From: Escherichia phage vB_EcoM_PHB13 | Reading direction: 5' to 3' (one strand) | Sequence record: MK573636 | Length of the DNA stretch: 64,000 nucleotides | Shown: positions 1 to 64,000 of the stretch, piece after piece | Numbering within the stretch: the first letter of the stretch is position 1 | Layout: each line of letters starts with the position of its first letter | Position numbers and translations under genes: made by a program | Notes under the pieces: generated by a model | Told to the model about the DNA's origin: nothing | The model's database searches: none | What the model saw: the letters and a program-made list of their open reading frames with translations, nothing else

Positions 1-84
1 TCCGCGTTGGGAATTTATGCTTCTTCCGTGTGACCGCATTCTGTTTCGTGCTGTTCAATTAGTGAAATGATAGAGGATTATATT

Positions 85-645
85 ATGGTACAGAAAACGT
101 ATAAATTGTATCCGGCTAAGTCTTCAACTGATGCTGTTTTTGAACGAGGTCGTTATTACACTTTCCGTAATGCTGAGTCCGCAGAGGAATTTATCAAACG
201 ATGTCCGCAACATAATAAGTTCTTGTATGACGTGCTTTGTAACGGCTTTAAAGTTCTCACTGTTGATGCGATGGGGCGTGTGTATCTGGTAGAAACTCAT
301 GAGTATGAAGGTGCATCTGTTCTGATTGCTGCAAACGAGCGCAAATACTTTAAACGCATCACTAAAAAGCAGTTTGAAGAAATGAAACCAGTTAAGAAAG
401 AAGAATCTCTGGGAGATCTGATTAACTTGTTTGGTAAAGTTCGCTCGATCTCCTTTGCGATTGAAGATGACATTACTGACAATAAAATCTTTATCAAGAG
501 CGCGGAAGACCTGAAAGAGTTTCTTATTGAAAATAGATTTCGGCTGGAAACCTTTCTTGAAAGTGAAATTATTCGACATGATACTTACGCTAAATTCAGC
601 GCCGATAAAGTAGCTGAACTGAAAGAGATCCAAAAGTCACTTTAA
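85..645 (+). CDS. hypothetical protein, member of repeat-domain paralogous family (one beta-rich domain ending ...ERKYFKRI... plus helical C-terminal tail)
   Basis: ORF track 67..645; start moved to ATG at 85 after SD GAGGATTATATT; shares ERKYFKR motif with 709..1887. Confidence 0.5.
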   Translation: MVQKTYKLYPAKSSTDAVFERGRYYTFRNAESAEEFIKRCPQHNKFLYDVLCNGFKVLTVDAMGRVYLVETHEYEGASVLIAANERKYFKRITKKQFEEMKPVKKEESLGDLINLFGKVRSISFAIEDDITDNKIFIKSAEDLKEFLIENRFRLETFLESEIIRHDTYAKFSADKVAELKEIQKSL

Positions 646-648
646 CAC

Positions 649-683
649 TTGACATGATGAAACGGGAGTAGTAAGATACTCCC
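649..683 (+). promoter_or_regulatory. sigma70-like early promoter (TTGACA / TAAGAT) with inverted repeat GGGAGTA-gtaaga-TACTCCC in spacer/-10 (promoter-early stem-loop type)
   Basis: read directly; identical 27-nt core recurs near 44181 and 44462. Confidence 0.5.
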
Positions 684-708
684 ATTTAAACAACTAGAGG
701 ATTATATT

Positions 709-1887
709 ATGGCTAAATTCTTTGAAGGTCATTACTATGCATTCCGTGAAGGTGGTAAAGATGAGTTTCTAGACTTTTCTCGCTATTCAATTATTCTGAC
801 CGATGCTTCGCGCCGTGGTCATATTCGGGTTGCTGAAATCGTCGAAAAGGGCTTTAAAGTATTAGAAAAAGATGACAACGGTCATGTTATTACTATTGAA
901 GCTGGAGATGTAGTTTATTCCGCTGAGGATATCGTTTATTATTGGGCTACTATGATTATGCACGATGAGCGTAAATACTTTAAACGCATCTCAAAAGAGG
1001 CATACGAAGCGATGAACAAGAAAGAGGATGCAATGCCGACTTACTTTGAAAAAGGTAAATGTTATTCGTTTACACCAGAAGGTTTGCAAGAATTTAAGCG
1101 ATTCTGGGGAGAGCATGATCCAGATCACAAAGAAGCTATGAAACTTGTTGATTTTGTCGAATATGGCTTTTTAGTTGAAGAAGAATTGCACGGATCAGCT
1201 ACCATGATCACCGCGAAAGGTGAAACTGTTAAGGCAGATCGTTTTTGTGATCAATGGGCTTGTGTGTTTGATGGTGGCGAATTTGAATACTTCGCGGAAA
1301 TCACGAAACAACAATTTCATTCTATGCAAGCGGATGGTCAGAGATTTAAAGTAGGTGAACGCTACAAGCCAAATCAGCATAATTTGCCATATTGGTTTAC
1401 CGCTGAAACTGTATCAAGTCATGTTGTTGAAATTGTTCAAAAGCTGGGACAAGGATTTAAGGTGACTAAAGTAGATGATTATGGAAGTGTTGACGCGGTT
1501 GAAATTGATGGTGTAGAATATACACCGAAATCTTTCGGGCTTTGCTGGTATCACTTGATCAGCAATGATGAACGTTATAACTTTGTTGAACTGCCATCTG
1601 AACCGGAAGAAGCACTAGAAGATCATGATCATCTGTCTGAACTGGTTAAACTGTTTGGTGATCTGCCGGATGGTGTAGGCGTGGCGGTAATGGGTGAAGG
1701 TACTGTTATTCGCAACCTGAAAGACCTTAAAAAGTTCTTGATTGACATGCTGCCTAAACTTGATGATAATCTCGATAAAGATATTCAGAATCGCAAAGAA
1801 ATTGTTAAAGATACTGAAAAAGAGATCGAAGAGATTCGAGCAATTCGCCAGAAGGTGAAAGCAGTAAAGAAAAAAGTTAGTGCTTGA
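709..1887 (+). CDS. hypothetical protein, three tandem copies of the family beta-domain plus helical C-terminus
   Basis: ORF track; internal repeats ending DERKYFKRIS / EFEYFAEIT / ERYNFVEL. Confidence 0.6.
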   Translation: MAKFFEGHYYAFREGGKDEFLDFSRYSIILTDASRRGHIRVAEIVEKGFKVLEKDDNGHVITIEAGDVVYSAEDIVYYWATMIMHDERKYFKRISKEAYEAMNKKEDAMPTYFEKGKCYSFTPEGLQEFKRFWGEHDPDHKEAMKLVDFVEYGFLVEEELHGSATMITAKGETVKADRFCDQWACVFDGGEFEYFAEITKQQFHSMQADGQRFKVGERYKPNQHNLPYWFTAETVSSHVVEIVQKLGQGFKVTKVDDYGSVDAVEIDGVEYTPKSFGLCWYHLISNDERYNFVELPSEPEEALEDHDHLSELVKLFGDLPDGVGVAVMGEGTVIRNLKDLKKFLIDMLPKLDDNLDKDIQNRKEIVKDTEKEIEEIRAIRQKVKAVKKKVSA

Positions 1888-1917
1888 CATGCGAAGGGAG
1901 TATGCTATAATACTCCC
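1884..1917 (+). promoter_or_regulatory. early promoter TTGACA-16bp-TATAAT with stem-loop GGGAGTA...TACTCCC
   Basis: read directly. Confidence 0.5.
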
Positions 1918-1941
1918 ACTTAACAACGAGAGGATTATATT

Positions 1942-2436
1942 ATGTGGGTACAAGATGTTTGGTATACTGTAACTAAAGAAAACCTTGACGCATTCAGCGA
2001 CCAATCTTGCGCTAATAGCTCAATTGCTGGTATACTTACTGATGTGTTTGGTGGTGTAGATAAAATTCGTTTTAAAGTTGTTGTTAGTTCGCTGGGTCAG
2101 GTGAAAGATCTTTACACCGAAGATAAAGACCTTGATCTTGAACTTCGTCTTCGTATTGATAATGCAAGTCTAGGTTATTGGTTTGAAGATAACGAATATG
2201 AATACTTCACACCAGCAATTAAAGTTTTTGCGACTAAACTGGAAGCTGTACTGAATCTACGACCAATTAATGTTGACGGCTACATTATCAAAAATATTCA
2301 GGATTGGGAGTTGTATCTAGATCAGGTTATCCGAAATAGTAAGCAGGAAGCCGCTAATAAGAAGCGACAAGAGATTAAACAGCTTAAAGCTGAACTGGAA
2401 GCGGCGGAAAAAGAATTAGCAGAACTGGTAAAATAA
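1942..2436 (+). CDS. hypothetical protein with family-like motif (EYEYFTPAIK) and coiled-coil C-terminus
   Basis: ORF track; SD GAGGATTATATT. Confidence 0.5.
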   Translation: MWVQDVWYTVTKENLDAFSDQSCANSSIAGILTDVFGGVDKIRFKVVVSSLGQVKDLYTEDKDLDLELRLRIDNASLGYWFEDNEYEYFTPAIKVFATKLEAVLNLRPINVDGYIIKNIQDWELYLDQVIRNSKQEAANKKRQEIKQLKAELEAAEKELAELVK

Positions 2437-2444
2437 CTATCAAC

Positions 2445-2468
2445 GAGCGGGAGAAATCCCGCTTTTTC
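2445..2468 (+). terminator. intrinsic terminator-like hairpin AGCGGGA-gaaa-TCCCGCT plus T-run
   Basis: read directly. Confidence 0.45.
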
Positions 2469-2480
2469 ATAGGTGATACA

Positions 2481-4343
2481 ATGGAAAAACTAATCAAAGA
2501 CATTACAGAGATCGCAACGGGTAAAGAAAACGAAGTAAGCAAAGAGAACGCGAACAAAGACGCGCGAACATTCCCGACACGTCGAGATCTGATTGCTGGT
2601 GCTGTGTCTAAACAGATTGCTAAAACCGTGTTACCTGAGCACATCTATAAAGCGCATGTAGACGGTGACATTCATTATCATGATATGGATTATGCACCCG
2701 CTATGCCGTTTACTAACTGCTGTCTTGTTAATCTCAAAGACATGTTAGAGAATGGTTTTAAATTGGGTAGCGCACAAATCGAAAGTCCGAAATCAATCGG
2801 CGTTGCTTGTGCTGTAACCGCTCAAATTATCGCACAGGTGGCAAGTCATCAATATGGCGGGACCACAATCGCAAACATCGACCAGGTGTTAGCGCCGTAT
2901 GTTAAGAAAACATATCATAAACACCTTGCTGATGCCGAAGCCTACGGAATCAAAGCTGATACTCTCTATGCACAAGAGAAAACAGAAAAAGAAACGTTAG
3001 ACGGATATCAGGCGTTGGAATATGAGATCAACACTTTGTTCTCTACCAACGGTCAAACACCTTTTGTGACTTTAACCTTTGGTATGGGTACTAGCTGGGA
3101 AGAAAAACTGATTCAGAAAGCGATCCTGAAAGTTCGAACTAAAGGTTTAGGTAAAGACGGTATAACTCCGGTGTTTCCTAAGCTGGTGATGTTCTTAGAA
3201 GAAGGATTAAACCTTAAACCGGAAGATCCGAACTACGACATTAAGCAACTTGCATTGGAATGTTCTAGTAAGCGTCTTTACCCTGATTATATCTCTGCGA
3301 AGAATAACCGTAGCATCACTGGATCTAGTGTTCCGGTTAGCCCGATGGGTTGTCGTAGCTTCCTGGGTGTGTGGCATAATGATAAAGGCGAGGAAGTATT
3401 AGACGGACGTAATAACTTAGGTGTTGTGACTCTGAATCTTCCGCGTATTGCCCTTATTGCCGCTCGTCGTGCTGGTAAAGCGTCTGTAATGCGCAGAATT
3501 GAGCTATTCGAACAAGAGCTAGCTAATCGTATGCCTATTTGCTTTGATGCGCTCATGAGTCGCGTAGACGCTTTAAAAGGGGCTAAAGCCAATGTTGCTC
3601 CGGTGCTGTATACAGAAGGTGCATTTTTCCGTATTCATCAAAACGATGAAATTTTGGAAGTGTTGAAAGATGGTCGCGCTAGTATCTCTCTTGGGTATAT
3701 TGGTTTACATGAGGTATTGAGCGTCCTGTTTGGTGTTCATCCGTTTGATTCGGAAGATGCGCAGCGATACGGTAAACATATTCTTAAGATCTTGCGTCAT
3801 TATACTGAAAAATGGAAGGATGAAACCGGACTTGGGTTTAGTCTTTACGGTACGCCAGCCGAGAGCCTTTGCTATCGATTTAATCGACTGGATCGAGAGC
3901 AATTTGGTATTGTTAAGGGTGCTACCGATAAAGACTGGTACACCAACTCATTCCACCTTGACGTAGACCGGAAAGTCACACCATTTGAGAAAATCGACTT
4001 TGAGAAAGATTATCACTGGCTGGCGTCCGGTGGCATGATCTCTTATGTTGAGTTCCCAGACATGAAAAACAACCTGAAAGGTCTTGAAACTGTAGTAGAC
4101 TATGCAATGGATAAATTGCACTACTTCGGTGTTAATACTCCTTCTGATGTATGTCATGTATGCGGATCTAATAAGGAAATGAGAGCGACCGAGTCTGGTT
4201 TTGTTTGCCCTGATTGCGGCAATGACAATCTGGAAAAGATGAATGTTATCCGTCGCGTTAGTGGATATCTTGGATCTGTTGATCTGCGTCCATTCAACCA
4301 CGGGAAACACTCCGAGATGGTAAACCGCGTTAAGCACATGTAA
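2481..4343 (+). CDS. nrdD: anaerobic ribonucleoside-triphosphate reductase
   Basis: 620 aa; C-terminal Zn ribbon CHVCG...CPDCG and glycyl-radical motif RRVSGY; T4 NrdD-like. Confidence 0.9.
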   Translation: MEKLIKDITEIATGKENEVSKENANKDARTFPTRRDLIAGAVSKQIAKTVLPEHIYKAHVDGDIHYHDMDYAPAMPFTNCCLVNLKDMLENGFKLGSAQIESPKSIGVACAVTAQIIAQVASHQYGGTTIANIDQVLAPYVKKTYHKHLADAEAYGIKADTLYAQEKTEKETLDGYQALEYEINTLFSTNGQTPFVTLTFGMGTSWEEKLIQKAILKVRTKGLGKDGITPVFPKLVMFLEEGLNLKPEDPNYDIKQLALECSSKRLYPDYISAKNNRSITGSSVPVSPMGCRSFLGVWHNDKGEEVLDGRNNLGVVTLNLPRIALIAARRAGKASVMRRIELFEQELANRMPICFDALMSRVDALKGAKANVAPVLYTEGAFFRIHQNDEILEVLKDGRASISLGYIGLHEVLSVLFGVHPFDSEDAQRYGKHILKILRHYTEKWKDETGLGFSLYGTPAESLCYRFNRLDREQFGIVKGATDKDWYTNSFHLDVDRKVTPFEKIDFEKDYHWLASGGMISYVEFPDMKNNLKGLETVVDYAMDKLHYFGVNTPSDVCHVCGSNKEMRATESGFVCPDCGNDNLEKMNVIRRVSGYLGSVDLRPFNHGKHSEMVNRVKHM

Positions 4344-4348
4344 TTTTC

Positions 4349-4381
4349 AGCCGATCCGAAAGGGTCGGCTTTTTCGTTTTT
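4349..4381 (+). terminator. intrinsic terminator AGCCGATCC-gaaa-GGGTCGGCT plus T-run
   Basis: read directly. Confidence 0.55.
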
Positions 4382-4386
4382 GGGTG

Positions 4387-4414
4387 TTGACAACCTGATT
4401 AGCTAATGTATAAT
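4387..4414 (+). promoter_or_regulatory. sigma70-like promoter TTGACA-16/17bp-TATAAT
   Basis: read directly. Confidence 0.45.
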
Positions 4415-4443
4415 GCTCACATCGAAAACAACGAGAGGACAAC

Positions 4444-4986
4444 ATGATGATGATGTTTTGTGTACTGAGCAAAGAAGTTAAACTTCGTAAACTGGAAATT
4501 GGCGATGGTGTTGTTGTTAAAATGCACGCTAGCACATTGGCTAGTTTTAATTTAAAGGAAAGTTTTTTTATTAGAGGAACGGTGGTTAATGTCTGCTGGA
4601 GTCAAGGCGAAGGAATCCGTAGCTTTTGCGTAATTGACGATGATAATAACCTGTATGTGATTCGCTATCATAATAATTCTGTATTGGTCTATACCGACAA
4701 TTCACGAGAATTATATACTCTTGAATTTGTTAAGCGTACTGATTGCGACCGATTTGTTCGTGCTTATGAAGAAGATGGCTGTTTTGCGACTGAAACAGAA
4801 ACAAATGAATATGTTCCTATGGAAGTAGGAGCAGAAATTAAACACAAGATCACGGATCGTATTTTTAAGGTTGTGGCGGTTGCTCATACTCAATTTGTAG
4901 CGCAAGCGCCGGATGAAGAATTTATTATCTACAATATTGGTAATGCAAGTTCTCATTTTCATAATGTACTATATCGCGACCTTTGA
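4444..4986 (+). CDS. hypothetical protein
   Basis: ORF track, 180 aa, no recognised motif. Confidence 0.45.
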   Translation: MMMMFCVLSKEVKLRKLEIGDGVVVKMHASTLASFNLKESFFIRGTVVNVCWSQGEGIRSFCVIDDDNNLYVIRYHNNSVLVYTDNSRELYTLEFVKRTDCDRFVRAYEEDGCFATETETNEYVPMEVGAEIKHKITDRIFKVVAVAHTQFVAQAPDEEFIIYNIGNASSHFHNVLYRDL

Positions 4987-5003
4987 TAATGTGTGAGGTG
5001 AAT

Positions 5004-5531
5004 ATGAAATCATTAAACCGTAAGCGTAAAGCACAACGACACAAAGAACTAGCTAAAAAGATTGCTATTGAACTGGTTGAGCGTGAGGATAGCTATTTGT
5101 CTACGGGTCGTTTGTATACATTCCATGCATTGATTGATGGTAAGCCAGTGTTGCATAATCATGATTGTTTGGCACTGTTTCACGAAATCAAACCAATTCA
5201 TCGTGAATGGGATGACAACAAAGCAAAAGGTCAATATTTCCTTACTTGTTCGTGTGGTCATGCTGGATGTGCTGGATATTGGGAACCTGTTACTATCCGT
5301 GAGAAAAATGATACCATTCAATGGGTCGCCCGTACCCGCGATGGTTATGATAAAGGTGCTGATGGTACTGGAGATAACGTAGTTTACTTTAATCGTGATT
5401 GGTATTATATGGCGCGATGTATGATCCTGTTTTATCTTGACTCGATGCCGTATGAATATTTCAGTTTCCAGAATGGGACCGAACTGACAGGGAAGGAATG
5501 GTCTGACTACATTCGAAAAAATTTAAAATAA
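5004..5531 (+). CDS. hypothetical protein (Cys/His-rich: CSCGHAGCAGY)
   Basis: ORF track 4983..5531; start moved to ATG after SD GAGGTGA. Confidence 0.45.
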   Translation: MKSLNRKRKAQRHKELAKKIAIELVEREDSYLSTGRLYTFHALIDGKPVLHNHDCLALFHEIKPIHREWDDNKAKGQYFLTCSCGHAGCAGYWEPVTIREKNDTIQWVARTRDGYDKGADGTGDNVVYFNRDWYYMARCMILFYLDSMPYEYFSFQNGTELTGKEWSDYIRKNLK

Positions 5532-5535
5532 ATGC

Positions 5536-5564
5536 TTGACGGGGATCGCGAGATCCCCTATACT
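5536..5564 (+). promoter_or_regulatory. early promoter TTGACG / TATACT with stem-loop GGGGATC-gcga-GATCCCC in spacer
   Basis: read directly. Confidence 0.45.
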
Positions 5565-5606
5565 ATATTCATCAAGACGAGATACAACTTTACAGGAGAA
5601 TCAAAT

Positions 5607-5759
5607 ATGTGGACTTTACTGATTTGGGAAACTGAAAACGCACAAGTAGAAATCCGTGAATACGAATACCTAAGCCCAGCTTATCTATTAGCATCTCGCG
5701 GTGGTTACTATAAAGCGCAGATTGTAAACGAGTTCGGGGTAATTGAATATGAGTTCTGA
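5607..5759 (+). CDS. hypothetical small protein (50 aa)
   Basis: in-frame ATG within track ORF 5532..5759 after SD AGGAGAATCA. Confidence 0.3.
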   Translation: MWTLLIWETENAQVEIREYEYLSPAYLLASRGGYYKAQIVNEFGVIEYEF

Positions 5760-6252
5760 TACATACGGCAAACTACGCTATGCCGATATTAAAGATTGTG
5801 ATATGGTTAACGGTGAGGGAGTGAGAGTCTCCCTTTACGTTACCGGATGTTCACACGCATGTGATGGTTGCTTTAATGCTAGCCTACTCAATCCTAAGAA
5901 CGGGGAACCATTCACCGATGATACAATGGGATTGATTCTGGATCTGCTTAGACCTGATTTTATTCAGGGGCTAACATTCTTAGGTGGCGATCCACTGTAT
6001 AAACGCAATTTAAAGGGTGTACAGCGGATCATCGATGAAGTAAAATCATGGATGCCAAATAAAGATATTTGGCTATGGTCTGGTTATACCCTTGACCAAT
6101 TGAATGATGAGCAAAGAAAAATTGTAGAATCAGTTGACATGTTCATCGATGGGCGTTATATTAAAGATATGCCAACGAAGAAGCCGTGGCGGGGGTCTGA
6201 CAATCAAGTACAATACAAGATTGTTAATAGTATTCCAGTGAAAATTATTTGA
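5749..6252 (+). CDS. nrdG: anaerobic ribonucleotide reductase activating protein (radical SAM)
   Basis: Cys cluster GCSHACDGC (C-x3-C-x2-C); position next to nrdD. Confidence 0.8.
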   Translation: MSSDTYGKLRYADIKDCDMVNGEGVRVSLYVTGCSHACDGCFNASLLNPKNGEPFTDDTMGLILDLLRPDFIQGLTFLGGDPLYKRNLKGVQRIIDEVKSWMPNKDIWLWSGYTLDQLNDEQRKIVESVDMFIDGRYIKDMPTKKPWRGSDNQVQYKIVNSIPVKII

Positions 6253-6262
6253 GGTGATTATT

Positions 6263-6790
6263 ATGGAATGGGAAGTTGGTAAAACTTACAAGATTGAATG
6301 CGAAGCGTCGAAAGCCGAACTGACTAAATTTTCGTCGTCTATTAACAGATGTATTGTTGACTTGTTGGCTGGTCGCCCGTTTAGGGTAGAAGACCTTGAC
6401 GATGATGGTGATGTTAGAGAAATTACTATTATTGGTAGTAATTTCGACTCTATGACGTTAAAAGAATCCCCTATTGGCTGTTCCGGTGTGTGGTTTTGGT
6501 CGGGTGAGCGTCGTTTCTTTACCGAAGTTACTATTGAACCTAAGATTCCAGATTCGGAAGAAAAAGAAGAAGACCTAACTTTAGAACGCCTGGGTCTGCT
6601 TATGGAAGCCTACGACATTCAGTTGATCGATAAGATGGGGTTACATAATAGCATTGCCAAAATTACTACCCTAGAAGGTATTAAGAGCGTGCTTGATGGT
6701 ATGCCTAGCCGGATCGGTGCTATCCGAGAATACAAGCAAACGCGCGACCGTATGATCCAATTAGAATCACGTATCAAAAATGAGAGATGA
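6263..6790 (+). CDS. hypothetical protein, repeat-domain family (MEWEVGKTY... / ERRFFTEV)
   Basis: ORF track 6254..6790, start moved to ATG. Confidence 0.55.
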   Translation: MEWEVGKTYKIECEASKAELTKFSSSINRCIVDLLAGRPFRVEDLDDDGDVREITIIGSNFDSMTLKESPIGCSGVWFWSGERRFFTEVTIEPKIPDSEEKEEDLTLERLGLLMEAYDIQLIDKMGLHNSIAKITTLEGIKSVLDGMPSRIGAIREYKQTRDRMIQLESRIKNER

Positions 6791-6794
6791 TATT

Positions 6795-7259
6795 ATGAAA
6801 TGGGAAGCTGGTAAGACCTATGCGTGGAAAGATGTAAAAGATGCAAACCAATTTTTTAAATGGTATGATGTTGATTATTTGAAATATCTGAGATTACCGT
6901 TTAAAGTTGCGTCGGTTGATGCGAAAAAAGGATACGTGCGGTCTGTTTATCTTCATGATGGAACTTATATGAGTTCAACCGATGTAGGTCTATCTTGTTG
7001 GTTTCTGGATCATGACCGTAGCAGATTTGAAGAAATTATTATTCCAGAAGAATCTAAATTAATTGATCTTCTCAAGTTGGCGATGGATAATTATAAAATC
7101 CGCTTTGAATGCAAATCACATGCGGCTATCGGTGCTAACGCCTTGCGTCATATCTCCAGTTTTGAAGAGTTGAAAGATTTTCTTGACAAAATGCCGGAAA
7201 GGGTGCAAGCTATACAGGAAGCAGAGAAAGCATTAAACGAACTTGATAAAATCGGTTAA
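6795..7259 (+). CDS. hypothetical protein, repeat-domain family (MKWEAGKTYAWKD...)
   Basis: ORF track 6780..7259, start moved to ATG after SD. Confidence 0.55.
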   Translation: MKWEAGKTYAWKDVKDANQFFKWYDVDYLKYLRLPFKVASVDAKKGYVRSVYLHDGTYMSSTDVGLSCWFLDHDRSRFEEIIIPEESKLIDLLKLAMDNYKIRFECKSHAAIGANALRHISSFEELKDFLDKMPERVQAIQEAEKALNELDKIG

Positions 7260-7271
7260 GGGGAATATATT

Positions 7272-8096
7272 ATGAAATGGGAAATTGGTAAAACTTACAC
7301 CTGGAAAGACGAAAACGCTAAAACTGAGTTTATTACTAACGGAGAAGGTGTTCTTTCTCCACTTAACAGCGATATTAGTGCAGCTATTGGTGACAAGCCA
7401 TTTACCATCATCGAGATCGAGGGTAACGGTTGGATTGATGCAATAGAGCTAGACGGTGTTTATCATACGGCGAAAACTGCTACAGGAAAAGACATTTGGA
7501 AGTCAACATATTTGTTTAGTCCATTTGATAGAAAATTCTTTCGTGAAGTTGAAGAAGTTCCCCAGAAATGGGAAGTTGGTAAAACTTATACTTGGAAAGA
7601 TATTAAGGCTATGACCGACTTCTGTCATTATGCCGAAAACGTATCTAACCTTAATTATGTTATTGCACGAGCAATAAATTATAGACCTTTTACTGTTAAA
7701 AATGTTCGTCCATGTGGGCAAATTGATGTAATTGAAATTGATGGTAAAGACCATACTCTAATGAGCGCAACCGAAGATAGAGACCATAAAGGAACTAGCT
7801 GGTTTATTGATTCTGATAGAAAATTCTTTCGTGAAGTAGAAGAATTGGAAGTTATAACCACTGATTCTAAGATCGTTGGACAGTTGAAACGTCTGTTTAG
7901 TAGTCGTTACGGCCTGACAATGGTTAAATTTGGCGAAGCAAATGAAGGTAAAACCTTTGAACGTTTCGATGATTTCATTTCGGCACTTGACAAGATGGAT
8001 GAAATCATGCAAGATCGCCAGAAGATTAAAGACCTTCAAGAAGACATTAAACGTCGTGAAGTTGAATTTTTGATTGGTAAAGAGCGAGGATGGTAA
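7272..8096 (+). CDS. hypothetical protein, repeat-domain family with two tandem domain copies (WEIGKTYTWKD ... DRKFFREVEE, twice)
   Basis: ORF track; about 23-nt identical DNA repeat near 7528 and 7812. Confidence 0.6.
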   Translation: MKWEIGKTYTWKDENAKTEFITNGEGVLSPLNSDISAAIGDKPFTIIEIEGNGWIDAIELDGVYHTAKTATGKDIWKSTYLFSPFDRKFFREVEEVPQKWEVGKTYTWKDIKAMTDFCHYAENVSNLNYVIARAINYRPFTVKNVRPCGQIDVIEIDGKDHTLMSATEDRDHKGTSWFIDSDRKFFREVEELEVITTDSKIVGQLKRLFSSRYGLTMVKFGEANEGKTFERFDDFISALDKMDEIMQDRQKIKDLQEDIKRREVEFLIGKERGW

Positions 8097-8097
8097 T

Positions 8098-8583
8098 ATG
8101 TTTGTTGCTGGCGTGACCTATCAGTGGAAAGATAAGAAAACGAGAGAAGATTTTGCAAACTTTAGCGTTGCAAATGATGCAATAGCAGAGTTTATCGGCG
8201 ACCGTCCATTTAAAGTTATTGCATTTGATCACCACCATGCATCGGATGTGAATTATGTTTCTGTGATTGAAATTGATGGCACGGTATACACCTGCTGCAA
8301 TGTTGATGATGTACGGGAATACGCGCACAACTGGTTTTTGCAATCAGAAGAACGTCATTTTAAAGTGGTATCGGCAGAGCTATCATCCGAAGCAATGTTG
8401 GAACAATTTTTCAACAACTACGAAGTTTCTGTACGTCGCTATGGCGAAGAAGAAGTGTTTAAAATCGATGATTACAATCAGTTTAAACGAGTATTCGCCA
8501 CTAAGTTACAGCGTGATTTTGAACGCGAGAAGCGCATCAAGGAACTGGAAGAAGAATTGGAAAGATTAAAGGCTGAGAAATGA
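8098..8583 (+). CDS. hypothetical protein, repeat-domain family (GVTYQWKDKK ... ERHFKVV), coiled-coil C-terminus
   Basis: ORF track 8074..8583, start moved to ATG after SD GAGGATGG. Confidence 0.55.
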   Translation: MFVAGVTYQWKDKKTREDFANFSVANDAIAEFIGDRPFKVIAFDHHHASDVNYVSVIEIDGTVYTCCNVDDVREYAHNWFLQSEERHFKVVSAELSSEAMLEQFFNNYEVSVRRYGEEEVFKIDDYNQFKRVFATKLQRDFEREKRIKELEEELERLKAEK

Positions 8584-8849
8584 TCGAGATATACGGTATA
8601 CCGAAAGAGGCTTATCATTGTTATGGTTGTATTAGTGCAATGAAGCTACTGGATGATCTGGGTATTCCGTATACACTTAAACCAGTATTCAAGCAGGTCG
8701 GGGTTGACATTATTCCCGACCGTGATATGATTGAAGAACTGGCGGGGAGGCTAAACTCAAAGAGCCTCCGGTTTGTATACCCCCAGATATTCATTGACAA
8801 CGAGCACATTGGAGGCTATAAAGAACTGAGGGCGATTTATGATTATTGA
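8580..8849 (+). CDS. nrdC: glutaredoxin/thioredoxin-like protein (NrdC/NrdH-like)
   Basis: 89 aa, CxxC motif CYGC near N-terminus, ...HIGGY...L motif; resembles T4 NrdC. Confidence 0.6.
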   Translation: MIEIYGIPKEAYHCYGCISAMKLLDDLGIPYTLKPVFKQVGVDIIPDRDMIEELAGRLNSKSLRFVYPQIFIDNEHIGGYKELRAIYDY

Positions 8850-8997
8850 GAATTTAGTTTCGGTGTTCATTATTGCTTTATTTGCTATAATGACTTTACC
8901 GTTGAAGAAGTGTAAACACTGTAACGGAACAGGATTGCGTGGTGATGGGTGTTGCGCTCATTGTCATGGATCTGGTAAAGTAAGTATCATTAAGTAA
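8839..8997 (+). CDS. small membrane-anchored peptide with two DnaJ-type CxxCxGxG zinc-finger motifs (52 aa)
   Basis: not in track (<60 aa); N-terminal hydrophobic helix then CKHCNGTG...CAHCHGSG. Confidence 0.3.
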   Translation: MIIENLVSVFIIALFAIMTLPLKKCKHCNGTGLRGDGCCAHCHGSGKVSIIK

Positions 8998-9018
8998 TTC
9001 TTGAGTGAGGAATATATT

Positions 9019-9306
9019 ATGTTAGTACACAATGCAATCGCACACATGGTTTATTCTCGATTTGGGCGCAGGGAAGAAATCAATATTACCGACGCAGATT
9101 TAGATCTGATGCAAGTAGAAGGTCAGACATATCTGAAAAATAACGGCGTGAATATCGGTAAAGCGCGTGTGCGTGAATTGTTGGTTGAATATATTCTCTC
9201 TGAATTTGGCATTAGTGCTTTCGGTGTGAAAGAGCTTGCACCTAAGCGCGAAATTTCTGATAAAATGATCAAGAAATGCCAGAAAGCACGACGTAAGGGT
9301 TTCTAA
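9019..9306 (+). CDS. hypothetical protein
   Basis: ORF track 9001..9306; ATG after SD GAGGAATATATT. Confidence 0.45.
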   Translation: MLVHNAIAHMVYSRFGRREEINITDADLDLMQVEGQTYLKNNGVNIGKARVRELLVEYILSEFGISAFGVKELAPKREISDKMIKKCQKARRKGF

Positions 9307-10775
9307 TGAAGATTGAAACATTAATCGCATTGCCAGCGGCGGGGAAAACTGATGCTATACTTTCCCACGTCCTAGAGACAAAAGAAAAAGCGGTTATTGC
9401 TTCGCCATCTCGTGTTTTAAGTGAACAATCTTACAATAAGTTTAAAAGAATGGGCGGTCGTGCTGTCTTGATCGATAGCACAAGACTAAGAAGCCTTAAG
9501 ACAGTGCAAGCGTCGATAATGCAATCAGTTAAAGACGGTGCTGATGTGATATTCATTACACATACAGCGTTATCTAATATGGAACGTTCAAAAATGTTTG
9601 GTGAATATGCTCTTTACATTGATGAAGTTCCTCAACTGGTTGAATTTAATGAGTATCCGTTTAAGTCTAATCTTGAACTTATCACGAAGCATTGCGAACC
9701 AATCGCCGACGAATCGGAATGCCTACAGAACTTAGTTCTAAAAGACTCTGAGAAGGCCGCTATCAAAGAAAAGATAGAAAGTGCAAAGGATGGTACTGAT
9801 ATGATCGATTCTTCTCTTAGAGGGCTTTATGAGGCGTTATTAGAGAAGAAAATCAACGTTATGGTAAAACATAACGAAGGACACCGGAAGAATGGGTCGA
9901 AAATTGTTTTCTTGAACGATAACAAACACGGTACGTGGGGAGACTTTAAAAAGGTTACGATAGCATGTGCAAATCTCTTTGATACATATAGCGGGAAGTA
10001 TCTACGATACTATGCAAATTGCGATTTTGTTCCGAGTGCGCTAGAATCCAGACTATATTTCAAAGAGTATAAAAATACAGATAGAGTTAATATCATCCTT
10101 ATGACGGACTCCGAACGATGGTCGCGTCACCAGTCAGAAACAAACAATACCTTTGAACGTCTTGTTGATATGGTTAAAAATGAATGTGGTGATGACTTCA
10201 TTTATACCGTGAATCGGGACCGTGAAGCGTGCACAAATGGTATTGGCGAGCGGATACCTTACGGATCTTATGGTCTTAACTCTTACATTCATCATAAAAA
10301 TGTTGCTGTGATGTTCAGCTTTAACCCTCAACGATGGGAGATTGATATTTTAAAAGGTCTTGCTAATAGTTGTGATCTCCCGACAAATGAGTTTTTGAAA
10401 GCGCGTCATGTGTCTGATTATCTGGAACCAGCATTTCAATTATGTTTGCGTTGTAACCTGAGAGACAACGAGAGCAAGGAGAATGTTAATCTATATGTTC
10501 CTGATTGGGCGTTGGTAGATTATCTAAAAACGTTTCTACCTAATGCCAATGTAATAACAGACAGAATGATTCCGCTAGAATGTGGTGAGCGTAAAGGGCG
10601 AAAATCATTTAAAAAGATGTTCGATTTTAACGAGCAAGAGAATGCAAGATTTAACGGATTTAAGTACCGCATGAAGAAAAAGGGAAAAACTCTTGATCCG
10701 TCTGACGGTGAATCAGTAGAGATGGTTAGAGTGTGGATAACTAAGCAAAGAAAGTATAATGGCAATGGGGAATAG
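9306..10775 (+). CDS. P-loop NTPase of unknown function (Walker A ALPAAGKT, Walker B LYIDEV)
   Basis: ORF track 489 aa; Walker motifs read directly; AGA/AGG-rich codon usage unlike neighbours. Confidence 0.55.
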   Translation: MKIETLIALPAAGKTDAILSHVLETKEKAVIASPSRVLSEQSYNKFKRMGGRAVLIDSTRLRSLKTVQASIMQSVKDGADVIFITHTALSNMERSKMFGEYALYIDEVPQLVEFNEYPFKSNLELITKHCEPIADESECLQNLVLKDSEKAAIKEKIESAKDGTDMIDSSLRGLYEALLEKKINVMVKHNEGHRKNGSKIVFLNDNKHGTWGDFKKVTIACANLFDTYSGKYLRYYANCDFVPSALESRLYFKEYKNTDRVNIILMTDSERWSRHQSETNNTFERLVDMVKNECGDDFIYTVNRDREACTNGIGERIPYGSYGLNSYIHHKNVAVMFSFNPQRWEIDILKGLANSCDLPTNEFLKARHVSDYLEPAFQLCLRCNLRDNESKENVNLYVPDWALVDYLKTFLPNANVITDRMIPLECGERKGRKSFKKMFDFNEQENARFNGFKYRMKKKGKTLDPSDGESVEMVRVWITKQRKYNGNGE

Positions 10776-10815
10776 CCCGAAAGGGTTATTTCCTAAATAA
10801 TAGCGAGGGTGCGAA

Positions 10816-11349
10816 GTGTCTGATTATGTAAACAATAAAGAGCTTTACGAAGAAATTTGCCGTTGGAAACAACAAATTGCAGCAGAAGGTCGGCAAGTTC
10901 CAATGAGCGATCAAATCGGCCTAGCAATTATGCAAATCTCTAAAAATCTATCACGTCGTTTTAACTTTTCTGGTTATAGTCAAACATGGCGCGAAGAAAT
11001 GATCGACGACGGAATCGAAGCGGCGGTCAAGGGTTTGATTAATTTTGACGAGACAAAGTATAAAAATCCTCATGCTTACATCACGCAAGCGTGCTTTAAT
11101 GCTTTTGTACAGCGCATTAAAAAAGAGAGAACAGCGACAGCCGCAAAATACAAATATTTTGTGCATCATGTATATGACGAACGCGACGCTGATATGTGCC
11201 AGATTGCTGATGAGGCATTCATACAGGACATTTACGATAAAATCAACAACTACGAGGAATCGGTCAATAAACCGAAAGCGCCAAAGGTTGAAGATGTATT
11301 GACTGAGGAATTGCCTAGCCTGGACCAATTTTATGAGATTGAAAATTAA
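10816..11349 (+). CDS. 55: late-transcription sigma factor gp55
   Basis: strong similarity to T4 gp55 ([22 protein letters not shown]; C-terminal clamp-binding tail [10 protein letters not shown]); GTG start. Confidence 0.85.
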
Positions 11350-11566
11350 CATTTCCCGTTTGCTGGAAGAAGCAGAGTTTGAAACTGACCTCGTGCCGTA
11401 TTTCGCCAAATTATTTTTGAGAGATTGCGGCGTTCCGGTGATTATCGATCCGTGCAATATCAAATCACCGGATCTTGAGGTCTTGACGGGTACAATCTCA
11501 CATAGCTATAATGTATCAGAAGATGAATTTTCTTTAATAATTGATTATATCCCAGAGGTAAAATAA
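11333..11566 (+). CDS. hypothetical protein
   Basis: ORF track, 77 aa. Confidence 0.35.
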
Positions 11567-11567
11567 C

Positions 11568-11855
11568 ATGACTTACGATGAACAGCATGACAAGATTGCA
11601 GTGAATGAAGTAGACAAAGTACAAGCAGAACTAGAGGCTAAAGCCGCTAAGAAAGCGGAAAAGATCTTGCGTAAGAACTCGCGAGAGATTGCACGACTTA
11701 AGCGGTGGGCTGAACAAGCTATCATCGATGATAACCGTGATGCGTATATCTACGCTATCGGAAAGTTACGTGATATCTACAAACAGCCACACACGCCAGA
11801 ACTGCTTTCTGCTATGTGGATTAGTACACGGCAAACGGTATTAAGTATGCTGTAA
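11568..11855 (+). CDS. hypothetical protein
   Basis: ORF track, 95 aa. Confidence 0.4.
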   Translation: MTYDEQHDKIAVNEVDKVQAELEAKAAKKAEKILRKNSREIARLKRWAEQAIIDDNRDAYIYAIGKLRDIYKQPHTPELLSAMWISTRQTVLSML

Positions 11856-11945
11856 TGGCTTTATAAGGGAGACTCCGAAAGGGGTTTCCCTTTTTATTTT
11901 TCTGTGATATAGTGAGAGCATCGAAAACGAAGAGAGGAAGAGACT

Positions 11946-12971
11946 ATGAAAATTTTGCTTTTAGGTGATCTGCATACTGGCATCGGTGGCGATGATCCGT
12001 GGGTGCATGAGTATATTTTAGACACGATCAAGAAAGCTGTTGATTATTCTAAAGAAAATGGTATTAAGATATGGATTCAAACAGGGGATTGGTTTGATTG
12101 TCGCAAGGCTATCACACATGAAACCATGAAATTTAACCGTACTAAGGTCATCCCATTACTGGAAGAGGCAGGAATCACCTGTTATATCACGGTCGGGAAT
12201 CATGATATGTTTAAACGCAATAAGATCCAGCCTAACGCGCCGCGTGAAGTGTTAAGCCAGTATGATTGCATTAAGGTTATTGATAAGCCAGAAACAGTTA
12301 CCTTTGATGGGGTATCATTCGACCTGTTCCCGTGGTTTTGTGATGACAATAAATCCGAGGTTTTAGAGTTTATTCAAAATTCATTCAGCGAATATTGTGT
12401 AGGCCATTGGGAATTGTCCGGCTACTATTTCTATAAAGGGTTAAAATCCGAAGGTTATAGCGCGGACTTCCTCAAGAAATACCGTGAAGTGTTTTCCGGT
12501 CACTTTCATACTATCAGTGATGGCGGTAACGTAACGTATATTGGCACACCATACACACTAACGGCTGGCGACGAAAATGATCCGCGTGGTTTTTGGGTAT
12601 TCGATACAGATACACACAAAAAGGAGTTTATCCAGAATGACAAAACTTATCATGTGCGTATCACTTACCCGTCAGATGATAAAATCGATGTAGAACGCTT
12701 TAAAGGGCTTAGTGTGCGCCTAATTGCAACGGTCGCTGATAATGGGTTAACTAAGTTAGAAAGCGCGTTAGAAGCCGTTGTGCATAAGCTAAAAGTTGTC
12801 CATAAGCTGGAGAGTAGCGCATCACAGGAAACAGGTGTTATTGAAGTTAAAAGCACTATTCAGATGGTCTATGAATATCTGGAAGAACAAAACCTAGAAC
12901 CGGAAGAACTTGCGGCGGTCAAGCGTATTTCTGATGAACTTTTAGCCGAAGTAAATAACGCAAAAAGTTAG
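11946..12971 (+). CDS. 47: recombination endonuclease subunit gp47 (Mre11-like)
   Basis: phosphoesterase motifs LLLGDLHTG, GDWFD, GNHD; synteny 55-47-46. Confidence 0.85.
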   Translation: MKILLLGDLHTGIGGDDPWVHEYILDTIKKAVDYSKENGIKIWIQTGDWFDCRKAITHETMKFNRTKVIPLLEEAGITCYITVGNHDMFKRNKIQPNAPREVLSQYDCIKVIDKPETVTFDGVSFDLFPWFCDDNKSEVLEFIQNSFSEYCVGHWELSGYYFYKGLKSEGYSADFLKKYREVFSGHFHTISDGGNVTYIGTPYTLTAGDENDPRGFWVFDTDTHKKEFIQNDKTYHVRITYPSDDKIDVERFKGLSVRLIATVADNGLTKLESALEAVVHKLKVVHKLESSASQETGVIEVKSTIQMVYEYLEEQNLEPEELAAVKRISDELLAEVNNAKS

Positions 12972-13000
12972 TTGACGCGGGGAGAAATCCCCGTTATACT
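12972..13000 (+). promoter_or_regulatory. early promoter TTGACG / TATACT with stem-loop CGGGGA-gaaa-TCCCCG in spacer
   Basis: read directly. Confidence 0.45.
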
Positions 13001-13025
13001 CTCTAAAAATTGATTGGAGGTTGTT

Positions 13026-13271
13026 ATGGTTACTAATGCACTGAAAGAAATCAACGAAGGTTTGTCGAAATTCACTAAGATCCATGTATTTGAGGTTGTG
13101 CGAGATGGTCAGTATATGCTATCATTTCGGTCTAACTATGGTTTATGGACTCATGACGAAATCCCATTTGATCGTGAAAATATCACCAAAGAGTGGCTAA
13201 CAAACATCGTATCCCGTAAGGTTGCTGATATTACCCAGAATGTTATTGCTCGTGAATCGTGGAGTATGTAA
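13026..13271 (+). CDS. hypothetical protein
   Basis: ORF track 13014..13271, ATG start. Confidence 0.4.
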   Translation: MVTNALKEINEGLSKFTKIHVFEVVRDGQYMLSFRSNYGLWTHDEIPFDRENITKEWLTNIVSRKVADITQNVIARESWSM

Positions 13272-13272
13272 A

Positions 13273-13590
13273 ATGAAAACACTTGCACAAAAAGTAGTAG
13301 AATTTAATGCAGCTTTGCCTATGTTTGCTCGACGTAAGGGGATCTCCGTTGATGTATGGTATTCTAAAGAGCATGAAGAAGTTCGGATGATGGTCGAAAA
13401 GCGACTCACCGATACTACTGTTAAGTGTAAGATTCGCTCTATTCCTCGCGCGGAAATAGAATTTGATGAAAGCTATTACTTTACGCTGCGTCATGTGCTG
13501 AAACAAGCAGTGGATGAACTTTTAGAAGACCTGAAACAATATGAGATTGAACGAGGAACATATTATGAATACGACTATGGTCGCGGCTGA
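13273..13590 (+). CDS. hypothetical protein
   Basis: in-frame ATG within track ORF 13222..13590. Confidence 0.4.
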   Translation: MKTLAQKVVEFNAALPMFARRKGISVDVWYSKEHEEVRMMVEKRLTDTTVKCKIRSIPRAEIEFDESYYFTLRHVLKQAVDELLEDLKQYEIERGTYYEYDYGRG

Positions 13591-14137
13591 TTCTGATTGG
13601 TTGGTAATGGAACATTTTATTAAATTGGTGCACACATACACACTAAAACAATCACATTGCAAGAATCCGATCTATGGCTATCTGAAAGCGCGTATTGCTA
13701 AAATGTGGGGTCAGCCAGTGGTTAAGATGTGGTATGATGACGGTTATCGTCGTTACCTTAAAGTGATTCATCCACAGGATTTGATGGTAACTATGGACAT
13801 TGGCGACTTTGTAAAAGACAAAGTAGAATCCATTATTAAGAGTGTGGTTGGTGAATATAATCCGATTGTATATGGTGCTTTCGTACAGTGGAAACAATCC
13901 AGCAAGTATTATTTTCCGAATACTCCATTGACGTTAACAGGTTGGATCTCTGTCATGCATAGTGGGGTATTCCTGGAAGCGTCAGAGACAATGTATAAAG
14001 GGTATATTCTCCCGCATCGACTGGTGAAATGTGATTACCGCTTGACTGTAGGTGAATTTCGCGATATTCTGGAACAGCAAGCGGAAGACCTGCAAGGTGA
14101 AATTGAAGAATTTTTAGAGGAACATAAACTAAAATGA
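13565..14137 (+). CDS. hypothetical protein
   Basis: ORF track 13541..14137, start at ATG after SD. Confidence 0.45.
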   Translation: MNTTMVAADSDWLVMEHFIKLVHTYTLKQSHCKNPIYGYLKARIAKMWGQPVVKMWYDDGYRRYLKVIHPQDLMVTMDIGDFVKDKVESIIKSVVGEYNPIVYGAFVQWKQSSKYYFPNTPLTLTGWISVMHSGVFLEASETMYKGYILPHRLVKCDYRLTVGEFRDILEQQAEDLQGEIEEFLEEHKLK

Positions 14138-14397
14138 TTCTATCGATGACCTACCTTAGACACAGGGTTATAGAAGGTCTTCGCGAATATCTGGCATTGA
14201 ATAAAGGGATTTATGTTGATCCCTTTATGACATATGATCCTGCGACACTGGATTATGTGATCATGTTGCCAGATCGCAGAGACACATTAGTTAAAGTGAA
14301 GGCGGCAAGTGTTTACAACATTGATGAAGATGTGTTAGCATTTAATATTATGGAATGTGTGATTGCGGAGTGGCTTAATGGCAAAGTTAAATTTTAA
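14134..14397 (+). CDS. hypothetical protein
   Basis: ORF track, 87 aa. Confidence 0.4.
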   Translation: MILSMTYLRHRVIEGLREYLALNKGIYVDPFMTYDPATLDYVIMLPDRRDTLVKVKAASVYNIDEDVLAFNIMECVIAEWLNGKVKF

Positions 14398-16060
14398 AAC
14401 CTTGCGCTATCAAAATATAATGAGCGTGGGTGCTGAACCTGTTGAGATTCAGCTAGACGGATTCAAAAAGACACTAATCACTGGTGTCAACGGTGCTGGT
14501 AAATCGACCATGATCGAGGCGCTTTGCTTTGTGTTGTTCGGTAAACCGTTTCGTAGTATCAAGAAAGGCCAATTGATTAACAGCGTCAACAAAAAGAAAC
14601 TGTTAGTCGAAGTCTGGTTTGAACTGGACGGGAAAGAGTTTTATATCAAACGTGGTCAAAAACCGGAAGTATTCGAAGTGCATCGAGACGGTCAAAAGAT
14701 CGACGAGAGCGCAAGCACCAAAGACTTTCAGGAATATTTTGAAGGTATCATAGGAATGAACCTAGCCAGCTTTAAACAGATCGTTGTTTTAGGCACTGCT
14801 GGTTATGTTCCGTTTATGAGTCTTCCGGCAGCGGGTCGCCGTAAACTGGTCGAGGATTTGCTTGATATTGCTACGCTAGGCGAAATGGATAAACTGAATA
14901 AAGCGTATGTGCGCGAGATAACCCAGAATATCCAAATGCAGGAAATGAAAGCTAATCACGTTCAGCAACAAATCAACACTCATAAAAAGTACATAGAGGA
15001 CGCGAGCAAGGCTAGTGCCGAGAATCTACAGCGTTTGCAGAATATGTATGATAAAGAGGTAGAATCGGCTAAAGCATTTAAAGCCGAAGAAACGCGCTTG
15101 ACCGATGAGCTATTGGCTGTTGTTATGCCGGAAGATCCTAGCGCGGCATTGGCTAAAATTAATACGGCTATCGCACAGATTGGTGCGCAGATCCAGAACT
15201 TTGACCGTGTTATCCATATGCACGAGAAAGGCGGGATCTGTCCTACGTGCACACAACCGATCATTCAAGGTAATGATCAAGCTGTACGCGAACAAAAAGC
15301 ACAAGCAGAACATAAACTGTCTCTGATTGACGAGAAACGCGTAGAATACGCAGAGAAGGCCAATTCTTTCCAGACAGCACAAACTAAGGTCTTGGAAATT
15401 AAACGCGCTATAGAGTCACAGAGAGCGAATTTAACAGCATCTGTAGGTCGGGCTAAACAGATCCAGAAAGAAATTCAGGAATTACAAAAAGAAAGGGTTG
15501 ACAATTCCGAAGAACTTGCTAAACTGGAACACGAACTGGTAGAGATTACTAATGAAAAATCAAAGCTAGTTCTTGAAAAATATCACCGTGGATTTGTAAC
15601 AGAAATGTTGAAGGATTCCGGTGTTAAGGCGTCTATCGTCAAGAAATATATTCCATATTTCAATGATCGGATTGCGTATTATCTTGATATCATGGAAGCG
15701 GATTATATCTTTACGCTAGATGAAGAGTTTAACGAAACAATCAAATCACGGGGGCGTGAATCGTTTTCGTATACATCGTTCAGTCAAGGCGAAAAGGCAC
15801 GTATTGACCTTGCGATGCTCTTTACATGGCGTGATGTTGCTGGTAAAGTATCTGGTACTAATATTTCTTTGTTGGTGCTCGACGAAATTTATGATGGGGC
15901 TACGGACGTTCAAGGCGTAAAAGCACTTGATTCCATCATTGACAAATTAGATGATAACGTGTATATTATCAGCCATCGTGACCATAACCCTGATGATTTT
16001 AGCCGTCATCTCAAGATGGTTAAACGTGGGCGATTCACTGAAATGAATGTTAACATTTGA
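14378..16060 (+). CDS. 46: recombination endonuclease subunit gp46 (Rad50/SbcC-like ATPase)
   Basis: Walker A GVNGAGKST, zinc hook CPTC, signature FSQGEKARIDLA, Walker B LVLDEI; T4 gp46-like. Confidence 0.85.
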   Translation: MAKLNFKTLRYQNIMSVGAEPVEIQLDGFKKTLITGVNGAGKSTMIEALCFVLFGKPFRSIKKGQLINSVNKKKLLVEVWFELDGKEFYIKRGQKPEVFEVHRDGQKIDESASTKDFQEYFEGIIGMNLASFKQIVVLGTAGYVPFMSLPAAGRRKLVEDLLDIATLGEMDKLNKAYVREITQNIQMQEMKANHVQQQINTHKKYIEDASKASAENLQRLQNMYDKEVESAKAFKAEETRLTDELLAVVMPEDPSAALAKINTAIAQIGAQIQNFDRVIHMHEKGGICPTCTQPIIQGNDQAVREQKAQAEHKLSLIDEKRVEYAEKANSFQTAQTKVLEIKRAIESQRANLTASVGRAKQIQKEIQELQKERVDNSEELAKLEHELVEITNEKSKLVLEKYHRGFVTEMLKDSGVKASIVKKYIPYFNDRIAYYLDIMEADYIFTLDEEFNETIKSRGRESFSYTSFSQGEKARIDLAMLFTWRDVAGKVSGTNISLLVLDEIYDGATDVQGVKALDSIIDKLDDNVYIISHRDHNPDDFSRHLKMVKRGRFTEMNVNI

Positions 16061-16277
16061 CAGAGTAACGCAGCCGGAGTTAGAATTGTATACCTTAATC
16101 AATCTATATTCCGGTGAAGAATATGTAGTTAGTATGGGGGATATGAAAAACAGCATATACAGCGATGCAGACATAACAAAAATGTTGTCTTGTCGTCATC
16201 ATGAGTTTATGCTGGTCCCCAACTTTGATAAACTTGATTACCCTGATGCTGGGGTTGCAACAAACTTTAGAACGTGA
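16047..16277 (+). CDS. hypothetical protein
   Basis: ORF track, 76 aa. Confidence 0.3.
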   Translation: MLTFDRVTQPELELYTLINLYSGEEYVVSMGDMKNSIYSDADITKMLSCRHHEFMLVPNFDKLDYPDAGVATNFRT

Positions 16278-16307
16278 TATACTGATTTTATTTTGGAGAT
16301 TAATATT

Positions 16308-16685
16308 ATGACTACTTCCGCAAACCTGGCTAAAATTACTGTAGCAGACATTCAGAACAAGAAAACCAGTCTCGAATTTGACCGAGCAATGAACAAGATC
16401 CGTAAAGCGTGGGTACTACAAATGCCAGAAAGCGAGAAAGCTAAAATGAAGGTTATCCCGCAGCAAGCACGCTTTGAACTGTACGCGCATATTGATGATA
16501 TGGTGCAAAAAGAATGGATCGCGGCAATGCGCAAGTATTACGATGATTCAATTGCTAAAGGCGCTAAAACTATTCGAGGTAAAGATATTCTCGAAAAGGG
16601 TTATCAGATTGACACCGATGAACTGCTGATTGAAGCCGCTAGCGTAGTAGTAACTCGTCTGATCGCAATTGCTGATGGGAAGTGA
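16308..16685 (+). CDS. hypothetical protein (occupies the T4 rpbA/45.2 position)
   Basis: ORF track 16293..16685; position only. Confidence 0.4.
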   Translation: MTTSANLAKITVADIQNKKTSLEFDRAMNKIRKAWVLQMPESEKAKMKVIPQQARFELYAHIDDMVQKEWIAAMRKYYDDSIAKGAKTIRGKDILEKGYQIDTDELLIEAASVVVTRLIAIADGK

Positions 16686-16689
16686 TAGA

Positions 16690-17067
16690 ATGAAACGTAT
16701 GAGCTTAAAAGAACAATTAATGTTTATCGACCTTGACTATAAACTATTCCCGATACCGTTTGATTATGTCAAACGTGGCTGTGTGGTTAATTTTGATATT
16801 GGAACCGATAGCAACATTTGGCATTTTGTTGTTGATGAGTTTGTTGATAATGTGATTCGTCGTAAACTTGCGTTTGATGTTCGTGGTGATCTGGTATATC
16901 TCGAAGGTAAGAAGACCGCAAAGAATCCTGTTACTGTCTATGCTCTGCAACAATACTTGACAGCATACATTGGATTTAAGTATACTCATGCTATTGATGA
17001 GCAAGCTGCGGAAAACTTCCAAAACAAAATGCTCAAGATTCGTAACGAACACGCAGTAAACCCATAA
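16690..17067 (+). CDS. hypothetical protein
   Basis: ORF track 16669..17067, ATG start. Confidence 0.4.
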   Translation: MKRMSLKEQLMFIDLDYKLFPIPFDYVKRGCVVNFDIGTDSNIWHFVVDEFVDNVIRRKLAFDVRGDLVYLEGKKTAKNPVTVYALQQYLTAYIGFKYTHAIDEQAAENFQNKMLKIRNEHAVNP

Positions 17068-17099
17068 TTAATTGATTAACATGATAAGGTGATTTGAAT

Positions 17100-17786
17100 A
17101 TGAAACTAACTAAAGAAACTGTTGCGATCCTGAAAAACTTTTCCGCTATTAACCCAGGTATCATCCTGAAAAAAGGAAACGTCCTGATCACCAAAAACAT
17201 GACAAACGTTGTATATGGTGAAGCGACTCTGAATCAAGAACTGGAACACGAAATCGGGATCTATGATCTTAACTCTTTCCTGGGCATTCTGAATCTGGTG
17301 GGCGATGAAGCAGATATTACGGTTGATAACCGCACCGGAAACATTCGTGTGTCTAATGATCGTCTGAAAATTAATTATCCTGGTGCTAGTGCTGCTGCTA
17401 TCGTATCACCGAAAGGCCGAGTTACTCCACCTGCAAGCGATGTAGATTACGAACTGAGCAACGACGATCTGAAACAGCTTATGAAAATGAGCAATCAGCT
17501 TAAAGTGGATCGCCTTGAATTTCTTCCGATTGATGGTCGTCTGATGATCAAAGGTTGGGAAGAGATTGACAAAAATAATCCTAATGAGATGTTTTGTCTT
17601 GATATGGGCGAATATACCGGAACCGCAGACTTCCATTTCTTTATTCGTAAAGATAACATGAAACTGGTTGCTACTGACTTCGGCGATTACAAACTTAGCT
17701 TCACTCGCCGTAAGGCTGTATGGCTGGCAAGTGAAACCGTATCTTATATGATCGCGTGTGACCTTGACTCAAGCTACACCGACTAA
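17100..17786 (+). CDS. 45: sliding clamp gp45
   Basis: N-terminus MKLTKETVAILKNFSAINPGIILKKG resembles T4 gp45. Confidence 0.9.
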   Translation: MKLTKETVAILKNFSAINPGIILKKGNVLITKNMTNVVYGEATLNQELEHEIGIYDLNSFLGILNLVGDEADITVDNRTGNIRVSNDRLKINYPGASAAAIVSPKGRVTPPASDVDYELSNDDLKQLMKMSNQLKVDRLEFLPIDGRLMIKGWEEIDKNNPNEMFCLDMGEYTGTADFHFFIRKDNMKLVATDFGDYKLSFTRRKAVWLASETVSYMIACDLDSSYTD

Positions 17787-17793
17787 TATAATA

Positions 17794-17822
17794 TTTGTGG
17801 GGAGTGTAAATACTCCCCGTTT
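17794..17822 (+). terminator. hairpin GGGGAGT-gtaaat-ACTCCCC plus T-run after gene 45 (terminator or promoter stem-loop)
   Basis: read directly. Confidence 0.4.
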
Positions 17823-17851
17823 TAATGATGTAATTTGTGAGAGGTGATTAT

Positions 17852-18826
17852 ATGCTGAGTGTTAATGAAAATGAGTTTCAGTGGGAACAGAAATACCGTC
17901 CGAAATCAATTTCTGAATGTATTCTGCCGGAAGCAGATAAAAAGATCTTCGCGCAGATTGTTAAGCAAGGCCGAATCCCTTCTATGATCCTGCATAGCCC
18001 ATCGCCAGGTACTGGTAAAACAACCGTTGCTAAGGCGCTTTGCGAAGATGTGGGTGTTGATTATCTGTTTGTTAACGGCGCAGATTGTAAGATTGATTTT
18101 ATCCGCGATGAGATTACACGCTTTGCGCAGAGTGTATCACTCGATGAAGAAAAACGAGAAAAAGGCAAAGTTGTTATTATCGATGAGTATGACCGAGCGG
18201 GGTTGGCTGACGCTCAAAGACACTTGCGTAGTTTCTCTGAGGCATACTCAAACAACGTGACATTCATTATCACAGCAAACGATCTAGAAGGTATTATCCC
18301 GGCATTACGATCTCGATTTGATCCCATCACGTTTGGATCTCCGACTAAAGATGATCAGCTTCGCATGATGAAAGAAATGATCGTCCGGTGTAAAGCAATT
18401 CTTGATAAAGAAGGTGTACCAGTAGAAGAAATGCGCGTATTAGCGGAATTGGTTAAGCAGAACTTCCCAGACTTCCGGCGCGTAATGAAACTTTTGGACC
18501 GCTACGCTAAACATGGTAAAATTGATGCTGGCGTATTGAGCATGGTTATCGAAAGTAGCAATACCGAAGTAACCGATGTGGTGGAAGCACTTAAAACTAA
18601 ACAGTTTGCTAATGTGCGTAAACTCGCACCACGCTATACCAATACATACGCTCAATTTGTCAAGAAACTTTATAATGAGTTGTATACTCAAGTTAAGCCA
18701 GCTTCTATTATTCGTCTCACTGAGATTATCGGTGAAAATAATCAGATGTTTGCGCACGCGGCTGATAAAGAGATTCACATTGTCTTTTTGTTAATGCAAT
18801 TAATGGTTGAATTGGAGTTCGTATAA
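17852..18826 (+). CDS. 44: clamp loader large subunit gp44 (AAA+)
   Basis: Walker A SPSPGTGKTT, Walker B IIDEYD; T4 gp44-like. Confidence 0.9.
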   Translation: MLSVNENEFQWEQKYRPKSISECILPEADKKIFAQIVKQGRIPSMILHSPSPGTGKTTVAKALCEDVGVDYLFVNGADCKIDFIRDEITRFAQSVSLDEEKREKGKVVIIDEYDRAGLADAQRHLRSFSEAYSNNVTFIITANDLEGIIPALRSRFDPITFGSPTKDDQLRMMKEMIVRCKAILDKEGVPVEEMRVLAELVKQNFPDFRRVMKLLDRYAKHGKIDAGVLSMVIESSNTEVTDVVEALKTKQFANVRKLAPRYTNTYAQFVKKLYNELYTQVKPASIIRLTEIIGENNQMFAHAADKEIHIVFLLMQLMVELEFV

Positions 18827-19404
18827 TGTTAGGTCAATTTTTCGGTGAAGATGATACACAATTAAACGAGCATGAAATTGCATGGCGCTCTCGTGATTGG
18901 GAAAAGGTGTCTGAATTAGCTGACACATTCACCGAGAAAACCGACAATGCATTGTTTGCTCTGATGGATCATATCACCTTAGATAAACAGCGTGTTAATG
19001 TGGGAAACAATTCTGCATATAACCAGAGATGGATTAATACCGCTCTTTCCCAGCACGCAGATTGCCTATATAGCGCGTATGTGATGAATTTAATCGGTCA
19101 TGGCCTCCCAGATCAAATGCATTTTGATTATCTCTTACAGAGTATTTCTAAGGGGAAACGATACGGTAAATGGGCTAAACTAACAGAAGAATTGGACCAA
19201 AAATTGGTTTTAATGGCAGTGGCGAAAGCATATTGTGTAAATATGGATGACGCCCGGTTTTATCTCGATTTGGCTAATGAAAAGGGATATATGGACAAGT
19301 TATTGAAGCACATTAAACCGTATGCGACCGATGAACTTTTGGCGGGTGTTACTAAGAATCAGACAGAAAGGAAACGACTTAAAAAGATTATAGAAAGGTG
19401 GTAA
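18826..19404 (+). CDS. 62: clamp loader small subunit gp62
   Basis: size and position between 44 and regA. Confidence 0.7.
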   Translation: MLGQFFGEDDTQLNEHEIAWRSRDWEKVSELADTFTEKTDNALFALMDHITLDKQRVNVGNNSAYNQRWINTALSQHADCLYSAYVMNLIGHGLPDQMHFDYLLQSISKGKRYGKWAKLTEELDQKLVLMAVAKAYCVNMDDARFYLDLANEKGYMDKLLKHIKPYATDELLAGVTKNQTERKRLKKIIERW

Positions 19405-19405
19405 A

Positions 19406-19768
19406 ATGATTGAAATTAATTTGATTAGTCCTGAAAACTTCCTTAAAATTAAGGAGACTTTAACCCGCTGCGGCATTGCCAACAATCGTGACAAGACCCT
19501 GTATCAGTCTTGTCATATTCTCCAGAAGAAAGGGCGCTATTACATCGTTCATTTCAAGGAGTTGTTGAAATTAGATGGTCGTAGTGTTAAAATGACGTGG
19601 GAAGATGAATTACGCCGTAATAACATTGCAAAACTTCTTGCGCAGTGGAATCTGTGTACCCTGATTGATAGTGATTTTGAAACTACCGAAGTTAATAATT
19701 TCCGTGTACTGTCTTTCAAACAGAAAGAAGAGTGGACGCTGATCGAGAAATATCAGATCGGACGCTAA
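19406..19768 (+). CDS. regA: translational repressor RegA
   Basis: near-identical to T4 RegA over N-terminus (KETLTRCGIANNRDKTLYQSCHILQKKG). Confidence 0.9.
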   Translation: MIEINLISPENFLKIKETLTRCGIANNRDKTLYQSCHILQKKGRYYIVHFKELLKLDGRSVKMTWEDELRRNNIAKLLAQWNLCTLIDSDFETTEVNNFRVLSFKQKEEWTLIEKYQIGR

Positions 19769-19780
19769 GATACTGATGGG

Positions 19781-19818
19781 ATAGGGGTATTGACAAACTA
19801 AGTCGATTCCCCTATAAT
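19781..19818 (+). promoter_or_regulatory. early promoter TTGACA-18bp-TATAAT flanked by inverted repeat ATAGGGG ... CCCCTAT
   Basis: read directly. Confidence 0.45.
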
Positions 19819-19850
19819 GAGTGTCTTTCGTAAGTGAAGGAGTTTATATT

Positions 19851-22529
19851 ATGTATTTTCTGTCATGTGAGCGAGTAGGTGATAAGATCTACGAGCGTTA
19901 TATTGATGATGCTGGACAAGAACAAGAGCGTTACGTTGAATATACGCCAACTTTATTTCATCATGCCGCGCCTGGTATGGTTACGAATTATAAAGATATC
20001 TATGGCAAGCCTTGCATTGCTAAAAAATTCCCCTCTATGAACGAGGCCAACAAATGGCGTAAAAAGATGGGGGAGATGGGGCAAGAGGCACTAGGGATGG
20101 ATGATTTTATCATCTCCTATCTGTCTGATACGTATAAAGGCGAGATTCGATATGACCGAAATAAAATCCGTGTAGCATGGGTTGATATCGAGGTCACTGC
20201 CCCAGAATTTCCTAAACCAGAAGAAGCGAAATATCCTATCGATGCAATTACGCATTATGATTCCGTACATGATCGTTTCTTTGTATTTGATTTGAAAGGA
20301 AAAAACGGTGAATCTTGGGAAGCAAGCAAGTCTATTCTTCGCCCAGATATTGTAGAACGTGTTGTTTATAACGTCTATGACACAGAAGATGAATTGCTGT
20401 TAGAATACATCCGATTCTTTGAGGAAAACCGACCCGTTGGTTTCACTGGCTGGAACACAGAAACATTCGATATTCCATATATCATTAAACGTATCAGTAA
20501 TAAGTTCGGAAGTAGAACCGCTAACCGTCTAAGCCCGTGCGGTAAGATTAAATCCCGAATCTCACAGGATGATTTTGGCAACGAGCGTGAAGCATTTACG
20601 ATCATGGGGATCGAAAGCCTTGATTATATTGACCTGTACAAGAAATTTAGCTTTACGACTCAACCAACATATGCATTAGATTATGTTGCTGAATACGAGA
20701 CAGGAATCGGTAAGGTTGATTATGATGGTCCGTTAAAGAAATTGCGTGATGACAACCATCAACTTTACATCGATTATAACATCGGCGACGTTGATCGTGT
20801 GCTGGCGATTGATAAAAAGCGTGGATTTATCGATCTGGTGTATAGCCTATGTTTCTATGCAAAGATTAAATTTAACCATGTTTATAACCCGATGAAAGTA
20901 TGGGATGCTATTATCTTCGGATCTCTGAAAGCTGAGGGTAAAGTAGTACCGGAAAATAAGATACAACCTAAGCAGACGTATCCAGGCGCATTTGTAAAAG
21001 AACCTGTGCCAAATGCTTACCGTTGGATGATGAGCTTTGACTTAACAAGTTTGTACCCATCTATTATTCGACAGGTTAATATTTCGCCTGAAACAATCGC
21101 TGGATCTTTTGATGCTGCACCGATGCACGAGTATATCAATAAAACTGCACCACGTCCTAGTGATGAGTATTCTTGCTCGCCTAACGGATGGATGTATCGA
21201 AAAGATATTCATGGTATCGTACCGATTGAGATTAAAAAGGTATTCGATCAGCGTAAGCAGTACAAAAACATGATGTTGGCATGTGATCGCAATGCTGAAC
21301 TATGTAAAGCGATTCTACACGATGAAAATCATGTTTATGGGGGAACCATTAGCTATAGCGTTGAAGTGCGTCACGACTTCGATGAAGCGTTTAAATCGAT
21401 GCTTTCTGAATTAAGTAAAGACGCCTTAGAGAAATTGCTGGAAGAATGTAAAGACGAGTCGATCTTGTGCAATACAAACCAGCTTTCTCGAAAAGTTTTG
21501 ATCAACTCCCTTTATGGTGCGTTGGGGAATCCTAAATTCCGTTTTTATGATCTCCGTAACGCTAGTGCGATCACACTGTTCGGTCAGCTTGCAATTCAGT
21601 GGATTGAGCGTAAGATTAACGAATACTTAAACGAGCTTTGCGGAACAACCGATTTTGCATATGTTCGTTATTGTGATACTGACTCCGTTTATGTGCTGGT
21701 TAACAATGTTGTTGATAAGGTTGGCGGGGAAGACCGTTTCGACGATACCGAAAAACTTGTTGACTTCCTTGATAATTTCGGTAAACATCGAATGGAACCT
21801 ATTATCGACAAGGGATATCGCGAGTTATGCGAGTACATGAACAACTATGAGCACTTGATGTTTATGGACCGCGAGGCAATTGCTGGTCCTCCGTTGAAAT
21901 CTGCGGGTATCGGTGGATTCTGGACTGGTAAAAAGCGTTATGCTCTTAATGTTTGGGATATGGAAGGAACGCGCTTTGCTGAACCTAAGCTAAAAATCAT
22001 GGGCTTGGAAACGCAACGTAGCTCCACCCCGAAAGCATGTCAGAAATCACTGAAAGAATGTATTCGCCGTATGTTGCAGGAAGGTGAAGAGTCATTGCAG
22101 GAATACTACGGTATTTTTGAGCAAGAATTTAGAAAACTTGACTATCTTGATGTTGCTGCGGTATCATCTGCAAACAACCTACAGAAATACAGCGATTCAA
22201 ACGGGTATCCGATTAAGGGTTGTCCGTATGCGGTTAAGAGTGTATTGTGTTATAATCGTAATGCTCGAAAATTCGGACTAGATCCGATTCGTGAAGGCGA
22301 GAAGGTTATGATTGTACCGCTGAAAGATCGAAATCCGTTTGGAGAAATCTGTTTTGGTTGGTTGTCCGGTACTCGTATTCCTCCAGAGATTGAAAGCGAG
22401 GTGTTAAAGTGGTTAGACTGGTCTTTGTTGTTTAATAAGACTTTCGTCAAACCACTGGAGAACATTACAACGGCTGCAAAGCTGCAATATGAAAAAGTGG
22501 CATCTCTTACAGACCTGTTTGACATTTAA
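19851..22529 (+). CDS. 43: DNA polymerase gp43 (family B)
   Basis: exo motif VDIEV, SLYPSIIRQVNISPET, polymerase motif CDTDSVYV; T4 gp43-like; start at ATG 19851. Confidence 0.95.
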   Translation: MYFLSCERVGDKIYERYIDDAGQEQERYVEYTPTLFHHAAPGMVTNYKDIYGKPCIAKKFPSMNEANKWRKKMGEMGQEALGMDDFIISYLSDTYKGEIRYDRNKIRVAWVDIEVTAPEFPKPEEAKYPIDAITHYDSVHDRFFVFDLKGKNGESWEASKSILRPDIVERVVYNVYDTEDELLLEYIRFFEENRPVGFTGWNTETFDIPYIIKRISNKFGSRTANRLSPCGKIKSRISQDDFGNEREAFTIMGIESLDYIDLYKKFSFTTQPTYALDYVAEYETGIGKVDYDGPLKKLRDDNHQLYIDYNIGDVDRVLAIDKKRGFIDLVYSLCFYAKIKFNHVYNPMKVWDAIIFGSLKAEGKVVPENKIQPKQTYPGAFVKEPVPNAYRWMMSFDLTSLYPSIIRQVNISPETIAGSFDAAPMHEYINKTAPRPSDEYSCSPNGWMYRKDIHGIVPIEIKKVFDQRKQYKNMMLACDRNAELCKAILHDENHVYGGTISYSVEVRHDFDEAFKSMLSELSKDALEKLLEECKDESILCNTNQLSRKVLINSLYGALGNPKFRFYDLRNASAITLFGQLAIQWIERKINEYLNELCGTTDFAYVRYCDTDSVYVLVNNVVDKVGGEDRFDDTEKLVDFLDNFGKHRMEPIIDKGYRELCEYMNNYEHLMFMDREAIAGPPLKSAGIGGFWTGKKRYALNVWDMEGTRFAEPKLKIMGLETQRSSTPKACQKSLKECIRRMLQEGEESLQEYYGIFEQEFRKLDYLDVAAVSSANNLQKYSDSNGYPIKGCPYAVKSVLCYNRNARKFGLDPIREGEKVMIVPLKDRNPFGEICFGWLSGTRIPPEIESEVLKWLDWSLLFNKTFVKPLENITTAAKLQYEKVASLTDLFDI

Positions 22530-22572
22530 GATAAAGTGTGTATAATGGCGGGTGTTGGGTGACGATACCCGC
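22519..22572 (+). promoter_or_regulatory. promoter TTGACA-16bp-TATAAT followed by hairpin GGCGGGT...ACCCGCC
   Basis: read directly; overlaps gene 43 stop. Confidence 0.4.
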
Positions 22573-22590
22573 CAATGTGAGAAATATATT

Positions 22591-22779
22591 ATGAGAGACA
22601 TTGAAAAGATTAAACGTGAACGTGAGGAAGGCATAGAGCATTTCAAGAAAGTTCACGGAAATCACAGTAACGAAGTATTTGTGACGATCAATGTTGATGC
22701 GATGAAAAAGTTAATTCAAGAGCACTACAAAGATCGAATAACAATGAAGCAATTAAAGTATTACGGATTAACTGAATAG
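22591..22779 (+). CDS. hypothetical small protein
   Basis: in-frame ATG within track ORF 22552..22779 after SD GAGAAATATATT. Confidence 0.35.
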   Translation: MRDIEKIKREREEGIEHFKKVHGNHSNEVFVTINVDAMKKLIQEHYKDRITMKQLKYYGLTE

Positions 22780-22790
22780 AGGTATTAATA

Positions 22791-23861
22791 ATGTCTGTAC
22801 TGGAAAAACTGAAAAAGAACTCTACCCTGAAAACTACTGCGGTACTGTCTAAATCCAGCTTCTTTAACGAAAAAACAAATACTCGCACTAAGATCCCGAT
22901 GCTGAATATTGCGTTTTCCGGTGATCTTAAAAAAGGCTTTCAATCTGGTCTGATTTTCTTTGCTGGTCCGTCTAAGCACTTTAAATCAAACATGGGATTA
23001 ACCTGTGTTAGTGCATACATGAAACAGAATCCTGATGCGGCTTGTTTGTTCTTTGATTCTGAGTTCGGTATTACTCCCGCTTATCTGGAATCTATGGGCG
23101 TAGATCCTGATCGCGTAGTGCATGTTCCAATCAAGAACATCGAAGAACTTAAATTTGAAATCATGAACCAGCTTGAGCAAATTACCCGTGAAGATAAAGT
23201 GATCATCTTTATTGACTCAATTGGTAACTTAGCAAGTAAAAAAGAAGTTGAAGACGCGATTAATGAGAAATCCGCACAGGATATGACGCGAGCGAAAGCA
23301 CTTAAAGGCTTGTTCCGTATGGTTACGCCGTATCTGACTATGAATGATATCCCGTGCATCGCTATTAACCACACTTACGAAACGCAAGAAATGTTTAGTA
23401 AGACCGTTATGTCCGGCGGTACGGGCGCGATGTACAGCGCGAATGAAGTTTTTATTATCGGTCGTCGCCAGCAGAAAGAAGGTACAGAGTTGACTGGTTA
23501 TGAGTTTATATTGAAGGCCGATAAGTCACGAACTGTTAAAGAAGGGTCGAAGTTCCCGATTGATGTAACGTTTAGCGGTGGTATTAACCCATATTCCGGT
23601 TTACTGGATCTCGCAATCGAGCTTGGGTGGGTCGTCAGCCCGTCGAAAGGTTGGTATTCTCGTTCCATTCTGAATACTGAAACAGGAGAAATGGAAACAG
23701 AAGAACGCAAGTTCCGTGCTAAAGAAACTAATAGTGTTGATTTTTGGAGACCGCTTCTGACTAATGATAAGTTTAACGAAGCGATTAACGAACACTATCA
23801 GCTGGGTCAAGTTATAAGCGATGAGGCAGTTGACAAAGAAGTCGAAGATATGTTAGCATAA
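22791..23861 (+). CDS. uvsX: recombinase UvsX (RecA-like)
   Basis: strong similarity to T4 UvsX (GPSKHFKSN, IAINHTYETQEMFSKTVM). Confidence 0.9.
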   Translation: MSVLEKLKKNSTLKTTAVLSKSSFFNEKTNTRTKIPMLNIAFSGDLKKGFQSGLIFFAGPSKHFKSNMGLTCVSAYMKQNPDAACLFFDSEFGITPAYLESMGVDPDRVVHVPIKNIEELKFEIMNQLEQITREDKVIIFIDSIGNLASKKEVEDAINEKSAQDMTRAKALKGLFRMVTPYLTMNDIPCIAINHTYETQEMFSKTVMSGGTGAMYSANEVFIIGRRQQKEGTELTGYEFILKADKSRTVKEGSKFPIDVTFSGGINPYSGLLDLAIELGWVVSPSKGWYSRSILNTETGEMETEERKFRAKETNSVDFWRPLLTNDKFNEAINEHYQLGQVISDEAVDKEVEDMLA

Positions 23862-23871
23862 CAATGGTAGT

Positions 23872-23896
23872 AAAGGGGCTACGTGCCCCTTTTTCA
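23872..23896 (+). terminator. intrinsic terminator AGGGGC-tacgt-GCCCCT plus T5
   Basis: read directly. Confidence 0.5.
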
Positions 23897-23916
23897 TATC
23901 TAGAGAGGATTATATT

Positions 23917-24234
23917 ATGGATAAGAAACCAACAAGTTTAGAAGAAGCACACAGCTTGATTCAAGAAGCAATGAAGACAGTTATCCAGGAACTGATAATT
24001 GTTGATGAAGAGGGAGAACATCATATTGTCTATATTCATAATGTTGAATACGATCCAGACACTAAAGGTATTGTGGTCGACTACTCCACGCCGTCAGATC
24101 GTGATGTGGTATATCCACACGTCATTAAGGCGTTAACCGCGCAGATCAAAGAAGCAGAAGAAAAGTTGAAAAAAGAAACTTTCTGGTATAAACTCAAGAC
24201 CTTTGTTATGCGTGTAGTTGGGGGCTATGTATGA
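23917..24234 (+). CDS. hypothetical protein (occupies the T4 gene 40 position)
   Basis: ORF track; position only. Confidence 0.35.
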   Translation: MDKKPTSLEEAHSLIQEAMKTVIQELIIVDEEGEHHIVYIHNVEYDPDTKGIVVDYSTPSDRDVVYPHVIKALTAQIKEAEEKLKKETFWYKLKTFVMRVVGGYV

Positions 24235-25643
24235 TTAAAACTATCTTTTCACAGTTGATTTACAATGGCGCATTCTTTACGAATGTATGGCCTCACCTTA
24301 AAGCGGACTACTTCACCGAAGACGAAGAAAAACTGATTTATAAGCTGATTAAAAAGCACGTAGACGAATATTCCAATATTCCTACGCCAACAGCATTACA
24401 GATTGCTTTAGACAAGGAGAGAGGCAATCAGACAACATATGAAGGGGCTAAAACTCTTCTTGATTCGCTTGAGAATACACCGGAAGACCTTGATTGGTTA
24501 ATGAAGGAAACCGAAAAATTTATTCGTGACCGTGCCATGTATAATGCAATGTCACGGGCGCTAGAGATTCAGGCGAACGCACAACTACCAAAAGAGAAAC
24601 AGAATAAGAAATTGCCGAGTGAGGGTGCTATTCCTGAGATCATGCAGGAAGCACTATCCATTACGTTTGATTCTGATGTAGGTCATGACTGGTTTAATGA
24701 CTTTGAAAAACGATTCTTGCTATATCAGACTAAGGCGAATAAGATCCCGTTTAAGCTGCCGATGTTGAATAAAATCACGAAAGGAGGTGCGGAAAGAAAA
24801 ACGCTAAATGTGTTGCTTGCTGGTGTAAACGTTGGTAAATCGCTTGGCTTGTGTTCTCTTGCTGCGGATTATATGGAATGTGGTTATGATGTATTGTATA
24901 TATCAATGGAGATGGCAGAGCATGTCGTAGCAAAACGTATCGACGCAAACTTGCTTGACATTACATTAGATGAATTGGATAATGGTAATGTTTCTTTTGC
25001 GGAATATTCCGCACGCATGAAGCGTGTTAAGAATAAGAAGATCGGAGATCGTCCGGTTGGAAAATTGATGATCAAGCAGTATCCGACTGGTGGCGCAAAC
25101 TCCAATCACTTTGAGGCGTTAATGAATGAATTGCGACTCAAGAAACAGTTTAAACCTGATGTTGTGATTGTTGACTATCTGGGGATTTGCGCATCGTCTC
25201 GCTTGCGTGTATACTCTGAAAATAGTTACACACTAGTTAAGGCGATTGCGGAAGAACTGCGAGGATTTTTTGTTAAGTGGGATGTTGTTGGTTGGACTGC
25301 GGCACAGACTACCCGCGCGGGTTGGGATGCTTCCGACCTTAACATGAGTGATACCGCTGAATCAGCAGGTCTTCCGGCTACTGCCGACTTTATGTTGGGT
25401 GTTATCGAAACCGAAGACCTGGCTAAAATGGGCGTCCAACTCATGAAGCAGATCAAGTCTCGTTACGGTGATAAGAACTATTATTCACGGTTTAACGTTG
25501 GTGTGAAGAAAGGCAATCAGCGTTGGTATGAAGTACCAAACCAGATCGCAGATCAGGAGAATACACAAGTTAAACCACAAAGCGCACAGCAAGCCGAGAA
25601 ACGCGAAAAACTCGACGAGCTAGCAAATACCATGACTTTCTAA
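24231..25643 (+). CDS. 41: replicative DNA helicase gp41 (DnaB-like)
   Basis: Walker A AGVNVGKS, RecA-like core; synteny. Confidence 0.85.
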   Translation: MIKTIFSQLIYNGAFFTNVWPHLKADYFTEDEEKLIYKLIKKHVDEYSNIPTPTALQIALDKERGNQTTYEGAKTLLDSLENTPEDLDWLMKETEKFIRDRAMYNAMSRALEIQANAQLPKEKQNKKLPSEGAIPEIMQEALSITFDSDVGHDWFNDFEKRFLLYQTKANKIPFKLPMLNKITKGGAERKTLNVLLAGVNVGKSLGLCSLAADYMECGYDVLYISMEMAEHVVAKRIDANLLDITLDELDNGNVSFAEYSARMKRVKNKKIGDRPVGKLMIKQYPTGGANSNHFEALMNELRLKKQFKPDVVIVDYLGICASSRLRVYSENSYTLVKAIAEELRGFFVKWDVVGWTAAQTTRAGWDASDLNMSDTAESAGLPATADFMLGVIETEDLAKMGVQLMKQIKSRYGDKNYYSRFNVGVKKGNQRWYEVPNQIADQENTQVKPQSAQQAEKREKLDELANTMTF

Positions 25644-25649
25644 TAAAAT

Positions 25650-25666
25650 GCGCCCTACGGGGCGCT
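25650..25666 (+). other. GC-rich hairpin GCGCCC-tac-GGGGCGC downstream of gene 41 (no T-run)
   Basis: read directly. Confidence 0.3.
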
Positions 25667-25693
25667 GGTGAATGATTTGATAGGAGATATAAC

Positions 25694-26329
25694 ATGATCG
25701 CTAATGCTTTACCGCCAAAATGGATCGTAAGTCGCTTTTATACTCTCAAGGAAGGTAACGCACCTGATGGTCGTCCGATCCGAGATCTGTTTCTGGAGAT
25801 GACTACCGCCGAAGCACAATTTTATAATGATCTGACAGACGATAAGCCGTTTCTTGTAAATTCTGTGGATCTTGATGGTAATGTTACGTCAATTATCGCA
25901 CATGGTGGGGAAGTGAAAAATATTACTTCTCTGCGTGAACACGGTTGGGAAATTGCTTGTGTATTTCCTGCGGATGTACGCGGATTCTTTGATGAGGTAT
26001 CTGATATTAAAGTAAATGCACTAGAACCATATGACGAGATCCCACCACTGAAAGAAGAAAAAGAGTTGACACCGGAAGATGTAGATAGTACACTACACCC
26101 AGACCTATTTAAGAAGATTAGCGGTTTATGGACTGTTACCCTGCATCCAACCGCATTAGGTCTAGAATTGGGTATGCCAACTTATTCTGATATTGATAAT
26201 TGGACTAAGCATATTGATAAAGATGTTGAAAAACAGCGAAATAATGCTAAAATGCAACTTAAAGAGAAACGAAAAGATCTTGAACGACAACTGAAAGAAA
26301 CCAAACATTTGCTTTCTACGTTCGCTTGA
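25694..26329 (+). CDS. hypothetical protein, likely distant member of the repeat-domain family (VDLDGNV...ADVRGFFDEV)
   Basis: ORF track; motif similarity to the 6263..8583 cluster. Confidence 0.45.
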   Translation: MIANALPPKWIVSRFYTLKEGNAPDGRPIRDLFLEMTTAEAQFYNDLTDDKPFLVNSVDLDGNVTSIIAHGGEVKNITSLREHGWEIACVFPADVRGFFDEVSDIKVNALEPYDEIPPLKEEKELTPEDVDSTLHPDLFKKISGLWTVTLHPTALGLELGMPTYSDIDNWTKHIDKDVEKQRNNAKMQLKEKRKDLERQLKETKHLLSTFA

Positions 26330-26359
26330 TCTATAATGAAACTCTAAGGAGACTATATT

Positions 26360-26734
26360 ATGAAAAATATGATTACGCCGGAAGATGTAGCATTTAAAAC
26401 CGCAAATAACGGAGACATTCTTATTTTTATCGACGGTAAACATGCTGGTATGGTTGAACCGGAAGGACGCTGGGGAGTCGCCGAACTTTATGATGTGGCT
26501 GGTGTAGATCCGAAAACTGCAATTGTTTTTCTGGCGGATAAAGATCAAATGCGTCGAAAAATTGCTGCGCTCTATAATGAAGCATTGTATTTCTACGAAC
26601 CGTTTCATCGTATTAAAACGATCTCCCGCGTGACTCGAAAAGATGTTAATGCTTGTGTTATCAAGATTGTAGAGAATCAGGATAAACTGACGAAAGACCA
26701 GATTGTTGACTTACTGAAAGAGATTATTCTATGA
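26360..26734 (+). CDS. hypothetical protein
   Basis: ORF track; SD GGAGACTATATT. Confidence 0.45.
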   Translation: MKNMITPEDVAFKTANNGDILIFIDGKHAGMVEPEGRWGVAELYDVAGVDPKTAIVFLADKDQMRRKIAALYNEALYFYEPFHRIKTISRVTRKDVNACVIKIVENQDKLTKDQIVDLLKEIIL

Positions 26735-26906
26735 TTGGCTTTAAACAGTTTGTTGAAGAAAATAAACTCAAAGAAGATATGACCGCTGGCGATGCTGGCG
26801 GCAATCCTGAGAAGATCGCAGCAGGTGAAACGAGCGGATCTATTACCAATCGTGGACCTAGTGTAGCGGGTAAAGAAAAACGCAAAAAGGAGAAAGACGG
26901 TGCTTA
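26730..26906 (+). CDS. hypothetical small protein (58 aa, Gly/Lys-rich)
   Basis: not in track; ATGA overlap with upstream stop. Confidence 0.2.
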
Positions 26907-26914
26907 GTATCATC

Positions 26915-27058
26915 ATGTTTATCGTTGGCTTGCTGTCCGCTATTATCGGTGTTGTTGTTTTCGGATTATCTGGACACAAAACAAAAACAGAAAAGTTATC
27001 CGAGATCACAATGTATGTTGGTGTAGTTCTCATTCTGTTGTCGGTGGCGCTTAAATGA
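26915..27058 (+). CDS. hypothetical small membrane peptide (2 predicted TM helices)
   Basis: not in track; hydrophobic sequence read directly. Confidence 0.2.
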   Translation: MFIVGLLSAIIGVVVFGLSGHKTKTEKLSEITMYVGVVLILLSVALK

Positions 27059-27258
27059 TTACGATGAAATGTCTTAAAAGCACATATGCACTTTTTGAAG
27101 CCGGAAAAGAATATGAATTTACAGAACTTGACCCGGTAGGACGTTTTCGTGTATTCTCTTACACATCGCCAGATGGTAGTGTCTACAAATTTGGCTTAGA
27201 TGAAAACGGAGAGAATGAAAATGAAAGTGTAGGAACTTTCATGAAATTTGAGCTATAA
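27055..27258 (+). CDS. hypothetical protein
   Basis: ORF track, 67 aa. Confidence 0.35.
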   Translation: MITMKCLKSTYALFEAGKEYEFTELDPVGRFRVFSYTSPDGSVYKFGLDENGENENESVGTFMKFEL

Positions 27259-27267
27259 GAGGTTATT

Positions 27268-28296
27268 ATGATTTACTACGCAGATTATGAAATAGCGGAA
27301 AAAGCCATATACGGCGAACGAAATTTTAAACGGTTGCATACTAGCTCATTTACGCTGGTCTGTAGTTGTCCGATCTGCGGTGACTCAAAGAAAAATCATA
27401 CTCAAGCGCGATTCCGTATCTATACCTATAAGGATAGTTTGCGTTGCGGCTGTTTCAACTGTAACTACAATCAGCCGTTAGGTGAATTTCTCAAACAGTA
27501 TAAGCCGGACCTATTCAGGGAATGGCTTATGGAACGACGGAAGGAACAAGGCGACCACAAGAACACCACGTTCAAGCCACTGAAAAAGGTAGAAAAGCCG
27601 GAGATTAAGAAAGTGCAAACATTGCCTTTCTGCGAGAGATTAGATACTCTTCCGGCTAATCATCCTATAATAAAGTATGTCAGTGATCGTTGCATCCCTC
27701 ACGATAAATGGGATCTTCTGTATTTCACGAGAGAATGGCAAAAGGTAGCAAATCACATTAAGGCTGATACTTTCAAGAATCCACAACCTGAACCGCGTTT
27801 AGTGATTCCTATCTTTAACCGCGAGAACAAGATAGAATCCATTCAGGGGCGAGCATTGAGAAAGGATTACGGAAAGACCAAATATATGACGATTAAAACT
27901 CACGAGTTAGCGAGTAAGGTCTATGGTCTTGAACGCGCCGATCCGAGTAAACCAGTGTATTTCTTAGAAGGTCCGATCGATTCATTGTTTATTGATAACG
28001 GGTGTGCAATTACTGGCGGTACGTTGGGATTAGATGAAATCCCTTTCCCAGACCAGCGAGTGTTTGTACTTGATGCGGAACCACGGTCTGCCGATACAAT
28101 GCACCGACTGGAAAAGTTTATCAACGCAGGGGAAAAGATTGTATTATGGGATCGTTGCCCGTGGCATTCTAAAGACGTTAACGCCATGATTCAGGATGAG
28201 GGTGCTACACGCGACCAGATCATGGAATATATCAAAGAGAACACCGTACAAGGTCTGATGGCTAAAATGCGGTTTATGAAATATTGTAAATTTTAA
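27268..28296 (+). CDS. 61: DNA primase gp61
   Basis: zinc ribbon CPICGDSK...CFNCNY and Toprim EGPIDSLF; T4 gp61-like. Confidence 0.85.
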   Translation: MIYYADYEIAEKAIYGERNFKRLHTSSFTLVCSCPICGDSKKNHTQARFRIYTYKDSLRCGCFNCNYNQPLGEFLKQYKPDLFREWLMERRKEQGDHKNTTFKPLKKVEKPEIKKVQTLPFCERLDTLPANHPIIKYVSDRCIPHDKWDLLYFTREWQKVANHIKADTFKNPQPEPRLVIPIFNRENKIESIQGRALRKDYGKTKYMTIKTHELASKVYGLERADPSKPVYFLEGPIDSLFIDNGCAITGGTLGLDEIPFPDQRVFVLDAEPRSADTMHRLEKFINAGEKIVLWDRCPWHSKDVNAMIQDEGATRDQIMEYIKENTVQGLMAKMRFMKYCKF

Positions 28297-28304
28297 TTAA
28301 TGAG

Positions 28305-28829
28305 GTGAATATGTCAGAATTTAATTCTTGTGCTGGTCTGGTTAACGAAAAAGATATTAACGCGGCTATCGCCGCATATCATCACGCTATTGCAGAAGGT
28401 AAAGATCCGTTTCAGGTGATGCTCGAAATGCAAACTGGTTTGCAGGTTGCATTATCCGAAAAATTTGATTGGGTCCCAAATCCAACTAAGCTAGAGACTT
28501 GCGGTGAAATGCTGGATTGGATGCAACGGATGGATGACGCTATCGCAGACGAAACACGAGAGCTTTACACATCGCTGGGTGGAATGTCCAATGGTAAAGA
28601 TGCAAGTGCAATCTGGAAAATGTGGAAAAAGAACCACGGAGAAGCGCGAGCGCGTAAATTCTCTGAACTGTCACCGGAAGATCAGCTTGAAGTGAAATTT
28701 GAATTTGTGGACGCGATCCACTTCATTCTGTCAAAGATGATCCCGCTGGGTATTGACGCTCAAGAACTCTTTATTCTGTACTATCTGAAAAATGCTGAAA
28801 ACTTCGCCCGTCAAGAACGCGGCTACTAA
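28305..28829 (+). CDS. 56: dCTP/dUTP pyrophosphatase-like protein (gp56-like, all-alpha NTP pyrophosphohydrolase)
   Basis: 174 aa, position between 61 and dda; assignment by size and position. Confidence 0.55.
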   Translation: MNMSEFNSCAGLVNEKDINAAIAAYHHAIAEGKDPFQVMLEMQTGLQVALSEKFDWVPNPTKLETCGEMLDWMQRMDDAIADETRELYTSLGGMSNGKDASAIWKMWKKNHGEARARKFSELSPEDQLEVKFEFVDAIHFILSKMIPLGIDAQELFILYYLKNAENFARQERGY

Positions 28830-28836
28830 AAATTAG

Positions 28837-28898
28837 TTGACACTACTCTATCATGGTTTTATTATGCCTCCCGTCGAAAGATTGGAGGCTTTTTTATT
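28837..28898 (+). promoter_or_regulatory. promoter TTGACA-17bp-TATTAT followed by hairpin GCCTCC...GGAGGC that contains the SD, then U-run and AUG
   Basis: read directly. Confidence 0.4.
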
Positions 28899-29402
28899 AT
28901 GCAATTTACACCAGAAGAACTTAACATCATTGATGAGGTGATGAACTCTAAAGAAAATATCGATATGTCGATCCTTAATGGATTGATTGAAAAGACTGAG
29001 CGGTTAGTGCATCATGAAGCCTTGTATCGCGGTGTGAGCAAAAGAGAAGGTCGTAAGCTGGATACCTTAATTGTAGGCGATTCTTTCGTTGTAGAGCGTC
29101 CTATGAGCTTTACGCCACTGCAATCAACAGCAGAGGACTTTGCAACCGATGTTTATGCAACAGGAAAGATTATTGCAATAAAACCTACCAAGCCTTGCAT
29201 GAATTATTACGAACATGCTATTGACCGAGTGGTGTCTAAAGAGTATGACAATCCGACTACTCGACTGTCTTTGTATGCTATGTTGGCAGATGAGCGCGAG
29301 TGCATATACAAGACAGGGACGACCATGATCCTTGACGAGATCGAGGAAGTTTACGCGTGTAATGGCGATCTGATAGAGATTTACAAATTTTCTTTAATTT
29401 AA
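28899..29402 (+). CDS. hypothetical protein, possible Mod-like mono-ADP-ribosyltransferase (candidate R / S-x-T / E-x-E motifs: YRG, SFT, ERE)
   Basis: ORF track; motif spacing only partly canonical; in the T4 modA/modB position. Confidence 0.3.
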   Translation: MQFTPEELNIIDEVMNSKENIDMSILNGLIEKTERLVHHEALYRGVSKREGRKLDTLIVGDSFVVERPMSFTPLQSTAEDFATDVYATGKIIAIKPTKPCMNYYEHAIDRVVSKEYDNPTTRLSLYAMLADERECIYKTGTTMILDEIEEVYACNGDLIEIYKFSLI

Positions 29403-29405
29403 GTG

Positions 29406-29434
29406 TTGACAGCACAAACCAGATAGACAATAAT
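29406..29434 (+). promoter_or_regulatory. sigma70-like promoter TTGACA-17bp-AATAAT
   Basis: read directly. Confidence 0.35.
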
Positions 29435-29463
29435 ACACACATACCAACTAAGGAGAATCAATT

Positions 29464-30219
29464 ATGAAACTGTTTGCTTTTAAATCTAACGAAGAATTGG
29501 CGCTGGTTGTTTTCCGTCTGAACTCTATCATGGCTGGTGCTTCACGTCGCAACAAAGACTTCTCTATGAGCTTAGTCACTGTGCGTAACATTTACCGACA
29601 GACTCATTGCGCCTATTCCGGTGAGGCTTTCGGTGAAGGTGATGATGGACTCTCCTTAGAGCGCATTGATTGCAATCTGGGATATGTTGATGGCAATGTA
29701 ATTCCGGTTAAACTGAAATACAATTCTTTCCGTGGCAATCACACTATCGAATCTCTTAAAGAGATCCAGGAACTAGGAACTAACGGTAAACTTTCTGATG
29801 ATGAAATTGCCCTACGTGCGAAGTACATCGAGTGGATCGAACTTAACGAGAATCGCATCAAAAATCAGGAAATGGCAATCGAAGAAAAGAAATTAGCAAT
29901 CGAGCGCCATAAAAAGCACAACGAACCGGAGAAAGCAGAGGCAGCCGAGCGAGCGATTAAAAATACTCTCTTCCGTATGGAAGAACGTTATCAGAAAATT
30001 GCAGATCTCAAGCAAGCCCTTAGCGAAATCAACAAGAAAGAAGAAAAACTTAAGGCTATTGCAAACAATACCGAAATCGTGCTAAAATATACCAGCGTTT
30101 TGATTGAATCTCTTTCTAAGTATGAGAACTTAACGCCAGCACAAAAAGAACGCGTGAAATACGGGCTTCCGATTGATGCGTCGTGGATTGAATTGATGAA
30201 AGCGAAGGTAGGTTTATAA
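29464..30219 (+). CDS. hypothetical protein (size and position compatible with T4 srd; not verified)
   Basis: ORF track, 251 aa. Confidence 0.4.
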   Translation: MKLFAFKSNEELALVVFRLNSIMAGASRRNKDFSMSLVTVRNIYRQTHCAYSGEAFGEGDDGLSLERIDCNLGYVDGNVIPVKLKYNSFRGNHTIESLKEIQELGTNGKLSDDEIALRAKYIEWIELNENRIKNQEMAIEEKKLAIERHKKHNEPEKAEAAERAIKNTLFRMEERYQKIADLKQALSEINKKEEKLKAIANNTEIVLKYTSVLIESLSKYENLTPAQKERVKYGLPIDASWIELMKAKVGL

Positions 30220-30533
30220 TGCATGTATTTGCTGTATGTTATCGTGATAAAGACGGATTCTTTCAATACTCAGTGGACGCGAAGGGTCGCGTCCTAACTT
30301 GCGAAACACATGATGCTGCGTTAGCGTCAATGTGTGATCAGATAGATTATTGTGAGAGTCTATTGGCGGGTGAACCGAAATACAAGGTTGTACCTAAACG
30401 AAAATTTGGCATAATCCGGTCTTCTGAAATTGTTCGGGATGGTATCGAATATAAAATTCCTGAATATGAAAAAGAACGGGTACGGCGAGAACTCAATACT
30501 ATCTGTGTTCGCAAGGTGAGGATTTTAGGATAA
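30219..30533 (+). CDS. hypothetical protein
   Basis: ORF track, 104 aa. Confidence 0.4.
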   Translation: MHVFAVCYRDKDGFFQYSVDAKGRVLTCETHDAALASMCDQIDYCESLLAGEPKYKVVPKRKFGIIRSSEIVRDGIEYKIPEYEKERVRRELNTICVRKVRILG

Positions 30534-31924
30534 TGAGCAGAGTATTAACTTTCGATATGTTAACAGACGGGCAAAAACATGCTTTTGATGTTCTAATGAA
30601 ACGCATTGAACAAAAGAAGCATACAACTGTCCGTGGTGCGGCGGGTACTGGTAAAACCGCAATGATGAAATTCATTGTTCAGGAAATGGTCCGTCGTGGT
30701 GTAACTGGTGTGGTTTTGGCAACGCCTACCCACCAGGCTAAAAAAGTTTTGAGTAAAGCGGTAGGTCGTCAAGCATTTACTTTACATGCTTTATTGCGTC
30801 TTAATCCGACCAACTATGAAGATACTCAAGTATTTGAACAAAAAGATACTCCTAAGCTAGATGATGTTCAGATCATCATTGTTGATGAAGCGAGTATGGT
30901 CGATAAGAAGTTATTTGATATTCTCATGAAGAGTATCAACGGTCGAATTGTTGTTATTGCAGTTGGCGATCCGCACCAGTTACGACCAGTTGATCCAAGC
31001 GGTGCAACGTCAATTTCTCCTTTCTTCACGGATGAAAATTTTCAAAACGTGGAGTTGACAGAAATTAAACGATCTAATGCACCGATCATTGATGTGGCGA
31101 CCGCTGTCCGTAACGGTAAATGGGTATTCGAAAAGCAGTGCGGTAACGAGGGTGTATTCCATAGCTCAACTCTGCCGGAGTTTATGAAGCATTATTTCGA
31201 AACCGTTAAAACGCCGGAAGACCTTCTAGAAAACCGTATTCTGGCTTACACTAACAAGAGCGTCGAAAAACTCAATGAAATTGTGCGTAAGCGCGTTTAT
31301 AACACCGATGAACCCGTGATTGTAGATGAAATTCTGGTTACTCAGGAACCGTTGATCGAATATCTGCGAGATGAACGCGGGAAGAAAATTCCCAATGTTA
31401 TTTTTAACAATGGTGAGATGATCCGGGTTAAAGAGGTTATACCGCGTGAATTTACATTACGTTGCACGGGGGTAGATCCGCAACCAGTTTTAGGCTATAC
31501 TCTGAAAGTGGAAAGCGTCGATGATGACGAAGACAAAGAAATCCTAAATCAGAAAGTCGGTTTAGATGCAGTCGGAATCACTACAGATAAACCAGATTTA
31601 GTAGAAATCAACATTCTGACAGAACAACGTCAGAAGAACATTTTCTCTATCTATCTGAATACGGTCGCCGGACAATATCGCGAAATGAAGAAAGAGAATC
31701 CAAAATTTAAACCAGATTGGGATTCCTTCTGGACGATGAAACGTATGTTCTTGAATGTAAAAGCATTACCAGCTTGCACCATTCATAAGTCACAAGGGAT
31801 CAGCGTAGACCGCGTGTTCCTGTATACTCCTTGTATGTGTACAGACAATGTTGACTTTGAATTGGCAATGCAGTTATTATATGTGGGTGTTACCCGTGCG
31901 CGGTATCGAGTAGACTATATTTGA
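30533..31924 (+). CDS. dda: SF1 DNA helicase Dda
   Basis: Walker A GAAGTGKT, IIVDEASM, LYVGVTRAR; strong similarity to T4 Dda. Confidence 0.9.
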   Translation: MSRVLTFDMLTDGQKHAFDVLMKRIEQKKHTTVRGAAGTGKTAMMKFIVQEMVRRGVTGVVLATPTHQAKKVLSKAVGRQAFTLHALLRLNPTNYEDTQVFEQKDTPKLDDVQIIIVDEASMVDKKLFDILMKSINGRIVVIAVGDPHQLRPVDPSGATSISPFFTDENFQNVELTEIKRSNAPIIDVATAVRNGKWVFEKQCGNEGVFHSSTLPEFMKHYFETVKTPEDLLENRILAYTNKSVEKLNEIVRKRVYNTDEPVIVDEILVTQEPLIEYLRDERGKKIPNVIFNNGEMIRVKEVIPREFTLRCTGVDPQPVLGYTLKVESVDDDEDKEILNQKVGLDAVGITTDKPDLVEINILTEQRQKNIFSIYLNTVAGQYREMKKENPKFKPDWDSFWTMKRMFLNVKALPACTIHKSQGISVDRVFLYTPCMCTDNVDFELAMQLLYVGVTRARYRVDYI

Positions 31925-31934
31925 GGAAATTATT

Positions 31935-32090
31935 ATGATTATGCGAAGTATCCCAGAATTTAATGATGTGACGGTAAGCCGTCACAATGGAACTGTTACC
32001 ATGTGCTTTAGATGGGGTCTATACGGCTGGAACGTGTCCGGCGATAGTGAAGCTGAATGTATCAATAAAAATGCCAGAACATTCCACTAA
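31935..32090 (+). CDS. hypothetical small protein (51 aa)
   Basis: not in track. Confidence 0.2.
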   Translation: MIMRSIPEFNDVTVSRHNGTVTMCFRWGLYGWNVSGDSEAECINKNARTFH

Positions 32091-32104
32091 GCGAGGTTTT
32101 TGAT

Positions 32105-32347
32105 ATGGTTGTTATTAATGATATGGCTAATGTAATACATCTACAATCAATTGTCGCGTGGAACCGTCAAAAGATTCATTGTGACTATGCACAACATGTA
32201 ATGAATTTTAACAACAAAGTACGCGCATACATGGCAACGGACCGACTGTTAACCGATAATTACGGTAAAGGAATTATTGATTGTAGCGGTTTCATTCTTG
32301 ATAAAAATGATCTGGAGTTATTCCGGCACATCGCGGAGGATATTTAA
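32105..32347 (+). CDS. hypothetical protein
   Basis: ORF track, 80 aa. Confidence 0.35.
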   Translation: MVVINDMANVIHLQSIVAWNRQKIHCDYAQHVMNFNNKVRAYMATDRLLTDNYGKGIIDCSGFILDKNDLELFRHIAEDI

Positions 32348-32348
32348 A

Positions 32349-33017
32349 ATGCTTCCAGTGGATTTAATGATTGACTTTGAAAGTTTAGGTTATCCGCCTG
32401 ATGGGGCGGTTATCAATATGGCGGCAATCGGATTTAAAGAAGATCCGCACAATCCACCTACATTTAAAGAACTGGTTGACAATTCCTTTCTGGTAAAATT
32501 TGATATTCCTTCCCAGAAAGGTGTAAGAGTGTTTGATCATGGTGTGGTTGAATGGTGGAAGAATACCGCCTCAGAAGGCATGAGAAAGCAATTAATCACA
32601 AATGGTACGGAAGTATCAACTAAAGAAGGTTTAGCGCGTTTTAACGCATTCTGTGAAGCCGTAGGAGTAGATCCGGTTAAATCCGTAATGTGGTCACGCG
32701 GTAATGCGTTTGATATTCCGTTACTAGTTGATATGATCCGCCGTGCACACAATACACGAGAGACGTTCAGTCTTGAACCTGTGCGATTCTGGAATATCCG
32801 AGATGTTCGCACCGCCATTGAGCGTACATTGATGCATCGCGGGATGTGTGAGTGTCCGTTACCAATGGGTACGCTAGATGGTTTTATCGCACATGATGCG
32901 ATTCATGATTGCGCTCGCGATATTCTTATGCTAATCTATGCACAACGTTATGCTATGGGTCTGGAAGACCTGCCAGAAAATCCAGATCCAAATTCAGTTA
33001 AGAAACAAAGGGGATAA
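32349..33017 (+). CDS. dexA: exonuclease A (DEDD-type 3'-5' exonuclease)
   Basis: strong similarity to T4 DexA (IDFE, PLPMGTLDGFIAHDAIHDCARDIL); start at internal ATG of track ORF 32277..33017. Confidence 0.8.
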   Translation: MLPVDLMIDFESLGYPPDGAVINMAAIGFKEDPHNPPTFKELVDNSFLVKFDIPSQKGVRVFDHGVVEWWKNTASEGMRKQLITNGTEVSTKEGLARFNAFCEAVGVDPVKSVMWSRGNAFDIPLLVDMIRRAHNTRETFSLEPVRFWNIRDVRTAIERTLMHRGMCECPLPMGTLDGFIAHDAIHDCARDILMLIYAQRYAMGLEDLPENPDPNSVKKQRG

Positions 33018-33018
33018 T

Positions 33019-33192
33019 ATGCCATTATATGATTATTCTTGTGAAGAACACGGTCAATTTCAGAAAATCCGCAAAATTTCAGAGCGTGAAAAAGCGGAAT
33101 GTCCTGAATGTGGTAAAGAATGCAAACAGGGATTAACTGCCCCGCGCGGGATTAATGGCGGGTACTATGATAAAAATGTGCGCGTGTCATGA
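33019..33192 (+). CDS. small zinc-ribbon protein (FmdB-like: YDYSCEEHG...CPECG)
   Basis: in-frame ATG within track ORF 32938..33192. Confidence 0.35.
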   Translation: MPLYDYSCEEHGQFQKIRKISEREKAECPECGKECKQGLTAPRGINGGYYDKNVRVS

Positions 33193-33280
33193 GTCATATA
33201 CTTGACAATCACTCAATTTTTAATATGATTGTTGCAGCCGTCTTTGTGGCGGTTGCAGTAAGTTATGGTTATGTTATGTA

Positions 33281-34024
33281 TTGGAGAGAGAAAAAGTGAA
33301 CATCAAAAAGTTTATTGTTGATGTTCTGGAGGCGAAAAGCGGAAATAGACTAAACTCAAATCTTTTTAAAGAAAATAAAATTCCAGAAATGGAAAAATTG
33401 TATCCTGCGGAATTTCAGATTATAAGGAATGAGTTTAAGTTCTGTAATGGAGGTCTCAGAAATCAACAACCATATAACGAGGCTGTTTATAGATTGCGCC
33501 ACGGAATAACAGGAATAGTTAAATGTGCAAGATGCCCAAATCCCGTAAATTATCATACATACTCTAGAGGCTATCATAAATTTTGCTGTTCTCGTTGCGC
33601 ATCGTTGGACCAGGCACAAAACATAAAGATTGAACGAGAATGCGCTAAATGTGGTAAACCATTTGTTGCAATAAACGCATCTCAAAAGTATTGTTCTGAT
33701 GCGTGTCGATTGTTTGAGAAGCGAGAGCGAGAACTAGATAGGCCATATCATCATGCAGAAAATGGTATAAAAATATCAAAAAGAGAAGCGTTGGAAATTT
33801 TAGGTAGAGTTGACAATTGCGAGATATGCGGTGTAAAATTCATAAATGAACGATGCGGCGAGAGAAAACGCCAAAAGTGGAAACATCTTGACCATAATCA
33901 TAAGACTGGTAAGATAAGAGGTGTTCTTTGTGGAAAATGTAATGCCGGATTAGGAATGTTCAAAGACGATCCTCAAATATTATATGCGGCATTGGAATAC
34001 CTGAAACGAACTGACGGAGAATGA
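33281..34024 (+). CDS. HNH / endonuclease VII-family nuclease with Cys-rich zinc fingers (probable homing endonuclease)
   Basis: C-terminal motif LDHNHKTGKIRGVLCGKCNAGLG; AT-rich relative to flanks. Confidence 0.6.
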   Translation: MEREKVNIKKFIVDVLEAKSGNRLNSNLFKENKIPEMEKLYPAEFQIIRNEFKFCNGGLRNQQPYNEAVYRLRHGITGIVKCARCPNPVNYHTYSRGYHKFCCSRCASLDQAQNIKIERECAKCGKPFVAINASQKYCSDACRLFEKRERELDRPYHHAENGIKISKREALEILGRVDNCEICGVKFINERCGERKRQKWKHLDHNHKTGKIRGVLCGKCNAGLGMFKDDPQILYAALEYLKRTDGE

Positions 34025-34030
34025 TATAAT

Positions 34031-35854
34031 ATGTCTGAATTTTTGCTGTTAGATGATCGCGCTCACTGTCTTAAGAGACCTTCAATGTACATCGGGTCAA
34101 CTACTTATGAATCACATAATCGTTTCCTATTTGGAAAATGGACCAAAGTTTCATACGTTCCCGGTCTAGTTAAAATTATTGATGAAATTATCGACAACTC
34201 TGTAGACGAGGCGATCCGCACTAATTTTGAGTACGCTAATGTTATTAGTGTGGATATAAAAGATAACATTGTGTCAGTAACAGATAATGGTCGCGGTATT
34301 CCGCAACATATTGTTACGACGCCAGAAGGGAAACAGATTCCACAACCAGTTGCTGCATGGACACGAGCTAAAGCAGGGTCTAACTTTGATGATACAAATC
34401 GTGTTACTATGGGTATGAATGGGATCGGAAGCGCGCTCACATCATTTTTCTCGTCCTGGTTTACTGGTGTGACGTGTGACGGAGAGAATGAACTGACCGT
34501 TCAATGTACCAATGGTGCAGAAAATATTAGCTGGTCATCCAAGCCGTCAAAACTGAAAGGAACTAAGGTTACGTTCTGCCCCGATTTCGATCATTTTGAA
34601 GGTATGATCATGTCACAAGAAATTTCAGATGTGATTTGCGACCGAATGTATTCATTGAGTGTAATCTTTCCTAAGATCACGTTTAAATTTAACGGCAAAA
34701 AGATAACCAGCAAGTTCAAGGATTATGCTAAACTATACAATGATGATCCGTTTGTCATCGAGGATAAAAACTTCTCACTTGCCCTAGTTCCTGCGGTCGA
34801 GGGAGAAGGTTTTAAATCAGTATCCTTTGCTAATGGTCTGTTTACCAAAAACGGGGGAACACACGTAGACTACGTGACAGATGATCTTTGTGAAGAGATT
34901 GTAAAACGAATCAAGAAAGAATATAAGGTTGATGTTACTAAAGCTGCGGTTAAGTCTGGATTGACCTGTATTCTTATTGTTCGTGAATTGCCAAACCTCC
35001 GTTTTGATTCACAGACAAAAGAACGATTGACTAATCCAACTGGTGATATCAAGCGTCATATTGATCTTGATTTTAAAAAGCTGGCTAAAGTCATTGCGAA
35101 GAAAGAAAACATTATCATGCCTATTATTGCTGTAGTCCTGGCACGCAAAGAGGCAGCAGATAAAGCGGCAGCGACTAAGGCAGCAAAGGCAGCAAAACGG
35201 GCTAAGGTAGCAAAACACGTTAAAGCTAACCTTATTGGAACTGACGCAGAAACTACCCTGTTTTTGACGGAAGGTGATTCCGCGATCAACTATCTGATCT
35301 CTGTACGTGATCAAGATTTACATGGCGGTTTCCCATTGCGAGGTAAAACTCTTACAACATGGGAACAACCGGAGGCAAAGATCGTTAAGAACGCCGAAAT
35401 TTTTAACATCATGGCTATCACTGGTTTGCAATTTGGTGTTGATGCATTGGAAGTTATGCAATACAAAAATATTGCGATTATGACTGACGCGGATACCGAC
35501 GGGATCGGGTCTATTAAACCTAGTCTGATCTCCTTCTTTGCACGTTGGCCTGAATTGTTCGAAGATGGACGAATCCGGTTTATCAAAACGCCTATTATCA
35601 TTGCTGAACCAAAGAAAGGTGATGATGTTCGATGGTATTATGACCTAGAAGATTTCGAGAACGACCGAGATAATATCAAAGGTTACAACATTCGATATAT
35701 CAAAGGTTTAGCATCGCTCACAGAATCAGACTATCATCGCGTGATCAACGATCCTGTCATGGAGATCATCACGTTACCGGAAAACTATAAAGAGCTATTC
35801 GATTTGCTCTATAGTGAAGATGCAGATCAGCGCAAAATTTGGATGCAATCATAA
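34031..35854 (+). CDS. 39: DNA topoisomerase II large subunit, contiguous gp39+gp60-equivalent (GHKL ATPase plus Toprim)
   Basis: DNSVDEA, DNGRGIP, TEGDSA, IMTDADTDG; 607 aa covers T4 gp39 and gp60 regions. Confidence 0.85.
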   Translation: MSEFLLLDDRAHCLKRPSMYIGSTTYESHNRFLFGKWTKVSYVPGLVKIIDEIIDNSVDEAIRTNFEYANVISVDIKDNIVSVTDNGRGIPQHIVTTPEGKQIPQPVAAWTRAKAGSNFDDTNRVTMGMNGIGSALTSFFSSWFTGVTCDGENELTVQCTNGAENISWSSKPSKLKGTKVTFCPDFDHFEGMIMSQEISDVICDRMYSLSVIFPKITFKFNGKKITSKFKDYAKLYNDDPFVIEDKNFSLALVPAVEGEGFKSVSFANGLFTKNGGTHVDYVTDDLCEEIVKRIKKEYKVDVTKAAVKSGLTCILIVRELPNLRFDSQTKERLTNPTGDIKRHIDLDFKKLAKVIAKKENIIMPIIAVVLARKEAADKAAATKAAKAAKRAKVAKHVKANLIGTDAETTLFLTEGDSAINYLISVRDQDLHGGFPLRGKTLTTWEQPEAKIVKNAEIFNIMAITGLQFGVDALEVMQYKNIAIMTDADTDGIGSIKPSLISFFARWPELFEDGRIRFIKTPIIIAEPKKGDDVRWYYDLEDFENDRDNIKGYNIRYIKGLASLTESDYHRVINDPVMEIITLPENYKELFDLLYSEDADQRKIWMQS

Positions 35855-35856
35855 CA

Positions 35857-35895
35857 CTTGACATACAAGGGAGATTCTCTATAATGGGAGTCTCC
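35857..35895 (+). promoter_or_regulatory. early promoter TTGACA / TATAAT inside inverted repeat AGGGAGA...TCTCCCT, followed by T-run
   Basis: read directly. Confidence 0.45.
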
Positions 35896-35919
35896 CTTTT
35901 CTTTTATGAGGATTTAATA

Positions 35920-36219
35920 ATGAGCAAAAAGAATAACATGATGATGAGTATGGCAAAGTTCATGGAAGCAGACCTGATCAAAAATACAGTACAGCATGAA
36001 CGCCAGCGCGAAGCCGCAGTGATTGCAGAACAAGGTTTTCAGGTTATCCACAATCCACCTAAAGACACGGTTAAATCGAAATACAGAGACGATCTGAAAG
36101 ACCATGAAGTACGGGAACTGGTTAATGATCTGCGTGACATTGCCATCAAATATCATGGTTATCAGTGCTTACGAGAACTGATCGCAGAGCGAGTAATGGA
36201 TGCATTGAAAAAAGATTAA
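35920..36219 (+). CDS. hypothetical protein
   Basis: in-frame ATG within track ORF 35839..36219. Confidence 0.4.
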   Translation: MSKKNNMMMSMAKFMEADLIKNTVQHERQREAAVIAEQGFQVIHNPPKDTVKSKYRDDLKDHEVRELVNDLRDIAIKYHGYQCLRELIAERVMDALKKD

Positions 36220-36226
36220 AAATCTG

Positions 36227-36262
36227 TTGACACTGGATCGGGGATATATCATAATGTCCCCA
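36227..36262 (+). promoter_or_regulatory. early promoter TTGACA ... CATAAT with short GGGGA / TCCCC inverted repeat
   Basis: read directly. Confidence 0.4.
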
Positions 36263-36276
36263 TCGAAAACAAAAGG

Positions 36277-36480
36277 TTGACTTATATGAAACCGTTTAAG
36301 AATGAAGAAACTCAAAAATTTTGTGAAAAAATTGCAGAAATCTACTTGACAGGGAATAAGGAAAAAGCTAATATTATGTTCAAAGAGTCGGTTTCCATGA
36401 TGAAAGTAGCACGCTGGGAACTGATCGCAATGCAAGACCAAATTCGTTATCTAGTAACAAAGGAGAATCAAAATGCGTAA
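36277..36480 (+). CDS. hypothetical protein
   Basis: ORF track, 67 aa. Confidence 0.35.
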   Translation: MTYMKPFKNEETQKFCEKIAEIYLTGNKEKANIMFKESVSMMKVARWELIAMQDQIRYLVTKENQNA

Positions 36481-36667
36481 CCATTACATCGAACTGGCAA
36501 GCCGTAAAGTTTCCGATCTGAAAGGCGTAATTGCTTACTATGAAGAAGTCTTGAAAAACGAAATAGCTGATTGGGAACGTAAAGAATACAGCAAGTGCTT
36601 AGAGAAAAGCCGCGCTGAACTGGTTGACGCAGAAGCCCATCTGCAATGGGTGATTGAAAATGTATAA
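36473..36667 (+). CDS. hypothetical protein
   Basis: ORF track, 64 aa. Confidence 0.35.
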   Translation: MRNHYIELASRKVSDLKGVIAYYEEVLKNEIADWERKEYSKCLEKSRAELVDAEAHLQWVIENV

Positions 36668-36677
36668 GGAGTAGAAA

Positions 36678-36935
36678 ATGAGTCGAAGTTTTGATTTTCT
36701 GATCGCCAAGTGTCATCGAGAAAAGAAATCGATGGACCTGTTTATGGAGTGTTTGAGGTATGAATATGCGCATCTTCATAAACACAAAATTGATCCGCAA
36801 GTTTCCTACGAAAACATCAAGAAATATGCGAAAGAAGTGATTGACAACGATTGCACCGTGACATATAATGCGTTTATTGATTTATGGGCGTGGGATGTAA
36901 TCTACGCAGAGATGGACAAAGAAGATTTTAATTAA
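36678..36935 (+). CDS. hypothetical protein
   Basis: ORF track, 85 aa. Confidence 0.4.
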   Translation: MSRSFDFLIAKCHREKKSMDLFMECLRYEYAHLHKHKIDPQVSYENIKKYAKEVIDNDCTVTYNAFIDLWAWDVIYAEMDKEDFN

Positions 36936-36949
36936 GTGAGGATTATATT

Positions 36950-39058
36950 ATGAAAATGCATATTGATAATGAAGAAGTATTTGGCAGTGACTTGAGCGGT
37001 GCGGTTGATTTTTCACTGAAAGCAAGTAGCAAGGCTTTTATGGTGCTTTCTAAGAACACTTATCAATATTGTGAGCGTGCTTGCGTCCGTGAGTATTCGT
37101 GCAATGCTACCGACACTCACAAAGAAGCCGGAACCTTAGATCGTCCGTTTGATATTCATTTACCGACTGCAATCGAACCGTATTTTTCTGTGCGTGATTA
37201 TGGTACTGGTATTCCGTCTAAGAAAGAATTAGAACAACTGTTTACGGTTTACTTTGAATCAACAAAAGACCAGACTAATGACTATATCGGGTCTTTTGGT
37301 TTGGGTGCGAAGTCTGCTTATAGCTATACCGACACCTTTACAATCGTAAACTATTACAATGGTCGCGCTTATGGCTTTACGGCATTTGTGCAAAACTCTA
37401 TGCCGAAAATGGTGCAGATTTTCGACGAACCGACCTATGAAGACAATGGTCTGAAAATCACTATTCCGGTGAAAGAAAAAGATATTAAAACATGGCATCG
37501 AGAAGCACAATTTGTACTGCGTCATTTTGGGGAACATAAACCGAATATCAACGCAATCGAAATTAACTATTTCCCTAGCTTTGATAATTATTATGTGTGT
37601 AATGGGCGTGATAACGATTCCTACGTGGTATATGCAATCATGGGTAAGATCCAGTATCCAATCCCGTATGAATATATTCGCGGAACATGGTTAGAAGCTG
37701 TAAACCGCCAGCACCAGACCATTTACATTAATTTTGAGTTGGGTGATCTGGACCTGATGCCATCGCGTGAAGAAGTTCACTTGTCAATTGAGACTAAAGC
37801 GAACATCGAAAAACGTATTGCAGAAATCAATGAAATGATGTTGGAAAAGGTTAAAGAAAAGATCGCCAGCATTGAAACAGAGCGTAAACTTGCTCAATTT
37901 ATGAGCGAGTATTCATCGACTCAACGCAATATTATTGGCAAGATGGGTAAGATCGGACAATGGGATGATCCGGTAGCAATCTATAATAAGTTTGTGAATG
38001 CTGGCAAAGATTCACCCAATGACGTAGAAGGACAGGTGTATACTCTGTATCATACTCGTCACACAATCAGTAAATTGCGCCCTGCTTTCGTTAGCAGTCA
38101 ATACAACATTACGCATTTTGTATGGATGCATAAAGAAGATATTACGTGTCTTATTGATGATACCGATAAACCGAAACTGCGTGCACTGACTCTTAACGGC
38201 ATGGTCCAGGAATACGGCATCAATAAAAAGGTGCTGGTGTTCCGTCAGAACAACGAAAAACATATGGAGACTTTCGAGTACATCAAACAGTATTATGATG
38301 ATTCTGAAATGACCGTGATTAAGGTATCAGAGGCCGATGATCTTCGTGCTAAAGCAATTAAGCCGGAGAAGACCGAGCGTACACAACGTGAATCAACTCC
38401 TAAGCTGCCTAACGTGTATATCATGGAAAAGATTGGTGACAGTTGGCATAAAACCAGCCATCATATGAAAGCGGCAGAGATTCGCGAGTTATCAGGCTTG
38501 CACATGTTCCGCGTGGGTGATGCATTCGAAAGCCGTAGCCGTCAATCGATCTATAATGAAAATACATTACACACGGCGCTTGACTACTTCGGGGTAACAA
38601 AGTATATTATTACCCGTAACGAGACACAAAAATATCTCGTTGACGAACAATTGGAATGTGCGCTAGAATTTGTTCGCGGTAAGCTGGCTGGTCTGGCTAA
38701 GAAGGTTAAGACCAATCATCTGGGGTATGGCGAATATCTGGGTGTGATCACTATGTTGTTTCATGACGATGAACTAGAACGCTGTGTTCCAGAATTTATT
38801 GACAGACTGTACGGTCGTCATTATAATAAAGAGGTTTCCAAGTTACTCCTTCGTACTCGTTGGATTATGGACGAAGAAACTAAAAAGATCTGTGATGAAA
38901 AATTCACGGCAGCAAACGAACGAATTAAAGCAGTTTGTGCGAAGTTTAAAGAGAATAGCCCGTTACTGTATGATATTGTAGATAACTGGTATCGTATTCT
39001 GCATAACGACAAACGCGCACAAGACTTTATGAAACTGGTTAAGAATGTTAAATTTTAA
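36950..39058 (+). CDS. rIIA: rIIA protein (GHKL ATPase-like N-terminus)
   Basis: 702 aa, motif DYGTGIP / GSFGLGAKSAY; synteny 39-rIIA-rIIB. Confidence 0.8.
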   Translation: MKMHIDNEEVFGSDLSGAVDFSLKASSKAFMVLSKNTYQYCERACVREYSCNATDTHKEAGTLDRPFDIHLPTAIEPYFSVRDYGTGIPSKKELEQLFTVYFESTKDQTNDYIGSFGLGAKSAYSYTDTFTIVNYYNGRAYGFTAFVQNSMPKMVQIFDEPTYEDNGLKITIPVKEKDIKTWHREAQFVLRHFGEHKPNINAIEINYFPSFDNYYVCNGRDNDSYVVYAIMGKIQYPIPYEYIRGTWLEAVNRQHQTIYINFELGDLDLMPSREEVHLSIETKANIEKRIAEINEMMLEKVKEKIASIETERKLAQFMSEYSSTQRNIIGKMGKIGQWDDPVAIYNKFVNAGKDSPNDVEGQVYTLYHTRHTISKLRPAFVSSQYNITHFVWMHKEDITCLIDDTDKPKLRALTLNGMVQEYGINKKVLVFRQNNEKHMETFEYIKQYYDDSEMTVIKVSEADDLRAKAIKPEKTERTQRESTPKLPNVYIMEKIGDSWHKTSHHMKAAEIRELSGLHMFRVGDAFESRSRQSIYNENTLHTALDYFGVTKYIITRNETQKYLVDEQLECALEFVRGKLAGLAKKVKTNHLGYGEYLGVITMLFHDDELERCVPEFIDRLYGRHYNKEVSKLLLRTRWIMDEETKKICDEKFTAANERIKAVCAKFKENSPLLYDIVDNWYRILHNDKRAQDFMKLVKNVKF

Positions 39059-39069
39059 GAGGTGATATT

Positions 39070-39201
39070 ATGACTAAACTGACCGCTATCCAGAAAGAAA
39101 CCATCCGTAAACAATACGCTCGCGGCTTGACTAAAGGCGAACTGGCACGAATCTATAATGTATCAGACCGCACAATCCGCAAGGTTGTAGAAGCAAAATA
39201 A
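39070..39201 (+). CDS. small helix-turn-helix protein (43 aa; ...GELARIYNVSDRTIRKV)
   Basis: not in track; SD AGGTGATATT then ATG. Confidence 0.3.
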   Translation: MTKLTAIQKETIRKQYARGLTKGELARIYNVSDRTIRKVVEAK

Positions 39202-39254
39202 TTCTGGTATAATGATGTGAATCGGGCGGCGATAGTCGCCCAACTAATAGAGGA

Positions 39255-40256
39255 ATGAATACTATGACTAAAGCAAAAATCACCGTCTCTGACCGTAACG
39301 TTCAATGCCTGGATTCTGCGAAACAAATCAAACTGGCTAAACAGTGGGGAGAAGGTAAGTTTACTACCCGCGAAGCACTTGCGGCAGCATTTGGGGTATC
39401 TCGTCGTACTGCCTCCCGTGTATTACTGATTCAGAAAGACGCAGTAGCGGAAGGTCGCAAGGCACTAGAAAAACGTAAAGCACGCCGTAAAACAAGTAAA
39501 GGAAAAGGCGGTGAACGCGCAAAAAAGCCCGTGACTACTACCTCAAAAATCGTAGCCATAGCCTCAACTAAGTTTATTACTATTACATGCGGTGACATTG
39601 TTTATACTGCTGATCCATCACATGTTAACTTTAAGGAAGCACTGGAAGCAGTTAAGCAGAATGATTTTATTAAAGCAATTACGCTGATTGACATTAAGAA
39701 AGCGGTTGAAGTATATTATCACGGCGCTTTCCGTATCGAAAATGGTATTGTGTATTATCATAATATTGTTCTTGATAATAATCTGACTCGTCGAGTTGTT
39801 GAGTCTATTAAAGAGAATAAGCCATATACGCACTATCTGAACTTCTTTGAGAAGTGCAAGAAAAACCCTAGCCGTAAGGCGGTAGATCGTCTGTTTGACT
39901 TCTTAGAACACAACGACATTGAGATCGGGGAAGATGGTTGTTTCTATGCATGGAAACGTGTTGATGTTGATTATAAAGATTTCTTTACTCATACGTTTGA
40001 TAATAGCCCAGGGCGCACGGTTAAAATGAAGCGTAAAGACGTTGACCCAGATGATGATCGCACTTGCTCTAATGGCCTCCACGTTGCAGCGAAACACTAT
40101 ATTCCACACTATAGCGGTGGACGAGGCCGAATCATTAAATGCAAAGTTGATCCTCGTCACGTTGTAAGTATTCCGAAAGATTATGCGAATGCCAAAATGC
40201 GCTGTCATCGTTACTATGTGGTTGAAGATGTAACCGAAGGTTTTAGCCATTACTAA
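39255..40256 (+). CDS. rIIB: rIIB protein
   Basis: size and position after rIIA. Confidence 0.7.
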   Translation: MNTMTKAKITVSDRNVQCLDSAKQIKLAKQWGEGKFTTREALAAAFGVSRRTASRVLLIQKDAVAEGRKALEKRKARRKTSKGKGGERAKKPVTTTSKIVAIASTKFITITCGDIVYTADPSHVNFKEALEAVKQNDFIKAITLIDIKKAVEVYYHGAFRIENGIVYYHNIVLDNNLTRRVVESIKENKPYTHYLNFFEKCKKNPSRKAVDRLFDFLEHNDIEIGEDGCFYAWKRVDVDYKDFFTHTFDNSPGRTVKMKRKDVDPDDDRTCSNGLHVAAKHYIPHYSGGRGRIIKCKVDPRHVVSIPKDYANAKMRCHRYYVVEDVTEGFSHY

Positions 40257-40270
40257 CAGAGGAATTAATT

Positions 40271-40597
40271 ATGGTTGATATGAAAGTTACTTGCGAAAGT
40301 GCACATGTTGAAGTTGAAAGTAGCCAATATTCATTGCGTCCGTCCGGTCGCGTTACTGTGACTATGGATGATGTTGATTTGGTTAATAATGTTAGTGTTG
40401 AAGATATCGTTAATGAGTATGATCATAGCGAACTGCTAGACGCAATTCCTGAACATGTTGTGATCCAGCACGTAGTAAGCAATAATGATCCATCGACTTT
40501 CATTAAAGAATACGGCGCTGATGAAATGCTCGATGAAATTGGCGAAAAGATTGTTATTGCATGGCTTGAAAACAACGGTTATACTGTAGAACAATAA
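40271..40597 (+). CDS. hypothetical highly acidic protein (about 23 D/E in 108 aa)
   Basis: ORF track; composition counted by eye. Confidence 0.45.
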   Translation: MVDMKVTCESAHVEVESSQYSLRPSGRVTVTMDDVDLVNNVSVEDIVNEYDHSELLDAIPEHVVIQHVVSNNDPSTFIKEYGADEMLDEIGEKIVIAWLENNGYTVEQ

Positions 40598-40642
40598 TCA
40601 ACATAGGCCGCTTTGCGCGGCCTTTCTTAGAGGGAATACATT

Positions 40643-40936
40643 ATGACGGTCACGGTTATTACCAAATACGACGACGAAAATATGATTTACGGTGACGTGG
40701 TTGTTGTTCACGGTCGTAGCATGAAAGTTACTGGTAATTGTAAAGATGGTGCTATTATTTGTGGTGAATTGGTGAGAACAGTCAATCCTATCACCGACGA
40801 ACAAAAGCGAGTCATTATCAGAAAACTTAAAGACAGTGGATATTGTAACGTCGTGGTGATTCAAGAAAAAATTGAAGTAGGCCACTTATACACAAATCAG
40901 AAAACAATTCCGGTATCAATGGTTAAAGGCGGTTAA
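40643..40936 (+). CDS. hypothetical protein
   Basis: ORF track, 97 aa. Confidence 0.4.
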   Translation: MTVTVITKYDDENMIYGDVVVVHGRSMKVTGNCKDGAIICGELVRTVNPITDEQKRVIIRKLKDSGYCNVVVIQEKIEVGHLYTNQKTIPVSMVKGG

Positions 40937-40938
40937 TA

Positions 40939-41301
40939 ATGCTAGGTCATTCTAAAATAGAAGATTGCTCATTCAGAGCAATGAAAGATGATTTTTCGGT
41001 CCTGTACGCGTCTATCCGAGAGTTGTTTGTAGATTTTAAGCAATTCAGAGAATACAAAGGCGTTAAGATGCGGGAGTGGGTATTCTGGCCTTTCTATATC
41101 ATTACTCTGTTTTCTATGGTATTTTGTTTTGTCGGGATCACTATCGCTAGTTTTGTCACTTGCGTTTTCCTGATTATCAGGTGTATCATGTTTGCTTTGA
41201 TTGCTGCCCCGTTTATTGTTTCAATCCTTCCGTTAAAATGGCTATTGGATTGGGCTGATAAATCTGATAAAGTAAAGAATGTGATTTGTAAGCGTGTATG
41301 A
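40939..41301 (+). CDS. hypothetical integral membrane protein (2-3 TM helices)
   Basis: ORF track; long hydrophobic stretches. Confidence 0.45.
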   Translation: MLGHSKIEDCSFRAMKDDFSVLYASIRELFVDFKQFREYKGVKMREWVFWPFYIITLFSMVFCFVGITIASFVTCVFLIIRCIMFALIAAPFIVSILPLKWLLDWADKSDKVKNVICKRV

Positions 41302-41308
41302 GGTGAAG

Positions 41309-42673
41309 ATGGATAAAATTAGTCAAATTGTAAACACATTTACTTACCGCAGCCTTGAAAGCATTGTACATAATGAAGCTAAGGAATATGCGATCTATTC
41401 TGCCGAGGAACGCGGGATTCCTCAATTAGTGGATGGGCTTAAACCAGTGCAACGCTTTGTTATGGAGTGCGCACTTCAAAAGAGTAAAGGCGACCGTAAG
41501 AAATTCCGTAAGATGGCAGATATTGGATCTGGTGTTGCTGAGTTGGGTTATCACCACGGGGAAACTAATGCCGTAGAAGCCGGATCACTCATGGCGAATA
41601 CATGGAGCAATAATACTCCACTGCTTGACGGTCAAGGTAACTTCGGATCGCGTTTAGTCCAGAAAGCAGGTGCGGCACGTTATATCTTTGCTCGTGTGCA
41701 TGAAAACTTCTTTAAAATCTATAAAGATATGAATTGCGCACCTAAGCACGAAGATCTGGAACACATCCCGCCAGCATTCTACTTGCCAGTTGTGCCAATG
41801 GTATTGGCTAATGGTATTAGTGGTATTGCTACAGGGTATAAAACTGACATTTTACCGCATTCACTGGAAAGCCTTATTGAATGCACAGAGCTAGCACTTG
41901 CCGGAAAACTGGATAAAGAACCTAGTGTTCAATTCCCAAAATTCACGGGTAAAGTTATCCCGCGAGATGATCGCGATGGTGTGATTCTTGAGGGTACATA
42001 TGAACTAAACGGCAAGACTAAACTGACAATATCAGAAGTTCCTTATAAGTTCGACCGTGAAGAATATGTGGCGGTACTGGATGCGCTGGAAGAAAAAGAT
42101 CTGATTGTATCGTATAATGACCGTTGCTCTAAGGACGGATTCAGATTTGAAGTAACACTGAAACGCGATTATTTCAAAAGCGAAGATGAATCCGCTCGAC
42201 ATGAGCAAATCATGAAGGATTTTAAACTAACGCAGTTAGTAGCCCAGAATATCGTGGTAGTTAATGAACGTGGCTTAGTTGAAGTATTCGAGAAAGCGAG
42301 CGATCTGATCCGTCGATTCGTCGAAATCCGATTAGGGTATGTCGATAAACGCATTGAATTGATGCAAGCGGAAACGCTGGAAGCATACAATTATGCAATG
42401 GCTAAAGCCAAATTTATCGACCTTGTAATTAAGGGCGAAATCGAGCTACAGGGAAAGAAAAAGGCCGAGGTAATGCAATCCATCAATGGACATGAAAAAC
42501 TGCGTCCATACGCCGATAAGCTAGTTTCTATGCCATTGTATAGCGTTACTCAAGAAGAGTATGATCGACTGGTCAAAGATGCCGAGAAACATCATAGTGA
42601 ATATGAGTATTGGACAAAGACGACCGCAATGAAGGAATATAAGAAAGATCTTAAAGAACTTAAGAAGGGTTGA
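41309..42673 (+). CDS. 52: DNA topoisomerase II medium subunit gp52 (GyrA-like)
   Basis: strong similarity to T4 gp52 (GLKPVQRFV, LLDGQGNFGSR, RYIFARV); start at ATG after SD GAGGTGA. Confidence 0.9.
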   Translation: MDKISQIVNTFTYRSLESIVHNEAKEYAIYSAEERGIPQLVDGLKPVQRFVMECALQKSKGDRKKFRKMADIGSGVAELGYHHGETNAVEAGSLMANTWSNNTPLLDGQGNFGSRLVQKAGAARYIFARVHENFFKIYKDMNCAPKHEDLEHIPPAFYLPVVPMVLANGISGIATGYKTDILPHSLESLIECTELALAGKLDKEPSVQFPKFTGKVIPRDDRDGVILEGTYELNGKTKLTISEVPYKFDREEYVAVLDALEEKDLIVSYNDRCSKDGFRFEVTLKRDYFKSEDESARHEQIMKDFKLTQLVAQNIVVVNERGLVEVFEKASDLIRRFVEIRLGYVDKRIELMQAETLEAYNYAMAKAKFIDLVIKGEIELQGKKKAEVMQSINGHEKLRPYADKLVSMPLYSVTQEEYDRLVKDAEKHHSEYEYWTKTTAMKEYKKDLKELKKG

Positions 42674-42873
42674 TTATGAAAGAATATCCAGAAGGCGGTT
42701 ATATTGCATTTCTGTACAACAATAAAAAGATTGTGCCAATTGTCGTTGAAACACTGGAAGAATCCAACCGGATCACCAGTGAATCTCTGAGCAAATTAGC
42801 AGAGATGACAAACACGCCAGAACACAGAGCAAAGATCGACAGCTTGATGAAAGAATTATCAGAGAGGAAATAA
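42670..42873 (+). CDS. hypothetical protein
   Basis: ORF track. Confidence 0.35.
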   Translation: MIMKEYPEGGYIAFLYNNKKIVPIVVETLEESNRITSESLSKLAEMTNTPEHRAKIDSLMKELSERK

Positions 42874-42876
42874 ATT

Positions 42877-43272
42877 ATGACTGAACGACGCATCACTTCA
42901 AATGGTTTGGGTACTCATCATGCATGGATGGTTGACCCAGACAAAAATCCTTATAAACTTTACGATACAACGATTAAACCGTGGAATAATGGCGTATGGA
43001 AAACACCACACACAACAGCACCTATTATGACTGATCCGAAACCGATTAGCCCGATGGCGGAACCAGTACAGATTAAGCCGTTACCTTACCAGATAACAAC
43101 GAATAGCATCGCCAACAAACAAGAAAATGATATTGATATGATCTACGAGATGATTAAACTTTGGCGTGATGTTTATCTGGGTGTTCTCTGCAACACAGAT
43201 AAAAGTGCACATGCGGCAGCGGTACTGGCATCTCATGCAGTAGACGAAGCCAAAAAGAAATTTAGTAAGTAA
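42877..43272 (+). CDS. hypothetical protein
   Basis: ORF track, 131 aa. Confidence 0.4.
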   Translation: MTERRITSNGLGTHHAWMVDPDKNPYKLYDTTIKPWNNGVWKTPHTTAPIMTDPKPISPMAEPVQIKPLPYQITTNSIANKQENDIDMIYEMIKLWRDVYLGVLCNTDKSAHAAAVLASHAVDEAKKKFSK

Positions 43273-43281
43273 CTGATTATT

Positions 43282-43310
43282 AAGCCGATCCTTGTGGTCG
43301 GCTTTTTTAT
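43282..43310 (+). terminator. intrinsic terminator AAGCCGATCC-ttgt-GGTCGGCTT plus T-run
   Basis: read directly; same hairpin inverted near 53208. Confidence 0.55.
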
Positions 43311-43322
43311 TTTAAAAAGTTG

Positions 43323-43351
43323 TTGACTTACAGAATCCAACATTGCATAAT
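43323..43351 (+). promoter_or_regulatory. sigma70-like promoter TTGACT-17bp-CATAAT
   Basis: read directly. Confidence 0.4.
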
Positions 43352-43382
43352 ACACCCATACCAAACAAAAGGAGAATCAAAG

Positions 43383-43655
43383 ATGTGCAACGAAAACAGC
43401 AAAGTGTTGGCAATTGCAGATAAAGTAGGTTACTGGAAATGCTGGGATGATATGGAGAAATTAGGCGGTCGCTATCTCGATAACTTAGAGTTGCATTATT
43501 GCCAAGCGCGTAATGCAGAAGTTGCGGGAGTAGCAATCGAAGATATTCCGTCTAAAGTCTTCGGATTCTCTAAAGATGATACTCTAGAGTATGTTTTTAA
43601 GGCTGTAATGGATCAAGCATGGGAAGACGCAGAGACACGCGCTCTTGATTGGTGA
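43383..43655 (+). CDS. hypothetical protein
   Basis: in-frame ATG within track ORF 43320..43655 after SD AGGAGAATCA. Confidence 0.4.
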   Translation: MCNENSKVLAIADKVGYWKCWDDMEKLGGRYLDNLELHYCQARNAEVAGVAIEDIPSKVFGFSKDDTLEYVFKAVMDQAWEDAETRALDW

Positions 43656-43659
43656 TAAT

Positions 43660-43878
43660 ATGAACTGGTATAAAATTTGGAAAAATCAGGTGGAGGCTTA
43701 TCTAGGGTATAAGCCCACCGACGAAGAATTACTCGATGCAATGTACGAAGACGGACTAAATCCGAAAGTAGCCGCGCGAGAATACGCGGAATGGATGAAG
43801 GTCGAAGATAACCTAGAGGCAACGAAAAATTTTCACGAAAATAATAAAAAAGCAGTTGACGCCAAAGGTCATCGATAG
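43660..43878 (+). CDS. hypothetical protein
   Basis: in-frame ATG within track ORF 43645..43878. Confidence 0.35.
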   Translation: MNWYKIWKNQVEAYLGYKPTDEELLDAMYEDGLNPKVAAREYAEWMKVEDNLEATKNFHENNKKAVDAKGHR

Positions 43879-43918
43879 TATTATACTCCCATACCGAAAC
43901 GAACTGGAGGAAATAAAA

Positions 43919-44161
43919 ATGGTTAAAGTTAATGTTATCGAAGTTGCACTGTACGACGCTGGAATCTTCCTGAATGAAAAAGAAGCTGCCGTGCTCGATG
44001 AACTGAAAACTGTTTTTGTTCCTGTAGTAGAAGACGTTGAAGCAATTAAAATCGCTTCTCGTAAACTGTCTCGCGAAGCATTCGACATGATTGATCCGGT
44101 TTTCAAAGTTATGCACGAATGCGCGGTTATGATGACCGAAGAAGAAGCGAAAAATTTCTAA
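43919..44161 (+). CDS. hypothetical acidic protein
   Basis: in-frame ATG within track ORF 43856..44161 after SD GGAGG. Confidence 0.4.
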   Translation: MVKVNVIEVALYDAGIFLNEKEAAVLDELKTVFVPVVEDVEAIKIASRKLSREAFDMIDPVFKVMHECAVMMTEEEAKNF

Positions 44162-44168
44162 AAACCAG

Positions 44169-44203
44169 TTGACGTAAAGAAACGGGAGTAGTAAGATACT
44201 CCC
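44169..44203 (+). promoter_or_regulatory. early promoter TTGACG with stem-loop GGGAGTA-gtaaga-TACTCCC (same core as 649..683)
   Basis: read directly. Confidence 0.5.
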
Positions 44204-44226
44204 ATACCAAACGAAAGGAGAATCAC

Positions 44227-44439
44227 ATGAAATCTATCGAGCAAGTAGTAACAGAGTTTATGAGCTACGAAGGAAACCGCATCTTTGGACGTTCTCAAGT
44301 TCGCGAGATCGTGGAAGAGGTCTCTGGAGAGTTTGCGGAATCTGGTCACGTTATCACGCAAGAACGTAAAGAAGAAGCAGTAAACCAGATCATGGCTATG
44401 CAGAAAATGCGTATTAATGCACGAGCGGGTAAAAATTAA
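44227..44439 (+). CDS. hypothetical protein
   Basis: ORF track, 70 aa. Confidence 0.4.
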   Translation: MKSIEQVVTEFMSYEGNRIFGRSQVREIVEEVSGEFAESGHVITQERKEEAVNQIMAMQKMRINARAGKN

Positions 44440-44446
44440 AAAGTAG

Positions 44447-44481
44447 TTGACACCGGATTAAGGGAGTAGTAAGATACTCCC
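44447..44481 (+). promoter_or_regulatory. early promoter TTGACA with stem-loop GGGAGTA-gtaaga-TACTCCC (third copy)
   Basis: read directly. Confidence 0.5.
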
Positions 44482-44508
44482 ATCAAGAAAAACATTGAGG
44501 AATATATT

Positions 44509-45309
44509 ATGAAAAACATTATCGCTGCGATCGTTCTTTCTACTACGGCTTTCGGTGCTAATGCTGCGTCCTTTGATTGCGCTAAAGCTACTACCAAACC
44601 AGAGAAGTTTATTTGTGCTAATGAGTCAATCTCCGCACTGGATTCTAAACTTAATGAAGTATATGTTAAGGCTGTTAAGATTGATCCATCTCTTAAACAA
44701 GAGCAACGCAACTGGAATAAAACTGTTCGTGATACAATGATCAACATCGGGCAAATACAGCCACTGGAGGCTGTATATAACGCTCAAATCCAAAACTTGA
44801 TGAACGTATTACCTAAAGAAGAAACAGCGTCAGAAAGCGATTCAGAGACTTCTGCGAAGGTTGAAGAAGAACAACCGAAACAAGAAGAAAAAGTGGTAGA
44901 GCAACCGAAGAAAGAAGAGAAAATCTATGGATCTATCACTTACCAGTGCATTGCAAAATTTACATGGAAAATCATTGATGGTATTGAGACAGACAGCCGC
45001 AAAGATCCATTGTATGGAAACTCTACTTATGGCAACAAGGGCGGAAAGCTGAAAATGACCATGACCGAAGGTGAATTGTCTTCTTTCGTATATGTTGATG
45101 AGCGCGAAGTGTTTAAATCAAATCTGACACGCAGCAAACAATATAAAAATATGGTTGTTGGTATGAGCAAACCGGATGTAGCAGGATACTTCAACGAGTA
45201 CAAAATGTGGGTAGGGGAAAACGATGAAATCCGCTTTGAAGTCATCGAGAAAGGTCGCATTAGCTATGATTATGGTACTCAATATGTTTGCGAATATAAG
45301 AAGGGTTAA
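44509..45309 (+). CDS. secreted/periplasmic protein with N-terminal signal peptide and DUF1311 (LprI lysozyme-inhibitor-like) domain
   Basis: signal peptide ...AFGANA/AS; motif FDCAKATTKPEKFICANESISALDSKLNEVY...EQRNW. Confidence 0.55.
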   Translation: MKNIIAAIVLSTTAFGANAASFDCAKATTKPEKFICANESISALDSKLNEVYVKAVKIDPSLKQEQRNWNKTVRDTMINIGQIQPLEAVYNAQIQNLMNVLPKEETASESDSETSAKVEEEQPKQEEKVVEQPKKEEKIYGSITYQCIAKFTWKIIDGIETDSRKDPLYGNSTYGNKGGKLKMTMTEGELSSFVYVDEREVFKSNLTRSKQYKNMVVGMSKPDVAGYFNEYKMWVGENDEIRFEVIEKGRISYDYGTQYVCEYKKG

Positions 45310-45591
45310 ATGATGAAATTTAACAACATGAAGTTTAAAAAAGATTGGTGGGATGCTATGAGAGCTAACGACCGGATCGGAATTGGAAAGGCAGAAAAGA
45401 CAGTTGTTATTGTCAAGTATAAAGCGACGCAAGATCTTTTGATTAAGGAACTCATTCGAGCGGGTAACTATCAAACACCGGAAGGTCTTATTGACATGAT
45501 GGTTGATAACATGTATAGTGACGAACCACCAAACATTAAACAATATTACAAGCAGTATTACCGAAAGTGGCAGAATTACAACCGAAAATAA
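45310..45591 (+). CDS. hypothetical protein
   Basis: ORF track. Confidence 0.35.
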   Translation: MMKFNNMKFKKDWWDAMRANDRIGIGKAEKTVVIVKYKATQDLLIKELIRAGNYQTPEGLIDMMVDNMYSDEPPNIKQYYKQYYRKWQNYNRK

Positions 45592-45614
45592 GTTGTTGAC
45601 GTGAGGATTATATT

Positions 45615-45806
45615 ATGGTAATTTTTAATCGCGATGGTATCATAGTTCGGCAACACCCATTCCTTGAATACTATCAGGTTGAACAATGGGGATATGGGGA
45701 TTGTTCTCGATCATACGGTCAAAGCTGGGGATACCGTACAGTTTTTGAATCAACCGATATTGACAAAGTACGACAGAAAGTTTTAGAACTTCTTAACGAT
45801 AAGTGA
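45615..45806 (+). CDS. hypothetical protein
   Basis: ORF track; SD GAGGATTATATT. Confidence 0.4.
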   Translation: MVIFNRDGIIVRQHPFLEYYQVEQWGYGDCSRSYGQSWGYRTVFESTDIDKVRQKVLELLNDK

Positions 45807-45816
45807 GGATTAAATC

Positions 45817-46185
45817 ATGGAAATTCAAAACAATTACGAAAAATGTGTTATTATCAATGATTTGCAACGTCAATTGCATCATTACGAAACCGATTATAAA
45901 ACAGCAACCAAAACCGGAAAGTTGAAAGTGTGGGAAGTCTGGTATAACCGAAACTATCTGGGAAGCATCCACAAACTTGATCGCAGTGATGTTTATACAA
46001 TGCATGTGGGCGCGTGTGGCGAATCGGATGTAGCATCTAATTTCATGGAAGCACTTGCATTCTATGTAGAATATCTGGTAGACTATATCGAGTTGGAAGA
46101 GGAAGTGGTAGAATTGCTTCCTCCACCGGAAGAAGCGCCGGAAGCAACGATCCTGAAAGCATTAAAGAAAATCTTTGTTAAGTGA
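45817..46185 (+). CDS. hypothetical protein
   Basis: ORF track. Confidence 0.4.
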   Translation: MEIQNNYEKCVIINDLQRQLHHYETDYKTATKTGKLKVWEVWYNRNYLGSIHKLDRSDVYTMHVGACGESDVASNFMEALAFYVEYLVDYIELEEEVVELLPPPEEAPEATILKALKKIFVK

Positions 46186-46193
46186 GGTGAACT

Positions 46194-46526
46194 ATGAAAA
46201 ATGTACTGATTGTGTGGGAACTGATTCCAGAAACTACTGAATTATACATGGTACAGGTTGATAATAAAGAATTTGAAATTCTGAAACGCGTCAACTGCAA
46301 ATATATTAACATTGATGACATGACCCCAGAAATGGACTATGTAAACTATGCTCTCATGCAGCCTAGTTGGATTATGGATGAAACTAAAGCCGACGCCGAA
46401 TCGCTGGGTGTACCGGAAGAAGTATTAGCGAAATGGCATCAATTCAAAGTTGAAATAAAAGAGGGCGAACCGTTTATTCCTAGTGGTATGATCGATGCGG
46501 TGATCGTAACAGGTTTTCATCTGTAA
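46194..46526 (+). CDS. hypothetical protein
   Basis: ORF track. Confidence 0.4.
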   Translation: MKNVLIVWELIPETTELYMVQVDNKEFEILKRVNCKYINIDDMTPEMDYVNYALMQPSWIMDETKADAESLGVPEEVLAKWHQFKVEIKEGEPFIPSGMIDAVIVTGFHL

Positions 46527-46538
46527 GGAGATTATACA

Positions 46539-46871
46539 ATGTTTAACTATGACAAATATGAATCATGGAAAGCGACCGAACTGAAAGAGGCAGCGCGGTT
46601 AATCACACCGCGTCTTTATCCGGTGTTGTTTAGCGCCGATAAAGTAACAAGGGAAGTAAACGAGGCGCTATCGGTTTTAGGCTATCTGATCGATAAAGTA
46701 GAGAAGACATCGGTATTCACAAATAGCGTAGAATATACCAGATATCGAGTGTTTTTAGATTCCTTGCTCGTTGTCATTAAAGCACTAAATGATCATAACT
46801 ACACCATGAACATGACGAAAATAATCGACGAAGCAAGAATTATGACAGAGAATATTTTCGGTAAATTTTGA
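46539..46871 (+). CDS. hypothetical protein, paralogue of 46980..47309 (shared C-terminus ...ENIFGKF)
   Basis: ORF track. Confidence 0.4.
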   Translation: MFNYDKYESWKATELKEAARLITPRLYPVLFSADKVTREVNEALSVLGYLIDKVEKTSVFTNSVEYTRYRVFLDSLLVVIKALNDHNYTMNMTKIIDEARIMTENIFGKF

Positions 46872-46979
46872 TTATGAAAGATGATGAATCATTGAAAATT
46901 GCACTGGTTATGCTATTACAAGGTATAGAATTAGCAAACCACGAAAAAATGTTGAAACAACAGCGTGAAATTATGAGAG

Positions 46980-47309
46980 GTGATTATGATCGAGTTTGAA
47001 ATTGACAACTTTCACGAAAAAGCAGAAGACCTAACCAAAATTTTGATTAGTCGAGGTGCATATAATACGAAAGATATTATAAAAGAAGTTAATGTAGCGA
47101 TGGACGCGATCCGAAAGGAATTTAAACATATTTCAGAGATTGGAGAAAATGGTCATCTTGAAGATGTTGAGCTGGTAGCACTGCGACGCTATTACTTCTT
47201 TGTTGATTGCATCATTGATCTATCTAAAAATTATAGTCATTACATGAAAGATATTGTAAAAGATGCACGTAAGCTGGCAGAGAATGTTTACGGGAAGTTT
47301 CCAGAATGA
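46980..47309 (+). CDS. hypothetical protein, paralogue of 46539..46871 (C-terminus ...ENVYGKF)
   Basis: ORF track. Confidence 0.4.
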   Translation: MIMIEFEIDNFHEKAEDLTKILISRGAYNTKDIIKEVNVAMDAIRKEFKHISEIGENGHLEDVELVALRRYYFFVDCIIDLSKNYSHYMKDIVKDARKLAENVYGKFPE

Positions 47310-47554
47310 AATTAGAACAAGCGATTGTATACTTTGAGATGGGCTATGATATTGCTCGTGTAGAGTGGGAAGATGGTGATTTTGTCCGATTGATTAATCT
47401 TCCAGAAACAGCTATTGCACTGGTCAAAGTAGAAAACGGTATACAACGAAATTACGCGTTCTCTGACGAAGACAAACAAGCCGATGACTGGTACGCTACA
47501 TGTTTTCATCATACAGCGTCAAAATGTGATTCAGGGGCTTCTATGCGCCAATAA
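47306..47554 (+). CDS. hypothetical protein, possible DUF2829/Tad2-like small protein
   Basis: N-terminal pattern L-x-QAI-x5-G-x2-IARVEW and C-terminal DKQADDW; motif-level only. Confidence 0.35.
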   Translation: MKLEQAIVYFEMGYDIARVEWEDGDFVRLINLPETAIALVKVENGIQRNYAFSDEDKQADDWYATCFHHTASKCDSGASMRQ

Positions 47555-47557
47555 AAA

Positions 47558-47584
47558 GAAGGGGAGGCCGAAAGGCTTCCCCTT
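47558..47584. terminator. bidirectional intrinsic terminator (hairpin AAGGGGAGGCC-gaaa-GGCTTCCCCTT, A-run upstream, T-run downstream) between convergent modules
   Basis: read directly. Confidence 0.6.
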
Positions 47585-47588
47585 TAAG

Positions 47589-48245
47589 TTATCTAATCCT
47601 TCCGAGGATTCTGGCAGATTGATTGCAAAGAGTATCTAAATTCTCAATGTCAATATCCGGTTTATTCTTCCATGAAATGGCGATACTACCAGAATAGACA
47701 TTATCGAGATTGAATATAGGACAAGAATACATGAAACCTATATCGATATTCTCTAATTTCTTTTCTCTTGATGGAATATACTGGAAATCTTTATCGGTAA
47801 AATATGATTTACCTAAAAGATGCCTACGATATTCTTCACTCGTTTTATTGATAGGGAATCCGCCTAAATTTTTTTCATCGATTGTGTGTGGTAGCTTTCC
47901 TTCATATGCCACCAAATCAACAAAATAGTTTAGGTTTTTCGGACGAAAACTAAAAACAGCAGAAAAATCGGCATCAGCCGACACATGAACTATCTGTAAC
48001 TGCTCCTGTGCTGCATTATCAAAATTGCGGTCTTTCTCTACCTGGAGAATGTGAGCATAAGTCTCATAACGAGTCTCTTTATAAAGCGCAAATAACTCGT
48101 TTTTACTATAAACGACAAATGCCAATATGGACAACACGACGGCAGCAAAAACACGAAGTACGAGCAACTCCGTGCTTTTAGTTGTGAAAATAGCGCGCAG
48201 GACATTTGAGATAGCAAAGTCTTTCCCTTTTTCAGAAACTTGCAT
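47589..48245 (-). CDS. t: holin
   Basis: 218 aa; strong similarity to T4 holin T (LEQLQIVHVSADADFSAVFSFRPKNLNYFVDLVAYEGKLP), one N-terminal TM. Confidence 0.85.
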   Translation of the reverse strand: MQVSEKGKDFAISNVLRAIFTTKSTELLVLRVFAAVVLSILAFVVYSKNELFALYKETRYETYAHILQVEKDRNFDNAAQEQLQIVHVSADADFSAVFSFRPKNLNYFVDLVAYEGKLPHTIDEKNLGGFPINKTSEEYRRHLLGKSYFTDKDFQYIPSREKKLENIDIGFMYSCPIFNLDNVYSGSIAISWKNKPDIDIENLDTLCNQSARILGRIR

Positions 48246-48278
48246 ATAATGCCCTAAGATAACTATGACAGTGTACTC

Positions 48279-48518
48279 TTATTTAGGTAGTTGACTATCA
48301 CTAGGTTTATCTTGCTCGTTACTATCTTCTGACTGATCTTTATTAAACTCCTTATAAAGTTCTTCCACAAAACGATCATCAATTGGCGTATTGGTATAAG
48401 CCGCAAGACGACGAGCGCAATAGAAGAAAATTTTAGTGAGCATCTTTTCACTAATTAACTTTGACAATAATTTCATTCCGAAATTAGACAAAGCACCAAT
48501 GACGATATTATAGACCAT
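48279..48518 (-). CDS. hypothetical protein between gene 37 and holin (the T4 gp38 position; not gp38-like)
   Basis: ORF track; SD AAGGAGA. Confidence 0.4.
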   Translation of the reverse strand: MVYNIVIGALSNFGMKLLSKLISEKMLTKIFFYCARRLAAYTNTPIDDRFVEELYKEFNKDQSEDSNEQDKPSDSQLPK

Positions 48519-48558
48519 AGCCGTTTCTCCTTAGTAGTTCCCTTCCCTGGGATTTTCC

Positions 48559-51477
48559 TTAATTCTTTTTAAGTTCCGCTAGTTCAGCTTTAACGGCTTT
48601 CAATTCTTCGCTCATTTCCTGAAACGCCTTAATTAAAAGAGCGTTGACAGCAGAGTTAGAAATTGTTAAGATCTCTTCTGGTTTATCTGGATCGCCGATC
48701 TTAGAAGTTGTTACTGCTTCCGGCAATTCTTTTTCAAGATCCTGAGCAATAATACCAACTTCATGAGCGATAACAGTGCGGTCCGTCAAAGACTTAACCT
48801 TATCGTAGGTGTACACAGTCAAGCGATTAACTTTATCGGTGGCATTCTCCTTATACTCTTCCTTGTTGATTTTCAGACGAGCATCAGAACGAATATACAC
48901 ATCGTTAAACGAACCGTTACGTCCTGCCGACATGTCACCGGTGGCGCTAAAGTCAAAGTTGGCGTCATTAACGTTTAGGCGTGCTATAGCATTACCTATA
49001 GTGCCGCCAGGAACGTGTACACCCATTGCCGCAATATGATATTTTCCCCAATGAGTCGCTTTCCAGATGTTATGAGCGGAATCGGTTGATTGAGGACAGT
49101 CTACGAGGATTCCGGCAGAACGATCACGCCAGCTAGCCCAGCTACCACCAGCAACACTACCACGAATCAAACCTTTATCAGATCCGCCGACGCTACCAGA
49201 TTCCAACTGGATCATTTTATCTGCAAATTTCCACACCTGGGCTTGTTTCTGACCACGGAAGCGAATAACACCAGCATCATCGCAGTACATCAAGCCTAAC
49301 TCTAAACCGTTCGGATCTCTAAACCAGATGTGCTTATTGCCAGTACGACGAAAATCAATATCAGAACCGCCCAAAATAATATTACCGCCAGTGGTAATTG
49401 CTTGCGGCCTAAGAGTACCGTTGATGGCAAACTCGATTAATTCAGTACCCGGACCGCCAGGTCGGTGGGTATACCAATGCCACCCGCTTTCATCACCGCA
49501 TTCAAATATTTGTTTACGACTATCGTTACCCCATACACGTAGAGTAAACGTAGATGCGGCGGTCCCTTTACCCCATTTAATTTGACCAGCAGATTCCAAA
49601 TCACCGAAGAATTTAGTTTTAATCGCACCAGTTGATAAAGTACGTTCAGTGGTGAAGTGTGCACCCATGCTATCGTCAAGCTGTAAGATGTTATCACGCG
49701 CGTTATTGCTATCGCCCCAATGGTTAAACCGGAAGTAGTCGCGGGAATTTAATCGCCCAGCGTCGAAAGTCAAATGCCCTTTCTTAATGTAAACGTCATT
49801 ACTAAAGCGAGCGGCACGAGAAGCACGTTCTAACGTTAATGCTTCTTCGTTACCATCACCGCCTAATTGAACGTTACCGGAAGTTAAATCATAAATGAAT
49901 GGACGATAGCTATTCCATCCACCAAAACGATCATTTTCGGCAGTAGAAAGAAGATAAACTTTAGTGCCGTCATTACGCCAGAATGCACCGTAATTACCAA
50001 AGATCATACGGTATGCATTAGAGTTAGCGGAATAATATTGTCCGTTGGTATATACAATTTTTGTTTTTCCTACCGACAGCGTAACCTGACCAGTATCATC
50101 CAGTCTTAATGAGTTAGTACCTTCCGTTAATTCATTTACTAACTGTACGGTGTTAGTAGTAGCGTCACCATACCCTAGATAACCTTGACGGCGGTTAGCA
50201 CCGGAACGATAATCATAAAATTCTAGGTAATTACTTTGTCCGTCTCTACGCTCCATTCTGATAGCGTTATTTCCCTTAACGAAAAGACGATTTACAGTAA
50301 CCCCATTAAAATCAATTTTTAGTTGGTCTGACTGATCAGTAACGCCAGTAGCTAAACGATATACGCCACCCTCGACAACCTCATGCCATATTGTTTCTGC
50401 GGATTTGCTACGAAACTTACGAAGATATTTTTTATTGCTATCAGTCGAGTTATTCAAGCTGATAATATCATACGTTCCTTGACCGTTATTATCAAACATC
50501 AACGTTCCGGCTTTGTTTTCGGTGTTGAACATGGTAATAACACGAGCATCAAATTTAGTTCCGGTTTCTGGTTTAGTCGCCGAAAATTCAGGAACATCGT
50601 GAACAGTCAATGCAACATCAACAGTTTTTCCAAACTCTACAATAACGTTATCAGTGAAGCGACCATAGTTAACATAAATGTCATAGTTATCACCGGAAGT
50701 ATTAATTGCAAATACTTCATGGACGTTCAAAGAATTTCGACGATATGCAGCAATACTAACGCCTTTAGGGTTATTATTACCACTACGAATCACAATTTCA
50801 AGGAAATCCACCTGATCGTAGGAGTTAACATTAAATCCGTTCCCACCATAGATTCGCAGAAACGCCATCCGACCACTCTGCGGGATCATTGCGGATGCAA
50901 TTTTAAAATAACCACGGGTTGCTCCACCAGAAGGAGTAGACATTTTAACGTTCTTAACAAACATACGGTCAATTTCTTGTTTGCTATAGACGTTCAATTC
51001 TGAGGGAGTAGGTTTATCACCTTCGTGATACATGCGAAAGCTGAATCTCTTGTTACCATCCTTATCAAAGCCATAGGTTTTAACCTGAGAGGAACTAGAA
51101 CCATATTGAAATTCGAACCCGCGACCGTGTGCTTTACCGCTGGGATGAGGAATGTTCAGAATCAAGTTAGACCAATCATCAGCATTATTCGGTCGAAACG
51201 CACCAAAATAATTAAGATCTCGCGCGGTTTGGTCTTCAAAATAATTAGCGGTTTTACTTAAAATATAATTATTTCCTTTAACCTTACCCGCCATTGTAAC
51301 ATCGCTGTCATAAACCGGAGGACAACTTAAATTGATAATAGCACCGGAATCATTTTTAGTAAGAAGATATTGATCCGCAAGGTTGATTGCCAATTCCCCC
51401 GGATTCATCGTACTAGCATCCGGTCGACGACCTTTAGTGCTAGTGCGTTTAAATTGGATTCTGCTTAAATCTGCCAT
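48559..51477 (-). CDS. 37: long tail fibre distal subunit gp37 with C-terminal intramolecular chaperone-like domain
   Basis: N-terminus MADLSRIQFKRTSTKGRRPDAS...GELAINLAD resembles T4 gp37; C-terminal coiled-coil tail ...AVKAELAELKKN. Confidence 0.8.
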   Translation of the reverse strand: MADLSRIQFKRTSTKGRRPDASTMNPGELAINLADQYLLTKNDSGAIINLSCPPVYDSDVTMAGKVKGNNYILSKTANYFEDQTARDLNYFGAFRPNNADDWSNLILNIPHPSGKAHGRGFEFQYGSSSSQVKTYGFDKDGNKRFSFRMYHEGDKPTPSELNVYSKQEIDRMFVKNVKMSTPSGGATRGYFKIASAMIPQSGRMAFLRIYGGNGFNVNSYDQVDFLEIVIRSGNNNPKGVSIAAYRRNSLNVHEVFAINTSGDNYDIYVNYGRFTDNVIVEFGKTVDVALTVHDVPEFSATKPETGTKFDARVITMFNTENKAGTLMFDNNGQGTYDIISLNNSTDSNKKYLRKFRSKSAETIWHEVVEGGVYRLATGVTDQSDQLKIDFNGVTVNRLFVKGNNAIRMERRDGQSNYLEFYDYRSGANRRQGYLGYGDATTNTVQLVNELTEGTNSLRLDDTGQVTLSVGKTKIVYTNGQYYSANSNAYRMIFGNYGAFWRNDGTKVYLLSTAENDRFGGWNSYRPFIYDLTSGNVQLGGDGNEEALTLERASRAARFSNDVYIKKGHLTFDAGRLNSRDYFRFNHWGDSNNARDNILQLDDSMGAHFTTERTLSTGAIKTKFFGDLESAGQIKWGKGTAASTFTLRVWGNDSRKQIFECGDESGWHWYTHRPGGPGTELIEFAINGTLRPQAITTGGNIILGGSDIDFRRTGNKHIWFRDPNGLELGLMYCDDAGVIRFRGQKQAQVWKFADKMIQLESGSVGGSDKGLIRGSVAGGSWASWRDRSAGILVDCPQSTDSAHNIWKATHWGKYHIAAMGVHVPGGTIGNAIARLNVNDANFDFSATGDMSAGRNGSFNDVYIRSDARLKINKEEYKENATDKVNRLTVYTYDKVKSLTDRTVIAHEVGIIAQDLEKELPEAVTTSKIGDPDKPEEILTISNSAVNALLIKAFQEMSEELKAVKAELAELKKN

Positions 51478-51522
51478 TTTATAAAATCCTTAAACGGTTA
51501 TTAGAATAATATTATTTAGAAA

Positions 51523-51543
51523 AGCGGGGAGATAATCCCCGCT
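51523..51543 (-). terminator. terminator hairpin AGCGGGGA-ttatc-TCCCCGCT downstream of gene 36 (minus-strand sense)
   Basis: read directly. Confidence 0.4.
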
Positions 51544-51547
51544 AAAA

Positions 51548-53038
51548 TTAGAAAGTACCAAAATCAATCACCGCATTAAGTGGAACTGCGCCAACATCAG
51601 CCGGAGTAGGTTTATTGCCTTCATGATAAAGCTGATAGCGGTCCACGGTTTGAGTATTGTTTCTAGAACGGAAAAACACGACCTTTGAGTCGTGGGTGAT
51701 CCCCAGCTTTTCGGTCCCTTTAATATCACTAATACGGTGAATCATAGCAGTACCATCAGCACCGCTTAACGCCGCATAACAGTTATCCCCGTTATAGTTA
51801 GTTTTAGCTGTTCTAACACCGTTTGCAGCCGGAACAGTTAACGGTCCTGTCATGGTATCGCCAGTTACGTTAACATAGCGAATATCGGCTAATTTACGGT
51901 GATCTACATAGTTCCATGCAGTCCATGATTCATTAGAACACGAACGCCAGCACATCGGATGATCAATAGATTCAGGATAATACACCTGAACAATTCGACG
52001 AGTACCGACCGCATCTTCTGGGCGATATACCATCAAAACGCCGTTATAATAACTATCAGACGGTTTATTAGTACCCGACCCAGCATTTTCCACACGATAG
52101 ATACCGCGATTAATAAGAGTGTTCCAATCAACGTTTCCAATGATGGTTGGATTTGCTACCATTGATTTTCTCTCAAAGTAGCTCAAACGAACCAATTCAT
52201 TAGGACCAGCAGGATCGTTTGTCGCCAACATTCTAGGCGCTTGCAAGTTACCTTCCATAATATCACCAGCACGTTTAACCTGTGCATCATTGGTGACATT
52301 GCCTAGCCCAACATCGGCTTTAGTTGGTTTATTGTTGGTGTGATAAAAACGACCTTCTCTGCCATTAACAAAAATGGTAGGCTCATCTTTACTTCGGAAT
52401 ACCAACGTATCAAGAACGTTACCATAATAGATCTTAGTCGCATCAAAATTAATTAAATCACGTTCCCTTGCAATTAATTTCGAATCAACCGATAGTTTAA
52501 CAGTGACAGTGTTTAAATTATATGTTCCTGTGAGAGTATCACCGCGACGAGACACCAAATCTAAATCATTATTCGTTGGTTTATTAACAGGGCTATAGAC
52601 GCGTTGACCTGTGTCTTTAATGGTTGTCCCTTCGATAGTCCCTTTAGACTTAAATTCGCCCGTTGTGGTGTCAATATACGCCATAATAACGCCATCACGG
52701 GCATTAACAAAGCCGATTGACTTCCATGAATGCAAACCCCAGCTTACGCCGTCAAAATTAGCGGCATCACTCTGGCCTTTAAAGATACCATTCTTTTTGG
52801 TTTCTCCAGCCGATGCGCTACCTACGCTTAAACCTTCCTCGAAATGAACTTGCTTTTGAAATGTGCCACCTTCGGATGCACTAACAGCATCAAAATCGGT
52901 AGCCGAAGGTCTATCAAAAGCGGTATAGATTTTATGACCTTTGTAGAAAAGCTGGTCCCCCGCTGGCTGGATCGTCAAGTTTCCTTGCGTCCAAATGGGA
53001 GATCCGCCTACAGTAGATCCATATTTCAAATCTGCCAT
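51548..53038 (-). CDS. 36: long tail fibre subunit gp36
   Basis: N-terminus MADLKYGSTVGGSPIWTQGN resembles T4 gp36; candidate late promoter TATAAATA upstream. Confidence 0.6.
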   Translation of the reverse strand: MADLKYGSTVGGSPIWTQGNLTIQPAGDQLFYKGHKIYTAFDRPSATDFDAVSASEGGTFQKQVHFEEGLSVGSASAGETKKNGIFKGQSDAANFDGVSWGLHSWKSIGFVNARDGVIMAYIDTTTGEFKSKGTIEGTTIKDTGQRVYSPVNKPTNNDLDLVSRRGDTLTGTYNLNTVTVKLSVDSKLIARERDLINFDATKIYYGNVLDTLVFRSKDEPTIFVNGREGRFYHTNNKPTKADVGLGNVTNDAQVKRAGDIMEGNLQAPRMLATNDPAGPNELVRLSYFERKSMVANPTIIGNVDWNTLINRGIYRVENAGSGTNKPSDSYYNGVLMVYRPEDAVGTRRIVQVYYPESIDHPMCWRSCSNESWTAWNYVDHRKLADIRYVNVTGDTMTGPLTVPAANGVRTAKTNYNGDNCYAALSGADGTAMIHRISDIKGTEKLGITHDSKVVFFRSRNNTQTVDRYQLYHEGNKPTPADVGAVPLNAVIDFGTF

Positions 53039-53207
53039 AAAGTAACCTCAAAAATTAGTTATAGTTCCGAGTATTTATAGAATGTTAACAAAATATCGCT
53101 TCGCGACGTGCCGTAGGCACTGACTAATTTTTAACCGAAACAAACTTTTCTATATTCTAAAGATCTTTCTTCGTTTTGGTTACATTTTAACCAACTGTAT
53201 AAAAATA

Positions 53208-53230
53208 AAGCCGACCACATGGATCGGCTT
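53208..53230 (-). terminator. terminator hairpin downstream of gene 35 (inverted copy of the 43282 hairpin)
   Basis: read directly. Confidence 0.4.
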
Positions 53231-53240
53231 GTAAAAAATG

Positions 53241-54380
53241 TTAATCAACATCGAACTCTTTAAAGTTGTTGGATGTGATGTGTTTATTATCTCTGGGTAG
53301 TTTAAGAAGACTCATTACAGGGTTAGTAAAATCACCGTTATCCTGAATATGAGTTGTTCTAACACCATTAACACCAAATGAAGTAGGACCAGTAGTTTTG
53401 ACGACTCCACTGATCGGCGTTATTAGTATGTTTCTAATTTTAACAATACCTTCATTGGAGTTGGTTGGATATCTGATACAACCAGTTACTACACTATCGA
53501 CACCTTCCGGTACTGTATAGACTGCTTCAAACTTTTCCCATTGGTCTTTTTTGCTGGCATTGTATCTAACACCAGTTTTATATTGTCCATCGGTGAAGTA
53601 GTTGTGATAGAAACGCGCTGTTACGTTGGCTGCGGCTGCGGCACTATCACGGAACAATTCAAAGGATATTGATAGTTTGTCACCTGCCTTTATGTTAAAA
53701 TCTTCAAGTGGTGCGCTGATCTCATCGTGAGGCCATTGTATTAGCTCGAAATGTTCGGCATCTTCGCTAACATACTCAACCGGATAATCTAAAAATCGTT
53801 GTGGTGTTCCTGTTATAGCAAGATCATCTATAGTATCATAGACTTTCTCAATTTGTATAGATGAATCTTGTCCTTCCCCGTGAGTTGCTTGCATCCCTTC
53901 GCACACAATTTTACCCATTTTAGTAGAATAAATTGCTGCATATGATACACGAGGCATTTGCTGTAACAAAATGTGATTCGGGAATGATACCGATCCCATC
54001 TTAGAAAATACAACATCACTTATCGGATCTGCAAACAATTCTCCATGAGTTGCCATCGCAATGATATAATCACCTTTCAGCAAAGAAAGATAATCACGCA
54101 TTGCCAAAACAGCACCGCGACCATAGAATACCTTTTCTTCGTGTAGTTGTCCAGTTGGAGTAAGAACTTTAAAATTTAGGCCATTTTCATAGCCAGTGCC
54201 AACGATATCCACTCCATTAAATCTAATCCTTGCTGGTTTGGTAGAATCCGCATTAGATCCGCGCACTTCCAGCTTATACATCACAGAGTTATTTTCTGAA
54301 ATGCTGGTAAATGTCGCAGAGTCTTCGTCGAAATGCGCAAACCTAATTCCAGTGTTGCGTAATTCTATATCTTGTGTCAT
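53241..54380 (-). CDS. 35: long tail fibre hinge subunit gp35
   Basis: size and position between 34 and 36. Confidence 0.6.
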   Translation of the reverse strand: MTQDIELRNTGIRFAHFDEDSATFTSISENNSVMYKLEVRGSNADSTKPARIRFNGVDIVGTGYENGLNFKVLTPTGQLHEEKVFYGRGAVLAMRDYLSLLKGDYIIAMATHGELFADPISDVVFSKMGSVSFPNHILLQQMPRVSYAAIYSTKMGKIVCEGMQATHGEGQDSSIQIEKVYDTIDDLAITGTPQRFLDYPVEYVSEDAEHFELIQWPHDEISAPLEDFNIKAGDKLSISFELFRDSAAAAANVTARFYHNYFTDGQYKTGVRYNASKKDQWEKFEAVYTVPEGVDSVVTGCIRYPTNSNEGIVKIRNILITPISGVVKTTGPTSFGVNGVRTTHIQDNGDFTNPVMSLLKLPRDNKHITSNNFKEFDVD

Positions 54381-54391
54381 AATAACCCCAT

Positions 54392-54414
54392 AGGGGGGCT
54401 TTCGCCCCCCCCTT
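54392..54414 (-). other. G/C-rich intercistronic hairpin (GGGGGGG-cgaaag-CCCCCC) between gene 34 stop and gene 35 start
   Basis: read directly. Confidence 0.35.
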
Positions 54415-54417
54415 TAA

Positions 54418-57400
54418 TTAGTCTTCCCAGATAAAGTCTACGGTACGAGTCAGATTATTGGCGATGATTTTAACATTACCAACTTTGATCCAATCACGAA
54501 CCGTCATAGAGTTCATTAAACCACCTTCTGCAACTACTGCCCCGATTTCCTGAGCTGTAGGCTTATTCTGTTTGGTGTAAATTTCACCCCATGCGGTCCA
54601 TTGACCACCAGTACCGGAACGGATATAATGTTTATGAGTACCATCAGGGGACCAAAGCTGGGTAAGCCCGTCCGCGTCAGTACCCCATTGCATCAGAGTA
54701 CCGTTTTTCTTCTCTGGATAAGTTTCTTTGATGTTCTGGGTAGTAACTCGCATATTCCAGAAACCGATGTTACCGATTGCTGGAGCGGTTGCCGCGCTAG
54801 CTTCATGCTTAACAGAAACAATAGGCGCATTATCCATAGTCAGCTTACCGACCATTGTATCGCCAGCATTCTTAACAAACTGACGGTTAAGAACTTCGTC
54901 AGCGTTTCCTGCGTGTACGATCTGATATTTCTGTCCGGCGATCTCTGTAGTTAACGTTTGATGACCTGCCTTGATGTTAACACTTCCACCGTGCCCGATA
55001 TTCAGCATACCATCTGGGGAACGAGTCATTGCCGGATTAGACTGGTCAACAATGTATAAACCGCCTTGTTTCGCATACAGGTTACGACCTGCAATAAAGT
55101 CTCTATATGCTGTCGCGTCGCCATTGTGTTTCATAGCAAAGGCGTAATGCTCGACGACTCCACCATCATTGATTTTACCGAAAGCGATAGCATCACTATC
55201 AACAACTTGCGCTGTTCCAGTACCACCAACGATAATAGACCATGAGTTTTTCATGCCTTCCGATGCGGTTGTGCCATGCAGAGTAATTCCGGTGTGTCCG
55301 TCAACTCCACGCTCACCCAACACCAGATGACCATTACTCGGATCATCAGTAGAGTTCTTAGTCACAGACAGAGTTTCAAAGGAACCAGATTTTAAGCACT
55401 CTAAATCGCCCTTCACGTTAACGTTTTTATTAAACGTGTAATTGCTCTCTATGGTCTGGTCAATGTCTCTACGCGCCCATTTAGCGGCCTCTACGTTACC
55501 CAATTTCAAACTATTCTGAGCGGTTGCCATCTTAGGTAAGAAATTAGCAAGTGCGTAGTTTAATCCTTTAGGGGTAACAGCAATTCCGTCATGCTGGTAG
55601 TTTCCTAGTTCTTGAGTAGAACCTTGCAGATTATCACCAACAAAACAGTTTTCCTGAGTAGCAACTTTCAAGAATCCACGACGCGCTTCTGTTGCTTTCC
55701 ATGTATCCTCTGTCTGAACAACATATTTGAAGTTCTTCGGAGAAATTGCTACATTAGCCAGTGTACCAGCCACGGTTTCGGCTTGAGTACCAACTCGGAT
55801 AATACCTTCTTTACCTTCGGTGGCTTTTTTGCCTTGTAGCTTTTTAGGCGTGATGATTGTAGTATCATCTTGACCAGCATCCGTAAGCTGAGTAGTAGCA
55901 ACTTTAGCGACACCTTTTGTGTCTTCGGTTGCATCCAGACCGCTGATCATGATACCTTGCCACAAATCACCAGTAAGGTTAAGCCCCTGAGTCGGATCTA
56001 CTTTCAAACGCTGTGCATTCTCAAAGAAGGTTTTAATCTTCAATGGGGTAGAAATGCGAGCATCGTCAAGACCTGCGTCAAACTCCGGTTGAGTTGCAAT
56101 TTCTGCTAAACCATGTAAAGTTTCCGTTGCGCGGCGAGTATGCAGCTTTTTAGGCGTGATGATATGGTTATCACTTTGACCTAAGTTTGTTTCTTCCTGA
56201 GTTGCAATTTCAGCGATACCAGTGCGCGATTCTGTAGCAGTACGTTTCGTTAGCGTGCGAGTCGTGATTAGTAAAGCATCTTGCGGGGTTGATTCTGTAG
56301 CCCCTTGCACTTCCGCGTCAGTTGCCAGATAGCCAACACCACGGGAAGTTTCGGTCGCCTTGACTTCGTTGATGTTTTGTGGCGTAACAATTTTAGCATG
56401 GTCGTTGATGTTATAGATCCCTGTACCAGCTTCGCCACGTCGAGCGGCAGCACTACCGCCAACCTGAACAATTTCAGCAATACCAGCGAGATCTTCGGAA
56501 GCGCGACGTTCTTCTAATTTCTTAGGAGTTATTGCGCGAGTATCGTCTAAACCTTCGTTGGTTTCATGTTGAGTTGCAATTTCCATCACACCACGACGGG
56601 CTTCGGTAGCAACACAATCATTTAACTTTTTAGGCGTAACGATAACATCATCCAGGAAGCTGGAACCAGTATCTTGATGCGTTTCCGCTTGAGTCGCAAT
56701 GCGAGCAATACCGCGTCGAGTTTCGTTGGCGGTTTTATTAGCCAGCATTTTTGGTGTTACCGCAACTTCGTCGCTAGGATTCTCTTCATGATTTTTATTC
56801 GTTTCAGTCTGGGTAGCCAGTGCAATTACACCAACACGATCTTTACGAGTCGGATCTACTCGTTCTACAATCGGGTGAGCATGTGCCACCAACCAGTATT
56901 TCTTACCATCATCAACTTCTGAATAAGAGAACTCCAGATAAGGTACATAATCATTTGCAGCGTTGAAAGACAATTCAGACACTCCCGTCCATGTATCGGT
57001 CCCATTGAATGGGTACTCGCTACGCTTAGGAAACTGAACCATGTTTTTCTGAATAAGGATTTTTGTATCCTCTGTGGCGGTGATAATACGGCAATTCTGG
57101 TTTCCTTGCATATACTGCATAGAAACTTGAATACGATCACCCTGCTCGACATTGGTCGGCAGCGTCAGAGTAACATCACGATCACCAAATACAGCAACAT
57201 AGCTATTAGGTTGCAAGCGAGTGTCATCGATGATCGGTTTAAGACGAACAGACTGATCACCATCCCACAAACGCCATAAGTTTTCCGTCTTGTCAAAGAT
57301 GAATACACCATGACCGCTACGCTTACCGATAATCTCTTTTAGACCGGACGTGCCAATTGATTGTTCTTCTGCGTGCTCATGAACTTTAACCGTAACGTGG

Positions 57401-58158
57401 TTGGTTGCGGTTAATCCGTCAAGGTCTGTAGTCTGGATCATGTCGCCATTGTTGGCAAACTTAGGAAGCACTAAGGTAATATTACCCAACGAACTACGAC
57501 GAAATACCTGATCACCATTCTGCATTTGAATAGCATCAATCGCTGGCTGTGCGTACACACCGCGCGGCTCTGTTCCCGTCTGATAAACATGCCAACGATT
57601 CCGAACAAAGATGAAATAGTTCATTGCATACGGGGTAGTGCAATACCATTTTCGGTTATACACATTACCGTTATGGTAAAACTCATGTCCTGAACTCAAG
57701 AACGATAATTCGTTAACACCACACTTGCCACCGATATCTTTTACTGTTATAGTGTCTCCCTCTGCTGGTTTAGTTGGCATAGAGAAAGTCAAGTTTGCAA
57801 ATTGACCATCTGCTGCGATATAATCACCAGACTTTAAAGGAGTATCACCGGAAGTTGCTGCAATATAATCCCAACGTGGGTCAGTGCGCAGTGCTTGCCA
57901 TTTAGTCGGGTCAAAATCACCTGCTGGCTTTGTGATATCTTCTTTTGCATAATACGGACGGTTTTGATAGATTGTAGTTCCGTATTGATCATAACCGCGA
58001 GTTGTGTCATACTGAGTAATACCATTATGGTAATTGAAAAATTCAACGTTGACCGCATCCGTTGATGTGTTTTTATCTGCGTATGCTACATTGACGACCT
58101 TTTCATTACCAGCGTCAAAGCCAAATGTGGCCTTGAAATGTTGAGAAAAATCTGCCAT
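54418..58158 (-). CDS. 34: long tail fibre proximal subunit gp34
   Basis: 1246 aa; extensive similarity to T4 gp34 (RGIARIATQAET..., GLAEIATQPEFDAGLDDARISTPLKIKT, C-terminus VGNVKIIANNLTRTVDFIWED). Confidence 0.9.
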   Translation of the reverse strand: MADFSQHFKATFGFDAGNEKVVNVAYADKNTSTDAVNVEFFNYHNGITQYDTTRGYDQYGTTIYQNRPYYAKEDITKPAGDFDPTKWQALRTDPRWDYIAATSGDTPLKSGDYIAADGQFANLTFSMPTKPAEGDTITVKDIGGKCGVNELSFLSSGHEFYHNGNVYNRKWYCTTPYAMNYFIFVRNRWHVYQTGTEPRGVYAQPAIDAIQMQNGDQVFRRSSLGNITLVLPKFANNGDMIQTTDLDGLTATNHVTVKVHEHAEEQSIGTSGLKEIIGKRSGHGVFIFDKTENLWRLWDGDQSVRLKPIIDDTRLQPNSYVAVFGDRDVTLTLPTNVEQGDRIQVSMQYMQGNQNCRIITATEDTKILIQKNMVQFPKRSEYPFNGTDTWTGVSELSFNAANDYVPYLEFSYSEVDDGKKYWLVAHAHPIVERVDPTRKDRVGVIALATQTETNKNHEENPSDEVAVTPKMLANKTANETRRGIARIATQAETHQDTGSSFLDDVIVTPKKLNDCVATEARRGVMEIATQHETNEGLDDTRAITPKKLEERRASEDLAGIAEIVQVGGSAAARRGEAGTGIYNINDHAKIVTPQNINEVKATETSRGVGYLATDAEVQGATESTPQDALLITTRTLTKRTATESRTGIAEIATQEETNLGQSDNHIITPKKLHTRRATETLHGLAEIATQPEFDAGLDDARISTPLKIKTFFENAQRLKVDPTQGLNLTGDLWQGIMISGLDATEDTKGVAKVATTQLTDAGQDDTTIITPKKLQGKKATEGKEGIIRVGTQAETVAGTLANVAISPKNFKYVVQTEDTWKATEARRGFLKVATQENCFVGDNLQGSTQELGNYQHDGIAVTPKGLNYALANFLPKMATAQNSLKLGNVEAAKWARRDIDQTIESNYTFNKNVNVKGDLECLKSGSFETLSVTKNSTDDPSNGHLVLGERGVDGHTGITLHGTTASEGMKNSWSIIVGGTGTAQVVDSDAIAFGKINDGGVVEHYAFAMKHNGDATAYRDFIAGRNLYAKQGGLYIVDQSNPAMTRSPDGMLNIGHGGSVNIKAGHQTLTTEIAGQKYQIVHAGNADEVLNRQFVKNAGDTMVGKLTMDNAPIVSVKHEASAATAPAIGNIGFWNMRVTTQNIKETYPEKKNGTLMQWGTDADGLTQLWSPDGTHKHYIRSGTGGQWTAWGEIYTKQNKPTAQEIGAVVAEGGLMNSMTVRDWIKVGNVKIIANNLTRTVDFIWED

Positions 58159-58209
58159 TATTGGGTCTCCTGTTATAATATGAAATTATTTATTATGTGA
58201 GGTGTTGTT

Positions 58210-58774
58210 GTGGCAAAAACAAAATTTTGGGATATCGAGACACAGAAAGCGATAAAAGGTAGATTTTATCATGTTGATGGAATATTATACCATTTAAAGG
58301 ATTCTGTATCTGCTGGATTCCGAAAAGAAGGGTCCAGATACAAAAAAAGGTGATGTGGTAAGGGTACGTCTCCATAAAGAAGGATATTTATACTTTACAT
58401 TTTATAACAATGGTCATAAACTTAATCTGTTTGTACATAGAGTTGTCTGGTTTTTAGAGTATGGTACTCAGGTTGAACTAATAGATCACATAGACCAAGA
58501 CAAAACTAACAATAGACCGTCAAACATGAGAGAAGCAACAGAACAGCAAAATCAGTTTAACGTCTCAAAGAAAAAGGCTTGCCATAGCAAATATAAAGGT
58601 GTATCATTATCAACAAGCAAGAAAAAGCCGTGGAAGGCGTATATTGTTATCAATCGAAAGAATATACATCTAGGATACTTTGAGACAGAAGTTGAGGCGG
58701 CTAAGGCTTATGACCGTGCAGCACATGAAAGAGTTGGCGAGTATGCTTATTTAAATTTTCCAAAAAGAGGATGA
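58210..58774 (+). pseudogene. HNH-AP2 homing endonuclease split by frameshift at an A7 tract (N-terminal fragment about 58210..58353, HNH+AP2 portion 58355..58774)
   Basis: HNH motif HRVVWFL...IDHIDQDKTNNRPSNMRE and AP2-like YKGVS...WKAYI...GYFETEVEAAKAYD; removing one A near 58342-58348 joins the frames. Confidence 0.5.
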
Positions 58775-58780
58775 TATATT

Positions 58781-58966
58781 ATGGTTAAAGTTGATTTGTC
58801 AGAAGGTGCAAAATGGGTAGTTGACAGAATCCCTGATAAGGATTATAATTATTTCCGTGCCGAATTAAACAATGCAATTCTGCGAGTTATGGAAAAGTAC
58901 GGGTATGACCGTGAAGTATCTAACTCGTTTGGTGAATATGTTGTTGTGAGAGTGGAGAGAACTTAA
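58781..58966 (+). CDS. hypothetical protein
   Basis: ORF track, 61 aa. Confidence 0.35.
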   Translation: MVKVDLSEGAKWVVDRIPDKDYNYFRAELNNAILRVMEKYGYDREVSNSFGEYVVVRVERT

Positions 58967-58968
58967 TT

Positions 58969-59916
58969 ATGACGTATAACCCGTTTACAAAAACTACCGC
59001 TACACTTAATGATTTCTTCGATGATCCAGAAGATAAACTGCCGGAAGGTGTGCATTTGATTGATATGTCGCAGCTTATGATTGCTACTATCTCGCATACC
59101 TTTAAACCGGAAGATCCTATTAGTGAAGGTATGATCCGTCATCTTATTCTTGACACCATGCGTTATAATATGACAAAATTCAAAGAGCAATACCCAATTA
59201 CGGTACTTGCCTTTGATTCAAGCAAAGGTTACTGGCGACGTGATATCGCACCTTACTATAAACGCAACCGTAAGGAAAAACGAGACGCAGATCCGCGTGA
59301 TTGGGAGATGATCTTTGCTGCGATCAATAAGATCACCGAAGAGTTTAAAGAGAACATGCCTTATCACGTTATTAAGGTTGACAAAGTTGAAGCAGATGAT
59401 ATAATCGCTGTGTTAACTAAAAAGTTTTCTGTAGAAGGTCGCCAGGTGCTAATCAACTCCGGTGATGGTGACTACACACAGTTGCACAAATACAAAAACG
59501 TGAAACAGTGGGCACCAGTACAGAAAACATGGAAGAAGTGCAAATATGGTAGCCCATACAAAGACCTTATGGTAAAATGTGTTAAGGGTGACGCAAAAGA
59601 CGGTGTAGCTTCTATCAAGTGCCGTAGTGATTTCATTATCTCACGACTGGAAGGGGAACGAGCTAAACCAATTGCAACCAAATGGTTAGAGCAAATTTTC
59701 GATGCCGAAGATCCAAAGTCTTTGATGACAGAGGAAGAAGCACGACGCTTTGACGAAAACCGCGAACTTATTGATTTTGAATTTATTCCTGATAACATCG
59801 AATATGAAATTTTGTTAGCATGGGAGAAATCTAAACCAGCACCACGCGGTAAAATTTATAACTATTTTGTAACAAATGCGTTAGTTAAAATGTTGCAGAA
59901 AATTGGTGAGTTCTAA
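58969..59916 (+). CDS. rnh: RNase H (5'-3' exonuclease, FEN family)
   Basis: strong similarity to T4 RNase H (GYWRRD, EADDIIAVLTKKFS, GDGDYTQLHKY, PRGKIYNYFV). Confidence 0.85.
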   Translation: MTYNPFTKTTATLNDFFDDPEDKLPEGVHLIDMSQLMIATISHTFKPEDPISEGMIRHLILDTMRYNMTKFKEQYPITVLAFDSSKGYWRRDIAPYYKRNRKEKRDADPRDWEMIFAAINKITEEFKENMPYHVIKVDKVEADDIIAVLTKKFSVEGRQVLINSGDGDYTQLHKYKNVKQWAPVQKTWKKCKYGSPYKDLMVKCVKGDAKDGVASIKCRSDFIISRLEGERAKPIATKWLEQIFDAEDPKSLMTEEEARRFDENRELIDFEFIPDNIEYEILLAWEKSKPAPRGKIYNYFVTNALVKMLQKIGEF

Positions 59917-59926
59917 GGGTTGACAT

Positions 59927-60523
59927 ATGAAAGAACTTGAATTAAAATACTATGCACACTCACAAATTGGCGTCGAAACAATCTGTGATTTGTGGGTAGC
60001 AATGTATGACGGGTACAATCTAGTAGATCGTGCTAACACTCTAAAACACGAATTTTATTATGATACCGAAGATCATGCACTGCGTCGAAAAGGAATTTAT
60101 GCTAGACTTGACGTTAATAGATCATTGATCATGGTCAAAATAGGTGATAGTGAATCTGGACTCTTCAACCGAGAAGAAATTACTTTTTCAACAACGGATG
60201 ATTTCTATCACTATGTTGATAGTCTAGGCGTAAACTCCGACCTTATCATTCCTTTACTTCAAGTAATGACATACCGCAAGTCATTGACACTTGACCTTGA
60301 GGGTGCTATAGTGGAAATGTGCAAAGACACTTTCTATTATTGCAAAGTCGGCGAAGTAATGGGAGATGCTCACTATGAACTTGAGTTCGAGTTAAAATCA
60401 GGTGATGAAAAAGCACTTGACATTATCCGAGAAATGATGCTAGAATATGTTGGTGACGATTTAAGTCCTAGCGAAATTTCAAAAGCTGAACGTGGTTTTC
60501 AATTAATGACGAAAGAGGGTTAA
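59927..60523 (+). CDS. CYTH-domain protein (triphosphate tunnel metalloenzyme; class IV adenylate cyclase / thiamine-triphosphatase-like)
   Basis: N-terminal ExExK (MKELELK), YYDTEDHALRRKG, C-terminal YELEFEL; motif-level match to the CYTH family. Confidence 0.6.
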   Translation: MKELELKYYAHSQIGVETICDLWVAMYDGYNLVDRANTLKHEFYYDTEDHALRRKGIYARLDVNRSLIMVKIGDSESGLFNREEITFSTTDDFYHYVDSLGVNSDLIIPLLQVMTYRKSLTLDLEGAIVEMCKDTFYYCKVGEVMGDAHYELEFELKSGDEKALDIIREMMLEYVGDDLSPSEISKAERGFQLMTKEG

Positions 60524-60528
60524 ATATT

Positions 60529-60804
60529 ATGACTGAACAGAAAAAAGAAAAAGTAGTATTCGATGAAAATGTACACGGAAATACCCTGGCACAACTGATT
60601 AAAGAAGCCAGCGATCAGAAAACCATTCAAGAAGCATACGGCGATAAGATCAAAGAGATCAAACAGCGTGCTAAAGAAGAATTAGGCGTAGACGGTAAAA
60701 TGTGGGGCATTCTGTTTAAACTGTATCACCAGCAACAGCGCGAAACCTTCGAAGCAGAACGCGATGAAGCGGTAGAACTCTATGATCGGGTGTTCAATGC
60801 TTAA
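60529..60804 (+). CDS. hypothetical protein (size and position compatible with T4 dsbA)
   Basis: ORF track, 91 aa. Confidence 0.3.
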   Translation: MTEQKKEKVVFDENVHGNTLAQLIKEASDQKTIQEAYGDKIKEIKQRAKEELGVDGKMWGILFKLYHQQQRETFEAERDEAVELYDRVFNA

Positions 60805-61051
60805 TGAACATGCGGTAAAAGCCGCGAATAAAACAGCAAACGGTCTTGCAATCGAAAAACTGGTTGTTGAAGAGGGATTGACCTATCTTGAAGCAACAAC
60901 TCAGTTTGTAGAGGAAAACTCTATCGAATATGGTCACTATCAGAAGTATATTCCGGTGTCCATTATTGACAAGATCACACAAGAATGTATAGTAAATAGA
61001 ACGCTCAGGAAGGGAGTGATCGACGAACCGACCAACACTCTCGATATTTAA
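60782..61051 (+). CDS. hypothetical protein (position compatible with late-transcription co-activator gp33)
   Basis: ORF track, 89 aa; position only. Confidence 0.3.
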   Translation: MIGCSMLNEHAVKAANKTANGLAIEKLVVEEGLTYLEATTQFVEENSIEYGHYQKYIPVSIIDKITQECIVNRTLRKGVIDEPTNTLDI

Positions 61052-61060
61052 GGGGTATGT

Positions 61061-61741
61061 ATGATCAGAAACCGTCTTCCTCCAGATCCAGATATGCGAA
61101 TTAATGCTAAATCTGTGTATATGTTATATTGCATGATGAAAGCTCATATGAACGGGCGTTATGATTGCGTAAAATACAATTGGAGGATGCGGTTGTCTGA
61201 TGCCGCATTCAATAAACGCAGAGATAAGTATTATTTCGCAAAATTAGCGGAAAAGTACAATCTAAGAGAACTATACTTCCTATTCCTAAGCAATCTGGTG
61301 GCTAATACCGATGCATGGGTAGGTGAAATCACTGATGTTGACGCATACGGCTTTTATATGGAATACATAGGAAAGATAACCGATGCAGCAACAAGATTTG
61401 ACGATGACATTAAAAGTCTGGTATACTTCTCCGAGAAACGCGGGGTTACTCTTAAAGAGCTAATTACATACAATCCCGCAACCGAAACAAGCGGTATCTT
61501 TAAACTACTGCAAAATCGGATTATATCGTTTGAGTCGTTTATGTTGTTAGATAGCTTTCTAAATATAATCGACGAACACGACAAGGTAGCCAAAGACTTG
61601 ATTTGGCAAACTTATAGTGTTAAAATGAAGGCGTACAAGAAACTACTTGTTATTGACGCCGCAAAAGCAAGAGCATTATTTGTTAAAGTAGTTAAAGAGT
61701 GTAAAGAAATATCTCAATTAAAAACCGAAACAAATAGTTGA
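61061..61741 (+). CDS. 59: helicase loader gp59
   Basis: strong similarity to T4 gp59 (NGRYDCVKYNWRMRLSDAAFNKRRDKYYF, ISFESFMLLDSFLNIIDEHD). Confidence 0.85.
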   Translation: MIRNRLPPDPDMRINAKSVYMLYCMMKAHMNGRYDCVKYNWRMRLSDAAFNKRRDKYYFAKLAEKYNLRELYFLFLSNLVANTDAWVGEITDVDAYGFYMEYIGKITDAATRFDDDIKSLVYFSEKRGVTLKELITYNPATETSGIFKLLQNRIISFESFMLLDSFLNIIDEHDKVAKDLIWQTYSVKMKAYKKLLVIDAAKARALFVKVVKECKEISQLKTETNS

Positions 61742-61766
61742 CAAGTAAATTTAAATCTGTATAATA
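61738..61766 (+). promoter_or_regulatory. sigma70-like promoter TTGACA-16bp-TATAAT upstream of gene 32, followed by AU-rich leader
   Basis: read directly. Confidence 0.4.
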
Positions 61767-61801
61767 ATCTAGTAAATTAATCAAAAGAAGGAATAGTGAA
61801 T

Positions 61802-62770
61802 ATGTTTAAACGCCAAGATTCTTCCAAACTGCAAGCTCAACTGGCCGCACTGAAAGGTGGCAACGGTTTCTCCAAAGAAGATCCGAAAGAGTGGAAGATT
61901 AAGACTGATGCAGCAGGTAACGGTGAAGCCCTGATTCGCTTCCTGCCGTCTAAGACAGAAGACGGTCTGCCGATTGTGAAACTGGTAAACCATTCCTTCA
62001 AAGTTAATGGCAAATGGTATTGGGAAAACTGCTCCAGCACCCACGGTGATTTTGATTCTTGCCCTGTGTGCAAATATATTAACGAAAAAGACCTGTACAA
62101 TACCGATAAAACAGAATGGCAACTGATTAAGCGTAAAGCGTCTTACTACGCAAATATTCTGGTACTGAAAGATCCTCAAGCACCAGAAAATGAAGGTAAG
62201 GTATTCAAATTCCGCTTCGGTCAGAAAATTTATGATAAGATCGTTGCAATGGTGAACGTGAATACCGATATGGGCGAAGTTCCGGTCGATGTAACTTGTG
62301 TGTTCTCTGGTGCTAACTTCCTCCTGAAAGCTAAGAAGGTTGATAAACACCAGAACTATGATGATTCTCGTTTCATGCAGCAATCACAGCTTCCGAAAAT
62401 TGAAGACGAAGCATATCAGAAATATCTGATGGAAAACATGGTTGATCTGAGTGAGATTGTAGCGCCTAGCCAGTTTAAACCGTTCGATGAACTGGAAACC
62501 AAATTTAAGAAAACTATGGGCGTTTCTATGGTAGCTGGTGCTGCGGCTTCCAGTGCTGCGGCAGCGATTAACAGCCAGCTTGACGATTTTGACGCACAGA
62601 TGAATGCATTCGATTCTGGTATGACCGCAGCTAGCACTGTAGTTGGTATTAACGCAGCTAGCACGGCGTTAGATTCTTCCGCTGATGACCTGATGGCATC
62701 GCTGGATCTGGGTGGCGGTACTTCCTCCGCTTCTGATCTGGATGATCTCGACGCTCTGTTAGGGATGTAA
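61802..62770 (+). CDS. 32: single-stranded DNA-binding protein gp32
   Basis: strong similarity to T4 gp32 (VIRFLPSK, zinc site [24 protein letters not shown]); start at ATG 61802. Confidence 0.9.
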
Positions 62771-62780
62771 TGAATTTTAA

Positions 62781-62808
62781 AGCCTTCCTTCGGGGAGGCT
62801 TTTTTATT
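62781..62808 (+). terminator. intrinsic terminator AGCCTTCC-ttcg-GGGAGGCT plus T6
   Basis: read directly. Confidence 0.5.
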
Positions 62809-62834
62809 ACCTAAATTTTTATGAAAAAATATAT

Positions 62835-62862
62835 TGACATGCTGGCGCGGTAATGTATAATA
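62835..62862 (+). promoter_or_regulatory. sigma70-like promoter TTGACA-17bp-TATAAT
   Basis: read directly. Confidence 0.45.
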
Positions 62863-62896
62863 CACACATCGAAACAACGGAGGATAATATTATATT

Positions 62897-63226
62897 ATGT
62901 GGACTGTAGAACAAATCGTAGATGAAAAAGTAAGTATTATCTCGTGCGGCACTATTGAAGAATGCCTTAAAGCCGCTAATCGTGAATGTATTACGGTTTA
63001 TGAAGCCCGTCGCGGGGATGGTACTGTGTTAACCAGCGACTATCGATATGAACCAAAAATGATTACCTTTCGTTTTTGGGAAAATGGTGTTAATGTTGGG
63101 GTATCTCACTTAAAACGTTTTCGTGATTATTCTGACCGTTATTTCATCACACCGGATAACGGTCAAGAATTTAAGACAGCAATCACAGAAGAAAATGTAA
63201 ACGAAAACTATTTCAAACTGATTTGA
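62897..63226 (+). CDS. hypothetical protein
   Basis: ORF track, 109 aa. Confidence 0.4.
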   Translation: MWTVEQIVDEKVSIISCGTIEECLKAANRECITVYEARRGDGTVLTSDYRYEPKMITFRFWENGVNVGVSHLKRFRDYSDRYFITPDNGQEFKTAITEENVNENYFKLI

Positions 63227-63241
63227 TGGGAGATTTATATT

Positions 63242-63811
63242 ATGATTCAATGTGTATTTGCGATTGGTGACACTAAAATGTCAGATGAAAATTGGGCTTT
63301 TGGTTTTAAAGGCGGTTTACCGTGGGGTCGTCCAATCAAAAAGGACATGGAAAACTTTAAAATGCGCACTATGGGAGATGTTGACCTTGCGGCGGTGGTA
63401 ATGGGACGTAATACCTTTGAAAGTCTCCCTAAAGCACTGGAAGGACGTCTTAATGTGGTTATTAGCACCGATGCCAGTAAGCCGACACCAAAAGCTAAAA
63501 ACGGCGACCAGCCTAATGTGTATACTGGAATTGAATTAAAGGATCTGTTAAAAGTCCTGGAGAAAACGCAAGGTTTGGTAAGCGTTATCGGTGGACCTTC
63601 CCTAATTGAAAAAGCAGTTGACTTTGCGGACCGTATTGTGTTAACGTATGTTCAACGTTCAGGGACCAACGATCCATTGGAATATGATGTTGGAATCTCT
63701 AAGGATATGATTCAGGAATTATTTTTTGACTTTGCAACAAAAGAAGAACATAATTACTTCCTTGATGATTACCTGATCAGCGAACAAATTTTAGAACGTA
63801 AGAAGGCGTAA
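63242..63811 (+). CDS. frd: dihydrofolate reductase
   Basis: DHFR motifs GGLPW and VMGRNTFESLP. Confidence 0.8.
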   Translation: MIQCVFAIGDTKMSDENWAFGFKGGLPWGRPIKKDMENFKMRTMGDVDLAAVVMGRNTFESLPKALEGRLNVVISTDASKPTPKAKNGDQPNVYTGIELKDLLKVLEKTQGLVSVIGGPSLIEKAVDFADRIVLTYVQRSGTNDPLEYDVGISKDMIQELFFDFATKEEHNYFLDDYLISEQILERKKA

Positions 63812-63812
63812 C

Positions 63813-63904
63813 ATGAAAATTCTGACAGATTATGAGTGCAAACATTGTGGTGAATCTTTGATGTTTGCTGGTAGTCGGTGCTTACATTGCGGACGGGAAC
63901 AATA
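63813..63904 (+). CDS. tiny zinc-ribbon peptide (about 30 aa; CKHCG...CLHCG)
   Basis: not in track. Confidence 0.2.
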
Positions 63905-64000
63905 ATGAAAGTCGGTATTATTCAATTATGGACGGCTACCAGTGAAAACTACGCAGTAGCCGTAGATTATTACGGTTTACAATATCTCTATGATGAAGCG
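63905..64000 (+). CDS. 5' end of an ORF truncated by the window edge (MKVGIIQLWTATSENYAVAVDYYG...); not thymidylate-synthase-like
   Basis: read directly; incomplete. Confidence 0.2.
   Translation, partial: MKVGIIQLWTATSENYAVAVDYYGLQYLYDEA

Follow-up and report, generated by a model that had tools for sequence, protein, structure and literature searches.

A strongly acidic protein encoded next to rIIB in an RB49-type phage is the long form, with a duplicated module, of a widespread family of early phage proteins that are small and acidic

The window analysed here, i.e., the whole stretch of 64,000 nucleotides from Escherichia phage vB_EcoM_PHB13 (record MK573636), carries a short gene directly downstream of rIIB, whose product an earlier note had put forward as a candidate DNA mimic. 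The 3.8 kb around this gene are 95-99% identical to 58 records of Krischvirus phages, that is, of RB49-type, T4-like phages including RB49, Phi1, JSE, GEC-3S, kaaroe and TB34. The gene order is rIIA, a 43-aa HTH ORF, rIIB, the acidic gene, a 97-aa ORF, a 120-aa membrane ORF and 52. The respective features are as follows.

36841-36869, plus strand: sigma-70 promoter by consensus match only (12/12), upstream of rIIA
36950..39058, plus strand: rIIA
38799-38827, plus strand: sigma-70 promoter by consensus match only (12/12), inside rIIA
39070..39201, plus strand: 43-aa HTH ORF between rIIA and rIIB
39255..40256, plus strand: rIIB (phrog_609 match, E 5e-106)
39688..39717, plus strand: sigma-70-like promoter TTGACA-18-TATATT by consensus match only (11/12), inside rIIB
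40258..40263, plus strand: Shine-Dalgarno-like AGAGGA, read from the sequence, 7 nt before the ATG of the acidic gene
40271..40597, plus strand: CDS of the acidic protein, RB49p272 orthologue (ATG start, 108 aa, stop codon included)
40605..40623, plus strand: hairpin AGGCCGC-TTTGC-GCGGCCT followed by TTCTT (-13.9 kcal/mol, z -2.1)
41294..42673: topoisomerase gene 52, after the 97-aa ORF and the 120-aa membrane ORF

Since the ATG of the acidic gene lies only 14 nt past the rIIB stop codon and no terminator-like site was found between the two genes, they are likely co-transcribed. The GC-rich hairpin 3' of the acidic gene likely serves as a transcript end or stabiliser. Its T-tract is weak, and a terminator is annotated at the equivalent spot in Ec_Makalu_003. 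The promoter matches within rIIA and rIIB may be internal early promoters that feed rIIB and the acidic gene, and we infer that the latter is expressed early in this phage.

The 43-aa HTH ORF matches CENP-B_N (26 bits, above cutoff) as well as phrog_15481 and is conserved in every Krischvirus record inspected. We considered it as a duplicate of the rIIB N-terminus and rejected this, since no similarity between the two is detectable by BLAST. Krischvirus rIIB itself shows weak N-terminal HTH matches (residues 37-57) followed by the very basic linker KRKARRKTSKGKGGERAKK, a combination that is unusual for rIIB, which is annotated only as a membrane-associated lysis inhibitor. An Rfam scan of positions 39000-42000 yielded a sub-threshold S15 leader inside the acidic ORF as its sole match (40340..40432, plus strand; 25.5 bits vs. 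a gathering score of 39.5, E 0.004), which we judged to be due to chance.

The strong acidity of the 108-aa protein, on which the candidacy as a DNA mimic had been based, is borne out together with its place next to rIIB. It contains 23 Asp/Glu (21.3% of all residues) and 5 Lys/Arg residues, which results in a pI of 4.09 and a charge of about -18 at pH 7. Its net negative charge of 0.167 per residue makes it rank first in acidity in the window, for which about 91 non-overlapping ORFs were called; the next ORF has 0.100, and the window mean is 0.012 (sd 0.047). The respective charge densities of T4 Arn (0.098) and T7 Ocr (0.239) lie on either side of that of the acidic protein. Hydrophobic residues make up 37% of the protein, which argues for a folded protein rather than a disordered acidic tail. 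Thus, the protein has the traits of the DNA-mimic class, i.e., small size, a high Asp/Glu content and a pI between 3 and 5. The second most acidic ORF of the window (46194..46526, plus strand) encodes 110 aa with 20 Asp/Glu vs. 9 Lys/Arg residues (pI 4.4) and has no Pfam match.

The acidic gene is found in 58/58 Krischvirus records, where it is always labelled as hypothetical protein (RB49p272), and it is annotated as CDS in all of the records inspected. For the window allele and four divergent Krischvirus alleles, we computed dN/dS for all ten pairs. The values range from 0.13 to 0.22 for 9/10 pairs; the remaining value of 0.38 belongs to the pair that has diverged least, with only 5 substitutions between the two alleles. 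All indels among Krischvirus alleles are in frame. From residue ~45 to the C-terminus the protein is nearly invariant within Krischvirus (dN 0-0.02 vs. dS 0.11-0.42); the N-terminal third is the most variable part (dN 0.14-0.17) and bears the in-frame indels. Given these dN/dS values, the in-frame indels and the consistent CDS annotation, the acidic gene is a real gene under purifying selection. A spurious or decaying ORF without function, for which one could only invoke that no database provides an annotation, is effectively refuted by the same observations and by the presence of the gene in all 58 records and of its relatives in at least 143 protein clusters.

Structure prediction suggests an N-terminal beta-hairpin that is followed by two tandem three-helix modules of ~34 aa each. 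The respective parts of the gene are as follows.

40271..40378, plus strand: residues 1-36, predicted beta-hairpin (strands 10-17 and 26-33)
40379..40486, plus strand: residues 37-72, helical module 1, VEDIVNEYDHSELLDAIPEHVVIQHVVSNN, a copy confined to long-form members
40487..40594, plus strand: residues 73-108, helical module 2, FIKEYGADEMLDEIGEKIVIAWLENNGYTV, conserved family-wide including the W-L-E-x-x-G-Y-T-V end

The two modules are recognisable as an internal repeat, i.e., residues 46-70 align to residues 77-101 with a score of 48, while shuffled sequences reach 18.9 on average (sd 3.8) and none of 2000 scored as high. That is, the insert of ~31 aa which distinguishes the long form is a duplicate of the family module xxIVxEYxxxDLLxxIGExxVIxWLExQGYTV. 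The AlphaFold2 model based on 7 close sequences was unusable (pLDDT 43.8), while 56 sequences resulted in a pLDDT of 82.8 with a pTM of 0.39; tertiary packing and oligomeric state are thus uncertain in the model. A fold search with the predicted structure gave no match, including to Ocr, Arn or any solved DNA mimic, such that the structure provides no functional hint. The most conserved positions are hydrophobic or aromatic ones (I46, Y50, L87, I90, W98, G103, V106), and no fixed acidic pattern is observed. From this conservation, selection seems to maintain a small core that is folded and a surface that is acidic in a general way, which does not demonstrate mimicry.

Next, we studied to which family the protein belongs. 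Neither Pfam nor NCBIfam scans of the protein and its diverse relatives identified a family, and PDB sequence searches with the single protein as well as with the profile returned only noise. Within PHROGs, it matches phrog_14049 over its full length (E 5.2e-66, with residues 1-108 aligned to profile positions 1-108) and links more weakly to phrog_7311, which is also matched by the short forms described below. Both are mere cluster labels with no function attached. An exhaustive profile search against 1.84 billion representatives revealed only 10 relatives; word-indexed profile searches expanded the family to at least 143 clusters of 65-108 aa. No informative name is found among these clusters, and no domain fusions are present among the full-length-profile matches, all of which are small stand-alone proteins. 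Two names that do occur were discarded: "DUF2695" on one relative from a single metagenome record (P0105) is not reproduced by Pfam, and "thioredoxin reductase", assigned to some relatives of 65 aa, is evidently wrong.

Most members are ~72-76 aa long. These short forms (65-91 aa) are found in prophages of Enterobacterales and Vibrio, i.e., in Yersinia, Citrobacter, Escherichia, Enterobacter, Cronobacter, Salmonella, Pantoea, Lelliottia, Providencia, Proteus and Vibrio, while the long form comprises the Krischvirus protein and two metagenomic proteins (P0009, P0012). For 56 members with 25-99% identity, the net negative charge ranges from 0.087 to 0.216 per residue with a mean of 0.168. That is, acidity is kept even where the identity to the window protein drops to 25-45%. 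The acidic gene encodes the long version, with an internal duplication, of a widespread family that has no name and consists of small and acidic early proteins of phages. Literature searches on RB49/Krischvirus anti-restriction, DNA-mimic screens and accessory-gene screens revealed no mention of the gene, and the completed BASEL collection paper includes no Krischvirus.

To place the short forms in their genomic context, we inspected 40 loci (13 from assemblies and 27 IMG/VR contigs), several of which are near-duplicates such that not all are independent. A LexA-type cI repressor gene is located 1.5-8 kb upstream on the same strand in 30/40 loci and never downstream. Most of the other 10 loci are truncated upstream, and three of them (L041, L042, L044) are not lambdoid. 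An N-type antiterminator gene is found 0.4-2.6 kb upstream in 19/40 loci, Kil is encoded 0.56-1.05 kb downstream in 22/40, and RecT, Erf or exonuclease genes follow further downstream. These distances resemble those of lambda, where cI to ral, N to ral and ral to kil span 3.65 kb, 1.15 kb and 0.96 kb, respectively. In lambdoid prophages, the short forms thus take the place that ral has in lambda, in the early leftward operon after cI and N and before kil. In lytic phages the gene is likewise found among early genes, as on a 135-kb contig, in Xuquatrovirus Pondi and on contigs where it opens an operon that adjoins a helicase or primase gene.

Ral alleviates type I restriction and is reported to modulate the methyltransferase rather than to mimic DNA. 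Ral and the family hold the same position and never occur together in the 40 loci, where a jackhmmer search with lambda Ral found no homologue. Furthermore, Ral is basic (8 Asp/Glu vs. 11 Lys/Arg residues) and not homologous to the family; the acidic protein has no Pfam match of any kind. The positional analogy to ral is one of guilt by location.

Some prophage loci showed further peculiarities. One (L027) encodes two diverged family paralogues in a single operon (5001-5231 and 7396-7593), the second of which has 65 aa, matches phrog_7311 (E 2e-21) and keeps only the hairpin and the EVIEWLAEQGY end. In a Yersinia prophage (L005), the early operon with the family member also encodes, two genes further upstream, a pentapeptide-repeat protein of 157 aa (7266-7739); Qnr and MfpA are examples of pentapeptide-repeat proteins known to mimic DNA. 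In E. coli Rac-like prophages, a putative nucleotide-modification gene of the Nmad5 family is found directly downstream of the family member (L002, 8278-8947, split into two ORFs; L003, 8278-8946; also in 18 E. coli genomes).

We also compared the family with characterised DNA mimics. Here, hhalign of the family profile A3 gave a probability of 1.6% over 9 columns against T7 Ocr and of 0.15% against T4 Arn. The profile comparison with T4 DenB.1, encoded by the gene after rIIB in T4, was negative as well. Ocr is not among the PDB sequence-search matches, its elongated helical dimer that mimics bent B-DNA is not seen in the predicted structure, and no sequence or fold relation to ArdA was detected. 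By sequence comparison and predicted fold, the acidic protein lies outside all known DNA-mimic families. For the proposal of an Ocr/Arn-type DNA mimic this means that the general properties hold, i.e., the protein is small and folded with an acidity conserved family-wide, while a sequence or fold relation to Ocr or Arn is not supported.

Whether an anti-restriction function would be of use depends on the state of the phage DNA. RB49 DNA contains neither hmC nor glucosyl-hmC and is cut in vitro by restriction enzymes sensitive to cytosine modification (PMC4041780). Canonical cytosine is also reported for the Krischvirus TB34, and its near-identical sibling SAP is reported to be modified (PMC13390438). 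With unmodified cytosine, DNA-targeting defences should be able to act on RB49, such that an anti-restriction function would be useful. No anti-restriction gene was found in the Krischvirus annotations and papers inspected.

TB34 carries the acidic ORF at 98.1% identity. Its plating is reduced 100-fold by Salmonella BREX, and Ocr or its Sp6 homologue provided in trans fully rescues it (PMC11341690). An EPEC island with type I R-M and DarTG2, the components of which were not separated, lowers TB34 plating by about 10^4-fold (PMC12255303). That TB34 carries the gene and is nevertheless sensitive to both makes a role as broad as that of Ocr doubtful for the protein, and the TB34 results are compatible with other targets.

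Taken together, we tentatively favour, with somewhat less than an even chance, a protein that is made early and acts stoichiometrically as an acidic decoy, blocking a host or defence protein that binds nucleic acids. In detail, a small, folded, non-enzymatic early protein with an entirely acidic surface would attach to the basic surface with which a host or resident-prophage protein contacts nucleic acids, and would thereby block this protein electrostatically. The target would most probably belong to an anti-phage defence system, as its nuclease or sensor, and the duplicated module of the Krischvirus version could provide two binding units. That the protein works by binding another protein, and that this partner takes part in defence, is what we infer from several observations: acidity is conserved in unrelated lytic and temperate phages, catalytic or otherwise known domains are absent, the short forms occupy the ral position, and RB49 DNA is unmodified. 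In addition, there is precedent, as small acidic phage proteins with unrelated folds, i.e., Ocr and T5 Ptr1 and Ptr2, interact with defence proteins (PMC11464382). Like the protein studied here, Ptr1 and Ptr2 are small, highly acidic and uncharacterised; they have no assigned function and trigger PARIS (PMC11464382). A tblastn search of family members against all phage records, T5 included, gave no T5 match. On the other hand, the decoy reading is weakened by the fact that small acidic proteins can also serve the phage's own processes.

The main rival, which we consider rather unlikely, is a host-takeover factor that sequesters a nucleoid or DNA-metabolism protein such as H-NS, HU, RecBCD or MukBEF. 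T7 gp5.5 and gp5.9 as well as T4 Arn (with H-NS) are reported to act by such sequestration. Acidic composition and early-operon context speak for it as they do for the decoy, and the prophage neighbours are kil and recombination genes. Furthermore, the genes of T4 are ordered rIIB, denB.1, denB, ndd.6 to ndd, stp, ac, 52.1, 52, motA.1, motA, arn.4 to arn, asiA, t, such that the syntenic interval from rIIB to 52 holds the host-interaction genes ndd, denB and stp; of these, ndd causes nucleoid disruption and its product binds HU. For RecBCD, however, several carrier prophages already encode GamL or gp5.9-like inhibitors nearby, which makes it a less likely target.

Within the window, an 82-aa ORF in the same variable region as the acidic gene, a few kb downstream of it between gene 52 and holin t (47306..47554, plus strand), is Tad2-like (Thoeris anti-defence 2; PF11195, 28.1 bits vs. 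a cutoff of 25, E 3e-6) and represents a candidate anti-Thoeris gene in Krischvirus. Given this gene and the host-interaction genes of the T4 interval, the wider region is a plausible home of counter-defence or takeover genes. A 266-aa ORF (44509..45309, plus strand) contains an LprI (lysozyme inhibitor) domain (PF07007, 29.6 bits, E 9e-7).

According to a more novel reading, to which we give only a minor chance, the protein would be the founder of an anti-defence family that mimics nucleic acids with a new fold, composed of a beta-hairpin and one to two helix-hairpin-helix-like acidic modules. T4-like Krischvirus phages and lambdoid prophages would share this family, which in the latter would stand in for ral. 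Its target would be either a defence outside the range of Ocr or an R-M family of type I/III, and duplicating the module would fit the protein to a dimeric or longer DNA-binding groove.

[quoted passage not shown] T7 Ocr (gp0.3) and the acidic protein are both small early proteins (117 vs. 108 aa) with a pI of about 4 and a strongly negative surface, both phages have unmodified DNA, and the charge density of the acidic protein lies between those of Arn and Ocr. The ral position in prophages, with ral itself in 0/40 loci, points in the same direction. In contrast to Ocr, however, the acidic protein is less charge-dense and is predicted to form a beta-hairpin with two three-helix modules, and its carrier TB34 shows neither the BREX resistance that Ocr gives nor resistance to the island with type I R-M and DarTG2.

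We see only a slight chance that the protein assists a basic phage protein as its partner or chaperone, e.g., neutralising the HTH and K/R-rich linker of rIIB or the 43-aa HTH protein. It directly adjoins rIIB, the N-terminal part of which is very basic, but relatives occur in prophages, Xuquatrovirus and other phages without rIIA or rIIB nearby, such that the adjacency is specific to the Krischvirus lineage.

Finally, an Arn-type inhibitor of the modification-dependent nuclease McrBC is essentially excluded. Like Arn (92 aa), the protein is small and acidic, and its gene sits in an early part of a T4-type genome that is variable. The suggestion that T4 encodes Arn in the same neighbourhood holds for the general vicinity, with arn about 6.4 kb from rIIB, but not for synteny: arn lies beyond gene 52, between motA and asiA, while the window gene lies between rIIB and 52. 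In addition, the two proteins are not homologous according to the profile comparison. McrBC acts on modified cytosine, such that RB49 DNA without hmC provides no substrate and an Arn-like role is unlikely; the short forms reside in lambdoid-type prophages, the DNA of which is presumably unmodified as well.

Krischvirus phages are used in phage-therapy cocktails. A conserved acidic early protein at the ral position offers a concrete candidate, cheap to follow up, for a new factor in anti-defence or host takeover. If no defence phenotype were observed, it would be an ordinary uncharacterised accessory gene. Knowing its target, on the other hand, would extend the few decoy inhibitors by a new fold and could explain host-range differences among Krischvirus phages.

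What the first reader, a model, noticed from the sequence alone, without database searches (positions are those of the whole stretch)
42670..47554. Accessory island of 14 small ORFs between gene 52 and holin t, replacing the T4 motA/asiA/arn region
Where T4 carries motA, asiA and arn, this window has a string of small unknown genes driven by their own early promoters. It includes two acidic proteins, the DUF1311 periplasmic protein, a tandem paralogue pair and the Tad2-like ORF. This is the most likely place for undescribed anti-defence or host-takeover functions.
Basis: partly seen in the sequence, partly recalled or inferred. Interest (0 to 1): 0.6.

Follow-up and report, generated by a model that had tools for sequence, protein, structure and literature searches.

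The report
RB49-type phage early accessory gene block
This is the already-described variable block of small early genes that RB49-like (Krischvirus) coliphages carry between topoisomerase gene 52 and the holin gene; none of its 15 genes has a tested function, but one has the fold of a Thoeris-signal sponge (Tad2) and one is a periplasmic protein with a swappable end that is also carried by E. coli prophages.

Summary
The described ORFs are present at the given coordinates. The window is a Krischvirus (RB49-like T4-type coliphage), 97% identical to GEC-3S. Between gene 52 and holin t lie 15 plus-strand ORFs (14 without a 41-aa one).

The block is the published RB49/phi1 'hyperplastic region'. 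Four early promoter/stem-loop cassettes (PeSLs) drive O3-O4, O5, O6 and O7-O15. O1-O2 ride on the gene 52 transcript. Gene-content differences from relatives break at the PeSLs.

Only about 43.3-45.6 kb is variable. O9-O15 are 88-100% identical in the five relatives compared, apart from a second O14 allele in 15 records.

T4 carries asiA, arn and motA at this position. No homologue turned up anywhere in an RB49-type genome. But O10 is an arn.4 homologue, so the replacement is not complete.

Three ORFs link to known families:
- O15 is a short Tad2-like protein (Pfam above threshold; the seven best fold matches are all Tad2).
- O7 has a signal peptide, an invariant LprI/DUF1311 module and a hypervariable beta-barrel. 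It also ends a prophage in 26 of 5,426 E. coli genomes.
- O10 belongs to the Arn.4 family.

The other twelve have no family assignment. Anti-defence or exclusion roles are plausible but untested. I rate this a new member of a known kind, of modest interest.

The parts
41294..42673 (+). Gene 52 (topoisomerase II medium subunit); left flank
   Evidence: PF00521, E 1.3e-68. 99% aa identity to RB49 gp52 and 51% to T4 gp52.
42670..42873 (+). O1, 65-67 aa (ATG at 42676); no promoter of its own, abuts gene 52
   Evidence: phrog_15105, unknown function. 76-97% aa identity in 5 Krischvirus genomes; no homologue in L009.
42877..43272 (+). O2, 131 aa, pI 8.6
   Evidence: phrog_15644. 89-99% aa identity in Krischvirus. 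L009 has an unrelated 136-aa ORF here.
43282..43304 (+). Intrinsic terminator ending the gene 52-O1-O2 transcript
   Evidence: 9-bp stem followed by a T-run. GEC-3S annotates a terminator at the same place.
43310..43382 (+). PeSL cassette 1: A-rich tract, -35 TTGACT (43323), -10 CATAAT (43346), leader, SD
   Evidence: Promoter annotated in GEC-3S. Breakpoint against JK32 and L009 at 43350-43385.
43383..43655 (+). O3, 90 aa, acidic (pI 4.4)
   Evidence: phrog_7287. 97.8% aa identity in L009, whose core genes are only 83-85% identical, which points to recent horizontal exchange. 37-47% identical homologues in unrelated 44-52 kb phages of Citrobacter, Salmonella and E. coli.
43660..43878 (+). O4, 72 aa; chimeric ORF
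   Evidence: Residues 1-54 match the RB49 ORF265 type (phrog_8655). The tail matches the C-terminus of a small secreted protein of GEC-3S and L012. The window is 177 bp shorter than GEC-3S overall, consistent with a deletion at this junction.
43838..43918 (+). PeSL cassette 2 (-35 TTGACG at 43856, -10 TATTAT at 43879)
   Evidence: Promoter annotated in GEC-3S. Breakpoint at 43811-43819 against all relatives compared.
43919..44161 (+). O5, 80 aa, acidic; presence/absence cassette
   Evidence: No PHROG or Pfam match. Present in 31 phage records, all Krischvirus-type by name, about half of the roughly 60. Absent from RB49, Phi1, JSE, JK32 and L009.
44151..44226 (+). PeSL cassette 3 (-35 at 44169, -10 TAAGAT at 44192, inside stem-loop 44184-44203)
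   Evidence: Breakpoint at 44168.
44227..44439 (+). O6, 70 aa
   Evidence: phrog_14966. 96-99% aa identity in Krischvirus and 86% in L009.
44429..44508 (+). PeSL cassette 4 (-35 TTGACA at 44447, -10 at 44470, stem-loop 44462-44481); drives O7-O15
   Evidence: Breakpoint at 44429-44458. RB49 and JSE carry an extra 51-aa ORF263 cassette at this junction.
44509..45309 (+). O7, 266 aa: signal peptide, LprI/DUF1311 helical module, acidic linker, then a hypervariable C-terminal 8-stranded beta-barrel closed by two invariant Cys
45310..45591 (+). O8, 93 aa, basic (pI 9.6); variable
   Evidence: phrog_15915. 47-100% aa identity among Krischvirus and 40% in L009.
45615..45806 (+). O9, 63 aa
   Evidence: phrog_6957. 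95-98% aa identity in Krischvirus; absent from L009.
45817..46185 (+). O10, 122 aa; Arn.4 / T4 Y16F family
   Evidence: tblastn to the T4 arn.4 frame, E 3e-6. PF26821 is recorded on its homologues. The RB49 annotation says 'similar to T4 12.8 kD protein in AsiA-MotA region'. At least 99% identical in 52 of 59 records.
46194..46526 (+). O11, 110 aa, acidic (pI 4.4)
   Evidence: phrog_4658. 36-42% identical homologues in RB43, KP15 and Karamvirus-type phages. In RB43 the homologue lies about 1.4 kb from t.
46539..46871 (+). O12, 110 aa; paralogue A
   Evidence: phrog_9457, E 3e-43. blastp against O14 gives E 1e-6.
46874..46999 (+). O13, 41 aa, between the paralogues
   Evidence: phrog_17009. Annotated in RB49 and Phi1 as ORF256.1. 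88-100% aa identity.
46986..47309 (+). O14, 107 aa; paralogue B
   Evidence: phrog_9457, E 4e-56. Two alleles in the genus: about 98% identity in 43 records and about 52% in 15. L009 has a single copy of this family.
47306..47554 (+). O15, 82 aa, acidic; short Tad2-like (DUF2829) protein
   Evidence: PF11195, 28.1 bits against a cut-off of 25. AF2 pLDDT is about 80 over residues 1-66. The seven best Foldseek hits in the PDB are all Tad2, at TM 0.55-0.62. W21, Y50 and D56 align with the SPO1 ligand residues W25, W73 and D79.
47559..47584 (.). Hairpin between the convergent O15 and t genes (bidirectional terminator)
   Evidence: Sequence AAGGGGAGGCC-GAAA-GGCTTCCCCTT. Annotated as a terminator on both strands in GEC-3S.
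47589..48245 (-). Holin t; right flank
   Evidence: PF11031, E 4.5e-61. 100% aa identity to RB49 t and 49% to T4 t.

Best explanation
The block is the Krischvirus version of the T4-type 'hyperplastic region' between gene 52 and t. It is a string of probably dispensable early genes, organised and reshuffled by PeSL cassettes.

How it works:

(a) Shown by sequence plus published experiments on the same cassette type. Right after infection, host sigma-70 RNA polymerase starts at four PeSL promoters, upstream of O3, O5, O6 and O7. O1-O2 are read through from gene 52 up to the terminator at 43282. The PeSL stem-loops and the O15/t hairpin insulate the units from each other and from the late, convergent t gene.

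(b) Shown by comparison. Recombination between the roughly 70-nt PeSL repeats inserts, deletes and swaps one- or two-gene cassettes. This is why 43.3-45.6 kb differs from strain to strain, while O9-O15 travel as a fixed operon tail.

(c) Inferred. The products act on the host or on competitors rather than on virion building.
- O15 is a small oligomeric sponge of the Tad2 family. It would sequester a TIR-type (Thoeris) or related nucleotide immune signal in the pocket formed by the W21 loop and the Y50-S53-D56 segment. My probability is about 0.55.
- O7 is exported by Sec and disulfide-bonded in the periplasm. It would use its constant DUF1311 module and swappable beta-barrel to bind a peptidoglycan hydrolase or another incoming component. 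That would make it a superinfection-exclusion or lysis-protection factor analogous to T4 Spackle, which this phage lacks. My probability is about 0.3.
- O10 shares the unknown role of T4 Arn.4.
- The other twelve ORFs remain unassigned.
For: Identity of the region:
- 97% nucleotide identity to GEC-3S, and a match in 62 records that are Krischvirus-type by name.
- The same gene order holds in RB49, Phi1, JSE and JK32.

PeSLs:
- The four cassettes share an A-rich tract, GTTGAC, a 17-nt spacer, a -10 inside a GGGAGTAG...TACTCCC hairpin, an ATACCAAAC leader and an SD.
- The 22-nt core occurs 3 times in the window against 0 in shuffles.
- This anatomy matches the published description. Promoter and terminator activity were measured there for other PeSLs (PMC2839356).
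- Every indel breakpoint against six relatives falls on a PeSL or inside the O7 C-terminal domain.
- O5 is present in only 31 records, about half of the roughly 60.
- Alternative cassettes sit at the same junctions in relatives.

Fast evolution and transfer:
- Against L009, the core genes are 83-85% identical, O10, O11, the single O12/O14-type ORF and O15 are 43-57%, and O3 is 97.8%.

O15:
- Pfam match above the gathering score.
- The seven best fold hits are all Tad2 at probability 1.0, and the next hit has E 0.8.
- The secondary-structure order a1-b1-b2-b3-b4-a3-b5 matches the published Tad2 topology.
- W21, Y50, E55 and D56 are invariant in its clade.

O7:
- PF07007 match.
- Constant N-terminus and variable C-terminus with two invariant Cys.
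- A confident 8-stranded barrel.
- DUF1311 proteins act as periplasmic immunity proteins against lysozyme-like T6SS effectors (PMC12135965 and PMC12981562).
- M. tuberculosis LprI combines DUF1311 with an MliC barrel (PMC7933661).
- The gene sits in the moron position at the end of a hicB-integrated prophage.
- No sp or imm homologue was detected in an RB49-type genome.
Against: - No ORF of the block has been tested experimentally in any relative. I found no paper linking RB49 or Krischvirus to Tad2 or Thoeris.
- O15 lacks the roughly 23-residue b2-b3 loop with helix a2. That element forms the V-shaped dimer in both solved Tad2 proteins.
- O15 has E22 where SPO1 Tad2 has the phosphate-contacting N26, and E55 where SPO1 has T78.
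- The O15 model rests on only 5 sequences. A sequence profile of its clade finds no Tad2 chain in the PDB.
- No O7 C-domain variant hits the MliC Pfam model.
- The DUF1311 part of O7 is truncated (model positions 1-71 of 106, two Cys instead of four) and was modelled with low confidence.
- Salmonella ScwA, a protein with only a DUF1311 domain, did not inhibit lysozyme.
- The promoters are assigned by motif and by analogy, not measured for these four copies.
Confidence: 0.7

Rival explanations
1. The block is mainly a host-takeover module, a functional substitute for AsiA/MotA, rather than an anti-defence set. One or more of the small acidic or helical proteins (O3, O11, O12/O14) would remodel host RNA polymerase or shut off host transcription.
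For: It occupies the position of asiA and motA in T4. The RB49-type genome has no detectable asiA or motA. No middle promoters or motA were found in RB49 (PMC1524935). O11 is conserved in other T4-type genera, including RB43, KP15 and Karamvirus-type phages. O10-O15 are fixed across the genus.
Against: No ORF matches the AsiA or MotA Pfam models at E up to 0.1, nor T4 AsiA or MotA by tblastn. The only family links found point to a periplasmic protein and a signal sponge. Conserved genes that have diverged to 43-57% identity while core genes stay at 83-85% fit conflict genes better than polymerase-binding factors.
Confidence: 0.15
2. Most of the ORFs are nearly neutral passengers of PeSL-mediated shuffling, with no significant function. 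The Tad2-like and LprI-like matches would be decayed or co-opted domains.
For: Twelve of the 15 ORFs have no family assignment in Pfam, NCBIfam or PADLOC, and their PHROG families are all 'unknown function'. O4 is a deletion chimera. O5 is absent from half the genus. PeSL mini-circles can spread cassettes regardless of benefit.
Against: The ORFs are intact, mostly with an SD. Most are 88-100% identical in aa across the Krischvirus genomes compared. O3, O7 and O11 have homologues far outside the genus. The residues that align with the Tad2 pocket are invariant in the O15 clade.
Confidence: 0.1
3. O7 is not an exclusion factor. It would be a lysis-timing or cell-wall regulator for the phage's own lysis, for example by modulating host lytic transglycosylases as Salmonella ScwA does, or by acting with the nearby holin.
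For: It lies 2.3 kb from t and is periplasmic. ScwA, a DUF1311 periplasmic protein, raises MltD levels and causes lysis when overproduced.
Against: It is driven by an early sigma-70 cassette, not a late promoter. A hypervariable C-terminal domain, and carriage as the terminal gene of a prophage, fit a conflict molecule better than a housekeeping lysis regulator.
Confidence: 0.15

Closest known systems
Hyperplastic regions with PeSL (promoter-early stem-loop) cassettes of RB49 and phi1 (Arbiol et al. 2010, PMC2839356; Comeau et al. 2014, PMC4122927)
   Same: Same genus and same locus: RB49 ORF255-268, and phi1 ORFan263.1 lies here. Same cassette anatomy: A-rich tract, sigma-70 promoter, stem-loop over the -10, SD and ATG. 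Gene-content differences sit at the cassettes.
   Different: Nothing of kind. This window has its own combination: O5 present, ORF263 and ORF263.1 absent, an O4 fusion, and the phi1/GEC-3S type of O7 C-terminal domain.
The T4 interval t-asiA-asiA.1-arn-arn.1-4-motA-motA.1-52
   Same: Same flanks and orientation logic: early or middle genes converging on t. One shared gene family (O10 and arn.4). Both hold small proteins that act on the host, such as Arn (anti-McrBC) and AsiA (anti-sigma) in T4.
   Different: No asiA, motA, arn or arn.1-3 homologues were found in the window or in an RB49-type genome. Expression is from early sigma-70 cassettes rather than MotA-dependent middle promoters.
Tad2 (DUF2829) anti-Thoeris sponges: SPO1 gp34.65 (PDB 8SME/8SMF) and the Myroides prophage Tad2 (8V3E)
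   Same: Pfam family, fold and strand order. The N-terminal helix with the G-x-x-(I/V)-x-R-x-x-W motif and the C-terminal (S/T)-x-E-D...DW motif are shared. An aromatic residue and an aspartate sit at the pocket positions.
   Different: 18% identity. O15 lacks the b2-b3 loop and helix a2 that build the dimer and the second pocket. It has N26->E, W73->Y and T78->E. Its clade is tiny: four clusters among 1.8 billion representatives. Binding is untested.
M. tuberculosis LprI (DUF1311 + MliC), DUF1311 immunity proteins of T6SS lysozyme-like effectors, and T4 Spackle
   Same: O7 is exported, Cys-containing and built as a DUF1311 helical module followed by a disulfide-closed 8-stranded barrel. That is the same two-part layout as LprI. 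Like Spackle, it is an early periplasmic protein of a T4-type phage.
   Different: It is not a lipoprotein. DUF1311 is truncated. The barrel is not detectably MliC. There is no sequence relation to Spackle. The C-terminal domain is polymorphic. No activity is known.
Prophage 'moron' or superinfection-exclusion genes at prophage ends
   Same: In E. coli H2 the O7 homologue is the last gene of a roughly 35 kb hicB-integrated prophage, next to the attachment site.
   Different: In this window the gene sits in a virulent phage under an early promoter.

Membership tests
PeSL cassette / hyperplastic region of RB49-type phages | AT-rich tract, sigma-70 -35/-10 with 17-nt spacer, stem-loop near or over the -10, SD and ATG of the downstream ORF | tested here: met
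   Four copies were aligned. Hexamers scored 9-10 of 12. The hairpin GGGAGTAG-TAAGA-TACTCCC is identical in three copies in the window.
PeSL cassette / hyperplastic region of RB49-type phages | Cassettes mark the insertion, deletion and replacement points between related genomes | tested here: met
   Breakpoints against RB49, Phi1, JSE, JK32, GEC-3S and L009 lie at 43350-43385, 43811-43819, 44168 and 44429-44458.
PeSL cassette / hyperplastic region of RB49-type phages | Promoter and terminator activity in vivo | not testable with these tools
   Measured by Arbiol et al. for other PeSLs, not for these four.
Tad2 / DUF2829 (PF11195) | Pfam match above the gathering score | tested here: met
   28.1 bits against a cut-off of 25. 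Protein residues 1-63 align to model positions 1-71 of 73. The precomputed PF11195 is also recorded on P0001, P0025 and P0026.
Tad2 / DUF2829 (PF11195) | Fold: a1 followed by an antiparallel b1-b5 sheet, with a3 before b5 | tested here: met
   The model has H3-11, E14-19, E26-32, E36-43, E46-50, H54-58 and E63-67. The top 7 Foldseek hits are Tad2 structures, probability 1.0, TM 0.55-0.62.
Tad2 / DUF2829 (PF11195) | Extended b2-b3 loop with helix a2 forming the V-shaped dimer and hence the tetramer | tested here: not met
   Only 3 residues separate b2 and b3 in O15. About 23 residues are missing relative to SPO1 Tad2. The element is present in both solved Tad2 proteins. The oligomeric state itself is not testable here.
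Tad2 / DUF2829 (PF11195) | Ligand-contact residues of SPO1 Tad2 (W25, N26, W73, D79; also S76 and T78) | tested here: inconclusive
   W25=W21 and N26=E22 come from hhalign. W73=Y50, S76=S53, T78=E55 and D79=D56 come from my gapless motif alignment of the sequences. That gives three conserved or similar positions and two changed to Glu.
Tad2 / DUF2829 (PF11195) | Binds and sequesters a TIR-derived or other nucleotide immune signal, and rescues phage from the defence system | not testable with these tools
   No data for any Krischvirus protein turned up in the library.
LprI / DUF1311 (PF07007) | Pfam match above the gathering score | tested here: met
   29.6 bits against a cut-off of 22, E 9e-7. 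Only model positions 1-71 of 106 are covered.
LprI / DUF1311 (PF07007) | Exported protein with four conserved Cys within the domain | tested here: inconclusive
   A signal peptide (MKNIIAAIVLSTTAFGANA/AS) is read by eye. The DUF1311 part has only two Cys (C24, C36). Two further invariant Cys (C147, C261) belong to the barrel.
MliC/PliC lysozyme inhibitors (PF09864) | Pfam match or family motifs | tested here: not met
   No MliC hit at E up to 10 for five C-domain variants, nor for full-length O7.
MliC/PliC lysozyme inhibitors (PF09864) | Eight-stranded beta-barrel fold | tested here: inconclusive
Arn.4 / Phage_T4_Y16F (PF26821) | Sequence homology to T4 arn.4 and the same map position | tested here: met
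   tblastn of O10 against the T4 arn.4 frame gives E 3e-6 and, in the reverse direction, E 6e-5. PF26821 is recorded on the 100%- and 57%-identical homologues. The RB49 annotation agrees. PF26821 gave no hit in the local Pfam scan, probably because the model is newer than the local copy.
AsiA / MotA / Arn (T4 genes at this position) | Any homologue in the block or in the genome | tested here: not met
   No Pfam hit at E up to 0.1. There is no significant tblastn hit in the window or in the RB49-type genome OZ035808. The best is arn at E 0.016-0.59, which I judge spurious.

The most novel reading that the evidence does not exclude
O7 would represent an undescribed class of modular periplasmic exclusion proteins. 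A constant DUF1311 'handle' is fused to an interchangeable disulfide-closed beta-barrel. The barrel type would decide which incoming peptidoglycan hydrolase (phage tail lysozyme or T6SS effector) or other periplasmic invader component is neutralised. The same module would be traded, at 92-95% nucleotide identity, between virulent Krischvirus phages (as an early gene, standing in for the missing T4 sp and imm) and temperate hicB-integrating E. coli prophages (as a moron). In parallel, the loop-less O15 could be a minimal Tad2 with a ligand other than gcADPR.
Probability: 0.25. Interest if true: 0.6.

Novelty: new member of a known kind. Interest (0 to 1): 0.35.

Why it matters
If the inferred functions hold, three things follow.

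- RB49-type phages, including therapy candidates such as phi1 and GEC-3S, would carry a genus-wide counter to TIR/Thoeris-type signalling.
- They would also carry a strain-variable periplasmic exclusion factor. Both would affect host range and the design of phage cocktails.
- The block would be a compact, naturally cassette-organised test bed. It holds 15 small genes, and five alternative cassettes are seen at the same junctions in relatives, so anti-defence screens could use it directly.

As it stands, the finding mostly restates a published hyperplastic region whose genes are still uncharacterised.

Tried and rejected
- **Family scans.** Pfam, PHROGs, NCBIfam and PADLOC were run on the ORFs. 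Only LprI (O7) and Tad2-like (O15) pass. All PHROG families are 'unknown function'. The remaining sub-threshold hits (GlutR_dimer, DUF7639, LAMB4, SMC, Cmr1) I treat as noise.
- **PDB sequence searches.** O15 alone, the O15 clade profile, O7, O3, O10, O11 and the O12/O14 profile gave nothing at E below 0.1.
- **Deep homologue searches for O15.** They returned only four small-protein clusters. The long repeat proteins also returned include one I inspected, which is an FN3-type repeat with a chance 'RVxWxDG' strand; I dismissed them all as chance matches.
- **MliC membership of the O7 barrel.** Rejected at sequence level. It remains only fold-compatible. The BFVD fold search added nothing beyond the RB49 orthologue. 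The afdb50 library was unavailable.
- **A Spackle homologue in RB49.** The single weak hit (E 0.05) lies inside the gene 41 helicase and is spurious.
- **A hidden AsiA, MotA or Arn in the block.** Rejected.
- **RNA genes.** No tRNA was found, and no Rfam family reached threshold. A sub-threshold S15-leader hit at 40340-40432 lies inside an ORF outside the block.
- **Composition.** GC is 0.33-0.43, as in the flanks, so there is no sign of foreign origin.
- **Antisense ORFs.** Those at 43613-44116, 44436-44747 and 45118-45543 on the minus strand are not annotated in any relative and overlap conserved plus-strand genes. I treat them as spurious.
- **Untouched ORFs.** Structure predictions were capped at two, so O1-O6 and O8-O14 were not modelled.

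Full report
**What the window is.** The 4,885-nt region matches 62 phage records. All are Krischvirus-type by name (RB49-like T4-type myoviruses of E. coli and Shigella). Identity is 94-98%, and the best match is GEC-3S at 97.4% over 100% of the query. Gene 52 (41294-42673, PF00521) and holin t (47589-48245, minus strand, PF11031) flank it. GC content (0.33-0.43) and positive GC skew are the same as in the flanks.

**Checking the observation.** I count 15 plus-strand ORFs, O1 to O15, with coordinates in the parts list. The count is 14 if the 41-aa O13 is ignored.
- Most have a GAGG-type ribosome-binding site.
- All lie in the same order in GEC-3S, RB49, Phi1, JSE and JK32, where every one is annotated 'hypothetical protein'.
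- The DUF1311/LprI domain (O7), the Tad2-like domain (O15) and the paralogue pair (O12/O14, both phrog_9457) are all there.
- Acidic proteins number four or five rather than two.
- In T4 the same interval holds asiA, asiA.1, arn, arn.1-4, motA and motA.1. None of asiA, motA, arn or arn.1-3 has a homologue in the window or in an RB49-type genome (OZ035808). This agrees with earlier reports that RB49 lacks motA and middle promoters (PMC1524935).
- The replacement is not total. O10 is homologous to the T4 arn.4 frame (E 3e-6). Its homologues carry Pfam PF26821 'Phage_T4_Y16F', and the RB49 record already says so.

**Transcription units and the repeated cassettes.** After O2 comes an intrinsic terminator (43282-43304). 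Four intergenic cassettes of about 70 nt follow, upstream of O3, O5, O6 and O7.
- Each cassette has an A-rich tract, GTTGAC, a 17-nt spacer, a -10 hexamer lying in or next to a hairpin, a conserved leader, an SD and an ATG.
- The hairpin GGGAGTAG-TAAGA-TACTCCC is identical in two of the four and in one more copy at window 664-685. The 22-mer core has 3 matches against 0 expected.
- GEC-3S annotates promoters at exactly these four places.
- This is the PeSL (promoter-early stem-loop) described for RB49 and phi1. Its promoter and terminator activities were measured for other copies, and it was shown to mediate cassette shuffling and mini-circle formation in the 'hyperplastic regions' of these genomes (PMC2839356).
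- The generic promoter scan by itself is not enriched. The evidence is therefore the shared cassette, not the hexamers.
- O7 to O15 follow PeSL4 with gaps of 0-23 nt or short overlaps, and end at a hairpin shared with the convergent t gene (47559-47584).

**Which part is variable.** I aligned the window with six relatives.
- Every change of gene content starts or ends at a PeSL (43350-43385, 43811-43819, 44168, 44429-44458) or inside the 3' half of O7 (44910-45279).
- O5 is present in 31 records, all Krischvirus-type by name, about half of the roughly 60.
- Relatives carry other cassettes at the same junctions: RB49 ORF263, phi1 ORF263.1, a 68-aa ORF in JK32, and a small secreted protein in GEC-3S.
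- O4 in this window is a chimera. It joins the ORF265-type N-terminus to the tail of that secreted protein.
- O8 ranges from 47 to 100% identity.
- By contrast, O1-O3, O6 and O9-O15 are mostly 88-100% identical in the five relatives compared; O1 drops to 76% in JK32.
- O10, O11 and O15 are at least 95% identical in all of the roughly 58 records that carry them.
- O14 has a second allele at about 52% identity in 15 records.

'Accessory island' therefore describes about 43.3-45.6 kb. The right-hand 2 kb is a fixed feature of the genus.

**A more distant relative.** A 9.4-kb metagenome contig (L009) has gp52 at 83% and holin at 85% aa identity. Within the block the picture is mixed:

| ORF | aa identity in L009 |
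|---|---|
| O10 | 57% |
| O11 | 52% |
| O15 | 49% |
| single O12/O14-type ORF | 43% |
| O6 | 86% |
| O3 | 97.8% |
| O4 | 95% |

. The fixed genes thus evolve much faster than the core genes. The O3-O4 cassette has been exchanged recently between diverged phages.

Two ORFs reach beyond the genus. O3 has 37-47% identical homologues in unrelated 44-52 kb phages of Citrobacter, Salmonella and E. coli. O11 has 36-42% identical homologues in RB43, KP15 and Karamvirus-type phages, and in RB43 the homologue lies near t.

**O15, the Tad2-like ORF.**
- *Family match.* The Pfam match is just above threshold and covers the whole domain.
- *Clade size.* The clade is tiny: four clusters among 1.8 billion representative proteins. 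Neither O15 nor a profile of its clade finds a PDB chain by sequence.
- *Fold.* An AlphaFold2 model has pLDDT about 80 over residues 1-66, from five sequences. Its order a1-b1-b2-b3-b4-a3-b5 matches the published Tad2 topology. The seven best Foldseek matches in the PDB are all Tad2: SPO1 apo and gcADPR complexes, and the Myroides prophage Tad2. They have probability 1.0, TM 0.55-0.62 and 18% identity. The next hit has E 0.8.
- *Ligand residues.* I recovered the SPO1 Tad2 sequence (gp34.65) from its genome using the published residue numbers. hhalign places W21 on W25 and E22 on N26. A gapless alignment of the C-terminal halves places Y50, S53, E55 and D56 on W73, S76, T78 and D79. W21, Y50, E55 and D56 are invariant in the clade.
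- *Differences.* O15 lacks the roughly 23-residue b2-b3 loop with helix a2, which forms the V-shaped dimer in both solved Tad2 proteins. Two polar contacts are replaced by Glu.
- *Context.* Tad2 relatives are already known to differ in ligand: gcADPR, His-ADPR, cUMP/cCMP and N7-cADPR.
- *Conclusion.* I file O15 as a short member of the DUF2829/Tad2 family. It probably acts as a sponge, but its ligand and oligomeric state are open.
- *Literature.* I found no paper linking RB49 or Krischvirus to Tad2 or Thoeris.
- *RB43.* ORF285, the next-but-one gene to t in RB43, gives a sub-threshold but full-length Tad2-like match (E 0.048). The position may therefore be conserved.

**O7, the LprI-like protein.**
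- *Layout.* It starts with a typical Sec signal peptide (read by eye). A DUF1311 match covering two thirds of the model follows, then an acidic Lys/Glu linker and a C-terminal domain of about 125 aa.
- *Constant N, variable C.* Among 21 homologue clusters the first 105 residues are almost invariant. The C-terminal domain diverges and falls into several sequence types. It keeps one Cys in its first strand and one in its last.
- *Structure.* AlphaFold2 models the C-terminal domain as an eight-stranded barrel (pLDDT 85-88). The N-terminal part is poorly predicted.
- *Literature.* M. tuberculosis LprI combines DUF1311 with an MliC barrel, and the barrel carries the inhibition. The DUF1311-only Salmonella protein ScwA does not inhibit lysozyme but raises MltD levels (PMC7933661). 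DUF1311 proteins serve as periplasmic immunity proteins against lysozyme-like T6SS effectors.
- *E. coli copies.* Of 5,426 complete E. coli genomes, 26 carry a chromosomal gene whose first 370-420 nt are 92-95% identical in nucleotides to O7. In strain H2 it is the last gene of a roughly 35-kb prophage inserted into hicB. The prophage has a serine recombinase, terminase, portal, capsid and tail genes.
- *Missing T4 exclusion genes.* The RB49-type genome has no detectable sp or imm. The one weak sp hit lies inside gene 41.
- *Conclusion.* I read O7 as a conflict protein of the periplasm. The best guess is a Spackle-like blocker of an incoming peptidoglycan hydrolase, with the barrel setting specificity. 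I put this at about 0.3, because no defining feature of a lysozyme inhibitor was met.

**The remaining ORFs.** O1, O2, O5, O6, O8, O9, O12, O13 and O14 have no Pfam, NCBIfam or PADLOC assignment and no PDB relative by sequence. Apart from O5, which has no PHROG match, their PHROG families are of unknown function. The functions of T4 arn.1-4 were still unknown in a June 2026 preprint. I could not model these ORFs because only two structure predictions were allowed.

**Verdict.** But the block is the published RB49-type hyperplastic region. It is present in every sequenced member of the genus, and two thirds of it is fixed. An anti-defence or exclusion role is plausible for O15 and O7 and unknown for the rest. 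Nothing here is a new kind of system. The two points worth an experiment are the loop-less Tad2-like protein and the modular periplasmic protein shared with hicB prophages.

Noticed in passing
window 44509-45309; L021 (E. coli H2, NZ_CP028733.1 2523565-2559160); L007, L013, L014: 26 of 5,426 complete E. coli genomes carry a chromosomal O7 homologue whose N-terminal 370-420 nt are 92-95% identical in nucleotides to the phage gene. In strain H2 it is the last gene of a roughly 35-kb prophage integrated into hicB. This implies recent gene flow between a virulent T4-type phage and a temperate phage.
   Followed up: partly
L016-L019 (Krischvirus RB49 assembly OZ035808): tblastn with T4 proteins finds no significant homologue of sp, imm, asiA, motA, arn, arn.1-3, ndd, denB, ac, 61.2 or beta-glucosyltransferase, and only a weak (E 0.012) hit for gene 42. 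dmd, 61 and t are found. The one weak sp hit lies inside the gene 41 helicase.
   Followed up: partly
window 43660-43878: O4 is a chimeric ORF. Its first 54 aa match the RB49 ORF265 type. Its tail matches the C-terminus of a small signal-peptide protein (MKKMIAIALLASAC...) that GEC-3S and a gut-metagenome Krischvirus carry as a separate gene. The window is 177 bp shorter than GEC-3S overall.
   Followed up: partly
L009:3768-4040 versus window 43383-43655: O3 is 97.8% identical in a relative whose gp52 and holin are only 83-85% identical. This indicates recent horizontal exchange of a PeSL-flanked cassette. O3 also has 37-47% identical homologues in unrelated 44-52 kb phages of Citrobacter, Salmonella and E. 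coli.
   Followed up: partly
window 46986-47309: O14 exists as two alleles within the genus: about 98% identity in 43 records and about 52% in 15 (for example Skers, pEJ01, SSG23, AV108). The neighbouring O15 is at least 95% identical in all 58 records.
   Followed up: no
L020:2721-3008 (RB43 ORF285) and L020:3008-3211 (ORF284): The two small ORFs next to holin t in RB43 have Tad2-like N-terminal motifs, and ORF285 also has a Tad2-like C-terminal motif (...ATDWDIV). ORF285 gives a full-length but sub-threshold PF11195 match (E 0.048). A Tad2-like gene beside t may therefore be positionally conserved in RB43 as well.
   Followed up: partly
window 45491-45519: The best sigma-70 consensus match in the region (TTGACA, 17 nt, TATAGT; 11 of 12) lies inside the 3' end of O8, about 95 nt upstream of O9. 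It could be an internal promoter of the O7-O15 unit.
   Followed up: no
window 664-685: Another exact copy of the 22-nt PeSL hairpin core (GGGAGTAGTAAGATACTCCCAT) lies far from the block, with the same promoter, SD and ATG layout. This marks a further PeSL-driven early gene in the window.
   Followed up: no
window 48279-51477 (minus strand); L009:8170-8967: Downstream of t the window has a 79-aa Dc5-like ORF and then the gp37-type distal tail fibre, with no gp38. The diverged relative L009 carries a GP38-family (PF05268) adhesin gene instead, so receptor-binding modules differ between otherwise syntenic relatives.
   Followed up: no
window 40340-40432: A sub-threshold Rfam match to the ribosomal S15 leader (25.5 bits against a gathering score of 39.5, E 0.013) lies inside a conserved 108-aa ORF upstream of gene 52. 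It is probably chance.
   Followed up: no

Follow-up and report, generated by a model that had tools for sequence, protein, structure and literature searches.

Is the LprI-family protein encoded in the early region of RB49-like phages a lysozyme inhibitor, as its family name implies, or does it serve another purpose in the infected cell? We examined this question for the copy carried by the window, a 64,000-nt stretch of the Escherichia phage vB_EcoM_PHB13 record MK573636, which is part of a Krischvirus genome, that is, of a T4 relative resembling RB49, Phi1, JSE and GEC-3S (96.8% identity between GEC-3S and window bases 44000-46000). The gene occupies positions 44509..45309 on the + strand, stop codon included, starts with ATG and encodes 266 aa; a Shine-Dalgarno sequence, GAGGA (44497..44501, + strand), can be read about 7-8 nt before the start codon. 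Its orthologues RB49 ORF260c, GEC-3S BN201_0263 and JSE EpJSE_00265 are all annotated as 'hypothetical', and a DUF1311 hint for ORF260c was published in 2006 with E=0.2 (PMC1524935). Homologues in NCBI and UniProt are named 'lysozyme inhibitor LprI family' or 'LprI-like N-terminal domain'. The protein matches PHROG 14799 end to end and two further PHROGs at its N-terminus only. An NCBIfam search returned only SMC and BhsA noise due to low complexity in the linker and to the signal peptide, PADLOC reported nothing for the gene, and a search of the full protein against PDB sequences gave nothing at E up to 10. Our analysis shows that the protein joins a known domain family to a new modular architecture.

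The N-terminus (MKNIIAAIVLSTTAFGANA, followed after the cleavage site by ASFDC) presents Lys2, an uncharged hydrophobic core of 14 residues and A17-N18-A19 at positions -3 to -1. This is the three-part layout of a Sec signal peptide, and it agrees with the signal peptide and A-x-A site of the original prediction. The predicted signal peptide covers aa 1-19 (44509..44565, + strand), with a predicted signal peptidase I site A-N-A↓A in the cleavage region FGANA↓AS; the call combines a reading of the sequence with a crude in-house screen, which the protein passed, and the segment is modelled with pLDDT <50. Since a lipobox with Cys at +1 is absent, the first Cys being residue 24 in an SFDC context, the LprI-family protein should be soluble. 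These features point to export to the periplasm in soluble form. The same crude screen picked out several further candidate exported proteins in GEC-3S, among them BN201_0093 ('vs', 119 aa), BN201_0094 (196 aa) and the lipobox protein BN201_0187 (161 aa, …LTGC…), located at 50873-51830 and 111951-112436 of that record.

The signal peptide is followed by a helical DUF1311/LprI-N domain, hereafter the head (aa ~22-101; 44572..44811, + strand), which is nearly invariant among homologues. Pfam PF07007 LprI (formerly DUF1311) matches aa 24-76 with E=9.4e-7 and 29.6 bits against a gathering score of 22, so that the DUF1311 motif first noticed by eye is upheld by an HMM search; the match spans profile positions 1-71 of 106 and not the full-length domain. 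Five homologues, from RB49, JSE, an E. coli prophage, Klebsiella phage Marfa and Aeromonas phage CC2, pass the same cut-off with 22.4-28.4 bits. In an AlphaFold model built from 20 homologues, aa 30-100 form four helices (pLDDT 66-80), giving the helical-bundle fold of the solved DUF1311 protein PP0307 (3gi7). The second conserved Cys pair of the bacterial-type member P0021 (CKSTEC) falls in an alignment gap in the phage head, which thus keeps Cys24 and Cys36 only; as far as the alignment indicates, this is the sole Cys pair of the phage head.

The remainder of the protein had been described as an unknown domain of roughly 150 aa. A C-terminal region is indeed present, but in the model it is not a single domain: it consists of a disordered linker of ~37 aa and a 128-aa all-beta domain. 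The linker (aa ~102-138; 44812..44922, + strand; pLDDT 32-43) has an acidic composition with many Pro, Lys and Glu residues (…ETASESDSETSAKVEEEQPKQEEKVVEQPKKEEK…; …EEEQPKQEEKVVEQPKKEEK…), and in the alignment its length differs between homologues by short repeat units, seen as EEKQPE-like indels. The C-terminal domain (aa 139-266; 44923..45306, + strand) was placed at aa 141-263 in the full-length AlphaFold model and, when modelled alone, gave eight consecutive antiparallel strands arranged as an up-and-down beta-barrel (pLDDT 88.8, pTM 0.82). Cys147 in strand 1 and Cys261 in strand 8 are invariant across all barrel variants and would presumably form a disulphide clasp, which would fit a periplasmic location. 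Conservation of barrel strands and loops (0.59 vs 0.53) revealed no clear hypervariable-loop pattern. A phmmer search with the barrel against 1.84 billion cluster representatives recovered its own cluster only. Judged by these sequence searches, the barrel is an orphan with no relatives outside its own family. Fold matches in BFVD beyond the RB49 orthologue were limited to a few small uncharacterised phage barrels or 'lipoproteins' (E about 1e-4, TM 0.5-0.6).

The combination of an LprI head with a barrel recalls M. tuberculosis LprI (Rv1541c): both proteins are exported and carry a DUF1311 domain followed by an 8-stranded beta-barrel with a disulphide, which on the phage side is presumed. The phage protein might then be a true bipartite lysozyme inhibitor of this type, which is the original prediction in its narrow form; its barrel would be an extremely diverged MliC/PliC-like domain directed at a lysozyme-fold enzyme, such as animal lysozyme, an endolysin or the gp5 tail lysozyme that incoming phages bring. 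We consider this reading unlikely. The modelled barrel appears to share with MliC, PliC and ACP the fold type and the placing of a Cys pair in the first and last strands, but it does not belong to their family (PF09864) by sequence. A Pfam scan of the whole protein and 12 barrel variants at E up to 10 found no MliC, the variants giving scattered single weak matches, and hhalign of the barrel profile against the MliC profile returned a probability of 0.7%. A 12-sequence barrel profile searched against PDB sequences gave chance matches only (best, a PhoU-like protein, E=0.007) and no MliC, PliC or ACP entry. Finally, the MliC motifs SxSGAxY (inhibitory loop) and YxxxTKG, as defined previously (PMC5507604), occur in the alignment in none of the barrel classes. 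M. tuberculosis LprI is moreover a lipoprotein, unlike the phage protein, and lacks the disordered linker between the domains and the hypervariability of the barrel that we see in the phage.

These comparisons bear on the label itself. In M. tuberculosis LprI it is the MliC domain that was shown to be sufficient for lysozyme resistance, and Salmonella ScwA, an LprI-domain protein that is soluble, periplasmic and disulphide-bonded, gave no lysozyme resistance (PMC7933661). Because the proven inhibitor in M. tuberculosis LprI is the MliC domain, 'lysozyme inhibitor' is a weak label for the phage protein. Of the lysozyme-inhibitor-like reading in the original prediction, the LprI domain and the signal peptide stand, whereas inhibition does not follow from what the domain is called. 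The annotation 'Lysozyme inhibitor LprI family protein' is spreading with a domain that has no demonstrated lysozyme inhibition of its own.

Our main new finding is that the barrel is swapped wholesale between Krischviruses and E. coli prophages. Alignment of 19 homologues showed that aa 1-~130 are almost invariant. At least six barrel classes can be distinguished, which are 15-45% identical to the window barrel. The class of the window barrel was found at >=98.5% identity in 10 records (GEC-3S, Phi1, MIZ2/3/6, ELT3, AV108, E26). The RB49 barrel, present in about 45 sequenced phage records, is 36-37% identical to that of the window, UPWr_E1 carries another class (32% identity), and the JSE barrel cannot be aligned to the window barrel. 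At the nucleotide level, positions 1-390 of the gene are 90-97% identical among Krischviruses and prophage copies, but beyond this point identity drops to 45-65% and the sequences are essentially unaligned. By blastn against RB49, JSE and UPWr_E1, one breakpoint falls where the linker ends (window positions 44910-44922) and the other where the gene ends (45279-45309). What is exchanged is thus precisely the barrel, and the linker forms the 5' recombination boundary of the variable cassette. Head codons 1-103 show dS of 0.13-0.27 with dN/dS of 0-0.16, which means that the head is conserved by selection and not by recency. We conclude that the head is under strong purifying selection.

Of 5,426 complete E. 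coli genomes, 26 have the gene, each time as a single chromosomal copy that forms the end of a prophage. This prophage has a terminase gpA, portal, capsid, Rha regulator and tail fibre, with head genes of lambda type, and sits in the antitoxin gene hicB, leaving hicB truncated and hicA intact. The LprI-family gene is the outermost gene of this prophage, at 20001-20795 of the region extracted from CP035865 and 12001-12780 of that from CP038394, both E. coli chromosomes. Prophage and Krischvirus heads are 92-97% identical in nucleotide sequence, and dS between them (0.15-0.24) is no greater than among Krischvirus heads. The prophage barrels are JSE-like in 6 genomes and of the class designated P0005 in the other 20. 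Upstream, the DNA is unrelated to the phage context, and downstream a hairpin is followed by a T-run, which together indicate a stand-alone unit with the layout of a prophage accessory gene ('moron'). The divergent gene located upstream has no Krischvirus homologue by tblastn; by eye, its N-terminal sequence resembles a small terminase subunit. The E275 prophage copy is riddled with IS elements and its tail-fibre gene is broken.

LprI heads joined to other C-terminal domains occur in Klebsiella Marfaviruses, Aeromonas T4-like phages, phage SSU5 and others. Klebsiella Marfa gp026 and Aeromonas CC2 gp301 (PHROG 4675) share with the window protein the signal peptide, the LprI head (37-45% identity), the linker, a Cys-containing C-terminal domain and an early-region location, but the sequences of their C-terminal domains are unrelated to the Krischvirus barrel. 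In Marfa, the 252-aa LprI-head protein is encoded between the primase and dCTPase genes and has a signal peptide, the head and a different, apparently helical, Cys-containing C-terminal domain; an annotated spackle homologue lies ~2 kb away (644-925 and 3001-3759 of the extracted region).

In the window, gene 52 (topoisomerase) and the holin gene t flank the variable early region that contains the LprI-family gene. The gene is preceded on the + strand by a PeSL-type putative early promoter cassette (44429..44489), which scored 10/12 in a consensus scan; PeSL elements have been described for RB49 and Phi1 (PMC2839356). The cassette has an AT-rich stretch, a -35 TTGACA (44447-44452) and, after a 17-nt spacer, a -10 TAAGAT (44470-44475), and a stem-loop GGGAGTA-GTAAGA-TACTCCC (GGGAGTAGTAAGATACTCCC; 44462-44481), all on the + strand, overlaps the -10 element. 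In GEC-3S this element carries a promoter annotation. It falls into repeat families D2, D3 and D11, of which further copies lie at 43838-43898 and 44151-44225. A plain count of the PeSL promoter consensus showed no enrichment over shuffled sequence; the argument for a promoter rests on the position and repetition of the cassette. From these features we infer that the LprI-family gene has its own early promoter and would be expressed early.

Several observations concern the organization of this region. PeSL-type cassettes stand before successive small early ORFs (43310-43379, 43838-43898, 44151-44225 and 44429-44489), an exact 22-nt repeat (GGGAGTAGTAAGATACTCCCAT) occurs within them at 44184 and 44462, and indels relative to related phages are bounded by such cassettes. 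The window carries an extra cassette at about 43812-44167 (ORF 43856-44161) that is absent in RB49 and JSE; RB49, JSE and UPWr_E1 carry an extra ~200-bp cassette (156-nt ORF261c) directly upstream of the LprI gene; and about 170 bp present in GEC-3S near 43816-43819 are missing from the window. The upstream 70-aa ORF (44227-44439) is 96-99% identical among Krischviruses. On the downstream side, a 93-aa ORF (45310-45591, + strand), with neither a signal peptide nor a Pfam or PADLOC match, starts directly after the LprI stop codon (TAAATG) and may for this reason be translationally coupled to it. It is unusually variable among Krischviruses: its identity to the window copy is 100% in GEC-3S, 74% in JSE, 48% in RB49 and 35% in UPWr_E1. 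We considered whether the two genes form a toxin-immunity pair and rejected this, because variation in the 93-aa ORF does not follow that of the barrel and the prophage copies lack this ORF.

T4 Spackle (Sp, gp61.3) is a periplasmic inhibitor of the gp5 tail lysozyme. To our knowledge, few periplasmic superinfection-exclusion proteins are understood mechanistically, and Spackle is the model case. The Spackle analogy had already led the original prediction to propose superinfection exclusion or lysis timing for the LprI-family protein. Both proteins come from T4-type phages, and the LprI-family protein would, like Spackle, be an early, Sec-exported, soluble periplasmic protein containing a disulphide, although the two have no sequence similarity. 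With T4 Sp and Marfa Sp as tblastn queries, we obtained only spurious matches in the window and throughout GEC-3S, the closest complete genome. The best of them, and the only T4 Spackle match with E below 0.1 in this phage, was at window 25296-25490 (E=0.048; 27% over 74 aa); it falls within the gene for the gp41 helicase and was taken as chance. T4 Imm had no credible tblastn match in the whole GEC-3S genome, and the ORFs of the 61-41 interval fall into PHROGs without known function. The genes rI, t and gp5 are present in GEC-3S. Since the LprI-family protein has no similarity to T4 Spackle, and since Marfa has an LprI-type protein in addition to spackle, it is not a simple Spackle replacement. 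The several other candidate exported proteins of GEC-3S are a further caveat. Our literature searches on LprI with superinfection exclusion, and on RB49 with spackle, found no papers.

The best explanation that we can offer starts from the ORF, the domain call, the modelled fold, the modular evolution and the occurrence of the gene in both lytic and temperate phages, and adds to these the predicted export, promoter timing and disulphide bond. The architecture would be that of a constant head, a flexible tether and an exchangeable binder. Given the strong purifying selection on it, the DUF1311 head probably engages something invariant, perhaps a component of the host periplasm or cell wall, perhaps a conserved class of hydrolases that act on the wall. 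The barrel, with its presumed disulphide clasp, would be the specificity module that lytic Krischviruses and a temperate E. coli prophage exchange as a cassette, and its job would be to bind and neutralise a variable protein that attacks the cell via the periplasm. The foremost candidates for such a target are proteins that superinfecting phages use for piercing the cell wall or for penetration, and the outcome would be exclusion and resistance to lysis from without, in analogy with T4 Spackle. A role in periplasmic exclusion or immunity is plausible, and the protein is probably a protective binder. The full reading, namely an early-expressed, Sec-exported periplasmic protective factor that acts like Spackle against superinfecting phages, is one that we favour tentatively, at somewhat less than even chances. 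The early cassette, the lack of sp and imm in GEC-3S, the prophage copy and the hypervariable barrel lend the superinfection-exclusion idea independent, circumstantial support. The ties of DUF1311 proteins to the neutralisation of periplasmic cell-wall toxins and the architectural parallel with M. tuberculosis LprI also speak for the favoured reading.

A broader form of this idea is possible, although we would not lean towards it: the protein may be a polymorphic periplasmic defence module of coliphages, composed of a DUF1311 handle, a tether and an exchangeable barrel as recognition head, whose alleles are traded between lytic and temperate phages and each neutralise different phages or toxins. 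In the periplasm, such a module would be the equivalent of polymorphic cassettes for immunity or receptor binding. If the family is indeed a modular factor for exclusion or immunity, this would explain how RB49-like phages, which lack Spackle, resist lysis from without, and would mean that lytic and temperate phages take their specificity cassettes from a common pool. In that case the barrel alleles would be a natural panel for mapping the phage or toxin proteins that they target, which is relevant to the design of phage-therapy cocktails; Phi1 was originally isolated for phage therapy.

A different attacker is suggested by bacterial DUF1311 proteins. Co-expression of Etsi4 (DUF1311, from EHEC) rescues the toxicity of the T6SS effector Etse4 (PMC12981562), and the homologues in other Pantoea strains of orphan Pantoea LprI genes adjoin lysozyme-like effectors (PMC9796082; PMC12135965); the immunity link is thus one of co-expression rescue for Etsi4 and of gene neighbourhood for Pantoea. 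Like the phage protein, these proteins and ScwA have a signal peptide and a DUF1311 domain and reside in the periplasm (as predicted for the phage protein), and they are tied to peptidoglycan-acting enzymes. They differ from it in that they have no added barrel and adjoin effector genes or lie in chromosomal loci. By this analogy, the ties of DUF1311 to the neutralisation of periplasmic cell-wall T6SS effectors imply that the phage head may bind cell-wall hydrolases and that the protein might act as an inhibitor. The protein could accordingly be viewed as immunity-like, shielding a lysogen or an infected cell among its competitors from interbacterial toxins that act in the periplasm, for example T6SS cell-wall hydrolases or bacteriocins, a reading that we find quite improbable. 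We found no effector-like gene next to the LprI-type gene in Krischvirus, Marfa, CC2 or the E. coli prophage, and such immunity would bring little gain to a phage that is strictly lytic and whose latent period lasts tens of minutes. In the known cases it is DUF1311 that is specific, whereas here it is the invariant part, and the match to 4nsr is to a small helical bundle with the same Z as designed miniproteins.

ScwA suggests instead an action on the host's own enzymes. This protein controls the level of the lytic transglycosylase MltD by raising it, and overproduction causes lysis (PMC7933661). The phage protein might likewise modulate host cell-wall enzymes and so tune wall remodelling, lysis or lysis inhibition, and the holin gene t does lie only 2.3 kb from the LprI-family gene. 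However, conserved host enzymes would leave the hypervariable barrel unexplained, and the LprI domain of ScwA is C-terminal, which is a different architecture. The same gene is also found, in unrelated surroundings, in a prophage with lambda-type head genes, and Krischviruses already have rI and t. We therefore regard such modulation as having only a slim chance, and for the last two reasons lysis timing, the second role in the original prediction, is likewise unlikely.

Masking of the phage's own receptor or of the envelope from the periplasmic side, in the manner of T5 Llp or phi80 Cor, would suit a prophage-shared protein that is predicted to be periplasmic and early and whose barrel has small phage 'lipoprotein' barrels among its nearest viral fold matches, but it is very unlikely, since the protein has no lipobox and the barrel class does not track the tip of gp37. 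The distal tail-fibre gene gp37 (48559-51477, - strand) encodes 972 aa, and its tip (aa ~560-850) is at most 90% identical to that of any sequenced phage, with wide variation within the genus. We detected no co-variation between barrel class and this receptor-binding tip: phages that share one barrel class have tips as much as 90% but also as little as 69% or less identical to that of the window, and the tip of RB49, whose barrel is of another class, is 89% identical. By eye, the C-terminus of gp37 (…IAHEVGIIAQDLEKELPEAV…) looks like an intramolecular-chaperone (peptidase S74-type) domain, and a 79-aa ORF (48279-48518) occupies the position expected for gp38.

Follow-up and report, generated by a model that had tools for sequence, protein, structure and literature searches.

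The gene at positions 47306 to 47554 of the window (by which we mean the whole stretch of 64,000 nucleotides analysed here, from Escherichia phage vB_EcoM_PHB13, record MK573636) encodes a protein of 82 residues that, judging from a Pfam match and a structure model, is a DUF2829/Tad2-like family member with a predicted Tad2 fold. The domain assignment was already known, as UniRef automatically calls the Krischvirus orthologues 'Thoeris anti-defense 2-like domain-containing protein' (Tax=Krischvirus, n=10). What the analysis adds is that the protein falls, by sequence comparison, outside the experimentally characterised Tad2 clade, that it has no insertion between strands β2 and β3 and carries a remodelled, acidic pocket, and that it belongs to a tiny subfamily from enterobacterial phages, left uncovered by the screens. 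We propose that it may be a divergent Tad2-fold sponge with a ligand that would not be predictable from the known Tad2s, a reading to which we give a probability of about 0.45.

The gene, its locus and its relatives

The source phage is a Krischvirus (Straboviridae; RB49, GEC-3S, JSE, Phi1 type), with 98.4–98.9% identity to the records over 2.6 kb. The orthologues of the gene are RB49p255 (NP_891826.1) and BN201_0255 of GEC-3S, both annotated 'hypothetical protein', the label that the gene carries in all GenBank records examined. The features considered below are the following.

44447 to 44475, plus strand: sigma-70-type promoter-like site, TTGACA-17-TAAGAT (consensus scan; annotated as a promoter in GEC-3S)
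45491 to 45519, plus strand: second sigma-70 consensus match, TTGACA-17-TATAGT (consensus scan)
47306 to 47554, plus strand: Tad2-like coding sequence, ATG start, 82 residues and a stop codon (program ORF scan)
47306 to 47309, plus strand: ATGA start/stop overlap with the upstream ORF 46980 to 47309 (sequence and ORF list)
47306 to 47500, plus strand: predicted Tad2-like (PF11195/DUF2829) domain, residues 1 to 65 (Pfam match and AF2 model)
47501 to 47551, plus strand: C-terminal tail, residues 66 to 82 (AF2 pLDDT 32–44, alignments)
47558 to 47585, both strands: hairpin with a 12-bp GC-rich stem and a GAAA loop (RNA fold and GEC-3S annotation)

The ORF scan gave as translation of 47306 to 47554 (plus strand) the sequence MKLEQAIVYFEMGYDIARVEWEDGDFVRLINLPETAIALVKVENGIQRNYAFSDEDKQADDWYATCFHHTASKCDSGASMRQ. 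An antisense ORF of 66 residues (47312 to 47512) was set aside, having neither homologues nor domain support.

The Tad2-like gene is the final ORF of a rightward run of small, tightly packed ORFs that starts downstream of rIIA, rIIB and a topoisomerase subunit gene (41294 to 42673, PF00521). Its convergent neighbour is the holin gene t (PF11031, 206.7 bits), beyond which lies the gene for the distal long tail fibre. The ATGA overlap at its start suggests translational coupling with the upstream ORF. At its other end, a hairpin begins four bases past the stop codon and separates the gene from t. Folded as RNA, the plus strand of this hairpin gave a dG of −23.6 kcal/mol (z −4.06), with none of 200 shuffles equally stable, and the minus strand a dG of −17.5 kcal/mol (z −1.1). 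A simple consensus terminator scan missed it; the GEC-3S GenBank record annotates a terminator there on both strands. The hairpin is thus likely a bidirectional intrinsic terminator, and the position given to the ORF in the earlier note, just upstream of such an element, was borne out.

The site at 44447 to 44475 is the closest annotated promoter upstream of the gene, GEC-3S having several sigma-70 promoters annotated within the run. It would drive nine tightly packed ORFs (44509 to 47554), the Tad2-like gene being the last, and in Krischvirus phages the gene would close a sigma-70-driven accessory operon located between topoisomerase gene 52 and holin t. The promoter evidence is weak because the total number of consensus sites did not exceed that expected from shuffles. 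No T4-type late promoter (TATAAATA) was found on the plus strand near the gene, the only two in the window lying on the minus strand in the tail-fibre region, and from this we infer early expression. We also looked in the 64,000-nucleotide window for Acb2, Tad1 and a second Tad2-like gene, and found none.

The gene was present in all of about 58 Krischvirus records, at 96–99% amino acid identity, and no intact genome was without it. When five Krischvirus copies were compared at the nucleotide level, each pair differed by 3–7 synonymous versus 0–1 non-synonymous codons, the sole non-synonymous change being D31N, private to the PHB13 window. Two metagenomic relatives, P0004 (59% identity) and P0005 (49%), occupy the identical locus, on the far side of the topoisomerase gene and as last ORF ahead of a convergent holin t. 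Between the Krischvirus gene and these two, synonymous sites are saturated, so that dN/dS was not computable against them, and the subfamily signature is nonetheless kept. Taken together, these results show that 47306 to 47554 is a genuine gene, beyond a chance ORF, and that purifying selection among its Krischvirus copies is strong.

The subfamily is very small. An exhaustive HMMER/phmmer search of 1.84 billion representatives recovered only P0001, P0004, P0005 and two damaged copies, the subfamily amounting to four clusters, and a word-indexed homologue search likewise returned only these three and the damaged copies. Long multi-stretch matches (P0003, P0006, P0008–P0010) were spurious, being FN3-repeat proteins that match one β-hairpin, and P0002 was rejected as a C-terminal variant since its tail is a translation of the antisense strand, as in a fold-back assembly chimera. 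A pattern scan of IMG/VR for further members yielded Krischvirus contigs only. Among cultured phages the sole member beyond Krischvirus is a protein of 68 residues from the Klebsiella N4-like phages VLCpiP4a and VLCpiP4b. The VLCpiP4a protein, P4a_00012 (Schitoviridae), scores 33 bits with the subfamily HMM, is matched reciprocally by tblastn, and has in common with the Krischvirus protein the signature R-x-[ED]-W-x-D ... Y-x-x-[ST]-D-x-D-K-x-x-D-W. It differs in that its gene lies between two tail protein genes, it has no C-terminal tail, and its PF11195 score (21 bits) is below the gathering score. We found no literature linking RB49 or Krischvirus to Tad2 or Thoeris. Neither the protein sequence nor RB49 or Krischvirus was found in the supplements of two large sponge surveys, one table of which was available in part.

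Such a restricted distribution, with four clusters and with Krischvirus and two Klebsiella N4-like phages as the only cultured carriers, would fit a relic of Tad2 that is still conserved while having lost its function or become dispensable, or a phage-internal role apart from defence. So would the published screen in which 19 of 84 sponge homologues, Tad2_69, _78, _80, _81 and _84 among them, inhibited none of the seven systems. The strong purifying selection among Krischvirus copies, the same locus kept in relatives of 49–59% identity, and the absence of any intact genome without the gene among the 58 or so make this explanation improbable.

Domain family and predicted fold

The earlier note had proposed DUF2829 membership from two motifs and had asked for a Pfam search and a comparison of the predicted structure with Tad2. 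Both motifs are exact in the translation (L3-x-Q5A6I7-x5-G13-x2-I16ARVEW21 and D56KQADDW62). The protein matched PF11195, the 'Thoeris anti-defense 2-like domain' formerly called DUF2829, with 28.1 bits, above the gathering score of 25; the match has an E of 3.1e-6 and covers positions 1–71 of the 73 in the profile. This upholds the membership. The relatives scored 27.9 (P0001, near-identical), 26.1 (P0004) and 25.5 bits (P0005), meaning that the margin above the cutoff is small though consistent across relatives. In PHROGs the protein is assigned to phrog_1048, whose function category is given as not known.

We then modelled the protein with AF2 from an alignment of four subfamily sequences only, canonical Tad2s and templates being left out. 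The mean pLDDT was 76.7, with residues 1–60 at 80–89. In the model a helix (residues 3–11) is followed by strands 14–21, 25–32, 36–43 and 46–50, a second helix (54–58) and a last strand (62–67), and β2 is connected to β3 by a loop of 3 residues, no insertion being present. The C-terminal 17 residues are predicted to be disordered from about residue 66–68; this tail is unconserved among relatives, and both the canonical Tad2s and the Klebsiella phage relative are without it.

When the model was compared with the PDB by Foldseek, the best 14 matches were all SPO1 Tad2 (apo or gcADPR-bound) or ModTad2 (apo or His-ADPR-bound), with probabilities of 0.99–1.00 and TM scores of 0.52–0.60; the next were unrelated Sm-like folds (probability below 0.4). 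The Tad2 structures were thus the only significant PDB matches, which bears out the fold that the earlier note had expected. Against BFVD, the protein's own orthologue came first, then about 20 phage 'Tad2-like domain' proteins at probability 1.00. Searches of the PDB sequences by phmmer with the protein and with a four-sequence profile gave no Tad2 match; the link to solved structures therefore rests on fold, not on sequence.

The best PDB match was chain 8smf_H of SPO1 Tad2 (E 4e-3, TM 0.55/0.60), the type I Thoeris gcADPR sponge Gp34.65 (PDB 8SME/8SMF/8SMG). Both proteins have the order α1, β1, W-loop, β2, β3, β4, short helix, β5, and their sizes are alike (89 residues in SPO1, 82 here). 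SPO1 residues R22, W25, S76, D79 and D84-W85 are common to the two; the framework residues R18, W21 and D61-W62 align to R22, W25 and D84-W85, columns kept in 114 of 114 canonical Tad2s. In contrast, overall identity is about 18%, the 24-residue β2-β3 insertion of SPO1 Tad2 (with α2 and F44) is missing, the net charge is −8 versus about −3, and the disordered C-terminal tail is extra in the Krischvirus protein.

Departure from the characterised Tad2 proteins

A profile of SPO1 Tad2 and ModTad2 retrieved 2,251 proteins, and the Krischvirus protein was not among them. The canonical HMM, built from 114 of the best matches, gave it 9.8 bits versus 108.6 bits for SPO1 Tad2. Conversely, none of the tested Tad2s exceeded 14 bits with the subfamily HMM. 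An hhalign comparison of the subfamily with canonical Tad2s reached 28% probability over the N-terminal 31 residues only, and is unusable as support. By these comparisons the Krischvirus protein is placed outside the clade of Tad2s studied by experiment, which comprises SPO1, Hgm, Mod and Spt Tad2 and the Tad2_68–83 type.

We next looked at the pocket. The SPO1 Tad2 sequence was taken from the PDB and the published table, and its numbering verified against the known pocket residues. Its gcADPR site is formed by W25, N26, W73 and D79, with T78, I63 and T65, and with D67, H71 and S76 coordinating water. In HgmTad2 the site comprises W21, N22, G23, W87, L88, S90, T92 and D93, and the mutants W21A/N22A and S90A/T92A/D93A lost binding. 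N26 in SPO1 (N22/G23 in HgmTad2) contacts the diphosphate. The conservation of the site in the 114 canonical Tad2s and its counterpart in the Krischvirus protein are as follows.

SPO1 G24, 113 of 114 canonical Tad2s: Krischvirus E20
SPO1 W25, 114 of 114: Krischvirus W21
SPO1 N26, 114 of 114: Krischvirus E22
SPO1 G27, 114 of 114: Krischvirus D23
SPO1 W73, 114 of 114: Krischvirus Y50
SPO1 S76, 113 of 114: Krischvirus S53
SPO1 T/S78, 103 of 114: Krischvirus E55
SPO1 D79, 113 of 114: Krischvirus D56
SPO1 V/I80, 103 of 114: Krischvirus K57
SPO1 L81, 113 of 114: Krischvirus Q58
SPO1 D84-W85, 114 of 114: Krischvirus D61-W62

The residues equivalent to the pocket are therefore W21, E22, D23, V40, V42, Y50, S53, E55 and D56, to which K57, invariant in the subfamily, can be added. 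Acidic residues replace three of seven direct gcADPR contacts or invariant neighbours, and one tryptophan has become tyrosine. In the β1-β2 loop, W-N-G of SPO1 Tad2 reads W-E-D: W21 is kept, N is replaced by E22 (E or D in the Krischvirus group) and G by D23. The counterpart of the motif W-x-x-S-x-[TS]-D is Y50-A-F-S53-D-E55-D56, with S and D kept, W73 of SPO1 replaced by Y and T78 by E, and the following V80-L81 replaced by K-Q. Tad2_79, an active protein, likewise deviates from this motif. Within the subfamily the replacements are fixed or conservative (E/D20, E/D22, D23, Y50, S/T53, E55, D56, K57), which marks them as a lineage signature and not as decay.

The domain is also strongly acidic. 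It carries a net charge of −8, and its relatives one of −7 to −11, versus a mean of −1.7 and a minimum of −5 in the 114 canonical Tad2s, and D and E make up 21–25% of the subfamily sequences versus at most 15% of the canonical ones.

As to the missing insertion, residues 36–59 of SPO1 Tad2 (24 residues, helix α2) form the V-shaped dimer, one of two oligomer interfaces in that protein, and the longer insertion of HgmTad2 (residues 32–72) forms a cyclic-dinucleotide pocket; across the characterised sponges the dimer built by this element is V- or X-shaped. Unlike the Krischvirus protein, HgmTad2/AcrIIA7 (PDB 8KBI) and ModTad2 (PDB 8V3E/9EIB) have W-N-G and W-x-x-S-x-[TS]-D in canonical form, and in both a long insertion creates a second, cyclic-nucleotide pocket. 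With a loop of 3 residues at this place, such a second pocket would be impossible in the Krischvirus protein.

Among the tested proteins, the closest in architecture is Tad2_80 (Hadary et al. 2025; 73 residues, from IMG/VR metagenomic data), which is minimal, without the insertion and acidic (net charge −6), like the Krischvirus protein. It aligns across the full domain with the subfamily HMM and is weakly related (10.8 bits). Its W-loop is acidic as well (L-E-W-P-D-D-G versus V-E-W-E-D-G-D in Krischvirus), and its C-terminal motif reads S-T-G-D-M-S-G-T-D-W versus S-D-E-D-K-Q-A-D-D-W. Tad2_80 inhibited none of the seven systems, a result without direct bearing on the Krischvirus protein.

Possible ligands and alternative roles

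Tad2 is a multi-ligand family. SPO1 Tad2 binds gcADPR (1''-3' gcADPR), HgmTad2 binds cyclic dinucleotides in addition to gcADPR, and ModTad2 binds His-ADPR, not gcADPR, its second site taking cUMP/cCMP. Tad2_71 blocks Thoeris types I, II and IV. Across members, the ligands sequestered are gcADPR, His-ADPR, N7-cADPR, cyclic dinucleotides and cUMP/cCMP. We re-read Table S2 of Hadary et al. with the authors' scoring rule, by which defence has to drop at least 10-fold. Ten of the 12 W-N-G Tad2s were active on at least one of seven systems, and so were three of the six Tad2-like proteins without W-N-G: Tad2_72 inhibits type I Thoeris, Tad2_75 one CBASS, and Tad2_79 types I and IV and one CBASS, the inactive ones being Tad2_69, _80 and _81. 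A non-canonical pocket therefore lowers the odds of activity and does not abolish it. The claim of the earlier note that the protein would be an anti-Thoeris sponge of an immune signal was not supported in the form in which it was put, in view of the score of 9.8 bits with the canonical HMM, the replaced pocket residues, the absent insertion, and the variation in ligand and activity among Tad2 relatives. A sponge function of the Krischvirus protein, argued from family and fold, is nevertheless plausible.

In its most direct form, that claim would make the protein a true Tad2, which blocks type I Thoeris by taking up 1''-3' gcADPR between protomers, in a pocket of the canonical type. The Tad2 fold and Pfam membership speak for it, as do W21, S53 and D56, which are kept, and the aromatic residue preserved at the W73 position (Y50). 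Moreover, Tad2_72 (A-W-P-K-N) and Tad2_79 (K-W-S-K-D) inhibit type I Thoeris without W-N-G, meaning that the canonical motif is not strictly required. However, the changes of N26 to E, G27 to D and T78 to E place three extra acids per protomer at the diphosphate and ribose-hydroxyl contacts, in a site that Li et al. called highly conserved among Tad2s and that is not conserved here. The α2 dimer interface is missing, the protein is far from the canonical clade, and Tad2_80, likewise minimal and acidic, did not inhibit type I Thoeris. We consider a gcADPR sponge of this kind quite unlikely.

The Tad2 fold could also be a mere scaffold in a non-sponge role, for example in a very acidic inhibitor that binds a host protein by mimicking a protein or nucleic acid, in the manner of other small acidic inhibitors from phages. 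The net charge of −8 over 65 residues and the D and E content of 21–25% (at most 15% in canonical Tad2s) would fit such a role, as would the polar helix before the last strand (S-D-E-D-K-Q-A-D-D versus the canonical S-x-T-D-[VI]-L-A-E-D), and for RB49p259 a similarity to a T4 protein from the AsiA-MotA region has been recorded. The equivalent interval of T4, from 52 to t, carries AsiA and Arn, both inhibitors that bind proteins. The DUF2829 protein AcrIIA7 was originally isolated as a Cas9 inhibitor, but it later proved to be a sponge of gcADPR and cyclic dinucleotides. In addition, a scaffold of this kind has no identifiable target, and the pocket-equivalent W21, D23, V42, Y50 and D56 are among the residues most conserved in the subfamily, if only weakly enriched there: they make up 5 of the 16 invariant columns, with about 2.7 expected. 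We regard this role as possible but somewhat unlikely.

The reading that we prefer remains the divergent sponge. In this proposal the protein would be a minimal form of the Tad2 fold, with a helix at the N-terminus, an antiparallel sheet of five strands and a short helix ahead of the last strand, from which the insertion was deleted and to which a disordered tail of 17 residues was added. By homology, it would work as a small binding protein that forms homo-oligomers and captures a nucleotide-derived immune signal of the host, held at the pocket-equivalent site W21, D23, Y50, S/T53, E55, D56 and K57; oligomerisation, ligand binding and the anti-defence role are all inferred. The pocket chemistry differs from, and is far more acidic than, that of any characterised Tad2, and for this reason the mode in which SPO1 Tad2 binds 1''-3' gcADPR probably does not apply to the ligand here. 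The acidic replacements at the diphosphate contacts should disfavour a diphosphate ligand, and without the α2 insertion the pocket-creating tetramer may fail to assemble.

The authors of the screen suggested that inactive sponge homologues may bind signals of undiscovered systems. In a narrower version of our proposal, which we consider unlikely, Krischvirus and the Klebsiella N4-like phages would have in common a 'mini-Tad2' sponge whose acidic pocket (W-[ED]-D, Y, E-D-K) is specific for a signal beyond those of known Tad2s. This would be a molecule of an undescribed signalling defence system in Enterobacteriaceae, or a ligand held via a metal bridge or a basic group. If this were true, the protein could serve as a bait to discover the signal, as ModTad2 did for His-ADPR. 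Its pocket chemistry being unlike that of any tested Tad2, it is in any case a reasonable bait for unassigned Enterobacteriaceae immune signals.

The counter-defence proteins known so far from T-even-type coliphages are Acb1, Acb2 and TadIV-1. If the Krischvirus protein is active, it would be the first of the Tad2 family documented in these phages. It would also be a natural minimal fold, without the insertion or the canonical W-N-G loop, and would help to show on which parts of Tad2 oligomerisation and ligand choice depend. If inactive, the protein is a warning against assigning 'Thoeris anti-defense 2' as a name on a Pfam match alone, as UniRef does.

TadIV-1 (Vs.3 of T4), the N7-cADPR sponge of Straboviridae, is a small anti-Thoeris protein of T-even-type Enterobacteriaceae phages, like the role proposed here. 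It differs in being a helical dimer whose N-terminal pocket is flexible and in which no domain is recognisable; its fold is not that of Tad2, and an identity of the Krischvirus protein with TadIV-1 was rejected on account of this unrelated fold. TadIII-1, which comes from a Pseudomonas-phage study, was likewise rejected. The presence of TadIV-1 in T-even-type phages indicates that such phages are under pressure from TIR signalling, and type IV Thoeris, found in E. coli, restricts T-even phages.

Variation in the Tad2-like gene and its relatives

The copy of the Tad2-like gene in the window encodes an asparagine at position 31 (N31, codon at 47396-47398). The four other Krischvirus copies compared at the nucleotide level (RB49, GEC-3S and two IMG/VR contigs) specify D31 instead, and the cluster representative protein P0001 also carries D31. 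N31 is a private non-synonymous change of the window copy. Residue 31 lies within the short β2-β3 loop region.

P0002, an 83-aa metagenomic protein, resembles a variant of the Tad2-like protein. It combines the N-terminal ~58 residues of this protein with a stretch encoded on the antisense strand (cf. the minus-strand ORF 47312..47512). Because its C-terminal part is antisense-encoded, P0002 is a fold-back assembly chimera and was rejected as an isoform.

Among cultured phages, the mini-Tad2 subfamily to which the Krischvirus protein belongs has only one other member:

L004 1453..1659 (ON602749.1 8420-8626), mini-Tad2 subfamily gene of Klebsiella phage VLCpiP4a

This phage is N4-like (Schitoviridae), and the gene is flanked by two tail protein genes, an unusual site for a presumed counter-defence gene.

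ORFs near the Tad2-like gene

Further ORFs of this part of the window are:

44509..45309, plus strand, 266-aa ORF equivalent to RB49p262, Pfam PF07007 LprI (lysozyme inhibitor) match
46539..46871 and 46980..47309, plus strand, two ~110-aa ORFs of phrog_9457, directly 5' of the Tad2-like gene
48279..48518, minus strand, 79-aa ORF of phrog_402, flanked by holin t and the gene for the distal tail fibre

The LprI match, obtained by Pfam search, covers residues 24-76 (29.6 bits, cutoff 22). This ORF is the first one past the promoter annotated in GEC-3S; public records name it "hypothetical".

The phrog_9457 ORFs match that PHROGs family with E values of 3e-43 and 4e-56, respectively, and their C-terminal 43 residues are 37% identical to each other; on these grounds, the pair are diverged tandem paralogues. 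In the distant relatives L002 and L003, similar-sized ORFs lie at the same upstream positions.

The L003 counterpart of the 79-aa ORF matches PF26925 Phage_PM2_Gpl. For this ORF, the RB49 annotation offers two alternatives that overlap each other, one named "Dc5" and the other a hypothetical protein.

Late promoter motifs

Exact T4-type late promoter motifs (TATAAATA) occur only twice in the 64-kb window, fewer than expected by chance (mean of 5.2 in shuffled sequences):

53072-53079 and 58385-58392, both minus strand, tail-fibre gene region
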